DNA from: an uncultured Oscillibacter sp.
GTDB lineage: Bacteria > Bacillota > Clostridia > Oscillospirales > Oscillospiraceae
Length of the DNA stretch: 64,000 nucleotides
Direction of reading: 5' to 3'
NCBI GenBank assembly: GCA_964455915.1
Contig: CAYWAS010000001.1
Coordinates: 43,882-107,881 of the forward strand
A program made the translations under genes and the position numbers. This document shows positions 1 to 64,000 of this stretch, one piece after another (within the stretch, counting starts at the first letter, position 1; each line of letters starts with the position of its first letter). The notes beneath the pieces were generated by a model that was given only the letters and a program-made list of their open reading frames with translations, made no database searches and had not been told where the DNA came from.

Positions 1-3000
1 TAAGTGCCCATGGCATCTAAAACAGTTTTAACATTAGGATACAGATTGGCTACAGCAGGCGTCCATTCACTATTCACATTGCTGCCTGCAAAAGACTCAT
101 TGAACGGAGCGCCCTCTTTGCCGTTTTCGATCAGAATATAGTTCAAAAGCGCGGTTTTATCCGTTTTGACGGTGACCGAAGAGGAGGAACTCAGGTTGGT
201 CGTGATGATCGGGCGCGCCGTCCCCTGTGTCTCGAAGCGGAAGCAATAGACCTCGGAGGCGGAATCCACGGATTCGCCCTGCAGGACCAGATAGACGATG
301 TACTGGGTCTTCGGCTGCAGATCCGAGAGCGCAATGGTGGAGGTCACGCCTGTGTACTGTCCGCTGCCGGAGAAGACACCGGGCGCAGTAAATCCCTTTT
401 TGATCTGCTGGCTGCTCGGCATCGTAGTGGTAACAGCTCCGGTCAGATTCGCCGGCAGAGTCTCCCACTGTTCTATCGTCTGGATTGGATTTCCCTTATA
501 TTCCGTATATACCTTGCCGAGGGGTGCCACAACATAGAAGTAGCGTGAATTGGGGCGATCCAGCGTCAGGTCAACAGTTGCACCGGCATCTCCCGCGTCG
601 ATCTTGAGATAGGTGAATTTCGGCGGAGTGTTGTCCATAAAGGTATAGCGAACCGAGAAAGCCATCTCTCCCGCGGGCAGGGTGATGTCCATGACATTAT
701 CTCGCACGACGCTCCCGTAAAGACCGGAATTCTTCAGGGTACGGGTCACCTCTGTCAGCTTTCCCGCGGTACCCGAAACCGCCGTGACATAAACAGTGAT
801 CGGCTGATTCCAGTTAGCACTGTTTCCCTCGCCGTTGATGGAGGTTATTTTGATCCCGTATTCCCGCGCCTTCAGGTCCTTCAACTGGCTCATCTCACCG
901 ATCAGATCCTCATTGACATCGCTGTTCGCGGCAATATAGCTCATGGTGACGCCGAGGCGCTTTCCGTCATTGTTGTTGCCGATCTCGCCTTTGTTGCCGA
1001 CCTTTGTCCACTCGTCAGCACCGTTCTTCTCTCTGTAATACAGCTCAAATTCGATCGAGTCATCACACCAGAAGATCAGATCGGTGTAGATGTCCGCCGT
1101 CATGCTGTCGTTCGAGATCGGTGTGGCATCAAAGTTCATGTGGAACTGGACCGTGCCTCCACCGCTCGCCAGCGTGCCGCCGGTCTTCGTCCCCTCCGCC
1201 AGGAACACCTGCGCGGAGACGACCGTGAATTCAGGGAGCTGGACGCCCTTTGCGCTGCCCGTCATCATGTTGGTGTTGTTGGAAGTGTCGCCGACATCGC
1301 GCACGACAAAGTAATAGGTCGCGCCGCCGGAAAGATTCGTAGCGCTCTTCCCTTTGTTTGCGGCAACGCTCTCGTCGTAATACGGGAAGGTGACGGTCAT
1401 CTTGCCCGAGCCCTCGGGATCGAGCGTGACCACCGCGTTACGATAGTCGATGTCCCAGTCCGTATCCGAATCATTGGTTCGCACGGTCGCGAGCTTCGCG
1501 CTCCCGCCCTCCGACGGGTAGATATACAGCTCGATGTGGCGCGCCAGCATCTCCGCAAAGGCTTTTTTATCCGTCTCGTTGTTCAATTTCTGATAGAGCT
1601 CAAGGAAGGGATACAGCGTCCGGTTTGCGCCGGAGAAGGTAACGCCCTGCACCGATTCGGAGAACACAAGGTCGATGTTCGTATCGGGATACGGGATTGG
1701 CTTGGCGTCCGTGCCGTCGTTCTTGGTGAACTCCTGCGTCACCGTCGGTCCCACATTGTCTTCGGTGTTGATCTGAAGGGGCGGGACGAGCGGCTCGCTG
1801 TAAACATTATAATTGCCGGACTTGTCCTTTGCGACATAATAGAGATCGTATGCGGTCTGCGGCTCCAGACCGCTGATCTTAAAGGTATTCTCCGTCGATG
1901 CCTTGCTGGCTGCCTTATTGCCCTTTTTCAGCGCGCCGATGCCGGTCTCGATCTGCATTTTGGCAGCCTCGGTGTTCTTGCCGTCCAGCGTGTCTTGGAT
2001 ATCCGCGCTGTAGAACTGCGTGCCCTTTTTCACCACAGCCCAGTAAATCGTGCCCGGTTCATCGAGCGCGAAGGTCAGCTCCACGCTCTTTGCATCGACA
2101 CCCGTCACGGTCAGGCGCTGGATTTTCGGCGCGGTATAGTCCGGCGTCTCGACCGTCAGCTTTTTGACGGCGGAGCTCTTGCTTCCGTCGATATCGGTCA
2201 GCCACAGATAAAGCTCGTACTTCGTCTGCTCCTTGAGGTGCAGTGTATTCACCGGAGAGATCAGGAAGGGCGAATTCTTCCTCAGATCTGCCGAGCCGTA
2301 GCCGAGGTTTCCGCTCACGGCCGCAGCCTTGAAGTCCGCCGCCTTCGGCGCGGTCGCGCCCACGGGCAGCAGCGCGTAGTAGACTCTGCAATCCTTATTT
2401 GCCATCACCCGCGACTGCAGCACGATCTTCCCGTCGGTATCCTTCGTCAGGATCGCCGTGGGGTATCCGGTCGCAAACGCCGGCGTCGTATCGTCAGGAG
2501 TTGAGAAGGCAATCACCTTTACAGGGCTGCGCATTCCGCGGCTATCCTCGAGCAGCGCGGAAACATAGTAGGAGCCGCCGGAGGTCAGGCCGGAGAGCTT
2601 GGCGAGGACCTCGGTATTCGAGGATTCGACCGCAATGCTCCCGCTCTTGATGATCTTGGCGGAGCCAAGCGGCTTAACAAGCTGATCTTCCCGCACCGAG
2701 CCGTCTGCCAGCGCGGTGACCGCCCAGTAGAGCGTACCCTTTTTATTGGTGCTGAAGGTGAGCTGCGCGCTCTTGGCGGCGATCTCCCCCGCCTTCGGGT
2801 AGCCGGAGAGGATACGCGGGTCGGTGGAGGACTCCGCCGCGGCAGCGGCGTCCATCTCCTCTTCATGGATATTTGCCGTTATGCCGGGCCGCACGGTGAT
2901 CGTATCCGGCAGCATGGTCACGGTCGAGCCTGCGGTGCCGACATTCAGATGGTCGATATCGCCGGTTCCGGAAACGCTCGTTCCGGTGTCCAGATTCAGG

Positions 3001-4175
3001 TTCTTGACGCTTGCGCCGGTACTCACGGTCACGCTGCTGCCGACCGCCTTCTCGTCCACCGTCACGATATTGGCGATGCCCTGCGCGATGTCGAGCTTCG
3101 ACGAGGGCGTGCGGTTCACGAGCTCCTTGATGTTGCCCGCGACCTGCAGCGTCGCGCCCGAGGTGCTGTTGAACTCGATCCGCTTCAGACCGAGCCCGTC
3201 CTTGGTCACATCTTCGATATAGGAAGAGGTGCGTACATCGCTTTTCCCGATGTTCGTCAGACCCTCCGCGCGGATAGACAGCGTCTGGTTCGTCATGCTG
3301 TCGATCACAAGCTCCTCCGCCGTCACATTGCGCAGGATCACGCTGTTTTCGCCCGCCTGGGCAACGCCGCCGCCGGCAACGACGATGCGCCCCTGAACGG
3401 TCACATTTTCCAGCACGACATCTTCCAGACCGACGCCGCCGGCAAGATAGAGATTGCCTGTGACGACCGTATTTTTCAGCGTGACGCCGGGGGCCGTGAT
3501 CGTCAGGTGTGTGTAGGCGCCGATGTTGCTGTACTCACCGGGTTCCTGGATACGGGTACCGAGGGCGCGGACGAGGAAGGTCGCCATCTGTCCCTGCGTT
3601 ACAGGATCCAGCGGACCGAAGTTTCCGTCGCCGTATCCCTTGATGATGCCGAGCCTTGCCGCCTGCTGCACAAGGCCGCGGCTCCAGTTCGCCATCTTAC
3701 GGCTGTCGGCAAAGTCCACGACCTCGCCGCTGGTCCCCTCCAGGCGCAGGTTGCGCGCAAGCAGCACCGCCGCCTGCTCGCGGGTCACCGGAGCGTTCGG
3801 CGAAGCCGTGGTGTCCGATGTCCCCTTAAAATATCCCGCCTGACGGGCGATCCTGATGTCCTCCGCGTACCACGCAGACTCCGGCACATCTGTATACGGA
3901 TTCGGCCCGACCTCCGTGTAGCCGAAGGCGCGGTTGACCATCGCGACAAAATCCGCGCGGGTGAGCTGCTTGTTCCCGTCGACATTCCCCGAGGCGTCGG
4001 GACGGATCACGCCCCACTCCACCGCGGTGTCCAGATACGGGTCCATCCAGGTCGCCGCCTCTGTTCTGACCGTCGCAGCGGAAAGCAGCGCGCACAGCAG
4101 CGCGAGGAAGCACGCTCCTGCCATCGCGATCCGTGCCGTTGAAAAAATATCCCGTCGTTTGTTTTTGATCATCAT
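1..4175 (-). CDS. Large S-layer homology (SLH) domain surface protein with FN3/Ig-like repeats; 3' end truncated by the window edge (>=1391 aa)
   Basis: Manual translation from ATG 4175: signal peptide (MMIKNKRRDIF...ALLCALLSAA), then SLH-type motifs (LTRADFVAMV, VTREQAAVLL, GIIKGYGDGNFGPLDPVTQGQMATFL). Spot-checked in frame at about 2400, 1600, 1200 and 3-60. Absent from the ORF track, consistent with no stop inside the window. Confidence 0.9.
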   Translation of the reverse strand, partial: MMIKNKRRDIFSTARIAMAGACFLALLCALLSAATVRTEAATWMDPYLDTAVEWGVIRPDASGNVDGNKQLTRADFVAMVNRAFGYTEVGPNPYTDVPESAWYAEDIRIARQAGYFKGTSDTTASPNAPVTREQAAVLLARNLRLEGTSGEVVDFADSRKMANWSRGLVQQAARLGIIKGYGDGNFGPLDPVTQGQMATFLVRALGTRIQEPGEYSNIGAYTHLTITAPGVTLKNTVVTGNLYLAGGVGLEDVVLENVTVQGRIVVAGGGVAQAGENSVILRNVTAEELVIDSMTNQTLSIRAEGLTNIGKSDVRTSSYIEDVTKDGLGLKRIEFNSTSGATLQVAGNIKELVNRTPSSKLDIAQGIANIVTVDEKAVGSSVTVSTGASVKNLNLDTGTSVSGTGDIDHLNVGTAGSTVTMLPDTITVRPGITANIHEEEMDAAAAAESSTDPRILSGYPKAGEIAAKSAQLTFSTNKKGTLYWAVTALADGSVREDQLVKPLGSAKIIKSGSIAVESSNTEVLAKLSGLTSGGSYYVSALLEDSRGMRSPVKVIAFSTPDDTTPAFATGYPTAILTKDTDGKIVLQSRVMANKDCRVYYALLPVGATAPKAADFKAAAVSGNLGYGSADLRKNSPFLISPVNTLHLKEQTKYELYLWLTDIDGSKSSAVKKLTVETPDYTAPKIQRLTVTGVDAKSVELTFALDEPGTIYWAVVKKGTQFYSADIQDTLDGKNTEAAKMQIETGIGALKKGNKAASKASTENTFKISGLEPQTAYDLYYVAKDKSGNYNVYSEPLVPPLQINTEDNVGPTVTQEFTKNDGTDAKPIPYPDTNIDLVFSESVQGVTFSGANRTLYPFLELYQKLNNETDKKAFAEMLARHIELYIYPSEGGSAKLATVRTNDSDTDWDIDYRNAVVTLDPEGSGKMTVTFPYYDESVAANKGKSATNLSGGATYYFVVRDVGDTSNNTNMMTGSAKGVQLPEFTVVSAQVFLAEGTKTGGTLASGGGTVQFHMNFDATPISNDSMTADIYTDLIFWCDDSIEFELYYREKNGADEWTKVGNKGEIGNNNDGKRLGVTMSYIAANSDVNEDLIGEMSQLKDLKAREYGIKITSINGEGNSANWNQPITVYVTAVSGTAGKLTEVTRTLKNSGLYGSVVRDNVMDITLPAGEMAFSVRYTFMDNTPPKFTYLKIDAGDAGATVDLTLDRPNSRYFYVVAPLGKVYTEYKGNPIQTIEQWETLPANLTGAVTTTMPSSQQIKKGFTAPGVFSGSGQYTGVTSTIALSDLQPKTQYIVYLVLQGESVDSASEVYCFRFETQGTARPIITTNLSSSSSVTVKTDKTALLNYILIENGKEGAPFNESFAGSNVNSEWTPAVANLYPNVKTVLDAMGT

Positions 4176-4223
4176 AAGCTCGTTACTCCTGCTCTTTCTG
4201 TTTCGTGTTTTTCCGCGCCTTCC

Positions 4224-4814
4224 TCAAAGGGCGGTCCGATCGGCCCGGATCTGCACGCCGAATACGGCGCGGCGGATCATCTTCTCTTCATCGTGGCAAA
4301 GCTCTACAAACTTTGCCGCATACAGCGATCTGCCGTTTTTCAGGTCGTTTCTCTTCAGGATACGACCGCGCACGATCAGCGGCTGCTCGGTGATCGGGAT
4401 CACGATCTCCATGACCTCGCCGACCTCGTGCCCCTGCGGGGCATAAAAGGCGATGCCGCCGCAGCTCAGGTCCACGGACTCGATGGCCTCGCGTCCGCGG
4501 CCCTTCTCGTACAGAGGATACAGGAAGCTCTCAAAGCTCACCGGAATGCGCAGATTGCTGCGCACGCCCGCGTCGAGCACCTCGAGCCTTTCCAGCACGA
4601 GTTCTTCTCCTCTGCGCTCCACAACGCTGCACTTGAGCATACAGTCGTCCTCGATCCCGAGAAGCTGCACGATCTCAAGCTCTGCGACCTCTCCGGCCCG
4701 CCGGTCCGGGACCCGCACGCGCAGGCGCTCCGCCTGCTCCGGTCCGATCAGAAATGCCTTTGCGACCGGACTGCTCCGGCAGTCCAGCAATAGGCACATA
4801 CGCTCTTCACTCAT
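4224..4814 (-). CDS. PilZ-domain protein (YcgR/flagellar-brake-like c-di-GMP effector)
   Basis: PilZ motifs RxxxR (RSNLR) and D/NxSxxG (DLSCGG). Confidence 0.85.
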   Translation of the reverse strand: MSEERMCLLLDCRSSPVAKAFLIGPEQAERLRVRVPDRRAGEVAELEIVQLLGIEDDCMLKCSVVERRGEELVLERLEVLDAGVRSNLRIPVSFESFLYPLYEKGRGREAIESVDLSCGGIAFYAPQGHEVGEVMEIVIPITEQPLIVRGRILKRNDLKNGRSLYAAKFVELCHDEEKMIRRAVFGVQIRADRTAL

Positions 4815-5140
4815 GCCTGCTCCGTCTCCTTTCGCTCCCCGTCCTCCGCGGCCTGCGTCCGGTCTTCTCCGGACGGGTCAAAGTGCAGAAAATACACATA
4901 GATCTCAACGATCGCCTGATAAAGACTCTCGGGGATCTCCTGTCCCAGCTTTAGCTGCGTCAGCATGGTCGCCAGCGAGGTGTCCTCATAGATCGGCACC
5001 TCGCAGTCTGCCGCGACCTCTACGATCCGCTCCGCCATATAGCCCATGCCGGAGGCGACGACGACGGGCGCCGCATCGTTCTCTCCGTAGCGGAGCGCAA
5101 CAGCCTTTTTGCTTTGTCCTTCCCGATCATACCTTGACAT
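4811..5140 (-). CDS. FlhB C-terminal-domain-like protein (YlqH/FlhX-type export switch homolog)
   Basis: KAVALRY...APVVVASGMGYMAERIVEVA...VPIYED...GQEIPESLYQAIVEI parallels the C-terminal part of the FlhB in this window; no NPTH motif. Confidence 0.85.
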   Translation of the reverse strand: MSRYDREGQSKKAVALRYGENDAAPVVVASGMGYMAERIVEVAADCEVPIYEDTSLATMLTQLKLGQEIPESLYQAIVEIYVYFLHFDPSGEDRTQAAEDGERKETEQA

Positions 5141-6560
5141 TGATGCTGTTCATCCCTTCAAAAATCTTCGGGAACACCTCTGTCAGTGTACCAGGGCGCC
5201 CCATCCGCCGGACCGTTACCGTGCCGGTCTGCAATCCGTTGCGGGTCAGGATTTCCCTGATCCCGCTCTCGATGACCTTCGTATGTCCGCTCACTGTCTC
5301 GGGATAGGAAACATTCACATCTACGATATCCTCCCTGCTTTGCAGGACGATATCGAAAAGCCCGAGCTGCTGCACATCCATCTTGATCAGGACCCGCGTC
5401 GTCTGTTCGCGCGCGCCGCCCTTCTTCCCCTGCTCCTGCTCGGCATCGGGATCGACCCACATCTCGGAGAAGAGCATACGATCCTCCCACCGGAGCGGGA
5501 GCAGATAATGGTTGAGCGGCATATAAACGCTCTCGTTGAGCAGCATGGCGCGGACAAGGTCCTGATAGATCGGCTGGAGCTCCGCCCCCTCGCCGCCGCG
5601 CATTCCGCGGGCAGCCAGCGCCGTGAGCTGGTCGGCAAAGCGGACCGCGCGGGAGTCGGGGTCGAGCTGATTGCGCTTGAGGATCTCCAGCAGCCCGTTG
5701 TCGTCGATCCTGCCCAGCATATCCTTCAGCGTTCCGTAGCTGGTCAGGCGGTGGAACGCGGAGAGCATATTTTCAAGCGACCCGCTCTCATACCGCGCGA
5801 CATTCAGTGCAAGCATGGTCGTGAGCTCACGGGGCAGTCCCATGTCGTGCGTCTGCTCGATATATTTTGAAATGTACGGAAGGATCTCCTTTTGGAGAAT
5901 CTGGAGGTTTCCTGCCCTGTCCCCCGCCAGAATGCCGTTGTTGAGCCGCGCGAGCATATCCCTGAGCTTCTCCGCCCAGCCGGACGGTATGGCGTCCGTC
6001 ATCATGTTCAGGTTGCGCAGAAGATTTTCCTCGATATGCTGCGTGGAGGAGTGATCCAGATAGTGCTTGATGAATTGCAGGATATCCTCCCGCACCGCGT
6101 CGGACGCCGCGCTTGCGTAGGCGTTGCGCAGCAGGGCAAACAGCGCTCCGTTCAATCGGCTCCCGGACTTCATCTGCTCGGCGAGAAATTCAAGGAGCTG
6201 CTGCCTGTCCATTTGCAGCATGGACAGGATCTGCGACATTTCCTCCGAAACGCCGCCCCTGATGCCGGAGCTGACAACGCCCCCCTCCTTCATCGCAAGA
6301 AGGCGCGAGAGGCTCTCTGTCAGGCTCGGCGCTTTCTGCATACGCTCGACAAAGGTCTGGAAATTCGAATCGTAACGGATCTTGCCGTCTCCCTGCAGGT
6401 TGCTGTCCTGCCGCTCCGTCCTGCCGTCTCCGCGGCTGACCTTTGTCAGATCCGGACTGTTCTGGATCTGCACCTTTTCCGGCGAGACCGGCACACTGCG
6501 GTTGACATTTGATTTATCATAGCCCGGAACAGGGTTGGTCGCTCCTAAAATATCCGGCAC
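5127..6560 (-). CDS. Hypothetical protein with a possible FliK-like C-terminal domain (YlqG-like position)
   Basis: 477-aa ORF, GTG start with GGAGGG RBS. C-terminal beta-rich segment (RVLIKMDVQQLGLFDIVLQ...VDVNVSY) resembles FliK-C; directly upstream of the FlhB-C-like gene. Confidence 0.55.
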   Translation of the reverse strand: MPDILGATNPVPGYDKSNVNRSVPVSPEKVQIQNSPDLTKVSRGDGRTERQDSNLQGDGKIRYDSNFQTFVERMQKAPSLTESLSRLLAMKEGGVVSSGIRGGVSEEMSQILSMLQMDRQQLLEFLAEQMKSGSRLNGALFALLRNAYASAASDAVREDILQFIKHYLDHSSTQHIEENLLRNLNMMTDAIPSGWAEKLRDMLARLNNGILAGDRAGNLQILQKEILPYISKYIEQTHDMGLPRELTTMLALNVARYESGSLENMLSAFHRLTSYGTLKDMLGRIDDNGLLEILKRNQLDPDSRAVRFADQLTALAARGMRGGEGAELQPIYQDLVRAMLLNESVYMPLNHYLLPLRWEDRMLFSEMWVDPDAEQEQGKKGGAREQTTRVLIKMDVQQLGLFDIVLQSREDIVDVNVSYPETVSGHTKVIESGIREILTRNGLQTGTVTVRRMGRPGTLTEVFPKIFEGMNSINVKV

Positions 6561-6593
6561 GGTAAAGTCCCTCCATAAAAATTTTCAAAAACG

Positions 6594-6622
6594 CTTATTT
6601 TTTCACGACACACTGTCGATAA
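6594..6622 (+). promoter_or_regulatory. Putative sigma28 (FliA/SigD) promoter of the cheA operon
   Basis: -10 GTCGATAA at 6615-6622 with CTTATTTTT starting 21 bp upstream; same architecture as upstream of fliD and fliC. Confidence 0.6.
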
Positions 6623-6653
6623 AAATAATAAAAAGAAAAAAGGGTGGTGCTTT

Positions 6654-8750
6654 ATGAGCAGCAATAATGATATGTTAGATGTTTATATCTACGAGGCAAA
6701 TGCGTTGCTGGAGCAGCTTGAAACGATCAATCTGGAATCCGAGCGCTCCAATACCTTCTCGCAGGATCAGGTCAATGAGATCTTCCGCATCATGCATACG
6801 ATCAAGGGTTCCTCTGCCATGATGGAGTTCGACTCCCTCGCCACGGTCTCCCATCGCATCGAGGATCTGTTCTTCCTGATCCGCGAGGGGACGATGGACG
6901 CGGTCCCCGCCGCCGACCGTCCCGCGCTGTTTGAGATGATGTTCCAGAGTGTGGACTTTTTCCGCACCGAGCTGGACCGGATCACAAACCAGCAGCCTCT
7001 TTCTAATGATATCGACAGTTTTCTGGAAAAAATTAATAGCCTGATCCAAAAAATTAAGGGCGACACAGCGGCGGAGGGCGACGCGTCCGCTGCCGCTCCC
7101 GCGGCCGCCGAGGCATCGTCCGACGAGGCCGGAAACGCAGATTTCCCCTATGAGCTGCGCGTCTTTTTCGACGAGGGCTGCGGCATGGAGAATCTGCGCG
7201 CATTTATGCTCGTCACCTCCATTCGGGACTTCTGCAGCGAGGCGGACTTCCTCTTTGAGCCGACCGCCGTTGAAAATGATGCCTCCACCGCCGAGCAGAT
7301 CATCAAGCAGGGTTTCCTCCTGCGCTTCCGCAACAAGGCGGACCGCGAGCAGGCGATCCCCGCCGTGCGCTCGTCCGGCTCGGTGAATTCCTATCAGCCC
7401 CACGACTATGCCCCGCCGGCGCGTCCTGCGGAGCCCGCTGCACAGGAATCTTCCTCCGCTGCACCTTCTGCGGCGGCTGCGGAGAAGGCTCCCGCCGCTC
7501 CCGCGGTTTCCGCTGCGCCCGCTCCGTCCGGCAGCGATGCTCCCTCTCCCGCAGCCACGCAGCATCAGAAGGAGAGTCTGATCAGCGTCAACCTGAGCAA
7601 GCTCGACCAACTCTCCGCGCTCGTCGGCGAGATCGTCATTACCGAGGCGATGGTCACCGCGTCGCCCGATCTCAAGGGTCTGGGCAATCTGGATTCGTTC
7701 GCCAAGTCCGCCCGCCAGCTCCGCAAGCTGACCGACGAGCTGCAAGATGTTTCCATGTCCCTGCGCATGATCCCCATTTCCAACACCTTCCAGAAAATGA
7801 ACCGCATCGTCCGCGACATGAGCAAGAAGCTCAACAAGAAGGCGACGCTGACGCTGATCGGCGCGGACACCGAGGTCGACAAGACCATCGTGGACAGCAT
7901 CGGCGATCCCATCATGCACATGATCCGCAACTCCATGGACCACGGCATTGAGGAGACCGAGGAGGAGCGCATCGCCGCGGGCAAGGATCCCGTCGGTGAG
8001 ATCACGCTCTCCGCGCAGGACACCGGAAGCGAGGTCATCATCACGATCCAGGACGACGGGCGCGGCGTGAACGACGAGGCGGTTTTGAAAAAGGCGATCA
8101 AGAACGGGCTCGCGAACCCCGATCTGGAATACTCGCACAAGGAGATCCTCAACTTCCTCCTCATGCCCGGGTTTTCCACCAACACGCAGGTCACCGAATA
8201 CTCCGGCCGCGGCGTCGGCATGGACGTGGTCAAGCGCAGCGTCGAAGATCTCGGCGGCTCGGTCAGCATTTCCAGCGAAGAGGGGCGCGGCATGACCACC
8301 GTGATGCGCATTCCCCTGACCATGGCCATTATGGACGGTATGGAGGTCTCTGTCGGCGACTCGCTCTTCACGATCCCCATCAACAATATCCTCCAGAGCC
8401 TGAAGGTCTCCGCCTCGGATATCCTGCACGATTCCGTCAACGGCGAGATGATCAAGATCAGAGAGCGCTACTATCCCATCATTCGCGCCAAGAATCACTA
8501 CTGCCTGCCCGACGGTGTCGATAACATCGAGGACGGCATTCTGATGTGGCTCGAGGCCGGTAATTGCAGCTACGCGCTTCTGGTGGATAAGCTTCTGGGC
8601 GAGCAGCAGATCGTGGTCAAGCCCCTGCCGAATTACATCAAAAATTACGACATTAAAAACTACGGCATTTCCGGCTGCAGCATCTTGGGCGACGGCAATA
8701 TCAGCATTATTCTTGATGTTGGCAACCTTTATGCCTCTGTCAATCATTGA
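6654..8750 (+). CDS. cheA: Chemotaxis histidine kinase CheA
   Basis: Hpt IFRIMHTIKGSS, N-box HMIRNSMDHGIE, DDGRG, GRGVGMDVV, C-terminal CheW-like P5 domain. Confidence 0.98.
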   Translation: MSSNNDMLDVYIYEANALLEQLETINLESERSNTFSQDQVNEIFRIMHTIKGSSAMMEFDSLATVSHRIEDLFFLIREGTMDAVPAADRPALFEMMFQSVDFFRTELDRITNQQPLSNDIDSFLEKINSLIQKIKGDTAAEGDASAAAPAAAEASSDEAGNADFPYELRVFFDEGCGMENLRAFMLVTSIRDFCSEADFLFEPTAVENDASTAEQIIKQGFLLRFRNKADREQAIPAVRSSGSVNSYQPHDYAPPARPAEPAAQESSSAAPSAAAAEKAPAAPAVSAAPAPSGSDAPSPAATQHQKESLISVNLSKLDQLSALVGEIVITEAMVTASPDLKGLGNLDSFAKSARQLRKLTDELQDVSMSLRMIPISNTFQKMNRIVRDMSKKLNKKATLTLIGADTEVDKTIVDSIGDPIMHMIRNSMDHGIEETEEERIAAGKDPVGEITLSAQDTGSEVIITIQDDGRGVNDEAVLKKAIKNGLANPDLEYSHKEILNFLLMPGFSTNTQVTEYSGRGVGMDVVKRSVEDLGGSVSISSEEGRGMTTVMRIPLTMAIMDGMEVSVGDSLFTIPINNILQSLKVSASDILHDSVNGEMIKIRERYYPIIRAKNHYCLPDGVDNIEDGILMWLEAGNCSYALLVDKLLGEQQIVVKPLPNYIKNYDIKNYGISGCSILGDGNISIILDVGNLYASVNH

Positions 8751-8770
8751 AAACTGGAGGAGCAGAATTC

Positions 8771-9256
8771 ATGAGTGTAGATAACATTGCCGTCACGGAG
8801 CTCGATGCCGAGGCGCAGCAGGAGGTTTCCCGCGCGGTCGACGCCGGCCACAACTATCTCATTTTCCTCATCGACGATCTCAAGCTCGGCGTCGACGCGG
8901 ACTATGTTGTGGAGATCCTGACCAATCAGATCATCACCTATCTTCCGATGGTCCCCAATTATGTGTGCGGCATCTTTAATATGCGCGGTCAGATCATTCC
9001 GGTGATGGATCTTCGCACGCGAATGGGCAAGCCCCCCCTTGAGGGCGACAGCCCCCTTGTCGTTTTGAGCTATGAAAACTCTCAGCTCGGTATTTTTGTC
9101 GATGCCGTTGACCAGATGATCGAGATCCCCACCGATGTACTCCACCCCGTGCCCGCACAGAAGGCGCAGATCCTCGTCTCGGAGATGTGTACGATCCCCG
9201 ATGGTTCCGGCACGATGCTGATTTTGGATTGCGAGCAGCTGTTCAGTCATGAGTAA
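8771..9256 (+). CDS. cheW: Chemotaxis adaptor CheW
   Basis: YLPMVPNYVCGIFNMRGQIIPVMDL motif; start placed at ATG 8771 behind the GGAGGAG RBS. Confidence 0.95.
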   Translation: MSVDNIAVTELDAEAQQEVSRAVDAGHNYLIFLIDDLKLGVDADYVVEILTNQIITYLPMVPNYVCGIFNMRGQIIPVMDLRTRMGKPPLEGDSPLVVLSYENSQLGIFVDAVDQMIEIPTDVLHPVPAQKAQILVSEMCTIPDGSGTMLILDCEQLFSHE

Positions 9257-10088
9257 CGAAGCACAGGGCCGCGCAACCTTTGCGCCTATGACGATCTCAC
9301 ACACGGATTTCCAGCGTCTGGTCGGATTCATGCAGAATAACTACGGGATCGACCTTTCCAAAAAGCAGCAGCTCATCACCGGCCGCCTCTCCCCTGTTCT
9401 GCGTCAGCGCGGATATACGAATTTTTCCGCCTTCATCGACCATCTCCTTCGCTATAAGAATGATGACGATGTCACGCTGGTCCTCAACAAGCTGACGACG
9501 AACTATACCTTCTTCATGCGCGAGAAGGATCATCTGGACTATTTCCATAATACGATCATTCCCGCGATCGTTCAGAAGCACCAGAAGGATAAGACGCTCG
9601 CGATCTGGAGCGCCGGCTGCTCCAGCGGCGAGGAGCCGTACAATCTTTCCATGTATCTCTTCGACTATCTGGGTGCCAAGGCAAGCGAGTGGGACACGAG
9701 GATCTTAGCCACGGATATTTCCGCGCAGGCGCTCGCCACCGCGCAGAAGGGCATTTACGACCTCTCGGGCTCCGCCATGCCCGCCGAGTGGAAAAAGCGC
9801 TATTTCACAGTAAATGCGGACGGCTCCTATACCGTGAAGCCGCAGATCCGCAACAATGTCATCTTCCAGACTTTCAATCTGATGGACCCCATCAAGTTCC
9901 GCCGCAAGTTTGATGTCATCTTCTGTCGAAATGTTATGATCTATTTCGATCAGCCGACAAAAGACGCGCTGGTCAAGCGCTTTTATGACGCGACGGTCCC
10001 CGGCGGCTATCTGCTGATCAGCTATTCCGAAAATCTCAGTCCCAACGCACCCTATCGGCGGATCGCACCGGCGACCTTCCAGAAATAA
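9249..10088 (+). CDS. cheR: Chemotaxis methyltransferase CheR
   Basis: LTTNYTFFMRE, WSAGCSSGEEPY, FDVIFCRNVMIYF. Confidence 0.97.
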   Translation: MSNEAQGRATFAPMTISHTDFQRLVGFMQNNYGIDLSKKQQLITGRLSPVLRQRGYTNFSAFIDHLLRYKNDDDVTLVLNKLTTNYTFFMREKDHLDYFHNTIIPAIVQKHQKDKTLAIWSAGCSSGEEPYNLSMYLFDYLGAKASEWDTRILATDISAQALATAQKGIYDLSGSAMPAEWKKRYFTVNADGSYTVKPQIRNNVIFQTFNLMDPIKFRRKFDVIFCRNVMIYFDQPTKDALVKRFYDATVPGGYLLISYSENLSPNAPYRRIAPATFQK

Positions 10089-10111
10089 TTACAAAGAGGC
10101 AGATTTCTATT

Positions 10112-11155
10112 ATGGCAGAGACACGCAAAATACGGGTACTTGTTGTTGATGATTCGATGGTTGCCCGTAAAATGATCATTGAAGGACTCTCCGTACACCC
10201 CCGCATCGAAGTGGCGGGGTACGCCATCAACACGCTGGACGCCAAGAATAAAATTGCCGCCCTCTCCCCCGATGTTATTACAATGGACGTGGAAATGCCG
10301 GGTCAAAGCGGTATTGAGTTCCTCAAGAGCTATATCCCGACACACCCCATTCCGGTCATACTCGTCTCGTCCCTGAACCTCAAGGTCTTTGACGCGCTGC
10401 AGGCGGGCGCGGTGGACTTTGTCCGCAAGCCCGATTCGCCCGAGAGCCGCGCCGCCTTCATCACGGCGCTGACACAGAAGGTGCTGACGGCCTCGACCGC
10501 CAAGGTCAGGACCGCGCCGACAGCGACCGCCGCCACGGGAAATCTGAAGGTCACCGAGCTCGGCGCCTCTACGGTTCTTGACCGCATGGTGATCGGTCTC
10601 GGTGCCTCCACCGGCGGCACAGAGGCAACGCTGGAGGTCATGAAACGCCTTCCGGCGGATATCCCCGCCATGGTGATCGTGCAGCACATGCCCCGCGGCT
10701 TCACCGCCATGTACGCCGAGCGTCTGAACCGGCTTTGCCGCATGGAGGTCCGCGAGGCGAAAAACGGAGATGAGCTCCATCGCGGTCTCGCGCTGGTGGC
10801 TCCCGCCGACTTACAGGCCAGAGTGGTTCGGATCGGCAACAAGTATACGATCTCCTGCGCTCCCGGCGAGAAGGTCTCCGGTCACCGTCCCTCGGTAGAC
10901 GCGCTGTTCCAGTCGATGTCCGAGGTGGTGCGGGATAAGATGGTCGGCATCATTCTCACGGGAATGGGGCAGGACGGCGCTGCCGGTCTGCTTGCCATGC
11001 GCAACAAGGGCGCGTACACCATCGGACAGGATAAGGAGTCCAGCGTGGTCTACGGTATGCCGATGGTCGCCAAGGAGATCGGCGCTGTCTGCGTCCAGGC
11101 CTCCTGCGACAATGTCGCCAATGTACTTCTTCGTCATTTGAAGTCGCTCGGATAA
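10112..11155 (+). CDS. cheB: Chemotaxis methylesterase CheB
   Basis: REC domain (VVDDS, TMDVEMP) plus catalytic GASTGG, QHM and GMGQDG motifs. Confidence 0.97.
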   Translation: MAETRKIRVLVVDDSMVARKMIIEGLSVHPRIEVAGYAINTLDAKNKIAALSPDVITMDVEMPGQSGIEFLKSYIPTHPIPVILVSSLNLKVFDALQAGAVDFVRKPDSPESRAAFITALTQKVLTASTAKVRTAPTATAATGNLKVTELGASTVLDRMVIGLGASTGGTEATLEVMKRLPADIPAMVIVQHMPRGFTAMYAERLNRLCRMEVREAKNGDELHRGLALVAPADLQARVVRIGNKYTISCAPGEKVSGHRPSVDALFQSMSEVVRDKMVGIILTGMGQDGAAGLLAMRNKGAYTIGQDKESSVVYGMPMVAKEIGAVCVQASCDNVANVLLRHLKSLG

Positions 11156-11229
11156 ACCCCGACGCTCTTTCGGTCTCTGCCCTTCGGTCGATGCCGAATG
11201 AGATAAATCTGAAACAGGAAGTGACCTTT

Positions 11230-11505
11230 ATGAACAAGCAGGAGCTGATCCGCAGGATCGCAGACGATTCCGAGGTCTCCCGCCGTGATGCCGCCGTCAT
11301 GCTCGACAGCACGCTGGAGGCGATCATGAGCACCGTCGCCGATGGGGACTCCGTTCAGCTTCTCGGCTTCGGCACCTTTGAAGCGAGAACGCGCAAGGCG
11401 CGCACGGCGCGCAATCCGCAGACAGGCGAAGAGGTCCAGGTCCCCGAGACAACGGTTCCCGTCTTCCGTCCCGGCGTTATCTTCAAGGAAAGAGTCGATT
11501 CGTAA
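11230..11505 (+). CDS. hup: HU family DNA-binding protein
   Basis: MNKQELI...VQLLGFGTFE...ARNPQTGEEVQVP...PVFRPG; 91 aa from ATG 11230. Confidence 0.93.
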   Translation: MNKQELIRRIADDSEVSRRDAAVMLDSTLEAIMSTVADGDSVQLLGFGTFEARTRKARTARNPQTGEEVQVPETTVPVFRPGVIFKERVDS

Positions 11506-11564
11506 GCGACGCGGCTCGTATGGCTTTGTCGGCCCACTAAATTATGCAAAGGATGTGAACTCTT

Positions 11565-11864
11565 GTGCTGACATCTTCCAACTCTATTTCTTCTATCACG
11601 GCACCAAAGGTGCTCCCGGCTCATACCGTTCGAAGCGCCGCGACGAATCAAATCGCGCAGCGGTATGACAGCGTGAGCATTTCCGGCTGCAGCGGCAGTA
11701 AGGACCCCTCTTTCATGGGAATGGTGAGTCGTATCGCACAGGAAGTGCGTACATCGACCACAACTGCCGACATTCGTCAGCTTCGTCAGGCGGTCCAGTC
11801 CGGCAGCTATGCGCCGGATCCCTGTGAGATCGCGCGCAAGATGCTGTTCTTAGGGGAGGCATAA
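11565..11864 (+). CDS. flgM: Anti-sigma28 factor FlgM
   Basis: DSVSIS and IRQLRQAVQSGSYAPDPCEIARKML motifs; upstream of flgN-flgK-flgL. Confidence 0.85.
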   Translation: MLTSSNSISSITAPKVLPAHTVRSAATNQIAQRYDSVSISGCSGSKDPSFMGMVSRIAQEVRTSTTTADIRQLRQAVQSGSYAPDPCEIARKMLFLGEA

Positions 11865-11867
11865 GGC

Positions 11868-12341
11868 ATGTCCGATCGATATTCCGCGTATCTGGAGCTG
11901 CTCGATCGCATCACAGCGGAGCTGCGCTCCCTCTCCGAGCTGGGCGGCGAAAAGGCCGCCGCCGTACACAGCAACGATCTTATGGCGCTCGATAAGGTGA
12001 TGCGGCAGGAGCAGGCGCTTTCCCTCTCCTTCCGCGGTCTGGAGCAGAAAAAGGACACCTTGCTCCATGAGCTGGGGCTGGAGACCGTCCCCCTCTCCGC
12101 GCTCCCCGACCATTTTCCGCCGGATCTGCGTATGCAGGCCGGAAAATGCGTTGAGGCGTTGCAGGAGCAGTATAAGGTCTACAAAGCCACGGCGGAGGTC
12201 GCGCGCAACACGCTTGAGTGCAACCTTCACGAGATCGAAAAGCTGCTTGATGCACAGGACGCGCTTTCCGCTGCCGGTCCCGGCTATGCGCCGCCCGCCG
12301 CGGAGGTCCCCCCCGCTATGAAATCCGACTTCATGGCCTAA
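11868..12341 (+). CDS. flgN: Flagellar export chaperone FlgN
   Basis: Helical protein between flgM and flgK; KAAAVHSNDLMALDKVMRQEQ pattern. Confidence 0.75.
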   Translation: MSDRYSAYLELLDRITAELRSLSELGGEKAAAVHSNDLMALDKVMRQEQALSLSFRGLEQKKDTLLHELGLETVPLSALPDHFPPDLRMQAGKCVEALQEQYKVYKATAEVARNTLECNLHEIEKLLDAQDALSAAGPGYAPPAAEVPPAMKSDFMA

Positions 12342-12361
12342 GCGATTTTAAGGAGTAAATT

Positions 12362-14416
12362 ATGGGAACGATTGGTACTTTCGGTTCGTTTACGCAGGCG
12401 CGTCTTGCGATCTATGCCTCGCAGATGGGTCTGAGCGTGACGGGAAACAACATCGCCAACATCAACACCACGGGCTATACCCGCCAGAAGCTCGATCAGG
12501 AAAGCTTCCGTACCGGCGGCGCGGACCGTTATCACTCTGTCTACAGCATTCGTGTAGGCAACGGCGTGCTGACCACCGGTGTGTCTCAGCTTCGCGATCC
12601 GTATCTGGATATCCGCTACCGCAGCGAGAATTCCAGCGTCGGCGCGATGGACGCCAAGCTCGGCGGTCTGGAAAGCATTCAGGCTGTCCTTGACGAAGTG
12701 GGTGACGGAGACGAGGCCTTCGGCATCATTGAGGCGCAGCTCAGCGACCTCTACAACGCCCTGCAGCAGCTCAACAATCAGACCGGTCAGTCCGAGTATG
12801 ACATTCAGGTCCGCTCCTCTGCCGAGGCTCTTGCCAAGCAGCTCAACTCCTATGCGTCCAAGCTGGAGGAGGTCTACAACAACGCGGTCACCGCTTACCG
12901 GCAGGATCTTGAAGAGGTCAATGGTATTCTCACCAGCATTCGCGATCTGAACGCCGCCATTCGCAAGAATGAGATCCACGGCGACAGCGCGCTGGAGATG
13001 AAGGACGAGCGCAATTTGCTGATCGACAAGCTCTCCGAGTACATGAAGATCGATGTCACCTACGAAAAGGAGAACATCGGCGCGGGCATTCAGGTCGATA
13101 AGCTCATCATCAAGCTGGGCAACGCCAATCCCGACAGCAAGATCACCACGGATTCCTCCACGCTGATCGATGGCATCTATGCCACGCAGTTTGAAGTACC
13201 GGAGTTCCTGCCGGTCAAAAATGACCAATATGATGAAACCTATACCATTGACCCCGCTGACCCTGATAACCTCAAAGGTTTCAAATATCTCAAAAAAGAC
13301 CCTGTGACCGGAGCCACCAGCGGCACCAATGATCCTTTTGAGGCAATGTGGGACAACACCGCTGTTAAGGATAACTCCAACAGCAATTTCACACTGACCC
13401 TCTCCAAGCTGACCTCAGCCAAGGGTCTTGTGAAGGAAGGCTCCGAGAAGACTCTGCTCCACGACAACGACCTGTACGGCGCGCTGCAGTCCGAGCGCGA
13501 GCTGCTGACCGAACGCGGTGAGTTCGCCTCTCAGGACACGCTCAAAGATGTGGACCCGCAGGCTGCCACCAAGCGCGGCATTCCCTACTATCAGTGTGCG
13601 CTCGATCTACTTGCCAATAAGCTCGCCAACTCTTTCAACAACGCCAATCAGGGCTATATCTACAACGAAAATGGCGAGTATCTGAATTTGACAGACAATG
13701 GCGATGGTACCTATACGGTGAATGGCATCATTGATGTCACTTACAATGACGGTGCCAACACAAAAACCGTCCCCCTCACTAAGGACATGACTTGGGATAC
13801 TCTCGACCCCGAGGTAAAGGCTGCCATGCAGGCTGATGCTCCCGCCGGTGTAACCTACACCTCTATCGAGGAATATGTGCAGAATAAAGGCGGCATCAAG
13901 CTGGGCACTCCCCTGTTCAGCAACGGTGACGGAGACAAGACGGAGCAGATCAGCGCGAAGAACATCTCTATCTCCGCCTCCTGGTCCAGCGGCCCGCAGA
14001 TCGTCCGCTCGTTCAAGCTGCCCACCGGTCAGGACCACATTCCTTCGACCGACGGCGACAACATCGTGTCCAACATCATCACTCTGTTCACGGACAAGAA
14101 GGACTATCTCCCCACTGAGCTTGATGACGATGCGCAGGATAAGGTGATGTTCACCGGCACCTTCCAGGAGATGTGGGTCAACATCGGCAGCGTTCTGGGC
14201 AACGATATGAAAACCACCAACACACTGCTGAACACCTATCAGTCCTATTCCGTCAATCTGGATACGAGCCGCATGGGTGTCTCGAGTGTGGATCTGAATG
14301 ATGAGGCGATGAACCTCATGCAGTATTCTCAGTCTTATAATGCTGCCTGCCGCCTGATGACCACCATCGATTCCGTGCTTGACAAGCTCATCAACGGCAC
14401 CGGTACAACGCTTTGA
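12362..14416 (+). CDS. flgK: Hook-associated protein FlgK
   Basis: GNNIANINTTGYTRQ N-terminus; SVDLNDEAMNLMQYSQSYNAACRL C-terminus. Confidence 0.96.
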   Translation: MGTIGTFGSFTQARLAIYASQMGLSVTGNNIANINTTGYTRQKLDQESFRTGGADRYHSVYSIRVGNGVLTTGVSQLRDPYLDIRYRSENSSVGAMDAKLGGLESIQAVLDEVGDGDEAFGIIEAQLSDLYNALQQLNNQTGQSEYDIQVRSSAEALAKQLNSYASKLEEVYNNAVTAYRQDLEEVNGILTSIRDLNAAIRKNEIHGDSALEMKDERNLLIDKLSEYMKIDVTYEKENIGAGIQVDKLIIKLGNANPDSKITTDSSTLIDGIYATQFEVPEFLPVKNDQYDETYTIDPADPDNLKGFKYLKKDPVTGATSGTNDPFEAMWDNTAVKDNSNSNFTLTLSKLTSAKGLVKEGSEKTLLHDNDLYGALQSERELLTERGEFASQDTLKDVDPQAATKRGIPYYQCALDLLANKLANSFNNANQGYIYNENGEYLNLTDNGDGTYTVNGIIDVTYNDGANTKTVPLTKDMTWDTLDPEVKAAMQADAPAGVTYTSIEEYVQNKGGIKLGTPLFSNGDGDKTEQISAKNISISASWSSGPQIVRSFKLPTGQDHIPSTDGDNIVSNIITLFTDKKDYLPTELDDDAQDKVMFTGTFQEMWVNIGSVLGNDMKTTNTLLNTYQSYSVNLDTSRMGVSSVDLNDEAMNLMQYSQSYNAACRLMTTIDSVLDKLINGTGTTL

Positions 14417-14434
14417 TAAGGAGGGAGTGCAACT

Positions 14435-15493
14435 ATGATCCGGTCTACCACCAACGGTACGCTCAATACCTATCGCTACAATTTACAGCGCTCTTTCTTT
14501 ACGCTGAATCAATCAATTAACACGGTGCAGACTCAGCGTAAATTCAATTCCTTTGCCGAGGATCCGGCAGCGGCCGCGCGTGCTTTCCAGCTTCGCCGCT
14601 CCTACCTTCGCACGGAGAGTCAAGTGACTGTGGGCGAGTCCGTCGTCAAGAAATATGACATGGCCTGGAGCACGCTGGACTCCGTCCTCAACAGCCTCAA
14701 CCAGACGCTGGAGGGCAGCGCATACGGTGCCATCGTCAAGGCGGAAAGCGACACCAGCGGCGCGGGCCGCAACGCGCTGGGGCAGTCCCTGGGGCAGATG
14801 GCGGAAAACATCGTTCAGGCGATGAACGGACGCTACGGCGATAACTATGTTTTCTCCGGTGCGGACGGTCTGAATATCCCCTTCACCTGGGAAACACAGG
14901 CCGACGGCACCAAGGCGCTCTGCTATCGCGGCATTTCGGTTGACAGCACCGATCCCGATGATGTCGCCGCGCTCGATTATATGGCAAATTCCGAGACCAA
15001 GTATGAGGATCTCGGGCTTGGTCTGGAGGTGGACGCGCAGGGCAGCGTCATGGACTCCAGCGCGATCAATACCGCCTTGCAGGGCATCAGCTTCCTCGGC
15101 TATGGCGTAGATGCGGACGGCGACCCGAAGAACATTGCCTCCATCATGAGCCGTATGTCGCAGATCCTTGAAAACTGTGATGCGGATTCCGGTGCGTTTG
15201 CCGCCGGAGAGGAAGATGAATTCTATCGTCTGGCGGGGAAATTTGAGACGGCAGCGTCCACGCTGTCCGATAAGCATGTGGAGCTTGATGCCACAACAGG
15301 ATTCATCAAGAGCAACCAGACGCAGTTGGAGAGTCTTTCCTACACGCTCAATGAGCAGATCGTCTCGCTGGAAAATGTTGATATGGCCGATGCGATCACC
15401 TCCCTCTCCTGGGCGCAGTATTGCTACAACGCCGCACTGCAGTCCGGCAACAGCATTCTCTCGCAAAGCCTTATGGATTATCTGCATAGCTGA
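14435..15493 (+). CDS. flgL: Hook-associated protein FlgL
   Basis: Flagellin-like termini (EDPAAAARAFQL; LENVDMADAI...YNAALQ); follows flgK. Confidence 0.93.
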   Translation: MIRSTTNGTLNTYRYNLQRSFFTLNQSINTVQTQRKFNSFAEDPAAAARAFQLRRSYLRTESQVTVGESVVKKYDMAWSTLDSVLNSLNQTLEGSAYGAIVKAESDTSGAGRNALGQSLGQMAENIVQAMNGRYGDNYVFSGADGLNIPFTWETQADGTKALCYRGISVDSTDPDDVAALDYMANSETKYEDLGLGLEVDAQGSVMDSSAINTALQGISFLGYGVDADGDPKNIASIMSRMSQILENCDADSGAFAAGEEDEFYRLAGKFETAASTLSDKHVELDATTGFIKSNQTQLESLSYTLNEQIVSLENVDMADAITSLSWAQYCYNAALQSGNSILSQSLMDYLHS

Positions 15494-15525
15494 TCGATCA
15501 ATGACGAAAGGAGAATCTTTTTGCT

Positions 15526-16134
15526 ATGGCTTCTTTAATTGAGATCACGAGCGTTCCCATTGAGATCGAAATGAAGGTCTCGCACGCGAAGCTGGAATAC
15601 ACGCGCGCGACCGCTGACCTGGAGATCTCGCGTCAAAACGGCGGTCTGAGCATCAAAAGCAGACCCATTCACCTGAACATCGATACCTTCGAATCGCGCA
15701 ATTCCGTACACCCGTCTGTCAGCAGCACCGTCTTACAGAGCGCAGAGAGCGGAAAGCAGGCCGCCTATGCCGCTACTGCCGCCTACGCCCAGCAGGGACA
15801 ACTCCTTTTGCAGGCAAAGGTCGATCCGCAGGTCGCGGCACAGTTTTCCTACAACCCCGACCCCAATCGGGTGCCGACAAATATCGGGATCGATTTTATC
15901 CCCTCTGTCGGTCCTGACATCGAATGGGACCCCGCTGTGATGAACATTCGCTTTGAAATGGATAAACTCAATTTCGACTGGCGCATGAATCAGGGGCAGT
16001 TCGAATTTATCCCCGGCGACATCGAGATCTCCGTCAAGCAGCGGCCGGAGGTCATCATCAAGTACATCGGCGGCCCGCTCTATGTTCCGCCGTCCTCCGA
16101 TCCGGACTATGAGCCGATCGATGTGAAGGCGTAA
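15526..16134 (+). CDS. DUF6470/YviE-like flagellar-locus protein
   Basis: 202-aa ORF between flgL and fliW with the YIGGPLYVPPS C-terminal motif recalled for this family. Confidence 0.65.
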   Translation: MASLIEITSVPIEIEMKVSHAKLEYTRATADLEISRQNGGLSIKSRPIHLNIDTFESRNSVHPSVSSTVLQSAESGKQAAYAATAAYAQQGQLLLQAKVDPQVAAQFSYNPDPNRVPTNIGIDFIPSVGPDIEWDPAVMNIRFEMDKLNFDWRMNQGQFEFIPGDIEISVKQRPEVIIKYIGGPLYVPPSSDPDYEPIDVKA

Positions 16135-16148
16135 CGGGAGGTTCTGTC

Positions 16149-16604
16149 TTGATCTACAAAACTCAGTATTTCGGCGAGATCGACTGTGACGAGTCCGAGC
16201 TCTTCCGCTTCCCTGCCGGACTGCCCGGATTTGAGAGCGAAACCGCCTTCCTCCTGATCCCCTTTGCCGAGAGTGGTGGAACCATGTTCAGCCTGCAAAG
16301 TGCTGTCACCTCCTCCCTTTCGTTCCTCGTGATGGATCCCTTCGATCTGCTGCCGGACTATGCGCCGGAGCTGACTGCCGCCGACCTGCAAAGCCTCGGC
16401 ACGAAGGAGCAGGGCGAGCTCTCCTTCTGCGTGCTCTGCGCCTGCAAGGATCCGATCGCGGAAAGCACAGTGAATCTGAGATGTCCGATCGCGCTTCACC
16501 TCGACGCGAAGCTCGGAAAGCAGATCATCATGGATACGGAGCGCTACGGTATGCATCATCGACTCGCTGAGTTCAGCCATCGGGAGGAGCACGATCCATG
16601 CTGA
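16149..16604 (+). CDS. fliW: Flagellar assembly factor / CsrA antagonist FliW
   Basis: FPAGLPGFE, LQS...LSFLVMDPF, TVNLRCPI motifs; overlaps csrA. Confidence 0.95.
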   Translation: MIYKTQYFGEIDCDESELFRFPAGLPGFESETAFLLIPFAESGGTMFSLQSAVTSSLSFLVMDPFDLLPDYAPELTAADLQSLGTKEQGELSFCVLCACKDPIAESTVNLRCPIALHLDAKLGKQIIMDTERYGMHHRLAEFSHREEHDPC

Positions 16605-16870
16605 TCCTACAACGCAAGGCCGGTCAGGCCGTTCATATCGGCGATGATGTCGTCGTCTCCGTCGTTTCGATCGACAGCAGCCGTGTGCGCCTGTCGATCG
16701 AAGCACCGAACCATATTTCCATTCTGCGCAGCGAGCTGGTCGAGGCAAAGCAAACCAACCGCGAATCCATTGCCGAGCCTGCCGCAGCATCGGCGCTGCT
16801 GTCGCTTCTGGAGCCAAAACAGGAGCCTTCCCCCGCCGACTCGTCCGATAAACCACCCCCCAAGCAATGA
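16598..16870 (+). CDS. csrA: Carbon storage regulator CsrA
   Basis: MLILQRKAGQAVHIGDDV...VRLSIEAP...ILRSEL. Confidence 0.95.
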   Translation: MLILQRKAGQAVHIGDDVVVSVVSIDSSRVRLSIEAPNHISILRSELVEAKQTNRESIAEPAAASALLSLLEPKQEPSPADSSDKPPPKQ

Positions 16871-16886
16871 AAAGGAGGTCCTTCCT

Positions 16887-17072
16887 ATGGATATGATGAA
16901 TTCCATCGCGGCTACCGCCATGGACATGAGCGCCGCCCGCTTCGCCGTGGACTACTCCATGTCCGTCACCAAGAAAGTAATGGATACCCAGGAGCTGGCC
17001 GGTCAGGAGCTGCTGAATATGCTCTCCGCTGCCGCTCCCGCCAAGGGGCAGTATATCGACACTTACGCCTGA
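16887..17072 (+). CDS. YjfB-family putative motility protein
   Basis: 61 aa from ATG 16887 behind AAGGAGG; SIAATAMDMS...VTKKVMDTQ...KGQYIDTYA pattern. Confidence 0.7.
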   Translation: MDMMNSIAATAMDMSAARFAVDYSMSVTKKVMDTQELAGQELLNMLSAAAPAKGQYIDTYA

Positions 17073-17107
17073 TCCCCTAAAAATTGATTGAAAAAGGAGC
17101 AGAACTC

Positions 17108-17389
17108 ATGGCCGGAATTTGCCCCCACTGCGGCGCTTCGAATCCCGATGATCTTCCCTTCTGCAATAGCTGCGGAGAGCCGATCCAAGCGGATCTGCGG
17201 CTCATCATGGATATGAAGAACGCCGCCAACCGTCAGCCGCAAAAGACCACCGCCGCCCGTCGCGGGGACGATGACGATTTTCAGATAGACAACGGCGAGG
17301 AAGCCGATGAGAAAAGCTTCCCCGTCCTTCCGGTTGTCTTGACGCTGGCGGCTGCTGCGGCATTGCTGTGGTTCATCTTTTTCCGCTAA
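17108..17389 (+). CDS. Zinc-ribbon protein with C-terminal membrane anchor
   Basis: CPHCG-x-CNSCG double CxxC, acidic linker, hydrophobic tail (VLPVVLTLAAAAALLWFIFFR). Confidence 0.8.
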   Translation: MAGICPHCGASNPDDLPFCNSCGEPIQADLRLIMDMKNAANRQPQKTTAARRGDDDDFQIDNGEEADEKSFPVLPVVLTLAAAAALLWFIFFR

Positions 17390-17405
17390 CGCTATGTCCA
17401 AAATC

Positions 17406-17428
17406 AGCCGGACCCGTCGGGTCCGGCT
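17406..17428. terminator. GC-rich hairpin, probable end of the che-flgM-csrA transcript
   Basis: AGCCGGACCC-GTC-GGGTCCGGCT; weak U-tract. Confidence 0.55.
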
Positions 17429-17529
17429 TCCATCGTTTGCATCTTTCCTGTTATCCTGTTTGCGCAGCACCTTTTCACGGTGAGCACAAAAATAAAAGAG
17501 ATTAGATTCGATTCGGGAGGAGTGATACC

Positions 17530-18867
17530 ATGGTCAATCAGGTATCTTTAACAAAGCTCTGCGGTAAGATCATCGGCGGCGTCATTTTCGCCTTCGCGCT
17601 GCTGTATATCCCCGGCCGCAAGTTCGGCTTCATGGCGCTTCTGATGGCGCTGGGCATCGCGCTGATCCTGCTGAGCCAGGTGGTGGTGCGGGCACACAAT
17701 GTCAAGATGGTGGCGCGCTGTCTGTTCGCCGGAGCCAGCGTCACCATTTTGGTGACGCAGTGCGTCTCCGGACACTATGAGCCGGCGGTGCCGCTTTACA
17801 TCTGCCTCGGCACCCTGTCGGCGCTGTACTTTGACCCCGGGCTGGTGAAATTCAGCTTCTTCTCCGGAGCGTTCTTCTTCGTGATCGAATGCGGCTATCT
17901 GTGCTGGCAGGCCGGAGGGCTCATCGCGGACAGCATGGTCCTTATCGAGCTGGTGGCCGCCGTATTTCTGGCCTATTTCATGGTCGTCTCGACCGTGCGG
18001 ACCGGCTGCCGCTATTTCGACGAGTCCAGCGCCAAGCAGAGCCAGACCGAGGCGCTGCTGACCGAGCTGGACGGCAAAAATCTTCAGACGGCGGCGGTGC
18101 TGGACAAGCAGCAGCAGCTTCTGTCCGACATCGAACAGGTCGCCGACCGCGTGTCTGCCGAGGCGCAGAGCCTGTCCAACCAGTCCGGCTCTCTGGCCTC
18201 CGGTGCCACGGAGCAGGCCGGTTCCATGGAGCAGTTGACCACCTCTGTCAACGAGATCTGTCGCCAGATCCGCGACACTGCCGACTACGCGCAGCAGGTT
18301 CGCGCCGATTCGGACACCATGTATCTCAATGTGAACACCGGCGCGGAGCACATGGACAATCTTCTGGAAGCGATCCACGAGATCGAGACGCGAATGCAGG
18401 CCATCGAGACCATCATCAAGTCCATTGACGACATCGCCTTCCAGACCAATATCCTCGCGCTGAACGCCGCCGTGGAGTCCGCCCGCGCTGGCGCGGCGGG
18501 CAAGGGCTTCGCTGTGGTGGCGGACGAGGTTCGCCGTCTGGCGGGCAACAGCGCGCAGGCTGCCAACGACACCATTCAGGTCCTCAACGACTGCCGCGAC
18601 GCGGTGAAGCGCGGCGTGACTACCGCCGACGAGACCTCCGAGGCGTTGGGGCGCATCAAGGAAAGCGTCACCGCCGTGCGGGAGCAGGCGTTCCGCATCT
18701 CCGATATGTCTGCCGCGCAGTTGGCTCAATTCAACGATGTCAATCAGGAGCTGAGCCGCGTGTCCGATGTGGTGCAATCCACGGCCGCCGCCGCGCAGGA
18801 GAGCTCCGCCACGGTGCACGAGCTGACGGAGCAGGTCACCTACCTGCGCAGTCTCAGCGAAAACTAA
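17530..18867 (+). CDS. Methyl-accepting chemotaxis protein with a multi-TM N-terminal sensor region
   Basis: Several hydrophobic segments in the first ~160 aa; signalling tip [34 protein letters not shown]. Confidence 0.93.
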   Translation: MVNQVSLTKLCGKIIGGVIFAFALLYIPGRKFGFMALLMALGIALILLSQVVVRAHNVKMVARCLFAGASVTILVTQCVSGHYEPAVPLYICLGTLSALYFDPGLVKFSFFSGAFFFVIECGYLCWQAGGLIADSMVLIELVAAVFLAYFMVVSTVRTGCRYFDESSAKQSQTEALLTELDGKNLQTAAVLDKQQQLLSDIEQVADRVSAEAQSLSNQSGSLASGATEQAGSMEQLTTSVNEICRQIRDTADYAQQVRADSDTMYLNVNTGAEHMDNLLEAIHEIETRMQAIETIIKSIDDIAFQTNILALNAAVESARAGAAGKGFAVVADEVRRLAGNSAQAANDTIQVLNDCRDAVKRGVTTADETSEALGRIKESVTAVREQAFRISDMSAAQLAQFNDVNQELSRVSDVVQSTAAAAQESSATVHELTEQVTYLRSLSEN

Positions 18868-18870
18868 AGC

Positions 18871-18900
18871 AAAGCCCTCTCCTTTCGGAGAGGGCTTTTT
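18871..18900 (+). terminator. Rho-independent terminator of the MCP gene
   Basis: AAAGCCCTCTCC-TTTC-GGAGAGGGCTTT followed by Ts. Confidence 0.85.
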
Positions 18901-18915
18901 CCGCGCTTATGCGTG

Positions 18916-18946
18916 AAAAAAGAACGGGCTTTCGCCCGTTCTTTTT
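18916..18946 (-). terminator. Rho-independent terminator of flagellin
   Basis: On the minus strand: AAAAAGAACGGGC-GAAA-GCCCGTTCTTTTTT. Confidence 0.88.
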
Positions 18947-18973
18947 CCTTTTCCGATAGAGAGGTCTGCGTCC

Positions 18974-20638
18974 TTACTGGAGGAGCTGCAGCACGCCCTG
19001 AGGAACAGCATTCGCCTGCGCGAGCATCGCCTGCGCGGACTGAATGAGAATGTTGTTCTTCGTGTAGGCCATCATCTCGTCGGCAACATCGGTGTCGCGG
19101 ATGGTGGACTCGGCGTCCTGAATGTTCTCGGTCATGACGCTCAGGTTATTCTGGGTGTGCTCGAGGCGGTTCTGGATCGCGCCGAGGTCACCTCTGGTGG
19201 AGGAGACGGAGTTGATGGCAGCCTTGATCTTATCGACCGCAGTGGCAGCGCCGTCCTGCGTGGAGATGTCCACGCCGCCAATGCCCAGAGAAGTAACATG
19301 CATATCGCCGATCTTCACAGCCATCTGGTTGAACTCGTCCGCGGTGTCGCCGATCTGCAGGGTCAGACCCTTGTCGCCCTTGGCAAAGGTCATATCGCCC
19401 TTGTAGACAATGCTGTCTGCATCGATGCCGGCAGCGGTGTTGGCGGCAGTAGCAACCTCAAACTTTTCACCGGTAACGCGGCTCACCTCTGCCGCCACCT
19501 TTGCGGCATCATTAGCAGCCACATAACCGGCATCGGCAGCCATCTTAATCAAGTGAACATCGTCAGATACAGACTCGAGCGTCTTCGCGTCCACATTGCT
19601 GTCCACCAGCATGAACTTGTGACCGTTGATCTCAAAGGTCGCCTTAGCCATGTTCTCCTCAGTGGCAGGCTTGTTGTCGGTAGTCTTGTCCAGCGCAACT
19701 ACCTTGCTCAAATCCAGGATCTGCATGGAGTCCATACCCTTGACCGGATTGGCAGCAATCGCACCAGCCGTCGAGCTGGCAGAGAAAGCAGAGTTGCCGG
19801 AATCACTGATACCCAGAGCGGTAATCTTAGCACCGTCAGCGCCAGCCACCTTGCTGGTAAACTGAATGGCATCGCTGACATTGGTAATCTCAAACGCGGA
19901 GGACAGAGCGCTGTCCTTCTTCAGCTCAGCAATAACAGCATTTGCAAGCTCCTTAGCCGTAGGCTTTTTGTTGGTGATATCGGCAATCGTATACTCTGTA
20001 CCATCGTCCGAAGCAAACACCGTGTCAGAGCTCGCCTTGAAATTGACAGTTTTGGACTTTTCCACACCATTTTCTTCCCAAGCTACAGTGTAAGAAAATG
20101 TCTGGCTTGCTGCCATAGCATTGCTAGCAGCAGTAAATGCACCGCTCTTCGTGGAAGCTGTGACCACCTTGCTGGCGTTGAAGGAGATATTGCCGTCGAT
20201 GTTCCCCTTGCCCGCGAGGGAGCCGTCCATCAGCTTGATGCCGTTGAAGTTGGCGCTGTCCGCGATACGGTCGATTTCGGTGCAGAGCGCGGTGACTTCC
20301 TTCTGCAGGTTCGCGCGGTCGACCTCGTTATCATAGGTGCCGTTGGCAGACTGAGTCGCCAGATAGCTCATACGGTTGAGCATATCCTGGACTTCCTGCA
20401 TCGCACCCTCAGCGGTCTTGACGAGGCTGATGCCGTCCTTCACGTTCTTGCTCGCGGCGCTCAGGCCGGAGATCTGGGCACGCATCTTCTCGGAGATGGC
20501 GAGACCGGCAGCGTCGTCACCGGCGCGGTTGATCTTGTAGCCGGAGGAGAGCTTCTCGAGGTTCTTGCTCAGAGCAGAGGTGTTGTTGTTGTAGTTACGG
20601 TAGGCATTCATTGCCATAATATTGTGCTGAATTCTCAT
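18974..20638 (-). CDS. fliC: Flagellin
   Basis: MRIQHNIMAMNAYR...LEKLSSGYKINRAGDDAAGLAISEKMRAQI; C-terminus GAIQNRLEHT...AQAMLAQAN...VLQLLQ. Confidence 0.99.
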   Translation of the reverse strand: MRIQHNIMAMNAYRNYNNNTSALSKNLEKLSSGYKINRAGDDAAGLAISEKMRAQISGLSAASKNVKDGISLVKTAEGAMQEVQDMLNRMSYLATQSANGTYDNEVDRANLQKEVTALCTEIDRIADSANFNGIKLMDGSLAGKGNIDGNISFNASKVVTASTKSGAFTAASNAMAASQTFSYTVAWEENGVEKSKTVNFKASSDTVFASDDGTEYTIADITNKKPTAKELANAVIAELKKDSALSSAFEITNVSDAIQFTSKVAGADGAKITALGISDSGNSAFSASSTAGAIAANPVKGMDSMQILDLSKVVALDKTTDNKPATEENMAKATFEINGHKFMLVDSNVDAKTLESVSDDVHLIKMAADAGYVAANDAAKVAAEVSRVTGEKFEVATAANTAAGIDADSIVYKGDMTFAKGDKGLTLQIGDTADEFNQMAVKIGDMHVTSLGIGGVDISTQDGAATAVDKIKAAINSVSSTRGDLGAIQNRLEHTQNNLSVMTENIQDAESTIRDTDVADEMMAYTKNNILIQSAQAMLAQANAVPQGVLQLLQ

Positions 20639-20872
20639 TACTATTGCATCCTTTCAATAATAAAATAGTGCGGGGGTAAATGGTTTACGCGCCGCAACAT
20701 CCTGCCTTGGCGCGTTTGTTCACGCTCGGAGCCGGACGCCGTGGCCTTTGGCGACCTTCCCTTCCCGTGAACGGGTGTATTCCCGCCGGTCCTCGTGGGG
20801 CCAGAAGAAACCGATCTTGCTTGCCGGAGCGGCAAAGCCGCGCCGACGGTGACCTCAAAAAAGCTTTTTCTA
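20639..20872 (-). promoter_or_regulatory. Long structured flagellin 5' leader with two AGGAUG CsrA-type sites
   Basis: AGGATG at 20698-20703 inside the ACGCGCC...GGCGCGT stem (20687-20715) and at 20647-20652 overlapping the SD; fliW-csrA are in the window. Transcription start inferred from the promoter. Confidence 0.7.
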
Positions 20873-20878
20873 TGGTTT

Positions 20879-20906
20879 ATATCGGTCGTAATTTGGAAAA
20901 AATAAG
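20879..20906 (-). promoter_or_regulatory. Putative sigma28 promoter of fliC
   Basis: -10 ACCGATAT (20886-20879) with CTTATTTTTT starting 20 bp upstream. Confidence 0.7.
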
Positions 20907-20960
20907 GGGCAACGGAAAATTTTATGCAAAAATTTTGTGGTTGCGCGTAAGGAGGCGTGT

Positions 20961-22391
20961 ATGGAGCTGAGCTTTTCGCGGCTGTGTCGGGACGAGGCGA
21001 TGCGCGGGCGCTTGCGTGCGCAGATCGACCGCTGCGCGCTGCGCGGGCAGAGCTGGGAGCTGGCGGCGTGTGCGCTGCCGGAGGGCTGTCGCCCCGCGCG
21101 GGTGACGCTGGGGTTTTACCGGCGCGCGGACGGGGCGTATGTGATGTACTGGCGGCCGACGGTGGTCTATCGCGGGGATGGTCGGGGGCTGGGGCTGCTG
21201 TTTGCGCAGTGCCTGTGGTCGTTCGAGCGCTACGAGCTGCTGTCGGCGCGGCTGGGGTCGCTGCGCGCGGAGCTCGGCGCGGAGGAGGAATCGCCTCTCC
21301 CCTGCCCTGCTGCGTCGATCGGGAGCGGGTCGCTGCGCGCGCGGCTCGGCGCGCGGGTGTTCGGTCAGGCGGCGGCGGTGGAGGCCGCGGCGTATTATCT
21401 GGATGGGCATCTTGCCAAGTGCGCACCCGCGCGCCCGCTCTCGCTGATCCTGCACGGGCCGACGGGGGTCGGCAAGTCGGAGCTGGGGCGCGCGGCGGCG
21501 GAGCTGCTGACGCAGTCGGACGGCGAAGCGTGGCAATCGGTGTGGACGGAGCTGAACACCTTCACGCACGCGCACTCGGTCTATCGTCTGACAGGCGCAC
21601 CGCCGGGGTATGTCGGCTACGAGGACGAGCCGGTTTTCGCGGCGGTGCAGCGCAATCCGCGCACGGTGTTTCTCTTCGACGAGCTGGACAAGGCGCACCC
21701 GGAGCTGTGGAAGGTGTTCATGTCCGTGCTGGACGAGGGGCGCTGTTCGCTCCATCGCGTTGCGCGGGACGGGCCGCGCGAGCTGGATCTGCGGCGGTGT
21801 GTGTTTCTGTTCACGACGAATCTTGATCTCAGCGCTGCCGCGATGCGCACGGTGGGCTTCGCGGCGGAGGCAGACGGCAGCAAAGCAGCCGCCGCACCGG
21901 TCGAGCTGGCGCAGCGGCTGTATGATGAAAATGAGGTCGGGCGTCGGGCGCTGATCCGCCATGGCGTCCTGCAAGAAGTCGCGGGACGCTTCACGGGGAT
22001 CATTGGCTTCCGTCCGCTGGACGATGCAGCGCAGCGGCAGATCGCCGCGCGAAAGGCCGTCTCACTCGGCGAGGAGTACGGACTGCACATCGCACGCGTC
22101 ACGCCGGAGGCCGCCGCAGCGCTCCTGCCCGCAGAGGCGGGCGTGTCGATCCGCTCCGCGCTGTGTCTGATCGAGGCAAAGCTCGCTCCGCTGTATCAGC
22201 GGGCGGCAGCCGGTGCCGCGTCCGCGGCGCTTCAGCTCACATCGATAGACGGCATAGTGATGCTCTCGGACTTCTCCTCCGCGGGCTTTTCCTCCTTCGC
22301 GGGCTTCGACGCCGTGGGCTTTGACACAGCGGGCGTCGCCGCGCGCATGGAAAGCTCATGCACCGAATTCTCGTCAGACAAAAAACGGTAG
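20961..22391 (+). CDS. Stand-alone AAA+ ATPase of the ClpA/ClpB second-NBD (D2) type with an unrecognised N-terminal domain
   Basis: RVFGQAAAV, Walker A GPTGVGKS, pore loop LTGAPPGYVGY, Walker B LFDELDKAH, sensor-1 FTTN, Arg finger EVAGRF; AAGGAGG RBS before ATG 20961. Confidence 0.85.
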   Translation: MELSFSRLCRDEAMRGRLRAQIDRCALRGQSWELAACALPEGCRPARVTLGFYRRADGAYVMYWRPTVVYRGDGRGLGLLFAQCLWSFERYELLSARLGSLRAELGAEEESPLPCPAASIGSGSLRARLGARVFGQAAAVEAAAYYLDGHLAKCAPARPLSLILHGPTGVGKSELGRAAAELLTQSDGEAWQSVWTELNTFTHAHSVYRLTGAPPGYVGYEDEPVFAAVQRNPRTVFLFDELDKAHPELWKVFMSVLDEGRCSLHRVARDGPRELDLRRCVFLFTTNLDLSAAAMRTVGFAAEADGSKAAAAPVELAQRLYDENEVGRRALIRHGVLQEVAGRFTGIIGFRPLDDAAQRQIAARKAVSLGEEYGLHIARVTPEAAAALLPAEAGVSIRSALCLIEAKLAPLYQRAAAGAASAALQLTSIDGIVMLSDFSSAGFSSFAGFDAVGFDTAGVAARMESSCTEFSSDKKR

Positions 22392-23101
22392 AGATGCAGT
22401 CCGTCGGACGAGAGGAAATAGTTCCCCGCGATGATGTTGGTGCCGTGCTTTTCGTCCACACGGTAGATGTCGATGCGCATACAGCTCTGCCCGTTGATCA
22501 TGACCAGACCGTCGCGGGAGTAGACGCGATACATCTCCATGCTATCGCCGTCCAGCTCCAAAACCGAGGGCGAGATCGCTTTGATCCGATCCACTGCGGA
22601 GGAAAAGGTGATCGCCTGCATATTGCCTGCCTGCGCAGCGCTTTTCGGCGGGTAGGTCATTGCGGCAGGGACCTGTTCCAGCGTGACGGTGCAAACGCCC
22701 GTCTCCCAGCGAATGCCCATGGCGATCGCCTGCCTCTCTCCGTCCCCCTCGGGCTTGGGAAGGCGATGGACCAGATAGGCGCTCCCGCTCTCCGTAGAAA
22801 GGTCGGGCGCTTCCTCGGTCTCCTGCAAGGACTCCTCGGCGTAGAGAAAGCCCATATCCTCCGTTGTGAGGAGCGCCGCGTAAGCGGCGACCACGGAGGC
22901 CGCGTTCGTCATACCCTCATAGCGGTATGCGATGAGCGTGACTGCTTCCTCCTCGTCCGCGCTGTCCGTTTCCTCCGGCTCCTCCGGCTCTTCCGCGTCT
23001 TCCGCGGAGAACAGGCGGTCCTTTAATAAGAACACCGCAGCCAAAACGATCACAGCGGCCAACGCGATGATCACTTTTTTATTGCCTAATAATCGTTTCA
23101 C
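22232..23101 (-). CDS. Membrane-anchored hypothetical protein
   Basis: 289 aa; N-terminal basic plus hydrophobic anchor (KKVIIALAAVIVLAAVFLL), acidic linker; last gene of the DUF342 operon. Confidence 0.75.
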   Translation of the reverse strand: MKRLLGNKKVIIALAAVIVLAAVFLLKDRLFSAEDAEEPEEPEETDSADEEEAVTLIAYRYEGMTNAASVVAAYAALLTTEDMGFLYAEESLQETEEAPDLSTESGSAYLVHRLPKPEGDGERQAIAMGIRWETGVCTVTLEQVPAAMTYPPKSAAQAGNMQAITFSSAVDRIKAISPSVLELDGDSMEMYRVYSRDGLVMINGQSCMRIDIYRVDEKHGTNIIAGNYFLSSDGLHLYRFLSDENSVHELSMRAATPAVSKPTASKPAKEEKPAEEKSESITMPSIDVS

Positions 23102-23138
23102 TCGTTTTCTTCTCCTTCAGCCGCTATTCGGCTGCTCT

Positions 23139-25067
23139 TCACATACAGCGGATCGTCACACTGTCCCGATCCTGCACGACCTGAAGAAAGCCCGCTTCGC
23201 TCCCGTTGACCGCGAGATAAACCGGCTGCTCCAGCGTCTCAAAATCCAGACCGGAGTGCTCCAGAAGATCCATCAGATAGTAGGGCTGGCCGTCCTCCTT
23301 CGCTTGCAGGGTCAGCGGCTTTTCGTTGAGCAGAATGTGAACGGAGTGAGCGCTCACACGCGGCTCGGCAGGCGTCTCGATCTGCACGGTCGGCTCTTCG
23401 ATGTGCGCCTCCACCACCTCTTCCGGCTGCTTCGGTTCCGATTCCGGCTCCTGCTCCTGCGCAGGCTCCTCTTCCCGTTCTGCCGTGGGCTGCTTCTCCA
23501 GCGTCAGAATCACATCGCCCTGCTTGAGCGGCGTGTCCATCGGACAGTCGAGATTGTTGAGCAAAACGCGGCCGCAGAAGTCTTCCCCGAGGAACTGCCC
23601 CAGCGTTTTTTTCGCGTCGGTCCCCTTCTGCGCCGGAACGAAGCGGATCCTGTCTCCGGCATGGACCGGCATATTGATCGCAGCCTCTTCCTCGTTGAGC
23701 TGTAGCACCGCCGGTATAGACGGCTCGCCGCGCAGCACGACCAACTGCCCGTCGTAGGTGACGCTCATGCTCTTTCCGGTCCCGCCAAGCATATCGGCGT
23801 AGGTGTAGCCATTCATCAGCAGCACATCGCGAAGGCTCAGCGTCCCGCTTCGGAACAGCTTCGCCGGTGCGCCGTTGAGCATGACGACATAGCTGTCGTT
23901 CAACAGACCGAGACCAGCGGAGACCGCGATCCCCAGCGGGGTCGTATACTCCGGATTGTCCAGCCTGATCTGCTCCGAAAAGGCACTCTTGGCAAAATTA
24001 TTGCCGGCGATGGCCACTCGTCTCTGATCCATGCCGAGGCTCTCCGCGACCTTTTCGCGCAGACCGCTCAGCTTGCTTCCGCCGCCCGCCAGAAATACCG
24101 CAGACGGCGCAGCGCCGTTCACCGAGACGATCTGCTCGGCGATCGCTTCGGCGAGTTTGGACAAGGGCGCGTCGATCGCAGCGCAAATGTCCTCATAGCT
24201 GTAGGTTTGCTCCAGCCCGAGGATATCGATGAAGCTGCTCTCCTCGCCGACCTTCAAGCCGCGCTTGATCTGCTCCGCCGTTTGGAAATCCACAAGGTAC
24301 GCCTGCATGAGCGCCTCTGTGATCTCATCACCGGCGACCGTCGCCATGGTATAGCCGACAACGCTCCCGTCCTTGCAGATCGCGATATCCGTGGTGCCCG
24401 CGCCGATGTCCACGAGTGCCAGATTCAGCATTCGAAGCTCCGACGGGATCGCCGCGTTCATGGCGGCGATCGGCTCGAGCGTCATGCTCGCGACCTGAAG
24501 TCCGGCCGAGCGCATCGCGGCGTAAAGGCTCTCCACGACCTCCCCGGGCAGGAAGGTCGCCACGATATCCACCTCCGCCACAGCTCCGCTATGGTCGAGC
24601 AGCGCCGTGAGCGGGTAACCGTCCAGCCGATACTGCGAGACGGTGTAGCCGACGAGGAAAAACTGCTGTTTTGTCTCCTCCTGCGCCTGCAGCGCCTGCT
24701 CCGCTTCGGAAACCGCGCCGGCCTCCAATCGGCTGATCTGCTCGGCATCGATGCTCTTCCCGCCGGTCAGGGCGAGAGAAAAGCTGCCGCGCTCCGTGCG
24801 CAGCGCGCGACCGGCGGCGGCAACGCAGACGCGCTCCAGCCGCACGCCCAGCCGCTCCTCCAATCGGTGTGTGACCGTCTGCGCCAGTCCGGCCACCTGC
24901 TGGATATTGTCGATCTGACCGTCGATCATGGCTCGCTTGCTGTGCTCGGCAAGCTCCACATCGAGGACCTTGAGACGGTCCCCCTCCGCGACACCTACGA
25001 GCCCCACAACGCAGCGGGTCCCGATATCCAGCGCATAGATCAGATCATTTCCGGCTGCTGCATTCAT
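23139..25067 (-). CDS. FtsA-like actin-fold ATPase with C-terminal beta-grasp (ThiS/MoaD-like) repeats
   Basis: Actin-fold motifs ALDIGT, LEPIAA, LVDIGAGTTDI, VFLAGGGSKL, TTPLGIA; C-terminal repeats such as LAVNGSEAGFLQVVQDRDSVTI and VLLNN...PLKQGDVI. Confidence 0.85.
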   Translation of the reverse strand: MNAAAGNDLIYALDIGTRCVVGLVGVAEGDRLKVLDVELAEHSKRAMIDGQIDNIQQVAGLAQTVTHRLEERLGVRLERVCVAAAGRALRTERGSFSLALTGGKSIDAEQISRLEAGAVSEAEQALQAQEETKQQFFLVGYTVSQYRLDGYPLTALLDHSGAVAEVDIVATFLPGEVVESLYAAMRSAGLQVASMTLEPIAAMNAAIPSELRMLNLALVDIGAGTTDIAICKDGSVVGYTMATVAGDEITEALMQAYLVDFQTAEQIKRGLKVGEESSFIDILGLEQTYSYEDICAAIDAPLSKLAEAIAEQIVSVNGAAPSAVFLAGGGSKLSGLREKVAESLGMDQRRVAIAGNNFAKSAFSEQIRLDNPEYTTPLGIAVSAGLGLLNDSYVVMLNGAPAKLFRSGTLSLRDVLLMNGYTYADMLGGTGKSMSVTYDGQLVVLRGEPSIPAVLQLNEEEAAINMPVHAGDRIRFVPAQKGTDAKKTLGQFLGEDFCGRVLLNNLDCPMDTPLKQGDVILTLEKQPTAEREEEPAQEQEPESEPKQPEEVVEAHIEEPTVQIETPAEPRVSAHSVHILLNEKPLTLQAKEDGQPYYLMDLLEHSGLDFETLEQPVYLAVNGSEAGFLQVVQDRDSVTIRCM

Positions 25068-25088
25068 TCAGCCCACGCTCCTTCTTCG

Positions 25089-25469
25089 TTATCCCTTGCC
25101 GATCGCCTTCATCGCGCCCTGCAAGCCCTCCAGAAGAGATTCCTTCGTAAAGGGCTTGAAGAGAAAGCCCTTCGCGCCCAGCGCAGCGGCCTTATCGATA
25201 ATGTCGCCATACGCCATAGACGAGACCATAAACACCTGCGCGTCCGGCCACTTTTTCCGCAGCGCATCGCAGGTCTCCAGCCCGTCCATACCAGGCATCA
25301 CAATATCCATCGTCACAAGATCGGGCATCACCTGTTCATACTGCTCCAGCGCTTCCTCGCCGGTCCTGCAATAAGCTGCGATCTCAAATTCGCTGCCCTC
25401 CAGCATTTTTTTCATTTCCGAGTGGATCACGCGTGAATCGTCAACCACCATGAGTTTATAGTGTGCCAT
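25089..25469 (-). CDS. Second CheY-like single-domain response regulator
   Basis: VVDDS, TMDIVMP (phospho-Asp), VSS and FKPF conserved; follows cheX. Confidence 0.88.
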   Translation of the reverse strand: MAHYKLMVVDDSRVIHSEMKKMLEGSEFEIAAYCRTGEEALEQYEQVMPDLVTMDIVMPGMDGLETCDALRKKWPDAQVFMVSSMAYGDIIDKAAALGAKGFLFKPFTKESLLEGLQGAMKAIGKG

Positions 25470-25484
25470 TGGTACTCCCCCTTC

Positions 25485-25979
25485 TTATTGTGCTCTTTGC
25501 GAAGTGAGCGTCCAGGAAAAGACCGCCCCTTCGTTGCTGTCGCTTATGAAATCCACCGAATATACTCTGTTTTCATTCTGCATCGCGGCGGCATCGTTAT
25601 GATGCCTGTAGATCGTCGGCAGAAAGCGGGCGGACTGCCCGGTCAGGTTGTAGAGCTCCGAAACGAATCGTCCGCAGACCATGTTGAAAAATTCCGTTGC
25701 GTACTCCTCTACCTCTTCCTGATCGCTCGCCGGTGCCCCGATCATGCCGGCCGCCAGCCGCTCAAAAAGACTCTGCTCGGCCTCGAGCCACATGAGCAGT
25801 GTGAATTCACCCCTCGTCTCGGCGTATACGACACCGAGCGGCTGCGTTGAAAAGCGTATCGGTCCGCCCTGTGCTCTTGAGATCTGTATTCCGCTGATCT
25901 GCTCTAATATCTCGCAGAGAAGCTGCTCAGCCAACTGGCTGACCCACTCCTGCTCGATCGCTTTTTGCAAGCAGATCAC
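25485..25979 (-). CDS. cheX: CheX-family CheY-P phosphatase
   Basis: VEEYATEFFNMVCGRF ExxN motif; size about 164 aa. Confidence 0.8.
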   Translation of the reverse strand: MICLQKAIEQEWVSQLAEQLLCEILEQISGIQISRAQGGPIRFSTQPLGVVYAETRGEFTLLMWLEAEQSLFERLAAGMIGAPASDQEEVEEYATEFFNMVCGRFVSELYNLTGQSARFLPTIYRHHNDAAAMQNENRVYSVDFISDSNEGAVFSWTLTSQRAQ

Positions 25980-25988
25980 CTCCCCTGC

Positions 25989-27716
25989 TTAGTAAATACT
26001 TTTGATTTCCTCTTCCTTGACATCGTAGACCATGCGGCAGCGATGACAGGGCTCCTTCGCCACCCAGGTGCGATTGTGGATCTTCAATGCGGTGACCGGA
26101 TAGACATCATCTGCCTCAAACCGGCACTTGGAAAGATCCGGAAGGATCAGCTTCAGGCTCTCGCGCGCGGCAAGCTGCTTCTTTTCCTTCATTCCCAGCA
26201 TGGACTTGCGCAGCCGCGCCCTTGCGAGCTCCGGCGTACTGCTCTCCTGTCCGCCGATCCGCTCCAGATAGCCAAGATCCTTCTCAAGCCGCTCCATTTC
26301 CGCGTGGATCTCCTCCAGCCGGTCCTCCACGGCCTGCATCTCCGTTTGAACATAGGGCAGCACGCCCAGCGTCAGCTCCGTTCTGCGGCCGGACTGCGCG
26401 CCGACCATCTTCGCGCGTATGGAGTAGGCCGCTGTCAAAGCACCGCCGATCACGCTGCCGCGGCCGCTCGTCACATTGATCCCCTCGTCGCTGAAGATCT
26501 GCGAGGTCATGATGCAGTCCGCATAAACGGTCTTCCCCGCATAAAGCACGCAGTTTTCAAGATATTTCGCGCGGACGCAGCCCTTGCTTCGCAGCAGCGC
26601 CCGATGATCTCCGACAACGCCGCGGCTGATGACAAGGTCTCCGCCTGCCTCCACGGTCGCAGCCTCTACAAGACCGTCGATCGTAACAGTGCCGCTTGCC
26701 CGCACCTCGAAGCCTTCCCGCACATCTTTATAGATGTGGACATCTCCGTTGAACTCGATGTTGCCCGTCGAATAGTCGACATCGCCGCGGATCTCCAGCA
26801 CCGGACGGACATGGAAGGAGCCGTTGGCAAATTCCAGATGCCCTTCGCGCGTTGCGACCAAATGCAGCCCATCGTCGCTGATCGCGGTGTTGCTGCCCTT
26901 CGGCACCTTCGCCGGTCGGACCGGCTTCGGGCGGACGATCTTTCCGTCCACCTGAACACCCGCCGTTCCCTCCTGCGGAAGTACGATGTCGCAGATGCAG
27001 GTGTCCTTCTCGATCTGACGGACATAGTTCATCGAGCGGTAGTCCGCCGTGCCGTCTTCGTTTATCATGACCTCCCGCGTGACCTCGCGGGGGAAGAGCT
27101 CCGTCACCTTGCCGTCGGACCCCTCCACCGGCTCCGTGCCCGCCGCAATGGGGATCAGTTCAAAATACGGGTGCTCCTGCAGCAGACGCACGACCTCGTT
27201 GGAGTCGATGCCGGTCATCACGCCGGCGTCCTGAAGCGCCTTGCCCAGCGCGCCCGCCTCGAACTGTCCCTCGGGACCAAAGGGCGGAAAGAAGAATACC
27301 CACGCCAGCATCTTGTCTCTGGACAGATAGACCTGACAACTGCTGCTCAGCGAGAAATTCTCCTGCTCTTTTCCCTTTTCGATCAGATGGAGACGGCTCT
27401 TCGCGTCCTGCTCCAGCTTGACGATCAGACGAACGCGCTCCTGCTCCAGAAGGTGTGCCGCCCGTTCCGGATCGCGTACATTTTTCGCCGGAGCGATCTC
27501 AAGCAGCGGCGGCACGGACGAGTTTGTCCACAGCTCCCACAGCTTCAGCGAAGCACCTTTGATCTCCGGCAGATAGATCTTATGCTCAATCGGACGATCG
27601 TCCTCGTCCGAGGTATGTTCAAGCTCTGAAGGTTGAGAAGGTACATCTTGTTCGATTTTCTCCGATTCGACCGCATTTTTGCGAAACGGGCTTCCAAAGT
27701 GCCATTTCCTGCTCAT
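25989..27716 (-). CDS. DUF342/FapA family protein
   Basis: LSRDKMLAWV...ALQDAGVMTGID N-terminal motif; GDVDYSTGNIEFNGDVHI...GGDLVISRGVVG beta-helix repeats. Confidence 0.88.
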   Translation of the reverse strand: MSRKWHFGSPFRKNAVESEKIEQDVPSQPSELEHTSDEDDRPIEHKIYLPEIKGASLKLWELWTNSSVPPLLEIAPAKNVRDPERAAHLLEQERVRLIVKLEQDAKSRLHLIEKGKEQENFSLSSSCQVYLSRDKMLAWVFFFPPFGPEGQFEAGALGKALQDAGVMTGIDSNEVVRLLQEHPYFELIPIAAGTEPVEGSDGKVTELFPREVTREVMINEDGTADYRSMNYVRQIEKDTCICDIVLPQEGTAGVQVDGKIVRPKPVRPAKVPKGSNTAISDDGLHLVATREGHLEFANGSFHVRPVLEIRGDVDYSTGNIEFNGDVHIYKDVREGFEVRASGTVTIDGLVEAATVEAGGDLVISRGVVGDHRALLRSKGCVRAKYLENCVLYAGKTVYADCIMTSQIFSDEGINVTSGRGSVIGGALTAAYSIRAKMVGAQSGRRTELTLGVLPYVQTEMQAVEDRLEEIHAEMERLEKDLGYLERIGGQESSTPELARARLRKSMLGMKEKKQLAARESLKLILPDLSKCRFEADDVYPVTALKIHNRTWVAKEPCHRCRMVYDVKEEEIKSIY

Positions 27717-27752
27717 ACGATGTCCTCCCTCCTGTTAAAATAATTTTCTGTG

Positions 27753-27792
27753 AAAAAGCCAGAAAGCGGTGCAAGCCCGCTTTCTGGCTTTT
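27753..27792 (-). terminator. Rho-independent terminator after the MCP gene
   Basis: AAAAGCCAGAAAGCGG...CCGCTTTCTGGCTTTT inverted repeat. Confidence 0.85.
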
Positions 27793-27874
27793 CAGACACA
27801 GCTCCAGAATTGCGGATGGTCCGGTTATTCGGATCGCATCAGTGGAATGTATCGCTCACGCCCCCCTCGGCGGA

Positions 27875-29689
27875 TCAATACTTGTCGAAGTTGCTGGCAG
27901 CGCCGGCGGTATAGCCGCTCGTATCCTCGGAGACTTCGGCAGCCGCGGGAAGCTCCGCCACCTCGGTGTAGCCCGACGCGCCGCTGCGCAGCTTGAACTT
28001 CAGCATGAGCTCCTTGATCAGTGTCGCCTGGCTGGACAGCTCCTCGCTGGCCGCGGCAGACTCCTCGCTGGTCGCGGAGTTCGTCTGCACGACAGAGGAG
28101 ATCTGGTCGATGCCCTCGGTGACCTGCGCGATGGCTTCCGCCTCTTCCTCGACGGCCTTGGCAATGCCGCTGATGGACTTCTTCAGCTCCTCCGTGGCGT
28201 CGACGGTCCTCTTGAGGGAATCCGAGACCTTCTTCACGATCTCGTTGCCGTCCTCCACCGCGTTGATCGAGCGGTTGATCAGCTCCTTGGTCGCCTTCGC
28301 AGCCTCGTCGGACTTGGCAGCAAGGTTGCGCACCTCACCGGCCACGACAGCGAAGCCCTTGCCGGCGCTGCCCGCGCGGGCAGCCTCCACGGCCGCGTTC
28401 AGCGCGAGGATATTGGTCTGGAACGCGATATTCTCGATGGTCGCGATGATCTTGCCGATCTCCTGCGAGGAGTTGGAGATATTGTCCATGGCGCTGACCA
28501 TCTCGTTCATGTTGTGGGCACTTTCGTCAAGCTGGGAGCTGGCATAGCTGGTCCGCTCCATGGCTTCCTCGCTGCCCTTGGCATTCTTCTGCGCGTTGTT
28601 GGAAATGTCGGTGATCGTGGCGGAGAGCTCCTCCACCGCGCTCGCCTGCTCGGTTGCGCCCTGCGCCAGCGCCTGCGCGCCGACAGAGACCTGCTCGGAA
28701 CCGGAGGAGACCTGCTCGGCGCTCATGGTGATCTGCGCGAGCGTATCGCTGAGCTGATAGTTGATCTCGCGGATCGCCTCACGCATGGGGATCAGGCCGC
28801 CGACATAAACGCTCTCGTCCTTAAAGCGCAGCGCAAAGTTGCCCTTTGCCATCTCGCCGAGCAGATAGGAGACTTCGCCCACCACGGTTTTCAGGCAGTC
28901 CTGACTGTCTCGCAATGCCTGTGCCATCTCGCCCAGCTCGTTCTTGCTGCTGAAGTCCACGGGGATATCGAACTTGCCCTGGCTGAAGCCGACCAGCGCA
29001 CCGTGGACCTGCGCGGTGGGAACCGTGATGCCCCTGATGATCGTCAGCACGAGTGCGATGACGAAGATCGTGGCGACCACCATGGCGGCGATCACGACAA
29101 AGATCGTCGTCAGAACATTCTTTTCGATCCTCGTGCGCTCAGCGTCCATGCCGGAGACAAGATATGCGTCCAGATTCTCCGCAGCCGTTGCCATTTCCGT
29201 CAGCATGGGAGTGTCCTGCTCATAAACGATCTTGTTCGCCTGCTCAAGATAGGTCGCGTCGCCGGTGCTCTGGTATCTCTCGTAGAGGGAGATGACATTC
29301 TCGGCGATGGCGCGCCACTCGGAATTGACCCTGTCATACTCCTCCAGCAGAGACTTGTCCGTCAACTGATGGGGCCAGGTCTTCGCCATGCTGTCGGTAT
29401 AAGCCTGCATCGTTTCCAGACTCTCCTTCGCCGCATCGATCAGAGCGGCGTTCGCGGCGCTGTCGGGGATCAGGAGCGCATCGCGGTAATCGCGTCCCGC
29501 CATGACCGCATTCAGTCTGGCAAAAAGGATCGATTCATTGGTCTCAACATCTTCATTCAGCAAGAGCTCGTATTCCTCTCGCTGGTTCATCATCATGAAC
29601 ATACAGGCAAGAATGATCGCTACCGCGATCACGATCGTGATCGCATACCCCAGAACGAGGCTTTTCTTGATTTTCATGTTTTTGAGCAT
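27875..29689 (-). CDS. Methyl-accepting chemotaxis protein (2 TM, helical extracellular sensor, HAMP)
   Basis: TM1 near the N-terminus, TM2 then HAMP (ITVPT...[12 protein letters not shown]); tip [20 protein letters not shown]. Confidence 0.95.
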
Positions 29690-29758
29690 GACTGCTCCTC
29701 CTTACTTTTGAAACTATCTTCTGCGTTTTTTATATAAAATCGGATCTGTGGTGCTGCC

Positions 29759-30493
29759 TTACACAACTTCTCCGTATTTTCCCTTCGGAACATCGCCGAA
29801 TATCCTGCCGTGGCTCATCGTGATCACACGCTTGCGCAGGATACTGACATACTTGTCCGCGTGGGTCGCCATAATGACCGTCGTTCCCTTGCGGTTGATC
29901 TCGGTGAGCAGGTGGAAGATATCCCAGATATTATCATCGTCCAGATTCGCCGTGATCTCGTCGAGGACCAGGATCGCCGGACTGTTGATCAGCGCGCGTG
30001 CCAGCTCGACGCGGCGGCACTGCCCGATGGACAGCTCGACCGGAAAGCATTTCTCAACGCCGCTCATGCCCACAAGCCCAAGCACCTTTTCCACGCGCCG
30101 GTCCAGCGACTCCTTCGACTCACCAAAGCGGCGACCGATGCGCGCGGTCATTTCCAGATTATCCTTCACCGTCATCTTGCGCACAAGCGTCTGCTGCTCC
30201 TGCCACACGCGGCCAAACATCAGCCGGACGGACTTCTGGTGGAAAGGACTCAGATTTGCAAGATCTAACTGATCGACCATCACGCTTCCCTGATCCGCCT
30301 TGATCTGTCCTGTGATCAGATTCAGCAGCGTCGTCTTGCCGCAGCCGCTCTCTCCGACGATAAACACAAATTCGCCCTGCCTGATGTTGAGGTTGATGTG
30401 CTCGACACCTAACACGGTCTCCCGCTTTCGCAGCAGTCGTTTGCGGCCTGTGGGATAGCTCTTCGCTACATTTGTCAGCTTCACTTCCGGCAT
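29759..30493 (-). CDS. FtsE-like ABC ATPase (no ftsX adjacent)
   Basis: Walker A GESGCGKT, LVLDE, TTVIMATH and FtsE-like tail RKRVITMSHGRIFGD...GKY; signature LSIGQ and D-loop ITANLD are atypical. Confidence 0.8.
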   Translation of the reverse strand: MPEVKLTNVAKSYPTGRKRLLRKRETVLGVEHINLNIRQGEFVFIVGESGCGKTTLLNLITGQIKADQGSVMVDQLDLANLSPFHQKSVRLMFGRVWQEQQTLVRKMTVKDNLEMTARIGRRFGESKESLDRRVEKVLGLVGMSGVEKCFPVELSIGQCRRVELARALINSPAILVLDEITANLDDDNIWDIFHLLTEINRKGTTVIMATHADKYVSILRKRVITMSHGRIFGDVPKGKYGEVV

Positions 30494-30531
30494 GATCTTG
30501 TTACTTTCTCCTCCTTTCCCGTCTTCGATGA

Positions 30532-30560
30532 TTGTCTTTTTTCCAAAGTACTGATATAAT
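30532..30560 (+). promoter_or_regulatory. SigA-type promoter of the C39-like peptidase
   Basis: TTGTCT-N17-TATAAT with an extended -10 TG. Confidence 0.7.
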
Positions 30561-30595
30561 CAATGCAATGATTTTGATGCAACCGGTGATCGTTC

Positions 30596-31459
30596 ATGAA
30601 AAAAACCTACGAACCAAATCATAAAAAACGGCGACTGCTTGCCACTTTCCTTCTGGCACTGCTCTGCATCGGCAGCGCGGAGCTGATCGCCTGCTCCATT
30701 TTTGCTCCCGAAACCTTTGCGCGCATCACCGCGCCGGTCCGCTCCGCCGCCGATGCCGTGGTCGATACGGGGCGCTCTGTCGCTTCCGACCTCGCGCTCT
30801 GGTACGCCGATTTGACGGCACCCGACGAGGAGCCCGCGCAGGAAGTCGACGAGCCGACGCTCAAAAACACCTCACCGATCCTGGACCCCGTCATCACTGA
30901 GCTCATCAGCGATGGGGATACGGACATTCTGACCGGCGGCACCGTCAATGTCGTCTACTACGCTCAGGGAGACGACGCGTGGGCGGAGCAGCCTTACGGC
31001 AGCGACCGCATCGGTCGCTACGGCTGCGGCCCCGTGGCGCTTGCCATGGCCATCAGCAGCATGACGGACGAAACGATCGATCCGGTCCAGGCCGCGCAGG
31101 AAGCGGTCGCCGCGGGATACTGGGCGAAGGGACATGGCTCGTACCTGTCCATCGTGACCGGCCTTGCGAAAAAGCACGGGCTTCACGCCGAAGCGGTCGA
31201 GAGCAAGACCGTGGATTCGGTGCAGGACGCGCTCCTTTCCGGCAAGCTCCTTGTGGCGCTCATGGGGCCGGGGCATTTTACCAACGGCGGGCATTTTATC
31301 CTCATTCGCGGCATCACGCTTCAGGGAACGCTGCTCGTAGCCGACCCCAACAGCATCGACCGGAGCTTGCAGGAATGGGACCCGCAGTTGATTTTGGACG
31401 AGCTGTCCCACAGCACCGCGCACGGCGCGCCGCTGTGGGCGCTGAGCAGCGAACCTTAA
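30596..31459 (+). CDS. Membrane-anchored C39-like (papain-fold) peptidase
   Basis: N-terminal anchor; YYAQGD..W, GCGPVALAMAIS (Cys), GHFILIRG (His), VADPNS (Asp). Confidence 0.85.
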   Translation: MKKTYEPNHKKRRLLATFLLALLCIGSAELIACSIFAPETFARITAPVRSAADAVVDTGRSVASDLALWYADLTAPDEEPAQEVDEPTLKNTSPILDPVITELISDGDTDILTGGTVNVVYYAQGDDAWAEQPYGSDRIGRYGCGPVALAMAISSMTDETIDPVQAAQEAVAAGYWAKGHGSYLSIVTGLAKKHGLHAEAVESKTVDSVQDALLSGKLLVALMGPGHFTNGGHFILIRGITLQGTLLVADPNSIDRSLQEWDPQLILDELSHSTAHGAPLWALSSEP

Positions 31460-31478
31460 ACCCGCCGCTTTCCCGATG

Positions 31479-31512
31479 AAGCATTGGCTCGGTAAACGAG
31501 CCAATGCTTTTT
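31479..31512. terminator. Bidirectional terminator between the C39 gene and the fliD operon
   Basis: AAGCATTGGCTCG-GTAAA-CGAGCCAATGCTT. Confidence 0.8.
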
Positions 31513-31900
31513 ATTTTCGATAGACCGACTGCTCTCTTGCGATCTTCAGGTTCAGGCTCTCGTCCAGCGTCAGCACCCGCTTGAGCAGCAGATCGTTGCT
31601 GCGAAGCTGCGCGGCGAGCGGCTTTTCGATCTCCGCGCCGGCCTCCGCCCCGTTCAAAAGCTCCGTCAGACGCTCCGCGTCCTGCGGGCTCATACCGTCT
31701 CTCAATGCACTGAGCGCCTGCCTTGCCTGCTCTGCCTTGTGGATCGGCTCGCCGCGCATGGCGATCAGCATTCGCGCAGTCACCTGATCGTTTCGGTCCA
31801 GCGCTTCGGCAAGCTGCCTGGAAAGGTCTTCCACCTCCGAGAGCAGCACATAGAGACGCTTTGCCATCATCTGCGCCTTGCGCAGCATCATTTCCTCCAT
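31511..31900 (-). CDS. FliT/FlgN-like helical chaperone
   Basis: 129 aa after fliD-fliS; LAEALDRNDQVTARMLIAMR pattern resembles FliT. Confidence 0.55.
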   Translation of the reverse strand: MEEMMLRKAQMMAKRLYVLLSEVEDLSRQLAEALDRNDQVTARMLIAMRGEPIHKAEQARQALSALRDGMSPQDAERLTELLNGAEAGAEIEKPLAAQLRSNDLLLKRVLTLDESLNLKIAREQSVYRK

Positions 31901-31903
31901 CTC

Positions 31904-32287
31904 TCAGCCCAGCTTTTCCGCCTCTGCGCTCTTGTCCGCCTGAGAGAAGGCATCGCGCAGCTCCATGGAGAGCTTCTTGATATGCGTGATCACTTCGGCG
32001 TTTCTTCCGATCTTTGCGCGGTTGAGCTCGTAGGTGAAATATTCATACATCTGCGCCAGCTCTCTGCTGATCGGATACTGCCGGTCCAGTATCCCGTCAA
32101 GATACCGGACAATGTCGATCCCGCGCTGAACAGACGCTTCAAAGACCGCGTAATTTTCTTTGTTCAGGGCCAGCTCCGCCTGCGTCAGTCGTTTTACCAG
32201 TTCATCATAAAGGAGCAGCAGAAGTTCCCCCTGCGTCATGGTGCTGATGCTTTGCTCCTTGTAGTGCTGGTAACCTCTTGTATCCAT
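31904..32287 (-). CDS. fliS: Flagellin chaperone FliS
   Basis: YQHYKEQSISTMTQGELLLLLYDE...LAQMYEYF. Confidence 0.95.
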   Translation of the reverse strand: MDTRGYQHYKEQSISTMTQGELLLLLYDELVKRLTQAELALNKENYAVFEASVQRGIDIVRYLDGILDRQYPISRELAQMYEYFTYELNRAKIGRNAEVITHIKKLSMELRDAFSQADKSAEAEKLG

Positions 32288-32317
32288 GATCTGAGGATCA
32301 CCCGCTTTCTGTTTTTA

Positions 32318-35089
32318 TCAGTAGCCTCCGGTCAGGCCGGCAAGCGCAGAACTCTGCGAGTTCATCTCGTTGATGAGCTGTTCGAGCTGCGTGAACTTGC
32401 TTGTATAGTAATCTACCTTGTCAGAGAGCTTGTCCTGCCAGGATTCGATCTGCTTGTCCAGCTCGTCAAGCTGCTTCTGGATCGTATTCTGATACACCGA
32501 TGTCGGCGCGAGAGACGAGCCCGCCTTCTCCACCAGGATACCCTTGGTCGCGCCGGTCGTCGCCGCGTACATATCCAGCGGAGACTTGAGCGCCGTCATC
32601 AGACCGTTGCTCGACGCACCGGTCTCCTTGCTTTTGGTGAAAACATCGCGCACCTTGTCCGGATCAGTCTCCAACGCGGAGCGGAGCTTGCTCTCATTGA
32701 GCGACAGCGTGGTCAGACCGTCGTCGTATGTCGTGCTGATGCCGATGGACGAAAGCTCCAGTCCCACGGACTGCACCGCATTGGTCAGGCGCGTGTAGAG
32801 GTTCGAGAGATCGCGGTCGGCAAACAGCAGACCCGTCTTCGCCTTCTCCTCATACGACTTGATGGCGGATTCGCTCATGCCCTCCTCGTCTGCCGAGGTG
32901 AGCGGCTCATAGTACGCGCCGTTGGACTTCTGAAGAGGCAGCGTGGAGTAAGCGTCCTTGACCTCCTTGACCATGGCGTTGTATTCCTCGACCATGGACT
33001 TGATCGCGTCCACGATGGTGTCCGCGTCGGCCTCGCTCTTGAAAGTGACCGCCTCGGTGCCCTTGAGGAACAGGTCTCCGTTGGCGGCAGGAGTAAACTC
33101 GTTGCCGTTCGCGTCCTGATAGACCGCCTTGCCCGTTGTCGGAACTCCTCCAAAATCGAATCCCATGTCCTTCAATTCCTTCAGGAGCTCTGTATATGTA
33201 ACACCATCTTCATTGACATACTCGCCTGCATCATTCACATACTTGTAATCAAGGTTATAGCGTTTGTTATTAAAGTAAGCCTCGCCCTCTACGACTGGCG
33301 TGTTATTACCCGCCGGCTCACCTACAGCCTTATATACACCGTTCGCCACCTCGACCTTGGTGGCATAGCCGAAAGTGTCCTTGACATTGATGCTCAGTCC
33401 GTCGATATCAAAGGTATTGGAGGAGCGCTCGAGCTCCATCTCCTCACCGTTGACCGAGACCCTGACCATGGCGTCCTTCCCCTGAACATAGCCGCTGCCA
33501 TAGACCTTCTCGCCGGCGTCGTTCGTTGTATAGGTATCACCGAACAGCGCGCCTGCCAGACCGCCGCTGATGTCAACTCTTCCCGCCGTTCCACTGTCTC
33601 TGGCGGTGAATTTGAACTGATTGGTGGTCTTGGAATAGGACAGCGTCACATTGGCATCGGCGTTGCCGTTGATGCCGGTCATCACCGTTTCAAACGCGGT
33701 GTTCTTCGAGAACGCGCCTACGGTCTCGCCGTTGATCTCCAGCTTGTGCAGCCAGTTGCCGTCCTCGTCTACACGGTAATACTTACCGTCCTCGTTCTTC
33801 GCCACGCGGTTGCCGTCGGCATCTTTGTAGTAGGCGGCGGTGTTCTTGGTAGCCGCTACCTCCTTGACCGATCCCTTGGCCTCGATCATAGTGCCTGTGC
33901 CCGTCCAGTCAAAGCCTTTCAGCAGGTCTCCCAGCTTCTGGCTGGTGTTGACATAAGAGGTCTCGCTGTTGCTTTCCAGACCCAGAGCCTTGCCGTTGTC
34001 GACCTTCAGCGTGGAGCCCTTAGCCACCTCAAAGGACAGTCCGCCCTCACCGTTGACCTTGGCCGTCACCTTGCCGGTGCCGAACGCATCGTTCAGCTCC
34101 GCCTGCAACGCCTTCTGTAAGCCGGCAGTATCGGTAAAGGTATGGTCCTTCAGGCTGATCTTCTTGGTCTTACCGTCCAGCGTGAAGGAGACCTCTTCCT
34201 CCTTCAGCTTGTCGGCGTAGGTCTTTGTGTCATCATACAGCGCCTTGTCTTCCACCTTGATTTCCTTCACGCCGTCGCTGACGCTCTTGGACTCGATGCC
34301 GAGTGTGGTTTTCAGATCGCCGCTGGCACTCAGCACGAACGCGCCGTTGCCGCCGCCGCCCACATCTGTGAACTTGATGGTTTTTGCGGCATCGTCCCAC
34401 TCGGCCTTGATCTTCTGATCGGCGGTATAAGCATTGCCGGAGAGGGTGATATTCTGCTCCTTCAGGGCGGCGTTGATCTCATCGGCCAGCTCCTGACCGG
34501 TTTTGATCACTTCCGTGCCGCCGTCCTTGATGCCGTCGATGCTGATGGTGATTTGAGTAGCGCCGCCGTAGCCCAGCGTCAGCGTACCGGCTACCTTGCT
34601 CGCATCATATTTCTTGTCCAGCTCGAGCTTACCGCCTTCAACGCCTGGCTTGTCGCCCGTTCCACCCGTCAGCGCACCGCCGCTGACGGTGTAGCCGGAG
34701 GCGGTCGCGAGCTGCTTCACGCCCAGCAGCTTCACATCGCTGGAGGTCTTGCCGGTGGCAGACGCCTTGTCCTTGTGTGCCCCCAGCGTGCTGACCTTGA
34801 CCGCGTTGTTGAAAAAGCTCGCGGACATCAGATTGGTCGAGGAGGTGTAGGAGGCAAACTTGTTCGAAAAGCCCGCCATCTTCGTGATGATGCTGCGGTA
34901 CGCCTCCTGCTGCCATTCCAGCTTTGTCCGCTTCTGCGTCAAACTGCTGATCTTCGTCTCATAGCCGGAAACAGCGTTCTGGATCAAAGTTTCGGTGTCC
35001 AGACCGCTTGCAAGGCCGGAGATCACATTTCTGGTCCCGTAAATACTGGAGGTGGACGAGCTGTTTGTCAAACTGGAAATCGATGCCAT
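32318..35089 (-). CDS. fliD: Filament cap protein FliD (923 aa)
   Basis: ISGLASGLDTETLI, KLEWQQEAYR, VKQLATA; C-terminus YYTSKFTQLEQLINEMNSQSS. Confidence 0.96.
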   Translation of the reverse strand: MASISSLTNSSSTSSIYGTRNVISGLASGLDTETLIQNAVSGYETKISSLTQKRTKLEWQQEAYRSIITKMAGFSNKFASYTSSTNLMSASFFNNAVKVSTLGAHKDKASATGKTSSDVKLLGVKQLATASGYTVSGGALTGGTGDKPGVEGGKLELDKKYDASKVAGTLTLGYGGATQITISIDGIKDGGTEVIKTGQELADEINAALKEQNITLSGNAYTADQKIKAEWDDAAKTIKFTDVGGGGNGAFVLSASGDLKTTLGIESKSVSDGVKEIKVEDKALYDDTKTYADKLKEEEVSFTLDGKTKKISLKDHTFTDTAGLQKALQAELNDAFGTGKVTAKVNGEGGLSFEVAKGSTLKVDNGKALGLESNSETSYVNTSQKLGDLLKGFDWTGTGTMIEAKGSVKEVAATKNTAAYYKDADGNRVAKNEDGKYYRVDEDGNWLHKLEINGETVGAFSKNTAFETVMTGINGNADANVTLSYSKTTNQFKFTARDSGTAGRVDISGGLAGALFGDTYTTNDAGEKVYGSGYVQGKDAMVRVSVNGEEMELERSSNTFDIDGLSINVKDTFGYATKVEVANGVYKAVGEPAGNNTPVVEGEAYFNNKRYNLDYKYVNDAGEYVNEDGVTYTELLKELKDMGFDFGGVPTTGKAVYQDANGNEFTPAANGDLFLKGTEAVTFKSEADADTIVDAIKSMVEEYNAMVKEVKDAYSTLPLQKSNGAYYEPLTSADEEGMSESAIKSYEEKAKTGLLFADRDLSNLYTRLTNAVQSVGLELSSIGISTTYDDGLTTLSLNESKLRSALETDPDKVRDVFTKSKETGASSNGLMTALKSPLDMYAATTGATKGILVEKAGSSLAPTSVYQNTIQKQLDELDKQIESWQDKLSDKVDYYTSKFTQLEQLINEMNSQSSALAGLTGGY

Positions 35090-35184
35090 ACGCGATACGC
35101 TCCTTTCAGGTTCTCAGTTGGTCGGATCCACTAACGGGAAAATTCCGCCAAAAACGGCAGATTTCGTAAATTTCTCTTTTCTTT

Positions 35185-35213
35185 TTATCGGCATCTGTTA
35201 TAATAAAAATAAG
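35185..35213 (-). promoter_or_regulatory. Putative sigma28 promoter of the fliD operon
   Basis: Consensus -10 GCCGATAA (35192-35185) with CTTATTTTT starting 21 bp upstream. Confidence 0.75.
35196..35204 (+). promoter_or_regulatory. Extended -10 SigA element for parA, overlapping the divergent fliD promoter
   Basis: TG-T-TATAAT, 48 bp before the TTG start. Confidence 0.55.
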
Positions 35214-35251
35214 CTTTTTCTCACAGTTTTTATCGATAGGAGGAAAAAACT

Positions 35252-36034
35252 TTGGCTAAGATCATTACTGTGACCAATCAGAAGGGCGGCGTCGGGAAAA
35301 CGACCATTACAGCAGCCCTTATTGCCGAGCTCCAGCGCAGGGGTGCGCGTGTTCTGGGCGTGGACATCGACCCGCAGGGCAACCTCGGCTTCTCGTTCGG
35401 GCTGAACATCGAGGACGGGCTTTCCGTTTACGATGTCCTGACCGGAAAATGCTCGACCGCCGAAGCGATCGCGCACACGGACTACGGTGACATTCTGCAC
35501 ACGGACATCATGCTCTCGGCCTTTGTCTCGGGAGACAGCGGCTTCCACACGAGCAAGGACACCATGCTCTCGTACCATCTCGATCAGGTCAAAAGCGATT
35601 ACGACTTCATTTTCATCGACACGCCGCCGTCCCTGAATATTCTGACGATCAACGCCTATGTCGCCTCGTCGGAGCTCATCATTCCGATGAACGCCGAGGT
35701 TTTGAGTCTGGTCGGCATTTCGCAGATCCAGGACACCGTTGAGGCGATCCGCAAAAGCTCCAATCCGAATCTGAAGGTCTGCGGCATCGTTATGAACAAA
35801 TACAACGCGCGCCTGATCTCTCACCGTGAGATCCTGGACATGGCGGAGCAGCTCGCCGAGCAGATGGACACGAGGGTCTTCCCTGCCAAGATCCGAAACG
35901 GCATCGATGTCGCGACCGCACCTGCCCACGGGCAGAGCGTTGTGACCTACCGCCCGAAGTCGAATCCGGCGATGGACCTTCGCAAGCTCGTCGACGCGGT
36001 CGCAGGCGACCGATTCTCCCGCACAAGAAAATAA
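35252..36034 (+). CDS. Orphan ParA/Soj-family ATPase
   Basis: Deviant Walker A NQKGGVGKTT, DIDPQGN, IDTPPSL; no parB in the window. Confidence 0.92.
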   Translation: MAKIITVTNQKGGVGKTTITAALIAELQRRGARVLGVDIDPQGNLGFSFGLNIEDGLSVYDVLTGKCSTAEAIAHTDYGDILHTDIMLSAFVSGDSGFHTSKDTMLSYHLDQVKSDYDFIFIDTPPSLNILTINAYVASSELIIPMNAEVLSLVGISQIQDTVEAIRKSSNPNLKVCGIVMNKYNARLISHREILDMAEQLAEQMDTRVFPAKIRNGIDVATAPAHGQSVVTYRPKSNPAMDLRKLVDAVAGDRFSRTRK

Positions 36035-36051
36035 CTCGATTTAAGGACAGT

Positions 36052-36077
36052 AAAGCCCCGGCCATGACCGGGGCTTT
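36052..36077. terminator. Bidirectional terminator between parA and the ComFB-domain gene
   Basis: AAAGCCCCGG-CCATGA-CCGGGGCTTT. Confidence 0.82.
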
Positions 36078-36082
36078 ATTCT

Positions 36083-36898
36083 TTACTGCTCTGCGCCTGC
36101 GTGCCGCGGCGACTCCGCGACCCGATTGCAGGCGTGCAGGATCTGCGCCGTAACAGCAGCGCTGTATCTGCGCTCGTATACCGAGATGCGGGGAATGCGT
36201 TCCCCCTCGCCCATGACAACATATTTCGGCTGCAAATTGTTCAGCGCGATCGCCCTCACATCTGCCTTGCAGCGAGAGCAGCGGCAAATGCCGAACATGG
36301 TCATATACTTCTCGGCGCTCTCCTCCACAAGTGCCTGCATGACATTGCAGATCTTCTCGCGCGGAGCGCTTTCCTCCGCAGGCTCTTCCACCTGCTTTGC
36401 GTCGCTCTCGCCGATAGGCGCAGCGGGTGCAGCAGGCACGGGAGCCGGCTCAGGTTCAGTCTCTGGCTCTGGAACGGATTCAGGCTCGGGAACAAGCTCA
36501 GGTTCAGACTCAGGATTCAGTTCAGAAACGGATTCAGGCTCGGGAACAGGAGCAGGGTCAGCTTCGAAAACAGGCTCCGCCTTGACCGGCACAGCCTCCT
36601 CCGGCTCCTCGACAGCCGGACGCTCCGGCTGCTGCGGGGCGGACAGCTCTTCGCCCGTCACCTCCCGCTCCAACGCGTCCTTGATCTCCTGCGAGACGGC
36701 GGCCTCCTCATTGAGTGAGGCAATGATCGGGTGCTGCACAGGCACAGTCCTCTGCGCCGCAGCGACTGGTCGCTCCGCTTCACCGGCGGCCTCCGTCTGC
36801 TGCTGAACGGCGTTTTCCGTAGCCGTGGTGTTCCCGTTCTTACGCAGCAGATTCATGACATGAGCGGTTTTTGTGGTGTCCTTGTTTTTTGCTGACAT
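36083..36898 (-). CDS. ComFB-domain protein with a long Pro/Glu-rich N-terminal linker
   Basis: C-terminal NVMQALVEE...CRCSRCKADVRAIALNNLQPKYVV...ACNRVAESPRH is the ComFB-family signature as recalled. Confidence 0.8.
   Translation of the reverse strand: MSAKNKDTTKTAHVMNLLRKNGNTTATENAVQQQTEAAGEAERPVAAAQRTVPVQHPIIASLNEEAAVSQEIKDALEREVTGEELSAPQQPERPAVEEPEEAVPVKAEPVFEADPAPVPEPESVSELNPESEPELVPEPESVPEPETEPEPAPVPAAPAAPIGESDAKQVEEPAEESAPREKICNVMQALVEESAEKYMTMFGICRCSRCKADVRAIALNNLQPKYVVMGEGERIPRISVYERRYSAAVTAQILHACNRVAESPRHAGAEQ
36440..36580. repeat. Low-complexity (PE)n coding repeats
   Basis: Repeated TCAGG/CTCAGG units with GGATTCAGGCTCGGGAAC twice; encodes PEPESVSELNPESEPELVPEPESVPEPETEPEP. Confidence 0.75.
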
Positions 36899-36950
36899 AG
36901 ATTGCCTCCTGTTGTCGTTCCGGCGATCCCGCGCTCCGCTCCGGCAGAGA

Positions 36951-38213
36951 TCAATCCATCTTCTGGTTCGGGTAGACCTTCGTCAACTGCTCCCAGAGAA
37001 TGTTGACATTGTCGATGCAAAGGAAATAGATGCTGGTGAGCACATTGCTCGGAATCCCCAGCCCCTCGGCATACTGATTGATCTTATCCCAGTCGGCAGA
37101 CTCGTAGCTCAACACCAGCTCATAGAGCTCACCGCAGCGTCCCTCACGCGTTGTAAGCGCGACCTTTATCTCCTCGGCAATGGGGATCTCATTGAGGATA
37201 TCCTCCAGCGGCGCGTCGATCAGGTGGTGCAGCGTAGAGAACATACCCATCAGATAAGCCTCCGCCTTCGAGATGGGCATATCCTGCGCATAGTTCATCA
37301 GCTCGCTGCAAAAATGCGCGCGCATGAAGGAGATGCGCAGAAACTCCTCCGCGCCCGGGTCGATCCCATGCTCCGCGTTGCTGGCGCTGAGCAGATAGAT
37401 CCACTGCTTGAGCTGACCGAGACCAAGCGTCACAAGCGCCTGATGAATGGTCGTTGCGCGCTGGCGCAGTGCAAAATAGGCGGAGTTCGCCATTTTCAGC
37501 ACGCCGTAGGACAATCCCGCGTCCATCGCGATGATCTGCTCGATCTCCTGCAGGTCGGGCTCGTCCTTCGTCACAGCGACCATCAGACGGAAGAAGGTGC
37601 TTTGCAGATAGCCGCCGCTGTGCGCCGCCGTCGTGAGCTTCTCCGCCACATACGGTCCCTCGAGCCCATTTGCCCCGAGGGAGACGGCCAGATCGTACTG
37701 CTCCTTCGTTTTGATGTTGTTGATGATGCAGGTCTTGTTCATGCTGTGCGCGATCTCGACCGTGTTGCGGATCGCGGCGGGTGCCGTGGTCTCCATATTG
37801 ATCTTGATATAGTCGATGCTGTCCAGCAGCGACAGATAGCGGGGCAGGAACTGGAATTCATTGACCGCGATCTTATAGCCCTCTTTGGCAAACATATTGA
37901 CAAAGTGCATCGACAGCGGATGAATGATGACGCTGTCATCGATCTGAATGACCAGCTCCGATTTGTCGAACAGCCGCGGCGCCTTCTTCATCAAAAGCAT
38001 GGTGGTGAAGGTCATAAAGTTCAAGCCGCCCTTGAGCGCCTTGGAGCTGTTTTGCGTGAGGAAGTTGTAGATAGTATCCGCAGCCGCGAATTCGTGGACC
38101 GGTCCGGCCTCCATACTGAACGCCTGATTCTCGCCATGATACAGGATCTCATGGCCGATAATCGCCCCGTCAACGGTCTTGATCGGCTGTCTTACGATGT
38201 ATTTACCGCCCAT
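36951..38213 (-). CDS. EAL-HDOD protein (YuxH/PdeH architecture) with a degenerate EAL domain
   Basis: YIVRQPI...GHEILYH N-terminus; HDOD LSYGVLKMANSA...IHQALVTLG...EAYLMGMFSTL. Confidence 0.85.
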   Translation of the reverse strand: MGGKYIVRQPIKTVDGAIIGHEILYHGENQAFSMEAGPVHEFAAADTIYNFLTQNSSKALKGGLNFMTFTTMLLMKKAPRLFDKSELVIQIDDSVIIHPLSMHFVNMFAKEGYKIAVNEFQFLPRYLSLLDSIDYIKINMETTAPAAIRNTVEIAHSMNKTCIINNIKTKEQYDLAVSLGANGLEGPYVAEKLTTAAHSGGYLQSTFFRLMVAVTKDEPDLQEIEQIIAMDAGLSYGVLKMANSAYFALRQRATTIHQALVTLGLGQLKQWIYLLSASNAEHGIDPGAEEFLRISFMRAHFCSELMNYAQDMPISKAEAYLMGMFSTLHHLIDAPLEDILNEIPIAEEIKVALTTREGRCGELYELVLSYESADWDKINQYAEGLGIPSNVLTSIYFLCIDNVNILWEQLTKVYPNQKMD

Positions 38214-38225
38214 AGCGTGCCTCCG

Positions 38226-39149
38226 TTATCCGTTCTCCCGAGCCAGCAAATGGTCGATCACCTGAACGAGATGACCGATCTCAGGCTTGCTCATTTGCTC
38301 GTCCGCGCCGAGCTCCTTCCCTTTCTTTCTCATTTCCTCGGTAATGAGCGACGAGAAGATGACCAGCGGGATCTTCTTGAGCTTTCTGTCATCTTTTACG
38401 AGCTTTGTCAGACGGTGTCCGTCCATCTGCGGCATCTCAATATCGGTGATGATCAAAGAGACGAACTGCCCCAGATCGTCCTGCTCGCGAATGGCACTCA
38501 GCGCGTCCCACAGCTCCTGTCCGTTGGGATACATCGTGGTCCTGACATAGCCCGCCTTGTGGAGCGCTTCCTCGATCATCTTGCTCAGAAGAACAGAGTC
38601 CTCCGCCACAAGGATACGGGCATCGCTGCGGTCACGATGACCCATGCGCTCGATCTCGGACATCTGAATGCTCGTCTCGGGCGCGATCTCGGCAACGATC
38701 TTTTCAAAGTCAAGGATCGTGACCAGATCGTCCCCGCACTGCGCAATGCCGGTGGCGACGCCCTCGTCGCCTCCGGACGCGGTCTTGTCCGGCTTCTGGA
38801 TATCCCTCCAGGAGATGCGGTTGATGCCCACAACGGTATGCACGCGGAAGGCAATGTTCATCTTATTGAAGTTCGTGACGATGAACAGATCCTTTTCCTT
38901 CTTCTCCCCTTCCCTTCCGCTCAGGTATTTGGGGAGATCCACAACGGTGATCACGATATCGCGGGGCTTAAAGATTCCCTCAACTGCAGAATGCACATGC
39001 GGCATGGGCTTGACAGGCTCGGAGACCAGGATCTCCTTCACCTTCGCAACATTGATGCCATAGAGATTATTGTCGATGGTAAACTCCATGACCTCGATCT
39101 CGTTCGTTCCGGACTCTAACAGGATCCCTTTCTTTCCTTCGTCGAGCAT
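38226..39149 (-). CDS. cheV: Chemotaxis protein CheV (CheW-REC)
   Basis: LLESGTNEIEVMEF, YGINVAKVKEI; REC ILVAEDS, ITDIEMPQMDG. ATG 39149 preferred over GTG 39155 on RBS spacing. Confidence 0.95.
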   Translation of the reverse strand: MLDEGKKGILLESGTNEIEVMEFTIDNNLYGINVAKVKEILVSEPVKPMPHVHSAVEGIFKPRDIVITVVDLPKYLSGREGEKKEKDLFIVTNFNKMNIAFRVHTVVGINRISWRDIQKPDKTASGGDEGVATGIAQCGDDLVTILDFEKIVAEIAPETSIQMSEIERMGHRDRSDARILVAEDSVLLSKMIEEALHKAGYVRTTMYPNGQELWDALSAIREQDDLGQFVSLIITDIEMPQMDGHRLTKLVKDDRKLKKIPLVIFSSLITEEMRKKGKELGADEQMSKPEIGHLVQVIDHLLARENG

Positions 39150-39172
39150 ACTCACAACCCCTTTTTATTTTA

Positions 39173-39652
39173 TTAGATGATTTTTTCGTCTCTTCCGTAG
39201 CAGCGCACACAGCCCATGCCGTTCGACACATCGAAGAGCAGCGTGCGGGCAAAGGCATCGCCCACATCTTCCTTGAGCAAACGGATCCCTTCTTTTTTCA
39301 GGTTCATGTGAACGCTTTCGATATTTCTCTGTCCAATGTTTCCCAGAGAGCCGCCGGTGACCTCGAACATTCGCGCGCCGCCGGCGATCTTCGCGGTGAT
39401 CCTGCTGCGGGAGGCTCCCTTCGCCTCCATCTGCCGCAGCGTTTCCCGCAGTCCGGTATCCGCATACTTGAAGGTGTTCTTGCGTCCGGCCTCCATATTG
39501 ATCGGCAGCATGATATGGACCATGGCGCCTAATTTGACCAGCGGATCATACAGGCAGATCCCTATGCACGAACCGAGCGCATAGGTGATGAGCATTCCCG
39601 TCCCCTTGGCCATTTTCATGTCGGCAATGCCGACGGTGATCTTATTCTCCAC
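39173..39652 (-). CDS. cheD: Chemoreceptor deamidase CheD
   Basis: TYALGSCIG (Cys), VHIMLP (His), KYAD, AKIAGGA. Confidence 0.96.
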   Translation of the reverse strand: MENKITVGIADMKMAKGTGMLITYALGSCIGICLYDPLVKLGAMVHIMLPINMEAGRKNTFKYADTGLRETLRQMEAKGASRSRITAKIAGGARMFEVTGGSLGNIGQRNIESVHMNLKKEGIRLLKEDVGDAFARTLLFDVSNGMGCVRCYGRDEKII

Positions 39653-40271
39653 TTTGTACGCCCAACTTCCTCAACAGAACATTCAGGGAGCGAATATCCG
39701 GCGAGAGCAGCAGCCGACAGGGGATCTCCTTTCCGTCGCACACAAAGTGTCCGCCGATCGTCATCAGGTAATCCGACTGTCCGCCGTAAACCGCCATCGG
39801 CACCGCCATGATCGCTCCCTGCATATCCACAGTAAAGGCGGGTACCGTCAGCTCGATCTGGACACCTGCCAGAGAACTGATCGCGTTGATAAAGGTAGAG
39901 ATCAGAATGTTGCCGACCTCGATCAGCGCGGAGGTCTCCATCTCATGCAGTCCGAAATAGTCCTCCACGCCCTTGCCGAGCATACTCTCCAAAATCAGAT
40001 TGACAAACTCGATCTGCTGCACGGAGAGCATGATCCCGTTGATCTGTCCGCTCATTTTCACCAATACACCGGCGGTGATCTCCTCCGGACCGCCGATCCA
40101 TTCGATCGTTTCGTTATAGCCCATGATCCGGACCTCGGGGTCCTTGATCCGGATCTGCTTGCCGATCAGAGACGAGAGCGCGGTCGCCGCATTGCCGGCA
40201 CCGATGCTGCCGATCTCCTTGAGGGTATCAAGCTCCAGCGAGCTAAGCTCGTTATAATCGTTGATAGTCAT
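39642..40271 (-). CDS. cheC: CheY-P phosphatase CheC
   Basis: LKEIGSIGAGNAATALS and LIEVGNIL CheC motifs; adjacent to cheD. Confidence 0.93.
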   Translation of the reverse strand: MTINDYNELSSLELDTLKEIGSIGAGNAATALSSLIGKQIRIKDPEVRIMGYNETIEWIGGPEEITAGVLVKMSGQINGIMLSVQQIEFVNLILESMLGKGVEDYFGLHEMETSALIEVGNILISTFINAISSLAGVQIELTVPAFTVDMQGAIMAVPMAVYGGQSDYLMTIGGHFVCDGKEIPCRLLLSPDIRSLNVLLRKLGVQSGE

Positions 40272-40286
40272 TCCTCTTTACTCCGT

Positions 40287-41033
40287 TCAATTCCTCAGAT
40301 TGTTGATCGTTGTCTCGATCTCGTCAGATGTCTGCACCATCTTCAGCGCCATGCTGTATGCCCTCTGCGACTCGATCACCTTCGTCAGCTCCTCGGCAAG
40401 ATCGACATTGGACATCTCCAGCATTCCGCGCACGACGCTGCCGGAGCCCGTCCGGATCCCGCCGTTTTTATCCACCGCGAGAAAGCGCGTGTCGCCCGCG
40501 TGCTCCATGCCGTTGTAGTTGATGTACTCATATACACCGACCGGCTGCTCGGCGTGCGGGTCTTCAATTTCGATCATATCTCCGCTCGTGCTCAGCACAA
40601 AGCGACCCTCTCCGTCGGAAAGGTAATAGACCTTCTCCATGACCTGCTGCCCGTACTCGTCGACCTCATCGGTCCCCCGCTGGAGCGAGGCGATCACGAA
40701 CGCGCCGTTGCGCGTCAGGGAGATCTCGCCGCTGTTCAGGTCAGCCAGCGCGAAAAAGCCGCTCCCCTCGATCATATAGTCCTGCTCTCGTCCGGTCGAG
40801 GCTGCCGCGCCCTGCGTAAAATCCGTATCGCCGGTCCACAGCGCCGCGCCGGTCCCGACGGGCAGCATCGCCTCCTCCGCGCCCTTCAGGTCGCTGTACA
40901 TCAAGGCGGCAAAGCGGCCCTTCTCAGCCTTGAAGCCGTAGCTGTTCACATTGGCAATGTTGTTGCCGTGCAGCGTCAGCCGCTCCTGCTGCTGATGGGC
41001 GCCGATCGCGCCGATATAAAAGGATTGATTCAT
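40287..41033 (-). CDS. flgG: Flagellar rod protein (FlgG/FlhP type)
   Basis: NNIANVNSYGFK; LEMSNVDLAEELTKVIESQRAY. Confidence 0.8.
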   Translation of the reverse strand: MNQSFYIGAIGAHQQQERLTLHGNNIANVNSYGFKAEKGRFAALMYSDLKGAEEAMLPVGTGAALWTGDTDFTQGAAASTGREQDYMIEGSGFFALADLNSGEISLTRNGAFVIASLQRGTDEVDEYGQQVMEKVYYLSDGEGRFVLSTSGDMIEIEDPHAEQPVGVYEYINYNGMEHAGDTRFLAVDKNGGIRTGSGSVVRGMLEMSNVDLAEELTKVIESQRAYSMALKMVQTSDEIETTINNLRN

Positions 41034-41048
41034 CGTCTATCGCTCCTC

Positions 41049-41795
41049 TCACATACGACCAATTTCCGTGGTGGCCTTGGTCATAAGCTGATCGTACATT
41101 TTGGATACCTGCGCCGCGCTTTGCAGCGCGCGCTGGAAGGTGATCATATCCGTCATCTGCTTGACCAGATCGGTGTTCGAGCGCTCCAGACATTCGCCGA
41201 CGATCTCATAGTTCTGCGCCGGCTGAGCGCCCTCGCCGGTAAAGAGGCCGTTCTCCTGCCGCTCCAGCGCGGCGTTATCCTCAAAGACAAATACGCCAAG
41301 CTGAGCCAGAGCGCCGCCCTCGTCGTAGTACAGCACGCCGCGGCTGTCCGTATGGATCTTATCCGTGATCAGCTCGATCTCGTTCCCGTCCGGGTTCAGC
41401 ACCCGCCCGAAACCGGGCAGGCAGAGGTAGCCTTCCTCGTCAAGAGAAAAGTTGCCCATGCGGGTATAAGCGGTTCCGCCGTCCTGTGCGACGGCAAAAA
41501 AGCCGTCTCCGCTGATGGCAAAATCCAGCGGCAGACCGGTGGGCTCCAGCACGCCCTGCGTAAAGTCCGTTTCAATGTCGCTCGCGGCGCGTATGTAGCT
41601 CTGCTGCCCGATCTCGCTGCCGACGCCGTCCTTATTTCCGACGCGGCTGTACATCACCTCGTCAAATGTCGTGGCGGTATACCTCTCCTGCTTGTATCCG
41701 GCGGTCGATATGTTCACCATATTGTTCGCGATCACATTCAGGTTGTGCTGATGCGTCAGCATTCCCGAGGTCAGGTTATAAAATCCCTTATACAT
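41049..41795 (-). CDS. flgF: Flagellar rod protein (FlgF/FlhO type)
   Basis: NVIANNMVNISTAGYK; TGLPLDFAISGDGFF; LERSNTDLVKQM. Confidence 0.75.
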   Translation of the reverse strand: MYKGFYNLTSGMLTHQHNLNVIANNMVNISTAGYKQERYTATTFDEVMYSRVGNKDGVGSEIGQQSYIRAASDIETDFTQGVLEPTGLPLDFAISGDGFFAVAQDGGTAYTRMGNFSLDEEGYLCLPGFGRVLNPDGNEIELITDKIHTDSRGVLYYDEGGALAQLGVFVFEDNAALERQENGLFTGEGAQPAQNYEIVGECLERSNTDLVKQMTDMITFQRALQSAAQVSKMYDQLMTKATTEIGRM

Positions 41796-41808
41796 TTCTT
41801 ACACTCCC

Positions 41809-42657
41809 TCACCGGTTCATCGGTTCCGCGCGGGAACCGCTCAGATACGGCTCCATATATCTGTGCAGCTTTTCAATGGCTTTTGCATGGATCTGTGAGA
41901 TCCGCGGGGGCGTCAGGTCCATGACCTGCGCGATCTCGTTGAGCTGCAAGTCCCGCTCATAATGCAGGGACAAAACGAGCTGCTCGTTTTTCCGCAGGGA
42001 CGCGATGCCCTCCTCCAATACACTCTGCAGCTCACGCCGCTGCAATATCGCCTCCGGATAGCTGTCCGGATCTGCGGGCAGAATGTCGTACAAAAAGACC
42101 TTCCCGTCTGTCTCCATGCGGGATAAGTGTATCCCCTCGTCCAGCGGCAGGACCTTTTTCAGTGCCGCGTCCTTCAGCCCCTTCCGGTAGCGCTCCTCCG
42201 AAATGTTCATGAAGTCCACCATTTCCGCCGTGGTGGGCGTGCGCCCGATCTCACCGGTGAGCGTCTCCCGCGCAGTATCGATCTCCTTCATGCGCCGCCG
42301 CGCCGAGCGCGAGACCCAGTCCTGCTTTCTCACCAGATCGATGATCATTCCGCGCAGGCGCTTCGATGCAAAGGTCTCGAACTTTACACCCTTGTCCGGA
42401 TCGAACTTGTCGATCACCGCAAGGAGCGTCAGGATCCCCTCGCTGATCACATCTTCGATCTGCGCGAAATCGCTGTAAAACGCTCTTGTTTGCAGCGCGA
42501 TCGACTTGATCAGATGCTCATAGCGCAGGACGAGCGGCCAGCGCAGCGCCTCGTTTCCCGTTTCCTTGTATGCACGCATGAGCGTGTCCGTGTCCATTCC
42601 CTCGATCTCTGCTTCTGTGTAGCCGGTGTTGGTGTCAAGCGCTATCTGCTCACCCAT
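41809..42657 (-). CDS. fliA: RNA polymerase sigma28 factor FliA/SigD
   Basis: KFDPDKGVKFETFASKRLRGMIID..RKQDW; region 4 EQLVLSLHY...EIAQVM...RISQIH. Start placed at ATG 42657. Confidence 0.93.
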   Translation of the reverse strand: MGEQIALDTNTGYTEAEIEGMDTDTLMRAYKETGNEALRWPLVLRYEHLIKSIALQTRAFYSDFAQIEDVISEGILTLLAVIDKFDPDKGVKFETFASKRLRGMIIDLVRKQDWVSRSARRRMKEIDTARETLTGEIGRTPTTAEMVDFMNISEERYRKGLKDAALKKVLPLDEGIHLSRMETDGKVFLYDILPADPDSYPEAILQRRELQSVLEEGIASLRKNEQLVLSLHYERDLQLNEIAQVMDLTPPRISQIHAKAIEKLHRYMEPYLSGSRAEPMNR

Positions 42658-44749
42658 TTGACACCGCCTTTCGTTCATGGTGCGAGGCGCTCTCCAAGGA
42701 GATCGTGCCAAGCGCCTGTATCTGAACATTATTTGTGATCTCCGCAAAGGATAGGACATAGACATTCGGGAAGAACTGCGAGAGCATACGGCTGAAATAG
42801 CCGCGGATCACCTGACTGACCAGCACGACCGGCGTTTGCGAAAGGCGGCTGAAGCTCTGGAGCAGCTCCGTCATCTGCGTGATGATCTGCTGCATCAGCT
42901 CCGGCCCGATCGCCAGATATATGCCCTGTTCGTTCTTCGTCAGCGAGGCGATGATCCTCTTTTCCACCTCGGAATCCAGCGTGACGACGCGGAGCTGTCC
43001 ACTCTCGCAGAACCGTCTTGTGATCGTGCGGGCCAGCGCGATACGCACCTGCTCGACGGCTGTATCCACATCGCGCTTCTGGTTCAGCGCGTCCATCAGC
43101 GTTTCGAGAATGATGCCGAGGTCCTTGATGGGCACGCCTTCCTTCAGCAGCGCCCGCAGCACCTTTTCCAGCGTGGCATAGCTCACGATGTTCGGGATCG
43201 CCTCCGCGACCAGCTCCGGCTCTGTCTTTTTCAGGTTTTCGACAAGCTGCATCGTCTCCGCGCGGGTCAGCAGCTCGTAGGCGTGTTTTTTGACTGTTTC
43301 GGACAAATGCGTCAGCATGACCGAGAGCGGGTCGATGACATTGTATCCGTAGATCTCCGCCATTTCCTTGTTCTCCGGCAGAATCCAGCGCGAGGGAATG
43401 CCGTAGGCAGGCTCGATCGTCTCGATCCCGTCGATCTCCCCGAGGGGGTCCGCCGGTTCGAGGGCAAGGTAATAATCCACCAGGATCTCGCCCCGCGCCA
43501 CTTCCTCGCCGCGAATGCGGATCACATACTGATTCGTCGCAAGGAAGGCGGCGTCGTGCAGGCGGATCGATGGGAACACGAAGCCCATATCCTGCGCGTA
43601 CTGCCGACGGAAGATCACGATACGGCTGATCAGCTTGCCGCCGTTGCTCTCATCGACCAGCGGGATCAGGCTGTAGCCGAATTCCATCTCGATCGGCTCG
43701 ACCGTCAGCAGAGAATATACATTGTTGATGTCCTTGTAGTAATCGGTCTCGCTCGGAGTCGGTGCCGCCGCATGGTCGACCGCCTCCTCCTCCCGCGCTG
43801 CCACCCTCTGCCGCTCCATTTGCCGGCTGACGGTATAGCCGCCGCCGAGAAGCAGCACGCTGCTGATCAGCAGCGCAAGATGGGGCGTCCCCGGGATTGC
43901 CGAGAGGAACAGCAATATCACGCCTGTCGCCATGATCGCGCGGGGCTGCGCCTTGAACTGCGCGATCACATCCATATTCAGGCTGCCCTCGGAGACCGAG
44001 CGCGTCACGATCATGCCCGTGGCCGTGGAGATCATCAGCGCCGGAAGCTGCGAGACCAAGCCGTCGCCGATCGTCAGAATGGAATACTTCTGCAGCACGC
44101 TCGAAAAGTCGCCGCCGTTGAAGACCATGCCTATGATCACACCGCCGACAAAGTTGATCAGCGTGATGATGATGGACATGACGGCGTCGCCCTTGACGAT
44201 CTTCGTTGCACCGTCCATTGCGCCGTAGAAGTCGGCTTCCTTCTGGATCTTGTGGCGGCGTGCGCGTGCCTCCTCCTCGTTGATGAGACCGGAGCTCAGG
44301 TCGGCGTCGATCGCCATCTGCTTTCCGGGCATCGCGTCCAGCGTGAAGCGGGCCGCGACCTCAGCCACACGCTCGGCGCCCTTGGTGATCACGATAAACT
44401 GCACGAGCACAATGATCAGGAAGATCACAACACCGATCACGATGTTGCCGCCGGTGATCATATTGCCGAAGTTTTGAATGACTGAGCCGGCGTCTCCGTC
44501 CCGCAGGATCAGACGCGTGCTGGACACATTCAATCCCAGTCGGAACAGCGTCGTGACCAGCAAAAGGGACGGAAAGATCGAAAACTCAAGTGTTTCGGAA
44601 ATATTCATGGTGATCATGAGCACCATGATGGATAAGCCAATATTGATGATCAGCAGAATGTCGAGCAAAAAGGGCGGCAGCGGAATGATCAGGAACAGGA
44701 CCACGACGACGACGCACAGAGATATTACATTATCAAAGATCCGCTTCAT
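42650..44749 (-). CDS. flhA: Flagellar export gate FlhA
   Basis: RVAEVAARFTLDAMPGKQMAIDADL, FYGAMDGATKIVKGDA. Confidence 0.98.
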   Translation of the reverse strand: MKRIFDNVISLCVVVVVLFLIIPLPPFLLDILLIINIGLSIMVLMITMNISETLEFSIFPSLLLVTTLFRLGLNVSSTRLILRDGDAGSVIQNFGNMITGGNIVIGVVIFLIIVLVQFIVITKGAERVAEVAARFTLDAMPGKQMAIDADLSSGLINEEEARARRHKIQKEADFYGAMDGATKIVKGDAVMSIIITLINFVGGVIIGMVFNGGDFSSVLQKYSILTIGDGLVSQLPALMISTATGMIVTRSVSEGSLNMDVIAQFKAQPRAIMATGVILLFLSAIPGTPHLALLISSVLLLGGGYTVSRQMERQRVAAREEEAVDHAAAPTPSETDYYKDINNVYSLLTVEPIEMEFGYSLIPLVDESNGGKLISRIVIFRRQYAQDMGFVFPSIRLHDAAFLATNQYVIRIRGEEVARGEILVDYYLALEPADPLGEIDGIETIEPAYGIPSRWILPENKEMAEIYGYNVIDPLSVMLTHLSETVKKHAYELLTRAETMQLVENLKKTEPELVAEAIPNIVSYATLEKVLRALLKEGVPIKDLGIILETLMDALNQKRDVDTAVEQVRIALARTITRRFCESGQLRVVTLDSEVEKRIIASLTKNEQGIYLAIGPELMQQIITQMTELLQSFSRLSQTPVVLVSQVIRGYFSRMLSQFFPNVYVLSFAEITNNVQIQALGTISLESASHHERKAVSNG

Positions 44750-44797
44750 ATCTCCTGCCTCCTTTGCGCCGGGGTCTGTGCTGCTACCACCCCTCCA

Positions 44798-45862
44798 TTA
44801 CTTTACGATCCGCTGATTTTCATCCAACTTGAAGATAAAGACCAACACCTCTGCCACCGCGTTATAAAGCTCCGGCGGGATCTCCCGATTGAGCTCGGAC
44901 TGGGCGTACAGCGCCCGTGCCAGCGGTACATTTTCCACCACCGCGATCCGGTGGTCCTCAGCTTCCTTGATGATACGCAGAGCCAGGGAATCCTGTCCCA
45001 TCGCCAAAACGACGGGGGCATTGTCCTGCTCCGGCTTGTAACGAAGCGCCACAGCGTAATGCGTCGGGTTTTTGATGACCACATCTGCCTGCGGCACCTG
45101 CTGCATCATGCGTGTCTGCGCACGCCGGCGCTGCAGCTCCTTGATCTTCCCCTTGATCTGGGGATCGCCTTCTGTTTGCTTGTACTCCTCTTTGATCTCC
45201 TGCTTGCTCATGCGCATCTGGCGCTCAAAGTCCCACCACTGGTACAGATAGTCGGCGGCAGCCAGAATAATGAAGGCAATGATGATCTGAAACATCATCG
45301 TCCCGCAGGCGTCCAGCATGTGTCCCGTGGCCGCGGTGATATCCGTAAAGGGATATCTGGCGCTGTCCAGCATCAGCTTTTTCAGGTTGCTGTATATGAT
45401 CGCAAGGAGCAGTATGATCTTCAGGATCCCCTTGAGCGCCTCGATCACGCTTTTCAGGGAAAAAAGCCTTTTGAACCCCTCCAGGGGATTGATCTTGCTG
45501 AATTTCGGGCGGATCAGCTCTCCGCTGACCAGAAAACGCGTTTGCAGCAGAGTCGCTGCGACCGCCAGAGCCGCCGTCGCAAACAGCGGAGGGCCGACGG
45601 TCTTTGCCAGAGCGCCTAAACCGATGCGCTCAAGCTCCACGAAATCCTCCATCGCGTGTACCGAGCCGGTGCGCTGAAAGCACTCGATCATGAACGCGGC
45701 CATCTCCTCAACGATCGTGCTGCCCAGCATCCACAGAATGCTCCATGCGCCGATCAGCGTCACCGCGGAGACCGCGTCCTGGCTCATGAGTACATGGCCT
45801 TTCTTTCTCTCGTCTCGCCGTCGTTTGGGTGTTGCTTTTTCGGTTTTCGATCCGTCTGCCAC
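44798..45862 (-). CDS. flhB: Flagellar export switch FlhB
   Basis: KTEKATPKRR, MSKQEIKEEYKQTEGDP, NPTH autocleavage motif. Confidence 0.98.
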   Translation of the reverse strand: MADGSKTEKATPKRRRDERKKGHVLMSQDAVSAVTLIGAWSILWMLGSTIVEEMAAFMIECFQRTGSVHAMEDFVELERIGLGALAKTVGPPLFATAALAVAATLLQTRFLVSGELIRPKFSKINPLEGFKRLFSLKSVIEALKGILKIILLLAIIYSNLKKLMLDSARYPFTDITAATGHMLDACGTMMFQIIIAFIILAAADYLYQWWDFERQMRMSKQEIKEEYKQTEGDPQIKGKIKELQRRRAQTRMMQQVPQADVVIKNPTHYAVALRYKPEQDNAPVVLAMGQDSLALRIIKEAEDHRIAVVENVPLARALYAQSELNREIPPELYNAVAEVLVFIFKLDENQRIVK

Positions 45863-45895
45863 CAGCGCTCCCCCCTTTTCGGCAATCCGGTGTCC

Positions 45896-46678
45896 CTATC
45901 CGATCAGGGACAGCATTTCATGCAGTGAGCTGAGCATTTCGCCCTCCGCCTGCAGCAGAAACTCGCTGAAAGGCGACAGCAGCATCAGCAGCATCACCAG
46001 ACCGATCAAAACCTTGAGCTCAATGTTGATCGCAAAGACATTGATCTGCGGGATCATCTTCATGAGCACGCCCATACCGAGCTGCCCGATCAGCTCCGCC
46101 GCCAGGATCGGCAGGCAGAGCTTCATGGCCAGGACCGTACACTCAATAAAGACCTCCAGACCGGCCATATAGACGCTGTCGCCAAACGATGCCGCGCCAA
46201 AGCGCACGACATCGCCCGATGTCAGCATGATCCGCAGCAGCGTATGATGCCCGTTCGCGGCAAAAAAGAGCAGCGTCATCATGGCATTGAGCAAAACGCT
46301 CGTGGTCGAAAGGTTGGCCTGTGCGCCGGCATCGTAGACCTGATTCATGGTCATCGCCATCTGCGTATCGACCACCAGACCCGCAAGCTGCGGGATATAA
46401 AAGAAAAACTCCATCACAAGGCCCAGAAACAGCCCGACCATCAGCTCGAGCAGAAGCCTCACCGAAAACTCGATCAGACTCCCCGGCATGGCGACCGCCT
46501 GCTCGGTAACGGAAAACACAAAGACCGACAGGACCAGCACAAGGCCGCTTCGAAAAATAGACGGGATCGTCCGTCTGCCTAAAATGGGATTACAGAGAAT
46601 GCAGCCGCTCATACGCGCGGCAATGTAAAGAAACAGCGTCAGCTCTTCCCAGTCCAGCATATCCGCAGCCTCCGTCAC
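45896..46678 (-). CDS. fliR: Export apparatus protein FliR
   Basis: Hydrophobic; KMIPQINVFAI motif; gene order fliP-Q-R-flhB. Confidence 0.94.
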   Translation of the reverse strand: MTEAADMLDWEELTLFLYIAARMSGCILCNPILGRRTIPSIFRSGLVLVLSVFVFSVTEQAVAMPGSLIEFSVRLLLELMVGLFLGLVMEFFFYIPQLAGLVVDTQMAMTMNQVYDAGAQANLSTTSVLLNAMMTLLFFAANGHHTLLRIMLTSGDVVRFGAASFGDSVYMAGLEVFIECTVLAMKLCLPILAAELIGQLGMGVLMKMIPQINVFAINIELKVLIGLVMLLMLLSPFSEFLLQAEGEMLSSLHEMLSLIG

Positions 46679-46935
46679 GCGGCGATCAGCGCAAAGATCT
46701 CCGTCGTGAAGTCCTTGAGTGCCTCAAGCATCCAGCCTCCGCCGACCAGCAGCACCGCCACAACGACGATCAGCTTCAGTATGAAGGACAGGGTCTGCTC
46801 ATGGATCTGGGTAACTGCCTGAAAAATAGCCACAATCACGCCCACCAGCATACTGAGGATCAGCATGGGTCCTCCCAGCTTGAGCGTAACGATCAGTGCG
46901 CTGCGCAGGATATCTCCAACCGCCGCAGTATCCAT
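46675..46935 (-). CDS. fliQ: Export apparatus protein FliQ
   Basis: FQAVTQIHEQTLSFILK. Confidence 0.96.
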   Translation of the reverse strand: MDTAAVGDILRSALIVTLKLGGPMLILSMLVGVIVAIFQAVTQIHEQTLSFILKLIVVVAVLLVGGGWMLEALKDFTTEIFALIAA

Positions 46936-46952
46936 CCATGTCCTCCTTCACG

Positions 46953-47624
46953 CTAATTGAACCCTCGCACCAGACTGGAAAACAGCAGCTCCCAGCCGTT
47001 CATCGCCACAAACAGCAGCAGCTTGAAGGGCATGGAGATCATCGAGGGCGGCAGCATGATCATTCCCATGGACATCAGCGTGGAAGAGACCACGATATCG
47101 ATGAGCATAAACGGCAGATACAGCAGAAATCCGATCTCAAAGGCGCGCTGCAGCTCGCAGGTCATAAATGCCGGCACGATGATCTTCATTGAGAGCTTCG
47201 ATGTGGTCGCCAGATCGTAGGTCTCCGGCGTCGGCTCCTTCGCCAGCTCGCAATACATTTTCAGCGTCGAGCTCTTCGTGTTGAGCAGCATGAATTCCTT
47301 CAGCGGCTGCTGCGCGCGGTCGATAAACTCCTCCTGCGTGATCTCCTCCGCTATGTACGGATCGTATGCCTCCGTCTTGATCGCGTCCAGCGTCGGCCCC
47401 ATGGTAAAGAGCGTCAAAAACAGGGCCAGTCCGATCAGCACGACATTCGGCGGCGTTTGCTGCGTTCCGAGCGCGGAGCGCATGAAGGAAAACGAGATCA
47501 CATATCTGCTGAACGGTGTCATCATCACCAGCAGCGACGGCAGGAGCGTGATCATCGTCGTCAGAAAGAGGACCTCCAGCGTCTGCACGCTCTCTCCGTT
47601 CAGGCTGATAATGCTTTCAGTCAA
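46953..47624 (-). CDS. fliP: Export apparatus protein FliP
   Basis: ALGTQQTPPN, LGM-like MGMIMLPPSMISMPFKLLLFV. Confidence 0.96.
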   Translation of the reverse strand: MTESIISLNGESVQTLEVLFLTTMITLLPSLLVMMTPFSRYVISFSFMRSALGTQQTPPNVVLIGLALFLTLFTMGPTLDAIKTEAYDPYIAEEITQEEFIDRAQQPLKEFMLLNTKSSTLKMYCELAKEPTPETYDLATTSKLSMKIIVPAFMTCELQRAFEIGFLLYLPFMLIDIVVSSTLMSMGMIMLPPSMISMPFKLLLFVAMNGWELLFSSLVRGFN

Positions 47625-47630
47625 AGCTGT

Positions 47631-48005
47631 TCACCTCTGCTTCCTTTCCTTCAGCACCTGAGAAAACGCCTCGAAGAAACCGGTCGGCTCCTGCGTGGCG
47701 TGCTCCTGCGCGTCCGCCGTGACGCGAGCCATCTCTTCCTCGGAAAACTCCGAGAGCATGGTGATCGCGTTGGGCGTGACACCGAGGAGAAAATAACGAT
47801 CGCCTGCGCGCGCAAGGACCAGACGCTGGTCCTTGCCGATGAGCTCCTGCGAGAGCACCTTGATCTGTCCGCCTCCGCGACTCCCCGCTCCGCGCAGTAA
47901 CCCCTTCCCCGCGACAAAGCGGGTGACCCAGTAGGACATTCCTACTACGACAACGATACAGACGATCGCCCAGACGAGCAGAAACCAGTCGTGTCCGCTC
48001 GGCAT
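47631..48005 (-). CDS. fliO: Flagellar biosynthesis protein FliO
   Basis: TM followed by IKVLSQELIGKDQRLVL...YFLLGVT. Confidence 0.85.
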   Translation of the reverse strand: MPSGHDWFLLVWAIVCIVVVVGMSYWVTRFVAGKGLLRGAGSRGGGQIKVLSQELIGKDQRLVLARAGDRYFLLGVTPNAITMLSEFSEEEMARVTADAQEHATQEPTGFFEAFSQVLKERKQR

Positions 48006-48008
48006 GGA

Positions 48009-48377
48009 TCAGGGATTGCCGAGAATGCTGGTAACGGTCTTGAGCACACGGTCCGCCTTAAAGGGCTTGACGATGAAGTCCTTTGCACCGGAGCGGACTG
48101 CGTCCATGACCATGCTCTCCTGACCCATGGCGGAGCACATGACCACATTGGCGCCGCCGTCCTTCGCGCGGATCGCCTTGAGCGCCTCCAGACCGTCCAT
48201 ATTGGGCATGGTGATGTCCATGATCACCAGGTCGGGATTGATCTCGCTGAACTTTTCAACGGCGTCCGCACCGTCCACCGCTTCGAACAGCTCCGTATAG
48301 CCACTCTTGCTCAGAACATCTTTGATCAGCTTTCGCATGAAGGCCGCGTCGTCAACCAAAAGAATTTTCTTACCCAT
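48009..48377 (-). CDS. cheY: Chemotaxis response regulator CheY
   Basis: KKILLVDDAAFMR, MDITMPNMDG, MCSAMGQESMV, FIVKPF (Bacillus-type CheY). Confidence 0.96.
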   Translation of the reverse strand: MGKKILLVDDAAFMRKLIKDVLSKSGYTELFEAVDGADAVEKFSEINPDLVIMDITMPNMDGLEALKAIRAKDGGANVVMCSAMGQESMVMDAVRSGAKDFIVKPFKADRVLKTVTSILGNP

Positions 48378-48454
48378 TGTAAAACCCATCCTTTACTTCT
48401 TTTCTATAAAAATCTATAAATTATTTTTTTAACCTGTCTTGCGAAGGTATTCTC

Positions 48455-49897
48455 TTATTGCTTTGCTCCCGGTATGACGATACCCGGCTTCTGCACGATC
48501 TCCGTGATGCGAACACCGAAATTGTCATCGACCACAACGACATCGCCCCGCGCGATGCACTTGCCGTTCACGAACAGATCCACCTGATCGCCGGCGAGCT
48601 TGTCCAGCACCACCAGAGAGCCCTTGGAGAACTCCAGGATATCCTGCACCTTCTGGCGGGTCCGACCGATCTCGACGGTGACCTGCAGCGGCACCTCCAT
48701 GATCAGCTCCAGATTTTCCGCCTGCTCTTTGCCGAGGGATACGGTCTTCTCCATTTCCGGCATCACAACAGGCTGCGTGTTGATCACCTTCGGCTCAGGC
48801 TGCTTGCTCTCCGGTGCCTGAGGCGGGTACTGCCAGTACATCTGCGGCGGATAGCCGGGATATCCGCCGAAATAGGGCGGCATTCCCATCGCCTGCATCT
48901 GCTCCGGCGTCGGCATCGTATAGCCCTGTGCGGGCGGCACCGTCGGCTGCGGCGCGGCAGACTGCGGCGGTACGGGTGTCTGCGGTGCGGCGGGCTGCGG
49001 CGCATTCTCCCGCAGCATTTTTTCGATCTCCTCCTGACTGAGACTCCGGCCTCCGTCAGACTTCTGCTCAGGCGGCTCCGGCTCTGCGCCCGCACCGCTG
49101 ATCAGTCGTTCGATCTCCTCCTGGCTGAGCGCCTTTCCCGAATCGGCCGGCTCGGGCTTGGGCGGCTCCGCCGCCGCGCCGCCGGACATCAGCCGCTCGA
49201 TCTCCTCCTGTGTGAGCTGTCTGGAGCCGCTGCTCTCCTCCGCCTTCGGCGGTTCGGGCTGCGCGGGCGCGGCCTGAAGGTCCGCCCCGCTCTCGTCCTC
49301 ATCGCCGAGGCCCAGTCCCTTGAGCAGCTCCTTCGCCAGACCGACGCTCATGACATTCATGAACTCGCTCTCCAGCGCGTTCTCGATCTTCAGCGAGAAC
49401 TTGACCGCAACGATCGTCTCCGCTCCCCGCGGAAGGTGGTTCGCCTTGAAGGACTCCAGATCCTCCAATTCAAACGGCTCCGGCGTTGAGATGTTGACGG
49501 GGAAGCCTAAAAACTCCGACATCGCGGTCGCCGCCGCGCCCATCATCTGGTTCATCACTTCGCAAACGGCACTGATCGTCAGCTCATTGAGCTCAAACTC
49601 CTCCTCCGGAGTCTCCGAGCCCATCAGAATGTCAACGATCACCTTCACATCGCCGCGGCGCAGAAGCATGATATTGCTCCCGTCAAGCCCCTCGACATAG
49701 CGGATCTCGACACCCATGGCAGGCTCCAGCTTGCCGAGGGCAAAATCCTTCACATCAACGACCTGCACCTGAGGAGTGGTAATATCAACCCGGTGATCGA
49801 GCATATTGGACACTGCCGTCGCGGACGAGCCCAGGCTGATGTTCATCATCTCGCCAAGCGCATCGATCTCCATCGGGCTGAACAATCTATTCTCCAT
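48455..49897 (-). CDS. fliY: Switch phosphatase FliY (CheC domain, long linker, FliN domain)
   Basis: GEMMNIS and CEVMNQ ExxN sites; C-terminal VPLQVTVEIGRT...IARGDVVVVDDNFGVRI. Confidence 0.95.
   Translation of the reverse strand: MENRLFSPMEIDALGEMMNISLGSSATAVSNMLDHRVDITTPQVQVVDVKDFALGKLEPAMGVEIRYVEGLDGSNIMLLRRGDVKVIVDILMGSETPEEEFELNELTISAVCEVMNQMMGAAATAMSEFLGFPVNISTPEPFELEDLESFKANHLPRGAETIVAVKFSLKIENALESEFMNVMSVGLAKELLKGLGLGDEDESGADLQAAPAQPEPPKAEESSGSRQLTQEEIERLMSGGAAAEPPKPEPADSGKALSQEEIERLISGAGAEPEPPEQKSDGGRSLSQEEIEKMLRENAPQPAAPQTPVPPQSAAPQPTVPPAQGYTMPTPEQMQAMGMPPYFGGYPGYPPQMYWQYPPQAPESKQPEPKVINTQPVVMPEMEKTVSLGKEQAENLELIMEVPLQVTVEIGRTRQKVQDILEFSKGSLVVLDKLAGDQVDLFVNGKCIARGDVVVVDDNFGVRITEIVQKPGIVIPGAKQ
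49013..49225 (-). repeat. Three tandem 87-bp (29-aa) units inside fliY, each with L(S/T)QEEIE
   Basis: TCGATCTCCTCCTG core recurs at 49023, 49110 and 49197 (87-bp period). Confidence 0.9.
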
Positions 49898-49914
49898 ACT
49901 CTCAACTCGCTCCT

Positions 49915-50910
49915 TCACTCGGCCTGATAGCACACATCATCTATCTTGACCGCGATATTTTTCTTATGCGTTCCGATCTTGCCCGTAAACCAGTGGTATC
50001 CGCCGATCTCCAGATAAACGGGAGATGTGTGGGCCTGACCCAGATCGATCACATCGCCGACATGAAGATGGTAGACATCGCTCAGGGAAAGCTGCGTGCT
50101 CCCCAGCTCCGCGACGATCTCCAGCTCGGAATCACGCAGGCTCTCAAATATTTCTGTCGACTTATTTTCCGACGCGCTTCTTCGCATCGGATTTTCCCGA
50201 CTGATCTCCGCAAATATGTTGATCAGCATTTCGCCGGGAAGACATATACTCATGCGTCCGTCCCCGTTCGGGAACTGGATCTTCAGGTCAACGATCACAA
50301 TGATCTCGTCCAGACCGATCACCTGATTGAGCGTCGGGTTCACCTCGGTGCGGCCGAAGGTGAATTTGATGGGCAGATAACTCTCCCAGCTATTCCCCAT
50401 GACCGAAACAAGGTCTATCACCGTGTCCTCATACAGCCGCAGCTCCACATCGGTGTAGCTGTAGTCGGAGGGCACATCTACCTGTGCCGACCCGTCGCCG
50501 CCGAGCAGATAGTCCATGATCGTCAGACCGGTCGAGGTGGACAGGTAGAACATGACGGGGATCTCCTCCACCCTGCTCTTGGTCTCCACATCGATCAGGG
50601 CCAGCACATCACCCTCGGTCAGCGCGTTGGAAAATTCGTAGTAGTGCTGCTCCTCTATGCTCTCCACCGTGATCTCACAGTTGGTTCGCAGCCGCGCGTT
50701 GAGGCGGGAATTGATGATCCGCGCGTAGGTATCAAAAATGCCGTTGAGCATTTTGATGCGGTCTTTTGTAAATTTCTTCGGACTCGCAAAGTCATATTTG
50801 CGATATTTCTTCTCCGGCTGCTCTTCCTTTGCAGGCTCCGCGACTCCGTCGCCGCTCCGCATCGAGTTGAGCAACGCGTCGATCTCACTTTGAGATAATA
50901 CATCTGGCAT
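49915..50910 (-). CDS. fliM: Motor switch protein FliM
   Basis: N-terminal VLSQSEIDALL; YDFASPKKFTKD; C-terminal SpoA domain. Confidence 0.97.
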   Translation of the reverse strand: MPDVLSQSEIDALLNSMRSGDGVAEPAKEEQPEKKYRKYDFASPKKFTKDRIKMLNGIFDTYARIINSRLNARLRTNCEITVESIEEQHYYEFSNALTEGDVLALIDVETKSRVEEIPVMFYLSTSTGLTIMDYLLGGDGSAQVDVPSDYSYTDVELRLYEDTVIDLVSVMGNSWESYLPIKFTFGRTEVNPTLNQVIGLDEIIVIVDLKIQFPNGDGRMSICLPGEMLINIFAEISRENPMRRSASENKSTEIFESLRDSELEIVAELGSTQLSLSDVYHLHVGDVIDLGQAHTSPVYLEIGGYHWFTGKIGTHKKNIAVKIDDVCYQAE

Positions 50911-50985
50911 AGTCTAAATCACTCAGCCCGTGCAGTTTCAGGCGCTCCTTTCTCTGATGGTCGGAAATCGTTTTTGCGAGCCGGC

Positions 50986-51768
50986 TCAGCCGGCCGTATA
51001 GTAGCTGTCGATATCGCCGGACATCTCTTTGGCGATATCGCGTCCGCTGATGATCATTTCAACGCGGCGGTTTTTGGCGCGCCCCTCCGATGTATCGTTG
51101 CTCGCCACCGGACGCCACTGTCCCACGCCCACGCTCACGAGCCGCGCCGGATCCACCGTGCTGTTCTCCTGCACATAGATCACGACATTCGTCGCGCGCT
51201 GGCTGGAGAGCGACCTGTCCACGCTGACTCTGTTCGGACTGTTCGGGTCGCCCTGCGCCGTGTGACCGAGCACCTGTATCTCTTCGATCGAATCCGCCGC
51301 GCTGCTGAGCGTAACACAGACCTTATCCAGTATATCCTTTGCCTCCGGCAGCAGCACCGCGCTGTCGCCGGCAAAGAACACGGTATCGCTGAAGGAAATG
51401 AACACGCGCCCGCCCTCTTTTGTCACAGAGATCGTCCCGCTCATTTCCGTGCTTGCGATCAGCTCGCTCAGCGCCTCGTAGATCCCGCTCATATCCTGAT
51501 CGATGATCGCCTGCAGCTCCTCCGCAGACGGCGCAACGCCTGCCTGATCTCCGTCCGCGCTGGGGCCGTCTCCTCCCGGTGTGGCGGTAGAATCCGCCAC
51601 CGCGTAGGGGTTGAAGCTCATGACCAGGTTTTTCCACGCTTCCTCGCTGATGGTGGACATGGAGTACAGCAGCACGAAGAAGCACAGCAGAAGCGTCACC
51701 ATGTCGCCGTAGGTGTCCATCCAGTTCGCACCGCCGCCACCGCTATTCTTTTTGCGTTTGAGCGCCAT
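50986..51768 (-). CDS. motB: Stator B subunit (MotB/PomB family)
   Basis: WMDTYGDMVTLLLCFFVLLYSMS TM with the conserved Asp; OmpA-like GHT...LSSQRA...KNRRVE. Confidence 0.95.
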   Translation of the reverse strand: MALKRKKNSGGGGANWMDTYGDMVTLLLCFFVLLYSMSTISEEAWKNLVMSFNPYAVADSTATPGGDGPSADGDQAGVAPSAEELQAIIDQDMSGIYEALSELIASTEMSGTISVTKEGGRVFISFSDTVFFAGDSAVLLPEAKDILDKVCVTLSSAADSIEEIQVLGHTAQGDPNSPNRVSVDRSLSSQRATNVVIYVQENSTVDPARLVSVGVGQWRPVASNDTSEGRAKNRRVEMIISGRDIAKEMSGDIDSYYTAG

Positions 51769-51817
51769 GCCGCTTCCTCCCTTTCCTCTGTTGTGCTGTC
51801 GGTGAGGTCAGAGCCGA

Positions 51818-52726
51818 TCATTCCTGAGCCTCTTCCTCGTCCTTCTTACCCTTTTTCTTCTTGCCCTTCTTGCCGCTGCCGTCGCGATCCCGCTGCGCCA
51901 TGTAGGTCATCAGCCGCTCGCGCAGGAACTTCGGGTTCTCGCCCGCCTGAATGGACATCACGCCCTCCACAATGATCATCTTGCAGAGGACCTCCTCCTC
52001 GTCTCTCTGGCGCAGAATGGTGGCGATGGGGCCAAAGATCATGTGCGCCAGAATGCAGCCGTACAGCGTTGTGATCAGCGCCGTACCCATGTCGGAGCCG
52101 ATGTTGCCGGAGCCCTCCTCCAGATTCATGCCCTTGAGCATATTGATGAGGCCCACCAGCGTACCCACCATACCGAAGGCGGGAGCGACAGAGCTCGCCT
52201 TGTCGTACATCGCCGCCACGGACTCGTGACGGGCGGACATATTCTCAATATCCGTCTCCAGGATCCCGCGCACCTTGTCCTGATCGTAGGCGTCCACGAT
52301 CAGCATGATCGCCTGCTTGAAGAAGGGATCGCTCTGGTCGTTCGCCCTCTCCTCCAGAGAGAGCAGACCGTTCTTTCGCGCAAGCTGCGCCAGCTCCACG
52401 AGCTGATTGATGTAGTACATCGGGTCGAACTGGTCGTTGTTCAGCAGCATCTTGAAATGCTGCGGCAGGCTCTTGAGCATGGAGGGCGGAAAGCTCGCGA
52501 CCACGACGAAAACAGTACACCCGATGGTGATGAGGATACTGGCCGGATCGAAGAAGTTCCACAAGTTCTCCGGCGTGAAGGTGACACCTTCGATGCCGCC
52601 GCCCGCCTTCATCTTGATCGTGGCAACGCAGCCGAACAGGAACACCACGATCGCGCCCGCCAGACCGATCAGATAGGTGATATTCAGGCTGCCCTTTTTT
52701 CCACCCTTCTTTTTTTCTTTTGCCAT
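51818..52726 (-). CDS. motA: Stator A subunit (MotA/PomA family)
   Basis: LARKNGLLSLEE, APAFGMVGTLVGLI, ALITTLYG. Confidence 0.95.
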   Translation of the reverse strand: MAKEKKKGGKKGSLNITYLIGLAGAIVVFLFGCVATIKMKAGGGIEGVTFTPENLWNFFDPASILITIGCTVFVVVASFPPSMLKSLPQHFKMLLNNDQFDPMYYINQLVELAQLARKNGLLSLEERANDQSDPFFKQAIMLIVDAYDQDKVRGILETDIENMSARHESVAAMYDKASSVAPAFGMVGTLVGLINMLKGMNLEEGSGNIGSDMGTALITTLYGCILAHMIFGPIATILRQRDEEEVLCKMIIVEGVMSIQAGENPKFLRERLMTYMAQRDRDGSGKKGKKKKGKKDEEEAQE

Positions 52727-52780
52727 CTTTCTATCCTCCTTTCGCGGAGGCGCAGCCTCCCGCAAAGTCGTTTTATTTCA

Positions 52781-52996
52781 TCAACGCCGGTCGGTCACCG
52801 TGATCTCACGGTGGATATCCTGCACCTTCGCGTTGTATTCTGCGATTTTATCAATAATCTCCTCGATGCTCTCGCACACGAGGTAATAATCGTGGTTCAT
52901 CATGGTGATCTTGGATTCCGGAATGGATTCGATACACTCGATCTGCAGGTGATTGATCAGGAACCTCTCCTGATTTCGCTTGGTCAGTACGATCAT
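52781..52996 (-). CDS. flbD: FlbD/SwrD family protein
   Basis: MIVLTKRNQERFLINHLQIECIESIPESKITM; between flgE and motA. Confidence 0.9.
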   Translation of the reverse strand: MIVLTKRNQERFLINHLQIECIESIPESKITMMNHDYYLVCESIEEIIDKIAEYNAKVQDIHREITVTDRR

Positions 52997-53016
52997 GCTT
53001 TTCCCCTTCCTTCCCG

Positions 53017-53048
53017 ACCGTCGGGCGGCGGTCACGCCGCCCGACGGT
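53017..53048. other. Perfect 14-bp-stem intergenic hairpin downstream of flgE
   Basis: ACCGTCGGGCGGCG-GTCA-CGCCGCCCGACGGT; no U-tract. Confidence 0.75.
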
Positions 53049-53069
53049 GTATTATGCTCAAAGGGAAGC

Positions 53070-54287
53070 TCAACGCTTCATGTTCACTAATTCTTCCAGC
53101 ATCGTGTCCGTGACGGTGATGATGCGGGTGTTGGCCTGATAGCCGCGCTGGGTCGTGATCATGTCGGAGATCTCCGTGGCGAGGTCCACATTGGAGCCCT
53201 CCAGACCGCCGGTGAGGATCTGTCCGCCCGCGGAGCCGACACGCGCCTTCTCGCTCGGTGTCACCGCAGCAGCGGCATCGACCAGACCGCCGTTGACATA
53301 GCTCAGCGTGCCGCCGCCGACCGTCGTGATGTCGCTCGCAAGGCCCGCCATCAGGGAGACCGACAGGTCACCCGCGCCGTCACCGGCCTGATAGTAGAAG
53401 CCGCCGGTGTGGGTCACGCCGTTGGGATTGGTCACGCTGCCGACCGCCAGATAGCCGATGACAACAGGCGTATCGCTGCCTTCCACGATACCGGTGATCT
53501 GACCCTTTTCGGAGATGGAGATGCTGTTCATCTGGGCAAAGGCAAGGTTGATCTGATCAGCGGGATCCGCCTGTCCAGAATTATAAAAAGTATCGTAGTC
53601 CGTCAGCTTGACCTGATCAGTTGCTGCAAGAAGTCCGGCGCTATCTGACACAATGGCATCAGGCGTACCTGCCACCACAGGATAGCGAACTTCTGTCTTT
53701 GTGCTAACAACAGCAGCAGGGTCATCGGTCGGGTTGCCGGTAGCGTCAAGATTTATCGTCTGCTGCTTGGGCAGACGGATCGGCACGAGCTGGTCGCTGA
53801 CGATGGGATCACCTTTGTCATCATAGCCCACGGTCAGAAAACCGTAGACGCAGCTACCGTTGCCGTCGACCAGATAGCCGTCCGAATCAAAGCCGAAGTC
53901 GCCCACGCGGGTCAGGTTCAGACCCTTGAAGCTGCTGGGATTGGTTGCTGTGATATTGTCCGCTGTGGTCTTATTGCCCACGAGGAAAAAGCCGTCGCCA
54001 TCGATCATGCAGTCCATGGAAGTGCCGGGGGAATAACTGCCGCTGGTCATGTTCAGGTCGATGGTGCTGAGCTGGGAACCATAGCCGATCTGGGCGGGGT
54101 TCCGTCCGCCGGTGGTGCTGGTACCGTCCGCGCCGCTGCGGTACATGGTATACATCGCGTCCTTGAATACCGTGCGCTGGGACTTATAGCCCGCGGTGTT
54201 GACATTGGCAATATTGTTGCCGATGACATTCATTTTGCTCATGTGGGTCTTCAGACCCGCAATCGCGGCATACATTGCTCCAGTCAT
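53070..54287 (-). CDS. flgE: Flagellar hook protein FlgE
   Basis: VIGNNIANVNTAGYKSQR; LEGSNVDLATEISDMITTQRGYQANTR. Confidence 0.96.
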   Translation of the reverse strand: MTGAMYAAIAGLKTHMSKMNVIGNNIANVNTAGYKSQRTVFKDAMYTMYRSGADGTSTTGGRNPAQIGYGSQLSTIDLNMTSGSYSPGTSMDCMIDGDGFFLVGNKTTADNITATNPSSFKGLNLTRVGDFGFDSDGYLVDGNGSCVYGFLTVGYDDKGDPIVSDQLVPIRLPKQQTINLDATGNPTDDPAAVVSTKTEVRYPVVAGTPDAIVSDSAGLLAATDQVKLTDYDTFYNSGQADPADQINLAFAQMNSISISEKGQITGIVEGSDTPVVIGYLAVGSVTNPNGVTHTGGFYYQAGDGAGDLSVSLMAGLASDITTVGGGTLSYVNGGLVDAAAAVTPSEKARVGSAGGQILTGGLEGSNVDLATEISDMITTQRGYQANTRIITVTDTMLEELVNMKR

Positions 54288-54385
54288 TTTTTCTGTATGA
54301 CTCCTTTCGATCCTTGCGCCGCCCGCTCCCCGTCATTCGGGCGAGGAGCGATAGCCTCCGAGATCGGTCCTGCTATCTGTAGCTG

Positions 54386-54766
54386 TTACAGGAATACGGC
54401 GCCGTCAATATTGGTGAAGATGTTTTCCTTCATTTCCTCCTGCGTGATCGCGGTGATCACCTTCGCGTTGGGCACATTGATGATGAACGCCTTTTCCGTG
54501 TCCATCGCCAGAATGTTCTTCGCGCCCTTCGCCTGCGCCCGAAGCATACTGCCCTTGAGCTGGTCGATCAGGCTCGGTGTGATCTCAATGCCGCGCTCCT
54601 CCGCACGGGAGATGGCGTGCTTGGAAAATGCCACGCCCTGCTCCTCCGGTCTTGCGTTGGCAAGCTCCTGGCGGAATACCGCTCCGAAGCTCTGTCCCGC
54701 GGTTTGCTGCTGCGGGGCCGCGCCGGACGATCGCAGTTGGTGTTGGTTCGATAGCTTATCAATCAT
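54386..54766 (-). CDS. Flagellar operon protein (TIGR02530 type)
   Basis: FSKHAISRAEERGI...AFIINVPNAKVITA...NIFTNIDGAV; between flgD and flgE. Confidence 0.85.
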   Translation of the reverse strand: MIDKLSNQHQLRSSGAAPQQQTAGQSFGAVFRQELANARPEEQGVAFSKHAISRAEERGIEITPSLIDQLKGSMLRAQAKGAKNILAMDTEKAFIINVPNAKVITAITQEEMKENIFTNIDGAVFL

Positions 54767-54800
54767 TTTTGTCACCTCAAACAATCCCTGTTTTCCGGTG

Positions 54801-55262
54801 TTACTCGGTCTTGCTTCCGGATTCCGTTCCGTCCTTCTGGGGCAGTCTGCCGACCGCCATGATCTCATTCATGTAATAGTATTCATCGCCGACAAACACG
54901 ACCTGCTCGCCGCCCATGCTGCCCGTACCGGTGACCTCGCCGACGATCTCCTGTAGGTTTCCGTCCGAGTCGAACTTTCCCACGGTCACCTGCTTGCCGA
55001 CCAGAGACGCCGCATAGGTCATGATCGACGCGTCGGTCAGATTGGTGATCGCCGTGATCATCTGCATCTGCACCATCTGGTTGAGCATATCGCTGGTGTC
55101 GGCAGTGGAGTCGATGCTCTGATTGGTCATCTGCGTCACCATCAGCGTCAGAAAATCGGTCATGTCAAGGCTGCTGTTGTCCTTAGCGGCAGACATCTTT
55201 GCCGCCGTGCCGACAGCGCCTGTGGTGAAATAGCCGCTGATGTCACCCATGAAATCGCTCAT
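54801..55262 (-). CDS. flgD: Hook capping protein FlgD
   Basis: LDMTDFLTLMVTQMTNQ...AASLVGKQV. Confidence 0.92.
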   Translation of the reverse strand: MSDFMGDISGYFTTGAVGTAAKMSAAKDNSSLDMTDFLTLMVTQMTNQSIDSTADTSDMLNQMVQMQMITAITNLTDASIMTYAASLVGKQVTVGKFDSDGNLQEIVGEVTGTGSMGGEQVVFVGDEYYYMNEIMAVGRLPQKDGTESGSKTE

Positions 55263-55288
55263 ACTGTGTTCCTCCTTTTCTCAGGCTG

Positions 55289-56362
55289 TCAGGACGCCTC
55301 CGCGTCCAGCGGGATCAGACCCAGGCGTAAGCGGTGCAGGAAATCGGTTTCGTTTTTCTGCTCGCGCTGCTCCTGATGCTGCTCCTGCTGCCGGTGCTGC
55401 CCGCCGTCCTCGAAGCTCTGCTGACGATCGTCGTGCTGACGCGGGACCTCGATCTGCACCTCCTGCTGCGTGCCGCGGGACAGGATCTGCTGCAAGCCGC
55501 CCAGATCTTTCTCCAGAAGCTGCTGCGTCTGGCGGTTTTCCGCATGGAGCGCCACCAGCAGTCTGCCGTCGTCCGTAACGGTCATGCGCACCTCGATCGT
55601 GCCGAGGCTCTCGGGCGTCAACTGCACGCTCACCTGGGCTTTGCCCTGATCGATCGCGCGGAGGATCTGCTCGCCGACCTGCTCCTTCACCGGAACGCTC
55701 TGCTCTGCGGAAGCCGCTTCGCCGACCTTCACCAGAACGCTTTTCGTATCTTTGAATACCGCGCTCTCCGTTCCGCTCTCGCGGACCTCTTCGGTCTTGT
55801 CAAGATCCTGCTCCGGTCGATCCGTCTGCGCGGCAGCCTCGGTGCGTTCCCTGTGCGCGACAGTCGTTCTCTCCGTCGTCTGAGGAGCCTCCTCAGCCAC
55901 CGGACGCTGCTCCACCGCCGTGTTCGCCTCCTGCTTCGCCGTGGCTTCGGCATCGGCATTCTGCTCCACGGGTGCGACCTCTGCGGTCTCCTGCGCGGTC
56001 TGCGCGGTCTGTACCGCCTGCACCGTCTGCGGTGCGAGCTGCGTCAGCGGGGCATCGGGCGCGGTATCCTCGGCAGCAACGACCACCGGATTCTGCATCG
56101 TCGCCAGTGCCGCCGACAGGAGCTGCTCCTGCGAAACGACATCTTCGCCCTCCGTGGGCTGCTCAGCGGTCACAGCGTCTGCCGGTCTGCCCTCTGCGGA
56201 CACGCTGTCCTCAGTCTGCGATGCCTTCTCCGCGCCCTGATTCTTTTTCATCAGCTCGCGAAAGCCGGCACCGTCTCCCGTGGACTCGTCCGCCGCTGTC
56301 GTGCTCCGACGCTCGGCGGCTGCCTGCATCGTCTGCATCAGACCCATATAAATTGCTTCCAT
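55289..56362 (-). CDS. fliK: Hook-length control protein FliK
   Basis: Low-complexity N-terminal part; VQLTPESLGTIEVRM...LHAEN..TQQLL FliK-C motif. Confidence 0.9.
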   Translation of the reverse strand: MEAIYMGLMQTMQAAAERRSTTAADESTGDGAGFRELMKKNQGAEKASQTEDSVSAEGRPADAVTAEQPTEGEDVVSQEQLLSAALATMQNPVVVAAEDTAPDAPLTQLAPQTVQAVQTAQTAQETAEVAPVEQNADAEATAKQEANTAVEQRPVAEEAPQTTERTTVAHRERTEAAAQTDRPEQDLDKTEEVRESGTESAVFKDTKSVLVKVGEAASAEQSVPVKEQVGEQILRAIDQGKAQVSVQLTPESLGTIEVRMTVTDDGRLLVALHAENRQTQQLLEKDLGGLQQILSRGTQQEVQIEVPRQHDDRQQSFEDGGQHRQQEQHQEQREQKNETDFLHRLRLGLIPLDAEAS

Positions 56363-56436
56363 CTCTCATTTCACCTCCCTTCCCTGTGCTTGCTTCTATT
56401 CCAAACGAGAGGATATCCTCTCCGATCGGACGCTCG

Positions 56437-56889
56437 TTATTTTCCCGTGCTGCCGGCAAGGCGCGTCATGCTGACAAAGTCCTCTATGAAACGCTCCTCG
56501 CTCTTGGCCTCTTCCTTGTGGTAGGCCTCCAGCTTTTTCTCCCGCAGCTTTTCAATGGAAACGGATTCCTTCTTCGCCTCCACGACCTCGGCGCGCTTCG
56601 CCTCTTCCTTTCTGCGCAGCTCCTCCAGCGCCAGAGTCTCCCGCCGGATCTCGCGCTCCATGGCGCGAAAGCGGCTCTGATACATTCTCGCGTCGGTGAC
56701 CGCCAGACCGGTCTCCATCTTCTGCCGATACTCCTCGCTGCACCGACGGTATTCGCTCCGGCGCATTTCCAGTTCCTCCTCCTTCGCGCGCACACGAGCC
56801 AGGATCTCCCCGTGCTCGGCGAGCAACGCGTCAAGGACCTGCTGCTTATAGGAAAGAATGCTCTCCAGCGAGAATTTGAACCTTTTCAT
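56437..56889 (-). CDS. fliJ: Flagellar export protein FliJ
   Basis: MKRFKFSLESIL...EKLREKK...EERFIEDF. Confidence 0.92.
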   Translation of the reverse strand: MKRFKFSLESILSYKQQVLDALLAEHGEILARVRAKEEELEMRRSEYRRCSEEYRQKMETGLAVTDARMYQSRFRAMEREIRRETLALEELRRKEEAKRAEVVEAKKESVSIEKLREKKLEAYHKEEAKSEERFIEDFVSMTRLAGSTGK

Positions 56890-56904
56890 GCCCTCTACCC
56901 TTCG

Positions 56905-58221
56905 TTACCTCGAATGCTCCGGCTTCACGATCTCCCGCAGGAGCTCCACCGTCTCCTCGTAGGAAAAGGATTCGTTGATGCCCTGCTGCAAAAAGCCGTT
57001 CACTGCGTCGATCTTCGCGAGCGCATAGTCCAGCTTTTTATTGCTTCCCGGCTTGTAAGCGCCGATCGAGACCAGGTCGATGTTTTTTTCATAGATGCTC
57101 AGAATGTCGCGAAGCTGCGCGCTGAGCTGCCGATGCTCCGGCGGCACGATCTCGACCATCAAACGGGAGATGCTGCCGCTGACATCGATCGCGGGATAGT
57201 GGTTCGCGTTCGCCAACTGGCGCGAGAGGATAATATGCCCGTCGAGAATACCGCGCACGGTATCGGCGATGGGCTCGTTGGTGTCGTCTCCCTCAACCAG
57301 AACGGTGTAGACGCCGGTGATGGAGCCGTGCTCGAAGTTTCCGCTGCGCTCGAGCAGCTTGGGAAGCTCGGCATAGATGGACGGCGTGTAGCCGCGAGCC
57401 ACCGGCGGCTCGCCGATCGCCAGTCCGATCTCGCGCTGCGCCATGGCAAAACGGGTCAGCGAGTCCATCATCAGCAGGACATCATAGCCCTGATCGCGGA
57501 AGAATTCCGCGATGCCCGTTGCCACGCTGGGACACTTCATGCGCAGCATGGCGGGCTGATCCGAGGTCGCCACCACAAGGATCGAGCGGCGCATTCCCTC
57601 CTCGCCAAGATCCTTTTCCACAAACTCAAGCACCTCTCGGCCTCGTTCGCCCACGAGGGCGATGACATTGATGTCGGCCTTCACATTTTTTGCGATCATG
57701 CCCATCAATGTACTTTTTCCGACGCCGGAGCCGGCGAAGATGCCGATACGCTGTCCCTTTCCAATGGTGATCATGCCGTCGATCGCCTTCACGCCGAACT
57801 CCATGCGTTCACGGATCGGCGGGCGGCTGAGCGGATTGATATAGCCGCCGCCGATGCAGTAAGAGCTGCCCCCTTCAAAGGGACCCTTCCCGTCGATCGG
57901 CTGACCCAGCGCGTTGATGATCCTGCCGCGCAGGAATTCACCGACCTGCAATGTGAGCTGCCCGCCGGTGTTGCGGACGAAATTGCCCGCGGAGATGCCG
58001 TGCATCTCGGAATAAGGCATCAGCAGGATATGGTCGTTTTTGAATCCGACAACCTCCGCCGTCACCTGTGTACCTGTTTCGCTGTTGTAGATCCTGCAAA
58101 TGTCTCCCACGGCCGCATGACCGCCGGACGCTTCGATGGACATTCCGACAATGTTTTCGATTTTTCCGGTCAGGCTGTATGTTTCCGCGTTGCGTACCTG
58201 ACGAGTCAACTGCTCAAACAC
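56905..58221 (-). CDS. fliI: Flagellar export ATPase FliI
   Basis: GIFAGSGVGKST, ALVGERGREV, LMMDSLTRF; GTG start at 58221. Confidence 0.97.
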   Translation of the reverse strand: MFEQLTRQVRNAETYSLTGKIENIVGMSIEASGGHAAVGDICRIYNSETGTQVTAEVVGFKNDHILLMPYSEMHGISAGNFVRNTGGQLTLQVGEFLRGRIINALGQPIDGKGPFEGGSSYCIGGGYINPLSRPPIRERMEFGVKAIDGMITIGKGQRIGIFAGSGVGKSTLMGMIAKNVKADINVIALVGERGREVLEFVEKDLGEEGMRRSILVVATSDQPAMLRMKCPSVATGIAEFFRDQGYDVLLMMDSLTRFAMAQREIGLAIGEPPVARGYTPSIYAELPKLLERSGNFEHGSITGVYTVLVEGDDTNEPIADTVRGILDGHIILSRQLANANHYPAIDVSGSISRLMVEIVPPEHRQLSAQLRDILSIYEKNIDLVSIGAYKPGSNKKLDYALAKIDAVNGFLQQGINESFSYEETVELLREIVKPEHSR

Positions 58222-59074
58222 TGTCCAGACTCCTTCGGTTCTCTTTTCGTTCCACACCGGGCAGCGGGGTCTTGCTCACCATTGCCCGAATGTTCTTGAT
58301 CTGCGTGGACGCGCTCGCGTCGATGATCTCGTCCGGCATTTCGACGATGCAGGTCCCCGCCTCTTCGTCCGCGATCGGAATGATGCGGACGCGGTCGGAG
58401 AGCATATCGAGCGCCGCGGTCAGCGACGCGGGGATCGGCGTGAGGCGCTTGACATCGCACTCGGCAATGTAGATCTGCACCCACTCGCGGCGCTTGCGCT
58501 TGTCGATCGCCGACTGTATCATGCGCCCGATCACGCTGTCGCTGCTCTTCAGGCTGACGCACACGACCTTTTCCGCGACGGTGATCGCCAGATCGCGCAG
58601 CTCCTCCACATGCTCGTCGAGCAGCGTGTCGACGCGGCGCGAGGCAGCCTCCAGAAAGTCCTTCACCTCGTCCTCGAGCGCAAGGAGCTTCTCCTCCTGA
58701 TGGCTGAGACACTCCTGCATGGCGCGTTCCATGCCCTGTGCAGTCCCCTCGGCAAGCCCCTGGTCAAAGCCCTCCTGACGGGCCTTCTGCCGGATCTCCT
58801 CCGCCTGCCGCTCCGCCTCCTCGCGCGCGCTGCTCAGGATCGTCTCCGCCTCCTGTCTGGCGTCGCGCAGAATGCTCTCCGCCTGATATTGCGCAAAGCT
58901 GACCGGATTGGTAGGCACCTCTCTTACAGGCTCCTCCTCTGCCGGCATCGGGGCGTTTTCTCCATCGGCTTCGGAGGAGATCTTCTCCTCCTCGGGCGGT
59001 CGAAGCTCTTCCGCTTCGGGGAACTGATATAAGCTCGCAGCCGGCGAAGCGAAATATTTCAAAATGTTAGGCAA
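58214..59074 (-). CDS. fliH: Flagellar assembly protein FliH
   Basis: AxxxGxxxG repeats (ARQEGFDQGLAEG); LAITVAEKVV; GTCIVE..IDAS. Confidence 0.9.
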   Translation of the reverse strand: MPNILKYFASPAASLYQFPEAEELRPPEEEKISSEADGENAPMPAEEEPVREVPTNPVSFAQYQAESILRDARQEAETILSSAREEAERQAEEIRQKARQEGFDQGLAEGTAQGMERAMQECLSHQEEKLLALEDEVKDFLEAASRRVDTLLDEHVEELRDLAITVAEKVVCVSLKSSDSVIGRMIQSAIDKRKRREWVQIYIAECDVKRLTPIPASLTAALDMLSDRVRIIPIADEEAGTCIVEMPDEIIDASASTQIKNIRAMVSKTPLPGVERKENRRSLDSV

Positions 59075-60128
59075 TGATATCGTCCTTTCCGCCCTTGAGG
59101 ATCACGATCTCGCCCTTTTCCTCCAGATCGCGAATGATACCGACGATGCGCTGCTGCGCCTCCTCAACATCGCGCATACGCACATTGGTGGTGACTTCGA
59201 GATCGTCCTTGATGTTCTGCGCCATACGGGTCGACATATTGCTGAAGAGCTTGTTGGCGACCTCCTCGTTGGCGGCCTTGAGCGCGAGCACAAGATCGCG
59301 CACATCGCAGTCGCGCACGAAGCGCTGAACGGAGCGGTCGTCCATGGTGACGATGTCCTCGAATACGAACATTCTCTTGCGGATCTCATCGGACAGATCC
59401 TGATTGCGCTCACTGAGACCATCGAAGATGTTCTTCTCGCTGGTTCTGTCCAGATTGTTCATGATGTTCGCAACATAGTCGATGCCGCCGACCTTCACAT
59501 TGGCGCTGGTGACGATATTCGAGAACTTTTTGTTCATCTCCGCCTCGACGATCTTGATGGCGGCCGGAGACACGCTCTCGATCTTCGCGATGCTCTCCAC
59601 CACCTGGATCTGCTGGCTCACATCGAGCTGCGCGATCACGCCGGCGGCCTTGTCCGCGTCGATGTACGAGAGGACGAGCGCGATGGTCTGCGGGCGCTCC
59701 CCCTGCAGGGCGGAGTAGAGCGATTTGATGTCCGCCTTGTTCATGAACGCGAATTCGCGGTTTTTCAGGGATTTTGTGACCTTATTGAGCAGATCGTTCG
59801 CCGCCTGCTCGCCATAAGCCTTTTCCAGAACGGCGCGCGCGTATTCCAGCCCGCCCTCCGTGACCGCCTTATTGGTCATGCAGACCTGATGGAACTCGTT
59901 GAGGATCTCCTCTGTCTGCTCGGAGTCGATGTAGCCGAGCTTCGCCACCTCCACGGTCAGATGCTCGACATCTTCCGGCTCCATGTACTTATAGAGCTGC
60001 GAGGCTTTGTCGGCGCCCAGCGCCACGATGACCGCCGCAGCCTTCTGCGCGCTGTCCATCGGCACTCTCTTTTTCTTAGGAGCAGCCGCGGGCGCGGCAG
60101 CGGGAGCGGCTCCCGTTGTCTCAGCCAT
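59067..60128 (-). CDS. fliG: Motor switch protein FliG
   Basis: KAAAVIVALG, EGGLEYAR, MFVFEDI, VEEAQQRIV. Confidence 0.97.
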   Translation of the reverse strand: MAETTGAAPAAAPAAAPKKKRVPMDSAQKAAAVIVALGADKASQLYKYMEPEDVEHLTVEVAKLGYIDSEQTEEILNEFHQVCMTNKAVTEGGLEYARAVLEKAYGEQAANDLLNKVTKSLKNREFAFMNKADIKSLYSALQGERPQTIALVLSYIDADKAAGVIAQLDVSQQIQVVESIAKIESVSPAAIKIVEAEMNKKFSNIVTSANVKVGGIDYVANIMNNLDRTSEKNIFDGLSERNQDLSDEIRKRMFVFEDIVTMDDRSVQRFVRDCDVRDLVLALKAANEEVANKLFSNMSTRMAQNIKDDLEVTTNVRMRDVEEAQQRIVGIIRDLEEKGEIVILKGGKDDIIA

Positions 60129-61761
60129 TGTCCTCGCCTCCCCTCAGCCAGCCGCGGATCATCTGCGCCGCGATCTCGGGGTTATCGTCCGAGAACTGCC
60201 GGATATCCTTCCTGAGCTCCATGCTGCGTTCTGTCTGCAAACTCATAACATCTGCGCCGCTGGTAGCCGCTGCCGCTTCCCTCGCGACTCCGGCGGCTGC
60301 CAGGATCTCCTCCACCTCTCGCTGGCGGAGCAGATCATTCTTTGCCTTCTTGCGCTTTTTGCTGCGCGAGCGCAGGAGAAGGATCAGCACCACGAATACG
60401 AGCAGTCCTGCCGCAGCCGCGTAAATGACCCATTCCTCCACCGGCCACTGCGACGGCGTCGGAATGACCGTAGGCTCACGATAAAAGGGCTTCGCCACGA
60501 CCGAGATGCGGTCCGCCAGATACTCGATGCCCGAATCCTCGTCGATCACACCCTGAATGCCCGCGGCGCGGGCGACATGCTCGCGCACTTCCTGCGTGTT
60601 CACCGTGCCGGCGTCCGCATTGATGCTCACGGAAATGGAGCAGTCGGTCAGGTAGCCGGCGGTGTAGATCGCCACGGTCTCCTCATAGGGGTTATCGTAT
60701 TTGACGCTGCCCGAGCCGCCGAGCTCCTGCTCGGTGCCGTTGGGGTCCGACACATCCTCTACATACTCCGGAAGATCGGCGTTCGTCTCCGAGCCGACCA
60801 GTCCGCCGACCACATCGTCTTCCCCGCGAGTGACCCAGTAGTCATAGATCTTCTCGCCCTTGATGCCCTCGCCGTTGGTACTGCCGTCGGTGGCAAAGTC
60901 GGGCAGGAAGACATCGCGGGAGCTCACCGTGCGCTGGCTGACATCTACCGTGCAGCTCACAGCAACGCGGACATTATCGTCTCCGTAGAAAGGACGAAGC
61001 GCCTGCAGCACTTCGCTGCGAATGATGTTCGCCTGCTCCTCCTCGAGCTGGAACTTCAGCGCGGAGGCATCGGCGTCCGCCAGAGAATCACTCGCCCCGT
61101 AGCGGTTGCCCGCTGTGTCGGTGATGTCGACCTTGTCGATCGACAGACCCTGCACAGCATTGGCGATGTAGCGACGGATCGCCAGCGCCTGGTCGGACGA
61201 CAGGCGCGCGGTGCCCTGCATCTCAACGATGACCGCCGCCGAAGCGTCGATCGTGGAGCTCTTGTCCAGAACATAGCCGTTATCCTGTCCGAGACTGATG
61301 GTCACGGTGGCGTTTTTCACATTGTCGAAGCAGCGCACCACCGCGCTCATCTGATCCTGCAGATCGTGCAGGAAGGTCGTCTTCCGCTCCGATTCCGTGG
61401 ACAGCGAGCCGATATTGTTATAATAGGTGTCGTAAGAATAGGAAAAACCCGTCTGAGGATAGCCCTCCATCAGCAGGCGCGCTTTCAGCGAAGCCTCCTG
61501 ATTCTTGCGAACCAGGATCGTATCGTTGTTTTCGATCTTGTAATCCGCGACCCCCTGCCCCTCCAGATACGAGACAATCGATGTGAGCTCCGGAGAGCTC
61601 AGTCCCGTAAAGAGCACAGAGTAGGGACGGTTTGCCAGCGCGACAACAATGACCACGAGCGCGACCACGACCAGCGTTGCAACCGTTATGTAAACCTTTT
61701 TGGAAACCTTCTGCAACGCAGCCTTTACCTTCGTCAGCGCCGCTTTCATTTTTTCAGTCAA
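60121..61761 (-). CDS. fliF: MS-ring protein FliF
   Basis: Two TMs; YSVLFTGLS; C-terminal DNPEIAAQMIRGWL. Confidence 0.93.
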   Translation of the reverse strand: MTEKMKAALTKVKAALQKVSKKVYITVATLVVVALVVIVVALANRPYSVLFTGLSSPELTSIVSYLEGQGVADYKIENNDTILVRKNQEASLKARLLMEGYPQTGFSYSYDTYYNNIGSLSTESERKTTFLHDLQDQMSAVVRCFDNVKNATVTISLGQDNGYVLDKSSTIDASAAVIVEMQGTARLSSDQALAIRRYIANAVQGLSIDKVDITDTAGNRYGASDSLADADASALKFQLEEEQANIIRSEVLQALRPFYGDDNVRVAVSCTVDVSQRTVSSRDVFLPDFATDGSTNGEGIKGEKIYDYWVTRGEDDVVGGLVGSETNADLPEYVEDVSDPNGTEQELGGSGSVKYDNPYEETVAIYTAGYLTDCSISVSINADAGTVNTQEVREHVARAAGIQGVIDEDSGIEYLADRISVVAKPFYREPTVIPTPSQWPVEEWVIYAAAAGLLVFVVLILLLRSRSKKRKKAKNDLLRQREVEEILAAAGVAREAAAATSGADVMSLQTERSMELRKDIRQFSDDNPEIAAQMIRGWLRGGEDNG

Positions 61762-61816
61762 CTGTCCTCACCGCTTTTCCCTTGTGGATCGGGCCGCTTA
61801 TCAGGAAAAGACCCCC

Positions 61817-61864
61817 GTGCCCTCCGCTGTAGCGGAGGGCACAAAAGGGTCGACCCTTTTGTGC
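61817..61864. repeat. Two overlapping perfect inverted repeats in the fliE-fliF spacer
   Basis: GTGCCCTCCGCT-GT-AGCGGAGGGCAC (61817-61842) and the 26-bp palindrome GCACAAAAGGGTCGACCCTTTTGTGC (61839-61864). Confidence 0.9.
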
Positions 61865-61882
61865 GCCCGTTTTGCCCGTCTG

Positions 61883-62185
61883 TTACAGGCTGATGCGCGA
61901 GATCTCCTGATAGGCCTCCAGCGCACGATTCCTCAACTGCACCAAAAGCTCCACCGCGATCTGATTTTTTGTCGATGCGATCGTAAGGATCGCCGGATTA
62001 TCCAACTGGCCGGTCGCCAGCAGGTATTCCGCCTCCGTCTTTTCCGCGTCCGTCTGCCGCACGCTCTCGATCGCGGAGGCGAAAATGTCGCCGAAGATGC
62101 CCTGCTCCGTTTCCTGACCGGAGACTCTCTCGCTCAGATTTCCGCCGGCAGCGGAATACAGCTTTTCGATCGCCGTCGTTGTCAT
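61883..62185 (-). CDS. fliE: Basal-body protein FliE
   Basis: VELLVQLRNRALEAYQEISRISL C-terminus. Confidence 0.93.
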   Translation of the reverse strand: MTTTAIEKLYSAAGGNLSERVSGQETEQGIFGDIFASAIESVRQTDAEKTEAEYLLATGQLDNPAILTIASTKNQIAVELLVQLRNRALEAYQEISRISL

Positions 62186-62204
62186 ACGAGATCCCTCCTA
62201 TCCG

Positions 62205-62669
62205 TTATCTGCCGATCTCAAGTCCCTTTGCCACAACGGACTTGAGTGTGTTGAATGCCGTGACATTTGCGGAAAACGCCTGCGTTGCGGCCATGGCATC
62301 GGTCATCTCCTTGACCGTGTCCACATTGGGCATCTCCACATACCCTTCCTCGTCGGCGTCCGGGTGCGTGGGGTCGTACACCATTTTCATGGGCGACGGG
62401 TCGTCCACGATCTGCGTCACCTTCACGCCGCCGGCATTGGGATCGTCCCCGTTCGGAGCCAGACCGTTTGCCGCGCGCGCCATCGCCTGACGGAAATCGT
62501 TCCGTCCGGTCTCCGCCTGAAAGACGACCATCTTCCGGCGATACGCGCCATCGCCGCCCTCGGTGCGGGTGGTCGTGGCGTTCGTGATATTCTCGGCGAC
62601 CACATCGAGCCGAAGCTGCTGGGCGGTCAGACCCGACGCGACGATATTCATAGAACTAAAAAAAGCCAT
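62205..62669 (-). CDS. flgC: Rod protein FlgC
   Basis: ASGLTAQQLRLDVVAENITNA; YDPTHPDADEEGYVEMPNV. Confidence 0.97.
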   Translation of the reverse strand: MAFFSSMNIVASGLTAQQLRLDVVAENITNATTTRTEGGDGAYRRKMVVFQAETGRNDFRQAMARAANGLAPNGDDPNAGGVKVTQIVDDPSPMKMVYDPTHPDADEEGYVEMPNVDTVKEMTDAMAATQAFSANVTAFNTLKSVVAKGLEIGR

Positions 62670-62706
62670 GCTGTTTCCCCTCCATCAGTGCTCATTCCGC
62701 TGCCGC

Positions 62707-63093
62707 TCACTGTCCTCTGACAGCGGTCCGCAGGGTCGAAAGGTCCGAGTTGATCGCATTCATCACATACTGAAGCTGATAGGCGTTGCGTATCATTTCC
62801 ACACTCTGCTCCGTGACATTCACGCCGTTGTCGTCCATGCGGGTCGACTCGATGTGCTCCGTCACGGCGAATTCGGAGGTCTCCAGAACCTCCCGCACAG
62901 ACTGCTTCGGATTCGCCGATGCGCGCGCCTTCTCCAACCGGTCCTTCAGTCGTTCCTCAAAGGTCACGACCTTCGCTTTGTAATTCGGGGTCTCAGCATT
63001 GGCTATATTATCTAAAATAGCCGCCTGCTTTGTCCATAAAAAGCCCATGGCTTTTTCCAGCATAAACGAGGAATTATTCGTCAAAAAGTCCAT
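62707..63093 (-). CDS. flgB: Rod protein FlgB
   Basis: DNIANAETPNYKAK; RMDDNGVNV. Confidence 0.95.
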   Translation of the reverse strand: MDFLTNNSSFMLEKAMGFLWTKQAAILDNIANAETPNYKAKVVTFEERLKDRLEKARASANPKQSVREVLETSEFAVTEHIESTRMDDNGVNVTEQSVEMIRNAYQLQYVMNAINSDLSTLRTAVRGQ

Positions 63094-63224
63094 AATCCAC
63101 CTGTAAAAAACGCAAAATCTTCATCATTTACCCATCTTTCGCATCCATGCAGGCGACCATGTCTCAGACATTCCAAACGCCTATTTTTCAGACACAGCGC
63201 GGCGGCAGTTTTACCACGAAATAC

Positions 63225-63252
63225 ATTATACTGATTTTCGCTGAAAAAACAA
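63225..63252 (-). promoter_or_regulatory. Putative SigA promoter of the flgB (fla/che) operon
   Basis: TTGTTT-N16-TATAAT on the minus strand, about 130 bp upstream of flgB. Confidence 0.6.
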
Positions 63253-63535
63253 GAGCATCTTTCAATTTTTTGTCGAATTTGGAAATATCCCGTCGATTTT
63301 TGTTGACGGCGCACATTCAAATCGAAATTTCTCCGTGCGCATTCGTGCAGAACGGCAGTTTGCTCTTTTCCCGCCTGCGGCGTGAGCGGGGCGTGACGAG
63401 GCATCATTTTCCGCGCGATTTTCGGCGCGCGGACGCTTCGACCGAGCGCAAAAAGCGCGCCCTTTTCGCGCCCCTTCGTCCGGCATAGGTCAAGCCCGCG
63501 ATGAATAGAATATGCAGACCGCGGAGGTGAGCGCC

Positions 63536-63724
63536 ATGATCGTCCGACCCTTCACTTACACGAGCGAAGCGCACACCGTTGCCGGCAGACGATGCGGCAT
63601 CAGGATCGAAAACCTCTCCCCTGTCCTCTCCGATGAGGAGCGCGCGGAGCAGCGCAGGTGCATCGAGGCGGGGCTTTTTGAGGTCTTTGCCCGCTATGCA
63701 GACCGGCAGGAGGAGCAGCGCTGA
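63536..63724 (+). CDS. Small hypothetical protein upstream of the recombinase
   Basis: GGAGGT RBS before ATG 63536; 62 aa (…ENLSPVLSDEERAEQRRCIEAGLFEVFARY…). Confidence 0.6.
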   Translation: MIVRPFTYTSEAHTVAGRRCGIRIENLSPVLSDEERAEQRRCIEAGLFEVFARYADRQEEQR

Positions 63725-63790
63725 TCGCTGTCTGCCGCGACGCGCTACGCCTGTGGCAACTTTTTAGTTTTATAGGAAAGGAGGCGCGCT

Positions 63791-64000
63791 GTGAACGCGA
63801 TCTACGCAAGGCAGTCCGTTGACAGACCCGACAGCATTTCCATCGAAAGCCAGATCTCGTTCTGCGAATACGAGCTGCGGGGCGAAGCGTACAGGGTTTA
63901 CACCGATCGGGGTTACAGCGGGAAAAATACGGATCGCCCCGCCTTTGCGGAAATGATGAACGATATCGAAAACGGAATCATCAGCAAGGTGGTCGTCTAC
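63791..64000 (+). CDS. Serine recombinase (resolvase-type catalytic domain), truncated by the window end
   Basis: Manual translation from GTG 63791: MNAIYARQSVDRPDSISIESQ...YTDRGYSGKNTDRPAF, with the YxRxS nucleophile and D.G.SG...RP motif; AAAGGAGG RBS. Confidence 0.9.
   Translation, partial: MNAIYARQSVDRPDSISIESQISFCEYELRGEAYRVYTDRGYSGKNTDRPAFAEMMNDIENGIISKVVVY

Follow-up and report, generated by a model that had tools for sequence, protein, structure and literature searches.

A conserved ParA–ComFB gene pair among the flagellar genes of Oscillospiraceae-type Clostridia without FlhF

The window, that is, the whole stretch of 64,000 nt from an uncultured Oscillibacter sp. that was analysed, contains two convergent genes, parA and comFBL, coding for an orphan Soj-like ATPase and a long-form ComFB-domain protein (ComFBL) and flanked by fliD and by a gene for a degenerate EAL and HDOD protein (Table 1). 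The hairpin between the two genes was left uncalled by a scan for consensus terminators. Gene fliD adjoins the module in related loci under several differing arrangements, and the EAL and HDOD gene does so in most of them. Comparison of its product with solved EAL structures gave no match at E<0.01. A search of the window for the sigma-28 promoter TAAA-N13-17-CCGATA found 0 matches, and Rfam produced none either; upstream of fliD there is a lone GCCGATAA.

Table 1. Features of the parA–comFBL locus, in window coordinates.
Feature	Coordinates	Strand	Basis
fliD, divergent from parA; most constant neighbour of the module	32318..35089	-	FliD_N, FliD_C
Ribosome-binding site of parA, AGGAGG, 8 nt ahead of the TTG	35238..35243	+	Sequence reading
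parA, orphan Soj-like ParA ATPase, 260 aa, TTG start	35252..36034	+	ORF; Pfam AAA_31
G+C-rich hairpin between the convergent genes, likely bidirectional terminator	36051..36078		Inverted repeat I2, 14+14 nt, 93% complementary
comFBL, long-form ComFB-domain protein, 271 aa, ATG start, AGGAGG upstream	36083..36898	-	ORF; PF10719
ComFB domain of ComFBL, with invariant four-Cys set	36107..36358	-	AF2 pLDDT 92-98; Foldseek
Disordered acidic Pro/Glu/Ala linker, aa 83-180	36359..36652	-	AF2 pLDDT 53-63
Second conserved helix, aa 57-82, PIIxSLxxDAAVSxQIKDALExxL	36653..36730	-	Conservation; AF2 pLDDT 79-89
N-terminal basic peptide, aa 1-20, core K10-T-A-H-V-M-N-L-L18, net charge +4	36839..36898	-	Conservation; AF2
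Degenerate EAL + HDOD protein, directly upstream of comFBL, same strand	36951..38213	-	HDOD 73.7 bits; EAL 34 bits, partial

The tail-to-tail layout given in the original prediction is that of the window, but it is not how the module is normally arranged: in nearly all relatives the genes are co-directional, the usual order being parA followed by the comFB-like gene in one operon. The layout is a fixed, lineage-specific inversion common to a subclade, which still keeps parA and comFBL adjacent; 13 independent assemblies show the inverted state, as do relatives with identities as low as 50%. No inverted repeats flank positions 36035-36950, and a phase-variable invertible switch was rejected because of this lack of repeats and because the inversion is fixed across the assemblies. 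An assembly artefact was likewise discarded, since the independent assemblies and the relatives share the same state.

The deduced ParA protein begins with MAKIITVTNQKGG, ends in a Pro-rich basic tail and scores 157 bits with Pfam AAA_31 and 92 bits with CbiA. The deviant Walker A motif NQKGGVGKTT is intact, with its signature Lys, and this motif, DxDPQG and IIDTPP are at least 90% conserved among 77 orthologues, placing the protein among the ParA/MinD P-loop ATPases. The nearest solved structures are the ParA-like protein of M. smegmatis (4PFS, E 4e-36) and Soj (1WCV/6IUB); Soj proteins are also its closest characterised relatives, with identical catalytic and DNA-contact positions. Unlike the chromosomal Soj-Spo0J systems, however, parA has no parB at its locus, as had been predicted, and the NCBIfam model ParA_partition gave only 106 bits, below its cut-off of 180; from these sequence criteria, ParA does not appear to be a ParABS partition ATPase. 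The genome's own Soj and ParB are encoded separately near gidB, on contig C38, which also carries a gene for MinD, and this Soj is 36.6% identical to ParA. The arginines of the KYNAR and KIRN motifs align with those of the resident Soj, and K182, R186 and K213 are at least 90% conserved in the 77 orthologues, in agreement with the Soj-type basic residues noted earlier.

Like FlhG/FleN, ParA is an ATPase of the ParA/MinD superfamily encoded among flagellar genes; FlhG is bound and stimulated by the short helical N-terminal EIDAL motif of FliM/FliY. ParA differs from FlhG/FleN in being Soj-like in sequence and without an FlhF partner, in starting directly at the first strand, without the N-terminal activator helix, in having apparently no clear amphipathic membrane-targeting helix, and in that its gene adjoins fliD instead of lying 3′ of flhA, which in this genome is directly followed by fliA. 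The protein thus does not seem to belong to the FlhG/FleN group, and its interpretation as a displaced FlhG was rejected on sequence, with E values of 1e-30 to 1e-36 for structure matches to Soj and 1e-17 for MinD versus 4e-4 for FleN. As the original prediction held, the 96%-complete genome has no FlhF, and a search of it for an FlhG-like ATPase gave none. All module carriers examined also lack FlhF, which is present in 98 of 110 sampled flagellated Clostridia; in this sample, the module occurs in 3/12 FlhF-less and 0/98 FlhF-positive genomes. Two flagellated relatives (G045 and G059) have neither FlhF nor the module, so the latter is not the sole answer to the loss of FlhF.

ComFBL matches Pfam ComFB (PF10719) along residues 185-264 with 61.3 bits (cut-off 25), which establishes its family membership. 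The AlphaFold2 model predicts a helix (residues 9-20), a disordered segment (21-56), a second helix (57-82), further disorder (83-180) and the ComFB domain (181-262), so that the architecture anticipated earlier, a basic N-peptide and an acidic linker ahead of ComFB, was recovered with AlphaFold2, Pfam and Foldseek; the second conserved helix was missing from that description. Relatives were collected as 114 word-indexed homologues, and 323 species genomes contain one. The N-peptide is near-invariant across the family while the linkers vary freely: K10, T11 and V14 are shared by 111/114 sequences and L17 by 114/114, with H or R at position 13, bearing out the expected conservation. Its motif is single-copy in the genome and, over 270 clusters, is confined to ComFB proteins, where it stands at residue 1. 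The idea that the N-peptide directs flagellar type III export was set aside, because export signals lack sequence conservation and the 9-mer is nearly invariant. In the second helix, I72, A75, L76, E77 and L80 are at least 90% conserved, and this helix shares SQ...DAL with the FliM N-terminus of the same genome. The linker, of 98 aa and with a net charge of -24 in the window protein, is 37 to 220 aa long in relatives, with a make-up of 25% Pro, 19% Glu and 19% Ala across the family; in some relatives the tether carries one to five FliM-N-like motifs, ‘SQDEIExML’ or ‘SDDAIAALF’. Motifs of the FliM-N type are ligands of CheY-P and FlhG.

The ComFB domain of ComFBL has the fold of B. subtilis ComFB (BsComFB) and of cyanobacterial CdgR/SyComFB, with Foldseek matches to BsComFB (4WAI, TM 0.76, rmsd 2.0 Å, probability 1.00) and to the CdgR-c-di-GMP complex (8HJA). 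Residues C205, C207, C210, C257, D213, A216, Y226 and N185 are invariant in the 114 sequences, and three of the four Cys align with the zinc ligands of BsComFB. We scored the ligand and dimer residues N4, D33, A36, N40, K/R41, Y46 and V47 (BsComFB numbering): the dimerisation and c-di-GMP residues N4, D33, A36 and Y46 are invariant, and N40 is kept in 85/114 sequences and K/R41 in only 11/114, the equivalent of Y55 being uncertain. The genome encodes two GGDEF proteins. ComFBL resembles BsComFB in three Cys aligned with the zinc ligands, in its equivalents of D33, A36, N40 and Y46 and in its link to flagellar genes, but differs from it and from CdgR/SyComFB in ca. 180 extra N-terminal residues, which include the two helices and the acidic tether, in its obligate ParA neighbour and in the loss of K/R41 from most members. 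This architecture is not one of those that PMC12448109 lists in its main text.

The ParA clade adjoins a long-form ComFB gene in all 80 named Oscillospiraceae loci, on the same strand and with gaps of ca. 40-90 bp, although synteny inside one bacterial family is partly inherited and these adjacencies are not independent events. The two genes are also adjacent in nine same-genus relatives, in four distant members (P0113, P0114, P0109 and P0086) and in two more families, one belonging to another order (G343 and G270); in some relatives they are in frame and parted by a single stop codon. The ParA orthologues are 48-83% identical, each adjoining a long-form ComFB gene, and the loci of the module show at least four differing surrounding gene orders. 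As a control, a search of the 1.5 kb around 30 stand-alone clostridial ComFB genes gave a gene for ParA, Soj or MinD in 0/30. Of 37 genomes from the same genus, 11 have both the ParA orthologue and ComFBL; FlhA was found in ten of these, the eleventh being an assembly with 68% completeness, and the remaining 26 genomes yielded neither FlhA nor either member of the pair. The co-occurrence foreseen by the original prediction, of this ParA clade with linker-ComFB neighbours in flagellar loci, was therefore seen at all places examined. Thus, ParA and ComFBL form a conserved two-gene module of the flagellar gene set in Oscillospiraceae-type Clostridia without FlhF. A literature search returned no description of this gene pair.

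The organization of ComFBL suggests how it might act. Like ParB/Spo0J, MinE, PomX, McdB, TlpT and ParP, it combines a short, conserved, positively charged N-peptide with an unstructured low-complexity region and a C-terminal domain, which in those partners binds the cargo, and its gene adjoins that of the ATPase; judged by its N-peptide and gene position, it resembles an activator partner. Unlike those partners, its cargo-side domain is of the cyclic-dinucleotide receptor type, and we found no such partner in the literature. Proteins of the ComFB family serve as receptors for c-di-GMP and, in B. subtilis, lower flagellar motility; suppressors of this effect lie in CheY, FliM and FliY (PMC12448109; bioRxiv 10.1101/2025.07.11.664319). 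It is an even proposition, in our opinion, that ParA and ComFBL are a cognate ATPase and activator-adaptor pair through which the sensing of cyclic dinucleotides would act on the number, the placement or the switch of flagella. ParA would be an ATP-dependent, dimerising ATPase, probably bound to the nucleoid through the conserved basic residues at the Soj positions, and ComFBL its dedicated partner, whose N-peptide would dock on the ParA-ATP dimer and stimulate its ATPase, by analogy with the basic N-terminal extensions of ParB, MinE, PomX, McdB and TlpT. The ComFB dimer may bind c-di-GMP (or c-di-AMP) and contact a flagellar target, probably the switch/C-ring in view of the genetics of B. subtilis ComFB, with the long tether bridging the nucleoid-bound ATPase to the membrane-embedded basal body. 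The predicted outcome would be cyclic-dinucleotide-dependent control of the number of flagella built or active, and of their location, for which other bacteria use FlhF/FlhG, FleN-FleQ or YcgR/MotI. Against a cognate pair, the genes are no longer co-transcribed in the lineage of the window, most members have another residue in place of K/R41 at the c-di-GMP site, and the register of basic residues in KTAHVMNLL differs from that of the ParB motif LGRGLxALL. A more specific version is doubtful: that a nucleoid ParA system, gated by cyclic dinucleotides through a ComFB adaptor with a long entropic tether and FliM-N-like motifs, sets the number or spacing of peritrichous flagella in many gut Clostridia, replacing in function the otherwise near-universal FlhF/FlhG.

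The two proteins might instead share a regulon without touching each other, ComFBL alone being a c-di-GMP-dependent brake or bias factor of the switch whose N-peptide and helices have CheY-P, FliM/FliY or FliG as their ligands, and ParA having a separate job, FlhG-like or unrelated. B. subtilis ComFB does work without ParA, the FliM-N-like motifs of some tethers suggest CheY-P or the switch as ligands, and the genes lie on opposite strands in the lineage of the window. As a surrogate for docking with AlphaFold2, the parA-comFBL locus of one relative (L049) was read through its stop codon (tables 6 and 4) as a single 543-aa chain; the N-peptide, with a pLDDT of 73 in the model of ComFBL alone, reached only 35-47 in this chain and was undocked, in what is a weak test, based on a monomer, a 28-sequence alignment and pLDDT only, whose null result carries no weight as evidence. 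Nonetheless, the peptide-bearing long form occurs only beside this ParA clade, and vice versa, their adjacency has outlasted several rearrangements and an inversion, and outside flagellar loci another ParA-ComFB pair exists, unrelated to this one, in which the two genes overlap. We consider this separation of the two proteins unlikely.

Two further alternatives retain a functional pair but change its task. DNA-bound ParA and c-di-GMP-loaded ComFBL could tune the expression of late flagellar genes (fliD, flagellin) as a transcriptional anti-activator, with no positioning, in the manner of FleN-FleQ. The module lies at the promoter region of fliD, ParA retains its Soj-type basic residues, and FleN/FlhG, partnered with the c-di-GMP receptor FleQ, govern gene expression (review PMC12826062); a cyanobacterial ComFB-type receptor reportedly works via transcription factors (bioRxiv 10.64898/2026.03.27.713163). 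However, neither protein has a DNA-sequence-reading domain in Pfam, an acidic tether of 100-200 aa is hard to square with a promoter complex and FleN is only remotely related to ParA, all of which makes transcriptional control by the pair quite improbable. As for the positioning of chemoreceptor arrays, as in ParC/ParP or PpfA/TlpT, orphan ParAs with N-peptide partners do this elsewhere, and cheV, cheC, cheD and MCP genes are near the module in many loci; but ComFBL has no CheW or MCP domain, and in same-genus relatives and three other loci (L118, L150 and L156) no che gene adjoins the module, which is always accompanied by late flagellar genes of the fliD/fliW type. The original prediction, of a pair spacing flagella or chemoreceptor arrays in place of FlhF/FlhG, is supported in part; its array version is the weaker one, because the constant neighbour of the module is fliD and not the che genes, and we deem array positioning very improbable.

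How bacteria that have no FlhF/FlhG set the number and placement of their flagella is not settled (PMC12826062), and some FlhF-less, Oscillospiraceae-type lineages bear this module instead. The module is apparently undescribed and is a good candidate for a new mode of flagellar control. If ParA and ComFBL do act as a cognate pair, they would represent a new class of cargo or adaptor among the ParA/MinD positioning systems, would tie c-di-GMP signalling to a ParA ATPase and would provide a concrete candidate partner for ComFB receptors, which even in B. subtilis still lack an assigned direct target. Carriers of the module are abundant commensals of the gut with flagellins of importance to host immunity, and from this the control of their flagellation also derives a practical interest.

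The window is a flagellar/chemotaxis region from a genome of 1.9 Mb that is 96 % complete. Its minus strand carries, in this order, flhB, flhA, fliA, two flgG-type rod genes, cheC, cheD, cheV, a degenerate EAL-HDOD gene and comFBL, the gene for a long-form ComFB-domain protein of 271 aa; comFBL and the convergent parA are both preceded by an AGGAGG ribosome-binding site. The EAL part of the EAL-HDOD protein had no match among solved EAL structures and, judging from its sequence, is probably inactive; since the gene is kept between cheV and the parA-comFBL module in most related loci, its product is a possible second c-di-GMP sensor of the locus. The genome contains only two GGDEF-domain genes, both just upstream of the flagellar region. 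The window also holds a four-gene cluster, whose FapA/DUF342 product (575 aa) shows a weak MinC-like match within its beta-solenoid and whose FtsA/PilM-like actin-fold protein has 642 aa, and a Peptidase_C39-like gene that recurs as a neighbour in the distant loci L117 and L156. A sigma-28-type -10 element was found ca. 97 nt upstream of fliD, and no full two-box sigma-28 consensus across the whole window.

Features of the window and its surroundings, and AlphaFold2 segments of ComFBL
Feature	Position	Strand	Remark
Two GGDEF-domain genes	G000:C1 (contig of the window's own genome) 35399-35842 and 37566-37982		side by side, 6-8 kb before window start
FapA/DUF342, cheX, single-domain cheY-type receiver, FtsA/PilM-like gene	23139-27716	-	four-gene cluster
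Peptidase_C39-like gene	30596-31459	+	adjoins fliS/129-aa gene pair
GCCGATAA	35186-35192	-	-10 element, fliD-parA intergenic region
parA	35252-36034	+	divergent from fliD-fliS
Inverted segment	36035-36950		comFBL alone
Perfect hairpin	36051-36078		point of convergence of parA and comFBL
comFBL	36083-36898	-	ComFB-domain gene
EAL-HDOD gene, degenerate	36951-38213	-	420 aa; HDOD domain and very diverged EAL (34 bits, partial)
flhA, then fliA directly	41809-44749	-	listed ORFs overlapping
Short helix	residues 9-20
Disorder	residues 21-56
Well-predicted helix	residues 57-82
Disorder	residues 83-180
ComFB domain			pLDDT >92

The tail-to-tail arrangement of the original prediction is real in the window, but it derives from an inversion in a subclade, the other loci being co-directional. 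Relative to ca. 95 related loci, comFBL alone is inverted; the same layout occurs in 13 independent assemblies with an identical protein and is common to relatives 85, 53 and 50 % identical, and no inverted repeats were found flanking it. These results indicate an old, fixed inversion, which made comFBL the last gene of the cheV-EAL/HDOD transcription unit, on the same strand, and retained its adjacency to parA.

The parA product is an intact deviant-Walker-A ATPase (157 bits to AAA_31); against the partition-ParA model it scored under the curated threshold. Its closest solved structures are the orphan ParA-like protein 4PFS from M. smegmatis (E 4e-36) and Soj from Thermus and Helicobacter, with remoter matches to MinD (1e-17), McdA (1e-10) and FleN (4e-4). 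As a canonical Soj-ParB pair and MinD are encoded on another contig, this is the third ParA/MinD paralogue of the genome and, as predicted, an orphan without ParB; database entries name it only 'ParA family protein' or 'chromosome partitioning protein'. The proposed retention of Soj-type basic residues also held: opposite the KYNAR and KIRN arginines, the Soj of this genome likewise has arginines. These two positions, as well as K182 and K213, are conserved across 77 orthologues, whose C-termini form a short basic tail rich in Pro. B. subtilis Soj was also drawn on, but the claim rests on the alignment with the Soj of this genome.

The partner, unnamed or a 'hypothetical protein' in databases, has the anticipated design of basic N-terminal peptide, acidic Pro/Glu linker and ComFB domain (Pfam, residues 185-264, 61 bits). 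Pro makes up 25 % of the long linker, Glu and Ala 19 % each; its net charge is -24 in the protein of the window, and its length ranges from 37 to 220 residues in relatives. An AlphaFold2 model built from 114 homologues superposes on B. subtilis ComFB (BsComFB, 4WAI; TM 0.76, rmsd 2.0 Å) and also on Synechocystis CdgR in complex with c-di-GMP. Four cysteines are invariant, namely C257 and three that line up with zinc-binding cysteines of BsComFB. In these 114 sequences, the equivalents of BsComFB N4, D33, A36 and Y46 are invariant and that of N40 is retained in 85, whereas K/R41 is mostly replaced.

Conservation of the N-terminal peptide (KTAHVMNLL type) was confirmed in the same 114 homologues, which, apart from two near-identical relatives, share only 31–59 % overall identity: K10, T11 and V14 each occur in 111, L17 in all, and A12, H13, M15, N16 and L18 in 90–110. 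A relaxed peptide pattern has exactly one copy in the genome. A profile of residues 1–85, searched against 1.84 billion representatives, matched 270 clusters, always starting at residue 1; of the 91 matches with 200 residues or more, 86 have ComFB motifs and five seem to be truncated or frameshifted.

In the G270 protein, from another clostridial family, the retained peptide (NKTARVLNLI) and ComFB domain flank an unrelated linker with four or five tandem 'MSDDAIAALFAQ' units, and 19 of 250 family members contain one to three SQ[DE][DE]IE[KR]ML units. These units resemble the FliM N-terminus, LSQSEIDALL in this genome. Tethers with one to five tandem FliM-N-like motifs (SDDAIAALF or SQ[DE][DE]IE[KR]ML) were noted in L150 (4128-5372, minus strand), P0076, P0086, P0334, P0337 and P0347, spaced ca. 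32–42 residues apart where there are several copies. The FliM N-terminal motif binds CheY-P (PMC6946799) and is reported as necessary and sufficient for binding FlhG, whose ATPase FliM stimulates (bioRxiv 10.1101/2022.04.21.489128); the tether motifs are possible docking sites for CheY-P or the ATPase. The family-wide second helix of ComFBL (AAVSQEIKDALE) shares SQ...DAL with the FliM N-terminus, a weak resemblance.

The expected co-occurrence of this ParA clade with linker-ComFB genes in flagellar loci was evident. In nine same-genus relatives comFBL directly follows parA on the same strand, and the pair is flanked by fliD on one side and by fliW or the EAL-HDOD gene on the other. Scanning one genome per prokaryotic species with the pattern [STN]KT[AE][HR]V[ML][NS]LL identified 323 relatives, all under Oscillospiraceae-type names, including Oscillibacter, Flavonifractor, Pseudoflavonifractor, Lawsonibacter, Flintibacter, Acutalibacter and Pygmaiobacter; a ParA orthologue (50–68 % identical) lies directly upstream on the same strand in 80/80 of the loci listed, although most carriers are related, so that such counts overstate the number of independent events. 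Four distant members (ca. 30–36 % identical) have the same pair in different surroundings, one of them with all genes in one direction, in the order flhA-fliA-flgG-flgG-cheC-cheD-cheV-EAL/HDOD-parA-comFBL-fliD-fliS. Of 37 genomes from the genus, the same 11 encode the ParA orthologue and ComFBL, with FlhA detected in ten (the exception is a 68 %-complete assembly); the remaining 26 yielded neither the ParA orthologue nor ComFBL nor FlhA.

An evenly drawn sample of 300 Clostridia genomes added two carriers from other families (G270 and G343), one in another order, with the pair adjoining fliD. Stand-alone ComFB genes of this sample have type IV pilus genes and aroK as neighbours instead of flagellar ones, and a gene for ParA, Soj or MinD lay within 1.5 kb of 0/30. 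A ComFB domain was present in 86/110 FlhA-positive versus 1/190 FlhA-negative genomes, uncorrected for kinship.

The flhF-flhG pair separates flhA and fliA in other Firmicutes. In the window it is missing from this position without trace, and L116 has the same direct flhA-fliA order. In agreement with the original prediction, FlhF is absent from this genome, as from every same-genus carrier, G270 and G343, nor did this genome yield an FlhG-like ATPase. FlhF is present in 98 of the 110 FlhA-encoding genomes of the class sample; the module occurs in 3 of the 12 lacking it versus 0/98 (Fisher p = 0.001, phylogeny not corrected for). Two flagellated relatives lack both FlhF and the module.

Partners of ParA/MinD ATPases are, by a published rule, modular. 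According to two reports (PMC12448109; bioRxiv 10.1101/2025.07.11.664319), ComFB proteins are c-di-GMP receptors, and B. subtilis ComFB, when loaded, reduces both tumbling and the speed of swimming, with suppressors in CheY, FliM and FliY. We give an even chance to a ParA/activator-adaptor pair through which flagellar number, placement or switch function would be coupled to the sensing of cyclic dinucleotides, and in which the acidic tether would bridge the matrix of the ATPase and the basal body; beyond gene linkage, motif conservation and fold, every step of this reading is inference. That ParA and ComFBL act independently of each other appears unlikely. A transcriptional role of the pair resembling that of FleN-FleQ, FleN being the remotest of the structure matches, seems decidedly unlikely, and positioning of chemoreceptor arrays highly improbable.

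A second kind of ParA-ComFB pair was observed in L152 (G041:C5, 6956-8324, minus strand), where the genes for a ParA of 254 aa and a ComFB protein of 207 aa share 20 nt. The basic N-terminus of this ComFB protein is a different one, MSAKKNKLSADF..., and the pair has queH and an oxidoreductase gene beside it rather than flagellar genes. ParA-ComFB pairing may thus be more general than the flagellar module. Among the many architectures listed in the main text of a survey of the ComFB family (PMC12448109), the ComFBL type does not appear, and full-text literature searching, with a general ParA review as its single hit, retrieved no account of the ParA-ComFBL pair. The pair belongs to the known kind of a ParA/MinD ATPase plus N-peptide partner; its novelty lies in having a second-messenger receptor as the partner type and flagellar loci that lack FlhF/FlhG as the setting.

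What the first reader, a model, noticed from the sequence alone, without database searches (positions are those of the whole stretch)
49013..49225. FliY carries three extra tandem CheY-P docking motifs in its linker
Seen: exact 29-aa periodicity of LTQEEIERL / LSQEEIERL / LSQEEIEKM between the CheC and FliN domains, closely matching FliM's own N-terminal LSQSEIDALL. FliY's native N-terminal motif looks eroded (FSPMEIDAL). Known: LSQxEIxxLL is the CheY-P binding peptide of FliM and of B. subtilis FliY. Inference: a multivalent CheY-P capture array on the C-ring that raises local concentration or cooperativity, or discriminates between the two CheYs; copy number may be a tunable gain control.
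Basis: partly seen in the sequence, partly recalled or inferred. Interest (0 to 1): 0.75.

Follow-up and report, generated by a model that had tools for sequence, protein, structure and literature searches.

The report
FliY linker carries repeated CheY-docking motifs
In this gut Clostridia bacterium the flagellar switch phosphatase FliY has no CheY-binding peptide at its start; it carries three conserved copies in the flexible linker between its two domains, a layout shared by many Oscillospiraceae and Lachnospiraceae and not found in the literature searched.

Summary
FliY (window 48455..49897, minus strand) carries LTQEEIERLM, LSQEEIERLI and LSQEEIEKML exactly 29 residues apart. They lie in a disordered linker between an intact CheC-type phosphatase domain and the FliN domain.

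A scoring matrix built only from FliM N-termini ranks the three motifs 2nd, 17th and 19th among 2 million genomic 10-mers. FliM itself ranks first.

- "FSPMEIDAL" is not an eroded docking peptide. It is the first CheC active-site helix (D-x3-E-x2-N).
- The linker motifs are not "extra". The N-terminal peptide is absent in the whole clade, so they stand in its place.

Across 350 FliYs, 27 have only an N-terminal motif, 205 have only linker motifs (1-5 copies), none has both, and 110 have neither.

The known second partner of this motif, the ATPase FlhG, is absent. No FlhF or FlhG was found in the genome, and flhA directly abuts fliA.

The best explanation is relocated, multiplied CheY-P docking helices that feed the phosphatase and the switch (confidence about 0.55). 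Binding itself is untested. This is a new variant of a known kind. Copy number is evolutionarily labile, but a role as a "gain control" is speculation.

The parts
48455..49897 (-). fliY coding sequence (480 aa from the ATG at 49897; the open frame runs up to a GTG at 49933, which overlaps the end of fliM)
   Evidence: ORF. NCBIfam FliY NF005995 scores 323 bits. AGGAG lies 12 nt upstream of the ATG, just after the fliM stop. Relatives start at the equivalent M-x-x-x-[LI]F[ST]PMEIDA.
49316..49876 (-). CheC-like phosphatase domain (residues 20-206, GTG numbering)
   Evidence: Pfam CheC x2 and CheX. AlphaFold2 pLDDT is about 85 over residues 8-194 in M13 numbering.
49841..49864 (-). CheC active site 1, D24-ALG-E28-MM-N31.
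   Evidence: D12/E16/N19 (M13 numbering) are invariant in 40 diverse FliYs. E-x2-N is intact in nearly all FliYs of all classes. Consensus D/S-X3-E-X2-N cited in PMC12887009.
49550..49573 (-). CheC active site 2, S121-AVC-E125-VM-N128
   Evidence: S109/E113/N116 (M13 numbering) are invariant.
48719..49315 (-). Disordered Pro/Ala/Glu/Gln-rich interdomain linker (residues 207-405)
   Evidence: AlphaFold2 pLDDT is below 50 except at short helices. No Pfam family matches.
49187..49216 (-). Docking-type motif 1, LTQEEIERLM (residues 240-249)
   Evidence: Predicted helix 230-238 (M13 numbering), local pLDDT about 74. FliM-matrix rank 19 of 2.0 million.
49100..49129 (-). Docking-type motif 2, LSQEEIERLI (residues 269-278)
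   Evidence: Predicted helix 259-267. FliM-matrix rank 2 of 2.0 million.
49013..49042 (-). Docking-type motif 3, LSQEEIEKML (residues 298-307)
   Evidence: Predicted helix 288-297. FliM-matrix rank 17 of 2.0 million.
48494..48706 (-). FliN/SpoA C-ring domain (residues 410-480)
   Evidence: Pfam FliMN_C 1.8e-22; TIGR02480 fliN scores 99.7 bits.
49915..50910 (-). fliM. The canonical N-terminal docking peptide LSQSEIDALL is at 50869-50898.
   Evidence: Pfam FliM and FliMN_C; TIGR01397. Top hit of the matrix scan.
48009..48389 (-). cheY, the presumed ligand. It is about 60% identical to Thermotoga maritima CheY, and the beta5 segment GAKDFIVKPF is identical.
   Evidence: best PDB matches are 4IGA and 1TMY.
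41809..44749 (-). flhA (42650..44749) directly abutting fliA/sigD (41809..42765). There is no flhF or flhG between them.
   Evidence: Genome-wide, no FlhF scores above the cut-off and there is no FlhF or FlhG orthologue by tblastn.

Best explanation
The three LSQEEIExL[LMI] helices are FliM-N/'EIDAL'-type docking peptides for phosphorylated CheY. In this Clostridial lineage they sit in the flexible CheC-FliN linker of FliY instead of at its N-terminus, and they have been multiplied by tandem duplication.

Proposed mechanism:
- Each helix lies in a disordered Pro/Ala/Glu-rich tether. The helices are about 30 residues apart, and the first is about 35 residues from the CheC domain.
- Each captures CheY-P through the alpha4-beta5-alpha5 face of CheY.
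- Captured CheY-P is held at high local concentration next to the two intact E-x2-N phosphatase sites of FliY, and next to FliM and FliN in the C-ring.
- The array would therefore speed signal termination and buffer CheY-P at the motor.

Shown here: the motif's identity, position, conservation and predicted helicity; its complementary distribution with the N-terminal motif; intact active sites; a canonical CheY; and the absence of FlhF and FlhG.

Inferred, not shown: binding to CheY-P, and any effect on phosphatase rate or switching.
For: 1. Sequence. The residues shared by FliM and FliY docking peptides are kept: L/M at position 0, S at 1, Q at 2, I at 5, L/M at 8 and L/M/I at 9. A matrix built only from FliM N-termini ranks the repeats 2nd, 17th and 19th of 2.0 million genomic 10-mers. 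The strict pattern occurs otherwise only in FliM and once elsewhere.

2. Selection. Spacers have diverged (46-51% nucleotide identity) while the cores are kept. In 330 unique linker units, Q at position 2 is 100% conserved, I at position 5 is 97%, and S at position 1 is 91%.

3. Complementary distribution in 350 FliYs: 27 have an N-terminal motif only, 205 have linker motifs only, and none has both. A FliY from another family of the same order (L011) has LSQEEINALL at its N-terminus and nothing in the linker.

4. AlphaFold2 predicts three isolated helices exactly at the motifs, within an otherwise disordered linker.

5. Both CheC active sites are intact, so CheY-P is the expected substrate.

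6. The adjacent CheY is about 60% identical to T. maritima CheY, which was crystallised with the FliM peptide (4IGA). The beta5 segment is identical (the content of 4IGA is taken from the Table 1 listing in PMC7693769, and from my own knowledge).

7. The literature establishes that CheY-P binds the EIDAL(L) motif of FliM and FliY N-termini (PMC9126983; PMC6946799).

8. The alternative known ligand, FlhG, is missing.
Against: - No binding data exist, and no complex prediction was possible with the tools on hand.
- Position 6 is Glu in 91% of linker motifs. It is Asp or Asn in every FliM and every N-terminal FliY motif. Positions 3-4 are EE, against SQ in Clostridial FliM. This systematic 'flavour' difference could mean different affinity or a different partner.
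- Many close relatives have no motif at all (Lawsonibacter, Butyricicoccus, Faecalimonas, Oribacterium, Caproiciproducens) yet keep both active sites. The array is therefore dispensable.
- The complementary distribution rests on essentially one phylogenetic split: the N-type FliYs form a single clade with 99% SH-aLRT branch support.
- A flagellar-cluster ParA-like ATPase exists in these genomes and could be an alternative ligand.
Confidence: 0.55

Rival explanations
1. The motifs dock a MinD/ParA-type ATPase rather than, or as well as, CheY-P. This would parallel FlhG binding to the N-terminal 36 residues of Bacillus FliY to drive C-ring assembly. The candidate here is the flagellar-cluster ParA-like ATPase at 35252..36034 (+).
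For: - FlhG binds FliY-N36, the EIDAL region, in Bacillus and Geobacillus (PMC12327844; PMC12826062).
- All N-type FliY loci that extend past flhA carry flhF and flhG, and all linker-type loci lack them.
- An orthologous ParA-like ATPase (41-64% identity) is found in every flagellated FlhF-less Clostridial genome tested, often within 2-25 kb of fliY. Non-flagellated genomes of the same genus have only generic paralogues at 32-39% identity.
Against: - FlhF and FlhG themselves are absent from this genome and from five linker-type genomes of the same genus.
- The ParA-like ATPase is not an FlhG orthologue. It is 28% identical, has no DQAxxLR N-terminus, and falls below every NCBIfam cut-off.
- It is equally present in genomes whose FliY has no motif (those of L079, L087, L097, L099, L111).
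- FliM keeps a canonical EIDAL motif that could serve such a partner.
Confidence: 0.13
2. The helices are assembly or intramolecular elements. They might pack on FliY's own CheC domain (auto-inhibition), or on FliM, FliG or FliH, to organise the C-ring, and have nothing to do with CheY.
For: - The local pLDDT of 70-75 for the helices could reflect predicted packing.
- The linker contains a further conserved helix, PEQMQAM, at residues 331-336 (M13 numbering), so not every conserved linker element is an EIDAL motif.
- The Glu-for-Asp change at position 6 is systematic.
Against: - Copy number changed at least 22 times among 65 FliYs and the motifs were lost completely in several lineages. That is hard to reconcile with a structural role in a conserved machine.
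- Only the 10-residue EIDAL-like core is conserved. Spacer length varies from 22 to 51 residues.
- The core reproduces the CheY-contacting pattern of FliM.
Confidence: 0.15
3. The repeats are neutral low-complexity expansion: a duplicated linker segment with no function of its own.
For: The linker is compositionally biased. In relatives it expands by DNA tandem duplication: a 108-nt unit x 2.9 at 90% identity in L006, and an 81-nt unit x 3.9 at 85% in L052.
Against: - In this gene the units are old (about 50% nucleotide identity), yet the 10-residue cores are nearly identical.
- The same core is kept across Oscillospiraceae and Lachnospiraceae FliYs that are only 40-50% identical overall.
- The chance of such a motif in a shuffled linker is 2e-5.
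Confidence: 0.03

Closest known systems
Canonical FliY of Bacillus subtilis, Geobacillus and Thermotoga maritima (N-terminal EIDAL peptide, then CheC-like phosphatase domain, then FliN domain)
   Same: It has the same two domains, the same two E-x2-N active sites, the same operon position after fliM, and the same kind of docking peptide.
   Different: The peptide is not at the N-terminus. It lies in the CheC-FliN linker, in three copies (0-5 in relatives). Position 6 is Glu instead of Asp or Asn. The lineage lacks FlhF and FlhG, which use the N-terminal peptide in Bacillus.
FliM N-terminal CheY-P binding peptide (LSQxEIDALL; structures 1F4V and 4IGA)
   Same: The core pattern L-S-Q-x-E-I-[acidic]-x-L-L is shared. 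Both are short amphipathic helices in a disordered segment on a C-ring protein.
   Different: The linker motifs are internal rather than terminal, are repeated, and are more acidic (EEIE versus SQID in Clostridial FliM). They are carried by the phosphatase subunit rather than the switch subunit.
FlhG (YlxH/FleN) binding to FliY-N36
   Same: It uses the same motif class as its docking site, so this is a precedent for a second ligand.
   Different: FlhG and FlhF are absent from this genome and from all linker-type loci examined.
Sporadic 'full or degenerate EIDAL motifs' noted in FliN and FliY (Henderson et al. 2020, PMC6946799)
   Same: That paper recognises that EIDAL motifs occur outside FliM.
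   Different: In the text I read, it does not describe linker-located tandem arrays, their clade-wide conservation, or their mutual exclusion with the N-terminal motif.

Membership tests
FliY (CheC-FliN fusion switch phosphatase, NCBIfam NF005995) | CheC-like domain with two D/S-x3-E-x2-N active-site helices | tested here: met
   Pfam CheC x2. D24/E28/N31 and S121/E125/N128 are invariant columns. The E-N/E-N pattern is confirmed.
FliY (CheC-FliN fusion switch phosphatase, NCBIfam NF005995) | C-terminal FliN/SpoA domain | tested here: met
   PF01052 at 1.8e-22; TIGR02480 scores 99.7 bits against a cut-off of 84.
FliY (CheC-FliN fusion switch phosphatase, NCBIfam NF005995) | Whole-protein score above the curated cut-off, and an fla/che operon position next to fliM and cheY | tested here: met
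   323.5 bits against a cut-off of 218. The gene order fliM-fliY-cheY-fliO-fliP is seen.
FliY (canonical Bacillus/Thermotoga architecture) | CheY-P/FlhG-binding EIDAL peptide at the extreme N-terminus | tested here: not met
   Only about 8 residues precede the CheC domain. None of the 120 closest homologues has an N-terminal motif, and no FliY with linker motifs has one.
EIDAL / FliM-N-type docking motif | Core pattern hydrophobic-S/T-Q-x-E/Q-I-D/N-x-L-L | tested here: met
   Nine of the ten positions fit. The FliM-only matrix gives ranks 2, 17 and 19 of 2.0 million. The strict regular expression is otherwise found only in FliM and once elsewhere in the genome.
EIDAL / FliM-N-type docking motif | Asp (or Asn) at the seventh core residue (position 6 counting from 0) | tested here: not met
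   It is Glu in all three copies and in 91% of 330 linker units. It is Asp or Asn in all FliM and N-terminal FliY motifs.
EIDAL / FliM-N-type docking motif | Short helix within an intrinsically disordered segment | tested here: met
   AlphaFold2 predicts helices 230-238, 259-267 and 288-297 (M13 numbering) flanked by segments with pLDDT below 50.
EIDAL / FliM-N-type docking motif | Phosphorylation-dependent binding to the alpha4-beta5-alpha5 face of CheY | not testable with these tools
   Only single-chain prediction of native sequences is allowed. A canonical CheY partner is present.
FlhG-docking site | Presence of the FlhF/FlhG pair in the genome or operon | tested here: not met
   TIGR03499 scores at best 86 bits against a cut-off of 174. 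tblastn with FlhF and FlhG from L098 and L101 finds only SRP GTPases and generic MinD/ParA at 22-34% identity. flhA abuts fliA. Five relatives also lack FlhF.

The most novel reading that the evidence does not exclude
The Glu-type linker helices may form a distinct, lower- or differently-tuned class of CheY-P sites. If so, the signal would be partitioned at the motor. Asp-type FliM peptides would pass CheY-P to the switch. The more numerous FliY peptides would act as a phosphatase-coupled sink; if FliY replaces FliN at about three per FliM, there would be up to about nine per FliM. The copy number of that sink (0-5 per FliY, changed at least 22 times among 65 FliYs by in-frame tandem duplication and loss) would set the gain and adaptation speed of chemotaxis in FlhFG-less gut Clostridia.
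Probability: 0.22. Interest if true: 0.75.

Novelty: new variant of a known kind. Interest (0 to 1): 0.56.

Why it matters
FliY is the textbook example of hydrolysing the chemotaxis signal where it acts, and its N-terminal peptide is taken as a defining part. Current reviews state that the EIDALL motif sits at the N-termini of FliM and FliY (PMC9126983).

Here a large, mostly uncultured group of gut Clostridia (Oscillospiraceae, many Lachnospiraceae) builds the same enzyme with the docking peptide moved into the interdomain tether and multiplied. The move coincides with loss of the FlhF/FlhG flagellar-placement system, which uses that peptide in Bacillus.

If the helices bind CheY-P, this is a natural series of 0-5 docking sites per subunit. 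Such a series would allow a direct test of how local tethering and valency set phosphatase efficiency and motor sensitivity. It would also help separate the two jobs of the EIDAL motif, signalling and assembly. For annotation, FliYs of this clade should not be described as lacking CheY-binding capacity, nor as having a degenerate N-terminal motif.

Tried and rejected
- **Eroded N-terminal motif.** Rejected. FSPMEIDALGEMMN is CheC active-site helix 1.
- **Internal translation starts making short FliN isoforms with an N-terminal MSQEEIE.** In 64% of linker units the first residue is Met. In this gene, though, all three first residues are Leu encoded by CTC, which is not a start codon. This cannot be the general explanation.
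- **Recent slippage or a contingency locus in this genome.** Rejected. Tandem Repeats Finder finds no repeat over the motifs and the units are 46-51% identical. Relatives do have young DNA repeats.
- **FlhG docking.** FlhF and FlhG are absent.
- **Link between docking motifs and phosphatase competence.** None found. All three classes keep both E-x2-N sites.
- **CheY surface differences between classes.** Only K111 and K117 differ (K versus Q/E in N-type genomes), and this is confounded by phylogeny.
- **Statistical test of N-motif versus FlhF co-occurrence.** There is only one independent contrast, so the test is not possible.
- **Opposite-strand ORFs** (for example 48458..49489 +). These are high-GC shadow frames.
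- **Pfam PF28396.** It is listed for every homologue in the precomputed table, but it is not in the local library, so its meaning is unknown.
- **Papers not held.** Sircar 2013 and Muff & Ordal 2008 were unavailable.
- **Literature searches** for a prior description found none.
Full report
**1. What is there**

The minus-strand ORF 48455..49933 encodes FliY. Pfam finds two CheC stretches and a C-terminal FliMN_C domain at residues 410-480. The NCBIfam FliY equivalog NF005995 scores 323 bits against a cut-off of 218. The gene sits in a Bacillus-like fla/che operon in the order fliM (49915..50910), fliY, cheY (48009..48389), fliO, fliP.

The likely true start is the ATG at 49897 (Met13 of the long frame). 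AGGAG lies 12 nt upstream of it, directly after the fliM stop. Relatives begin at the same place, with M-x-x-x-[LI]F[ST]PMEIDA.

Residues 240-249, 269-278 and 298-307 read LTQEEIERLM, LSQEEIERLI and LSQEEIEKML. They are exactly 29 residues apart, at window 49187-49216, 49100-49129 and 49013-49042. FliM begins MPDVLSQSEIDALLN.

**2. More than chance**

- A shuffled linker gives at least one such motif with P = 2e-5.
- In all six-frame ORFs of the 1.9-Mb genome the strict pattern occurs five times: once in FliM, three times in FliY, and once elsewhere.
- A position matrix built only from 17 distinct FliM N-terminal 10-mers ranks FliM first and the three FliY repeats 2nd, 17th and 19th among 2.0 million genomic 10-mers.
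- The 87-nt units are only 46-51% identical at DNA level and are invisible to Tandem Repeats Finder.

The copies are therefore old, and their cores have been held by selection while the spacers drifted.

**3. Structure**

AlphaFold2, run with a 49-sequence alignment, gives a confident CheC domain (pLDDT about 85). The linker is disordered (pLDDT below 50) except for three short helices that coincide with the three motifs (local pLDDT about 70-75). There is one further helix at PEQMQAM. The FliN domain is poorly modelled as a monomer, which is expected for a domain that works as a dimer.

**4.

'FSPMEIDAL' is not a decayed docking peptide. D24-x3-E28-x2-N31 is the first CheC-family active-site helix, with the consensus D/S-X3-E-X2-N (PMC12887009). 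These residues, and the second site S121/E125/N128, are invariant across 40 diverse FliYs.

A canonical FliY from another family of the same order (L011) has the equivalent helix, LSHEECDAIGEIGN, about 40 residues downstream of a true N-terminal LSQEEINALL.

This FliY has only about 8 residues ahead of the CheC domain. The linker motifs stand in place of the N-terminal peptide rather than adding to it.

**5. Distribution**

- All 120 closest homologues (59-99% identity; Oscillibacter and Oscillospiraceae MAGs) carry 1-4 linker motifs and no N-terminal one.
- Same-genus genomes carry 2-5 copies. Only 9 of 25 genomes in the genus have fliY at all.
- Among 150 representatives of 50%-identity clusters and 80 species-representative loci, three classes appear:
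  - N-terminal motif only: Bacillus, Paenibacillus, Cytobacillus, Acetatifactor.
  - Linker motifs only: Oscillospiraceae, Lawsonibacter relatives, Lacrimispora, Hungatella, Dorea, Anaerotignum, Ruminococcus, Clostridium aminobutyricum. Variant cores occur, such as LDQSAIDALLNG and MSQDEINAML.
  - Neither: Oribacterium, Faecalimonas, Butyricicoccus, Caproiciproducens and others.
- Pooled over 350 FliYs: 27 have only an N-terminal motif, 205 have only linker motifs (28 with one copy, 86 with two, 84 with three, 6 with four, 1 with five), none has both, and 110 have neither. Motif spacing is 22-51 residues, most often 30-33.
- The loose pattern occurs at 0.039 per 1000 residues in 514,689 residues of neighbouring proteins.
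- On a tree of the CheC and FliN domains (65 rows), N-type FliYs form one clade (99% SH-aLRT branch support). Within the other clade, motif presence needs at least 7 changes and copy number at least 22. The basal lineages have none.
- In relatives the arrays are young DNA tandem repeats with different unit lengths: 108 nt x 2.9 at 90% identity in L006, and 81 nt x 3.9 at 85% in Hungatella L052. This implies repeated, independent amplification.

**6. Which ligand**

The literature gives two ligands for the EIDAL motif.
- CheY-P binds the motif at the N-termini of FliM and FliY (PMC9126983; PMC6946799).
- The MinD-like ATPase FlhG binds FliY-N36 in Bacillus and Geobacillus, and FliM in polar flagellates (PMC12327844; PMC12826062).

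I tested the FlhG alternative.
- In the window, flhA (42650..44749) is followed directly by fliA (41809..42765).
- The FlhF model TIGR03499 reaches only 86 bits, against a cut-off of 174, and those hits are Ffh and FtsY.
- tblastn with FlhF and FlhG taken from a Bacillus locus and an Acetatifactor locus finds only SRP GTPases and generic MinD/ParA proteins at 22-34% identity.
- Five linker-type genomes of the same genus (88-100% complete) also lack FlhF. The N-type genome G025 has it on the same contig as fliY.
- In the 80 loci, every N-type locus that reaches past flhA has flhF and flhG, and no linker-type locus does.

This supports the idea that the N-terminal peptide goes with FlhG. It also argues that the linker motifs do not serve FlhG. 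However, it is a single phylogenetic contrast and cannot be tested statistically.

**7. Support for CheY-P**

- Both phosphatase sites are intact.
- The adjacent CheY is about 60% identical to T. maritima CheY (4IGA, 1TMY), with an identical GAKDFIVKPF segment.
- The hydrophobic and S-Q positions of the peptide are preserved.

**8. Reasons for caution**

- Linker motifs have Glu at position 6 in 91% of cases. FliM and N-terminal FliY motifs always have Asp or Asn there. Positions 3-4 are EE, against SQ in Clostridial FliM. That is a consistent second 'flavour'.
- Motif-less FliYs keep their active sites, so the array is modulatory, not essential.
- CheY surfaces differ little between classes. 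Positions 111 and 117 are Lys in this clade, but this is confounded by phylogeny.

**9. A second candidate ligand**

The ParA-like ATPase at 35252..36034 (+) has orthologues at 41-64% identity in every flagellated FlhF-less Clostridial genome tested, often within 2-25 kb of fliY. Non-flagellated genomes of the same genus have only generic paralogues, and so do the FlhF-positive genomes and G033.

It may be the FlhG analogue of this lineage. It is present whether or not FliY has motifs, so it does not depend on them. I keep it as a rival at about 0.13.

**10. Verdict**

The most likely reading (about 0.55) is a relocated, multiplied set of CheY-P docking helices. They would tether substrate to the FliY phosphatase and concentrate signal at the C-ring. 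Binding is inferred, not shown.

I found no description of this architecture in the searchable literature. [quoted passage not shown]

Earlier notes of this scan report the same pattern in other genomes. That agrees with the wide distribution shown here, but it is not independent evidence.

I classify this as a new variant of a known kind, of moderate interest. The 'tunable gain' idea is compatible with the labile copy number between species, but it is untested. Rapid copy-number change is unlikely in this genome, because its repeats have diverged.

Noticed in passing
window 35252-36034 (+): A ParA/MinD-like ATPase (Pfam AAA_31/CbiA, below all NCBIfam cut-offs) is embedded in the flagellar/chemotaxis cluster. 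Orthologues at 41-64% identity occur in all flagellated FlhF-less Clostridia tested, often near fliY. Non-flagellated genomes of the same genus and FlhF-positive genomes have only generic paralogues at 31-39% identity. It may be a functional analogue of FlhG.
   Followed up: partly
window 23139-27716 (-): A second signalling module: FapA (25989..27716), a CheX-like phosphatase (25485..25979), a second CheY-like receiver (25089..25469, 37% identical to CheY) and a 642-aa PilM/FtsA-like protein (23139..25067).
   Followed up: partly
window 41809-44749 (-): flhA is followed directly by fliA/sigD, with no flhF or flhG. The same junction is seen in all of the roughly 60 linker-type or motif-less Clostridial loci that extend past flhA. 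Bacilli and Acetatifactor have flhF-flhG there.
   Followed up: yes
window 48890-48910 (-), FliY residues about 343-348: A fourth short predicted helix lies in the linker (PEQMQAM, pLDDT about 75). It corresponds to a Met/Gln-rich conserved stretch in relatives (for example MEMQQQMQQQMQ and LLNQMQQSQxQMMEL). Its function is unknown.
   Followed up: no
window 36083-38213 (-): A ComFB-domain protein with a long acidic, Pro-rich N-terminal half (36083..36898) and an EAL-HDOD protein (36951..38213) lie between the ParA-like gene and cheV-cheD-cheC.
   Followed up: no
genus level (G001-G024): Only 9 of 25 genomes of the window's genus encode FliY, so flagellar motility is patchy within the genus.
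   Followed up: no
L048-L052, L056-L062 and others (Lachnospiraceae-type loci): The gene order is fliM-cheY-(gap of about 0.5 kb)-fliY, instead of fliM-fliY-cheY as in the window and in Oscillospiraceae.
   Followed up: no
precomputed Pfam column for P0001-P0120: Every close homologue is tagged with PF28396.1. This family is absent from the local Pfam copy, so it could not be identified. It may already model part of this protein.
   Followed up: partly
window 48933-49002: A 33-nt tandem repeat x 2.1 (78% match) encodes the Pro/Gln/Ala-rich stretch just downstream of motif 3.
   Followed up: no
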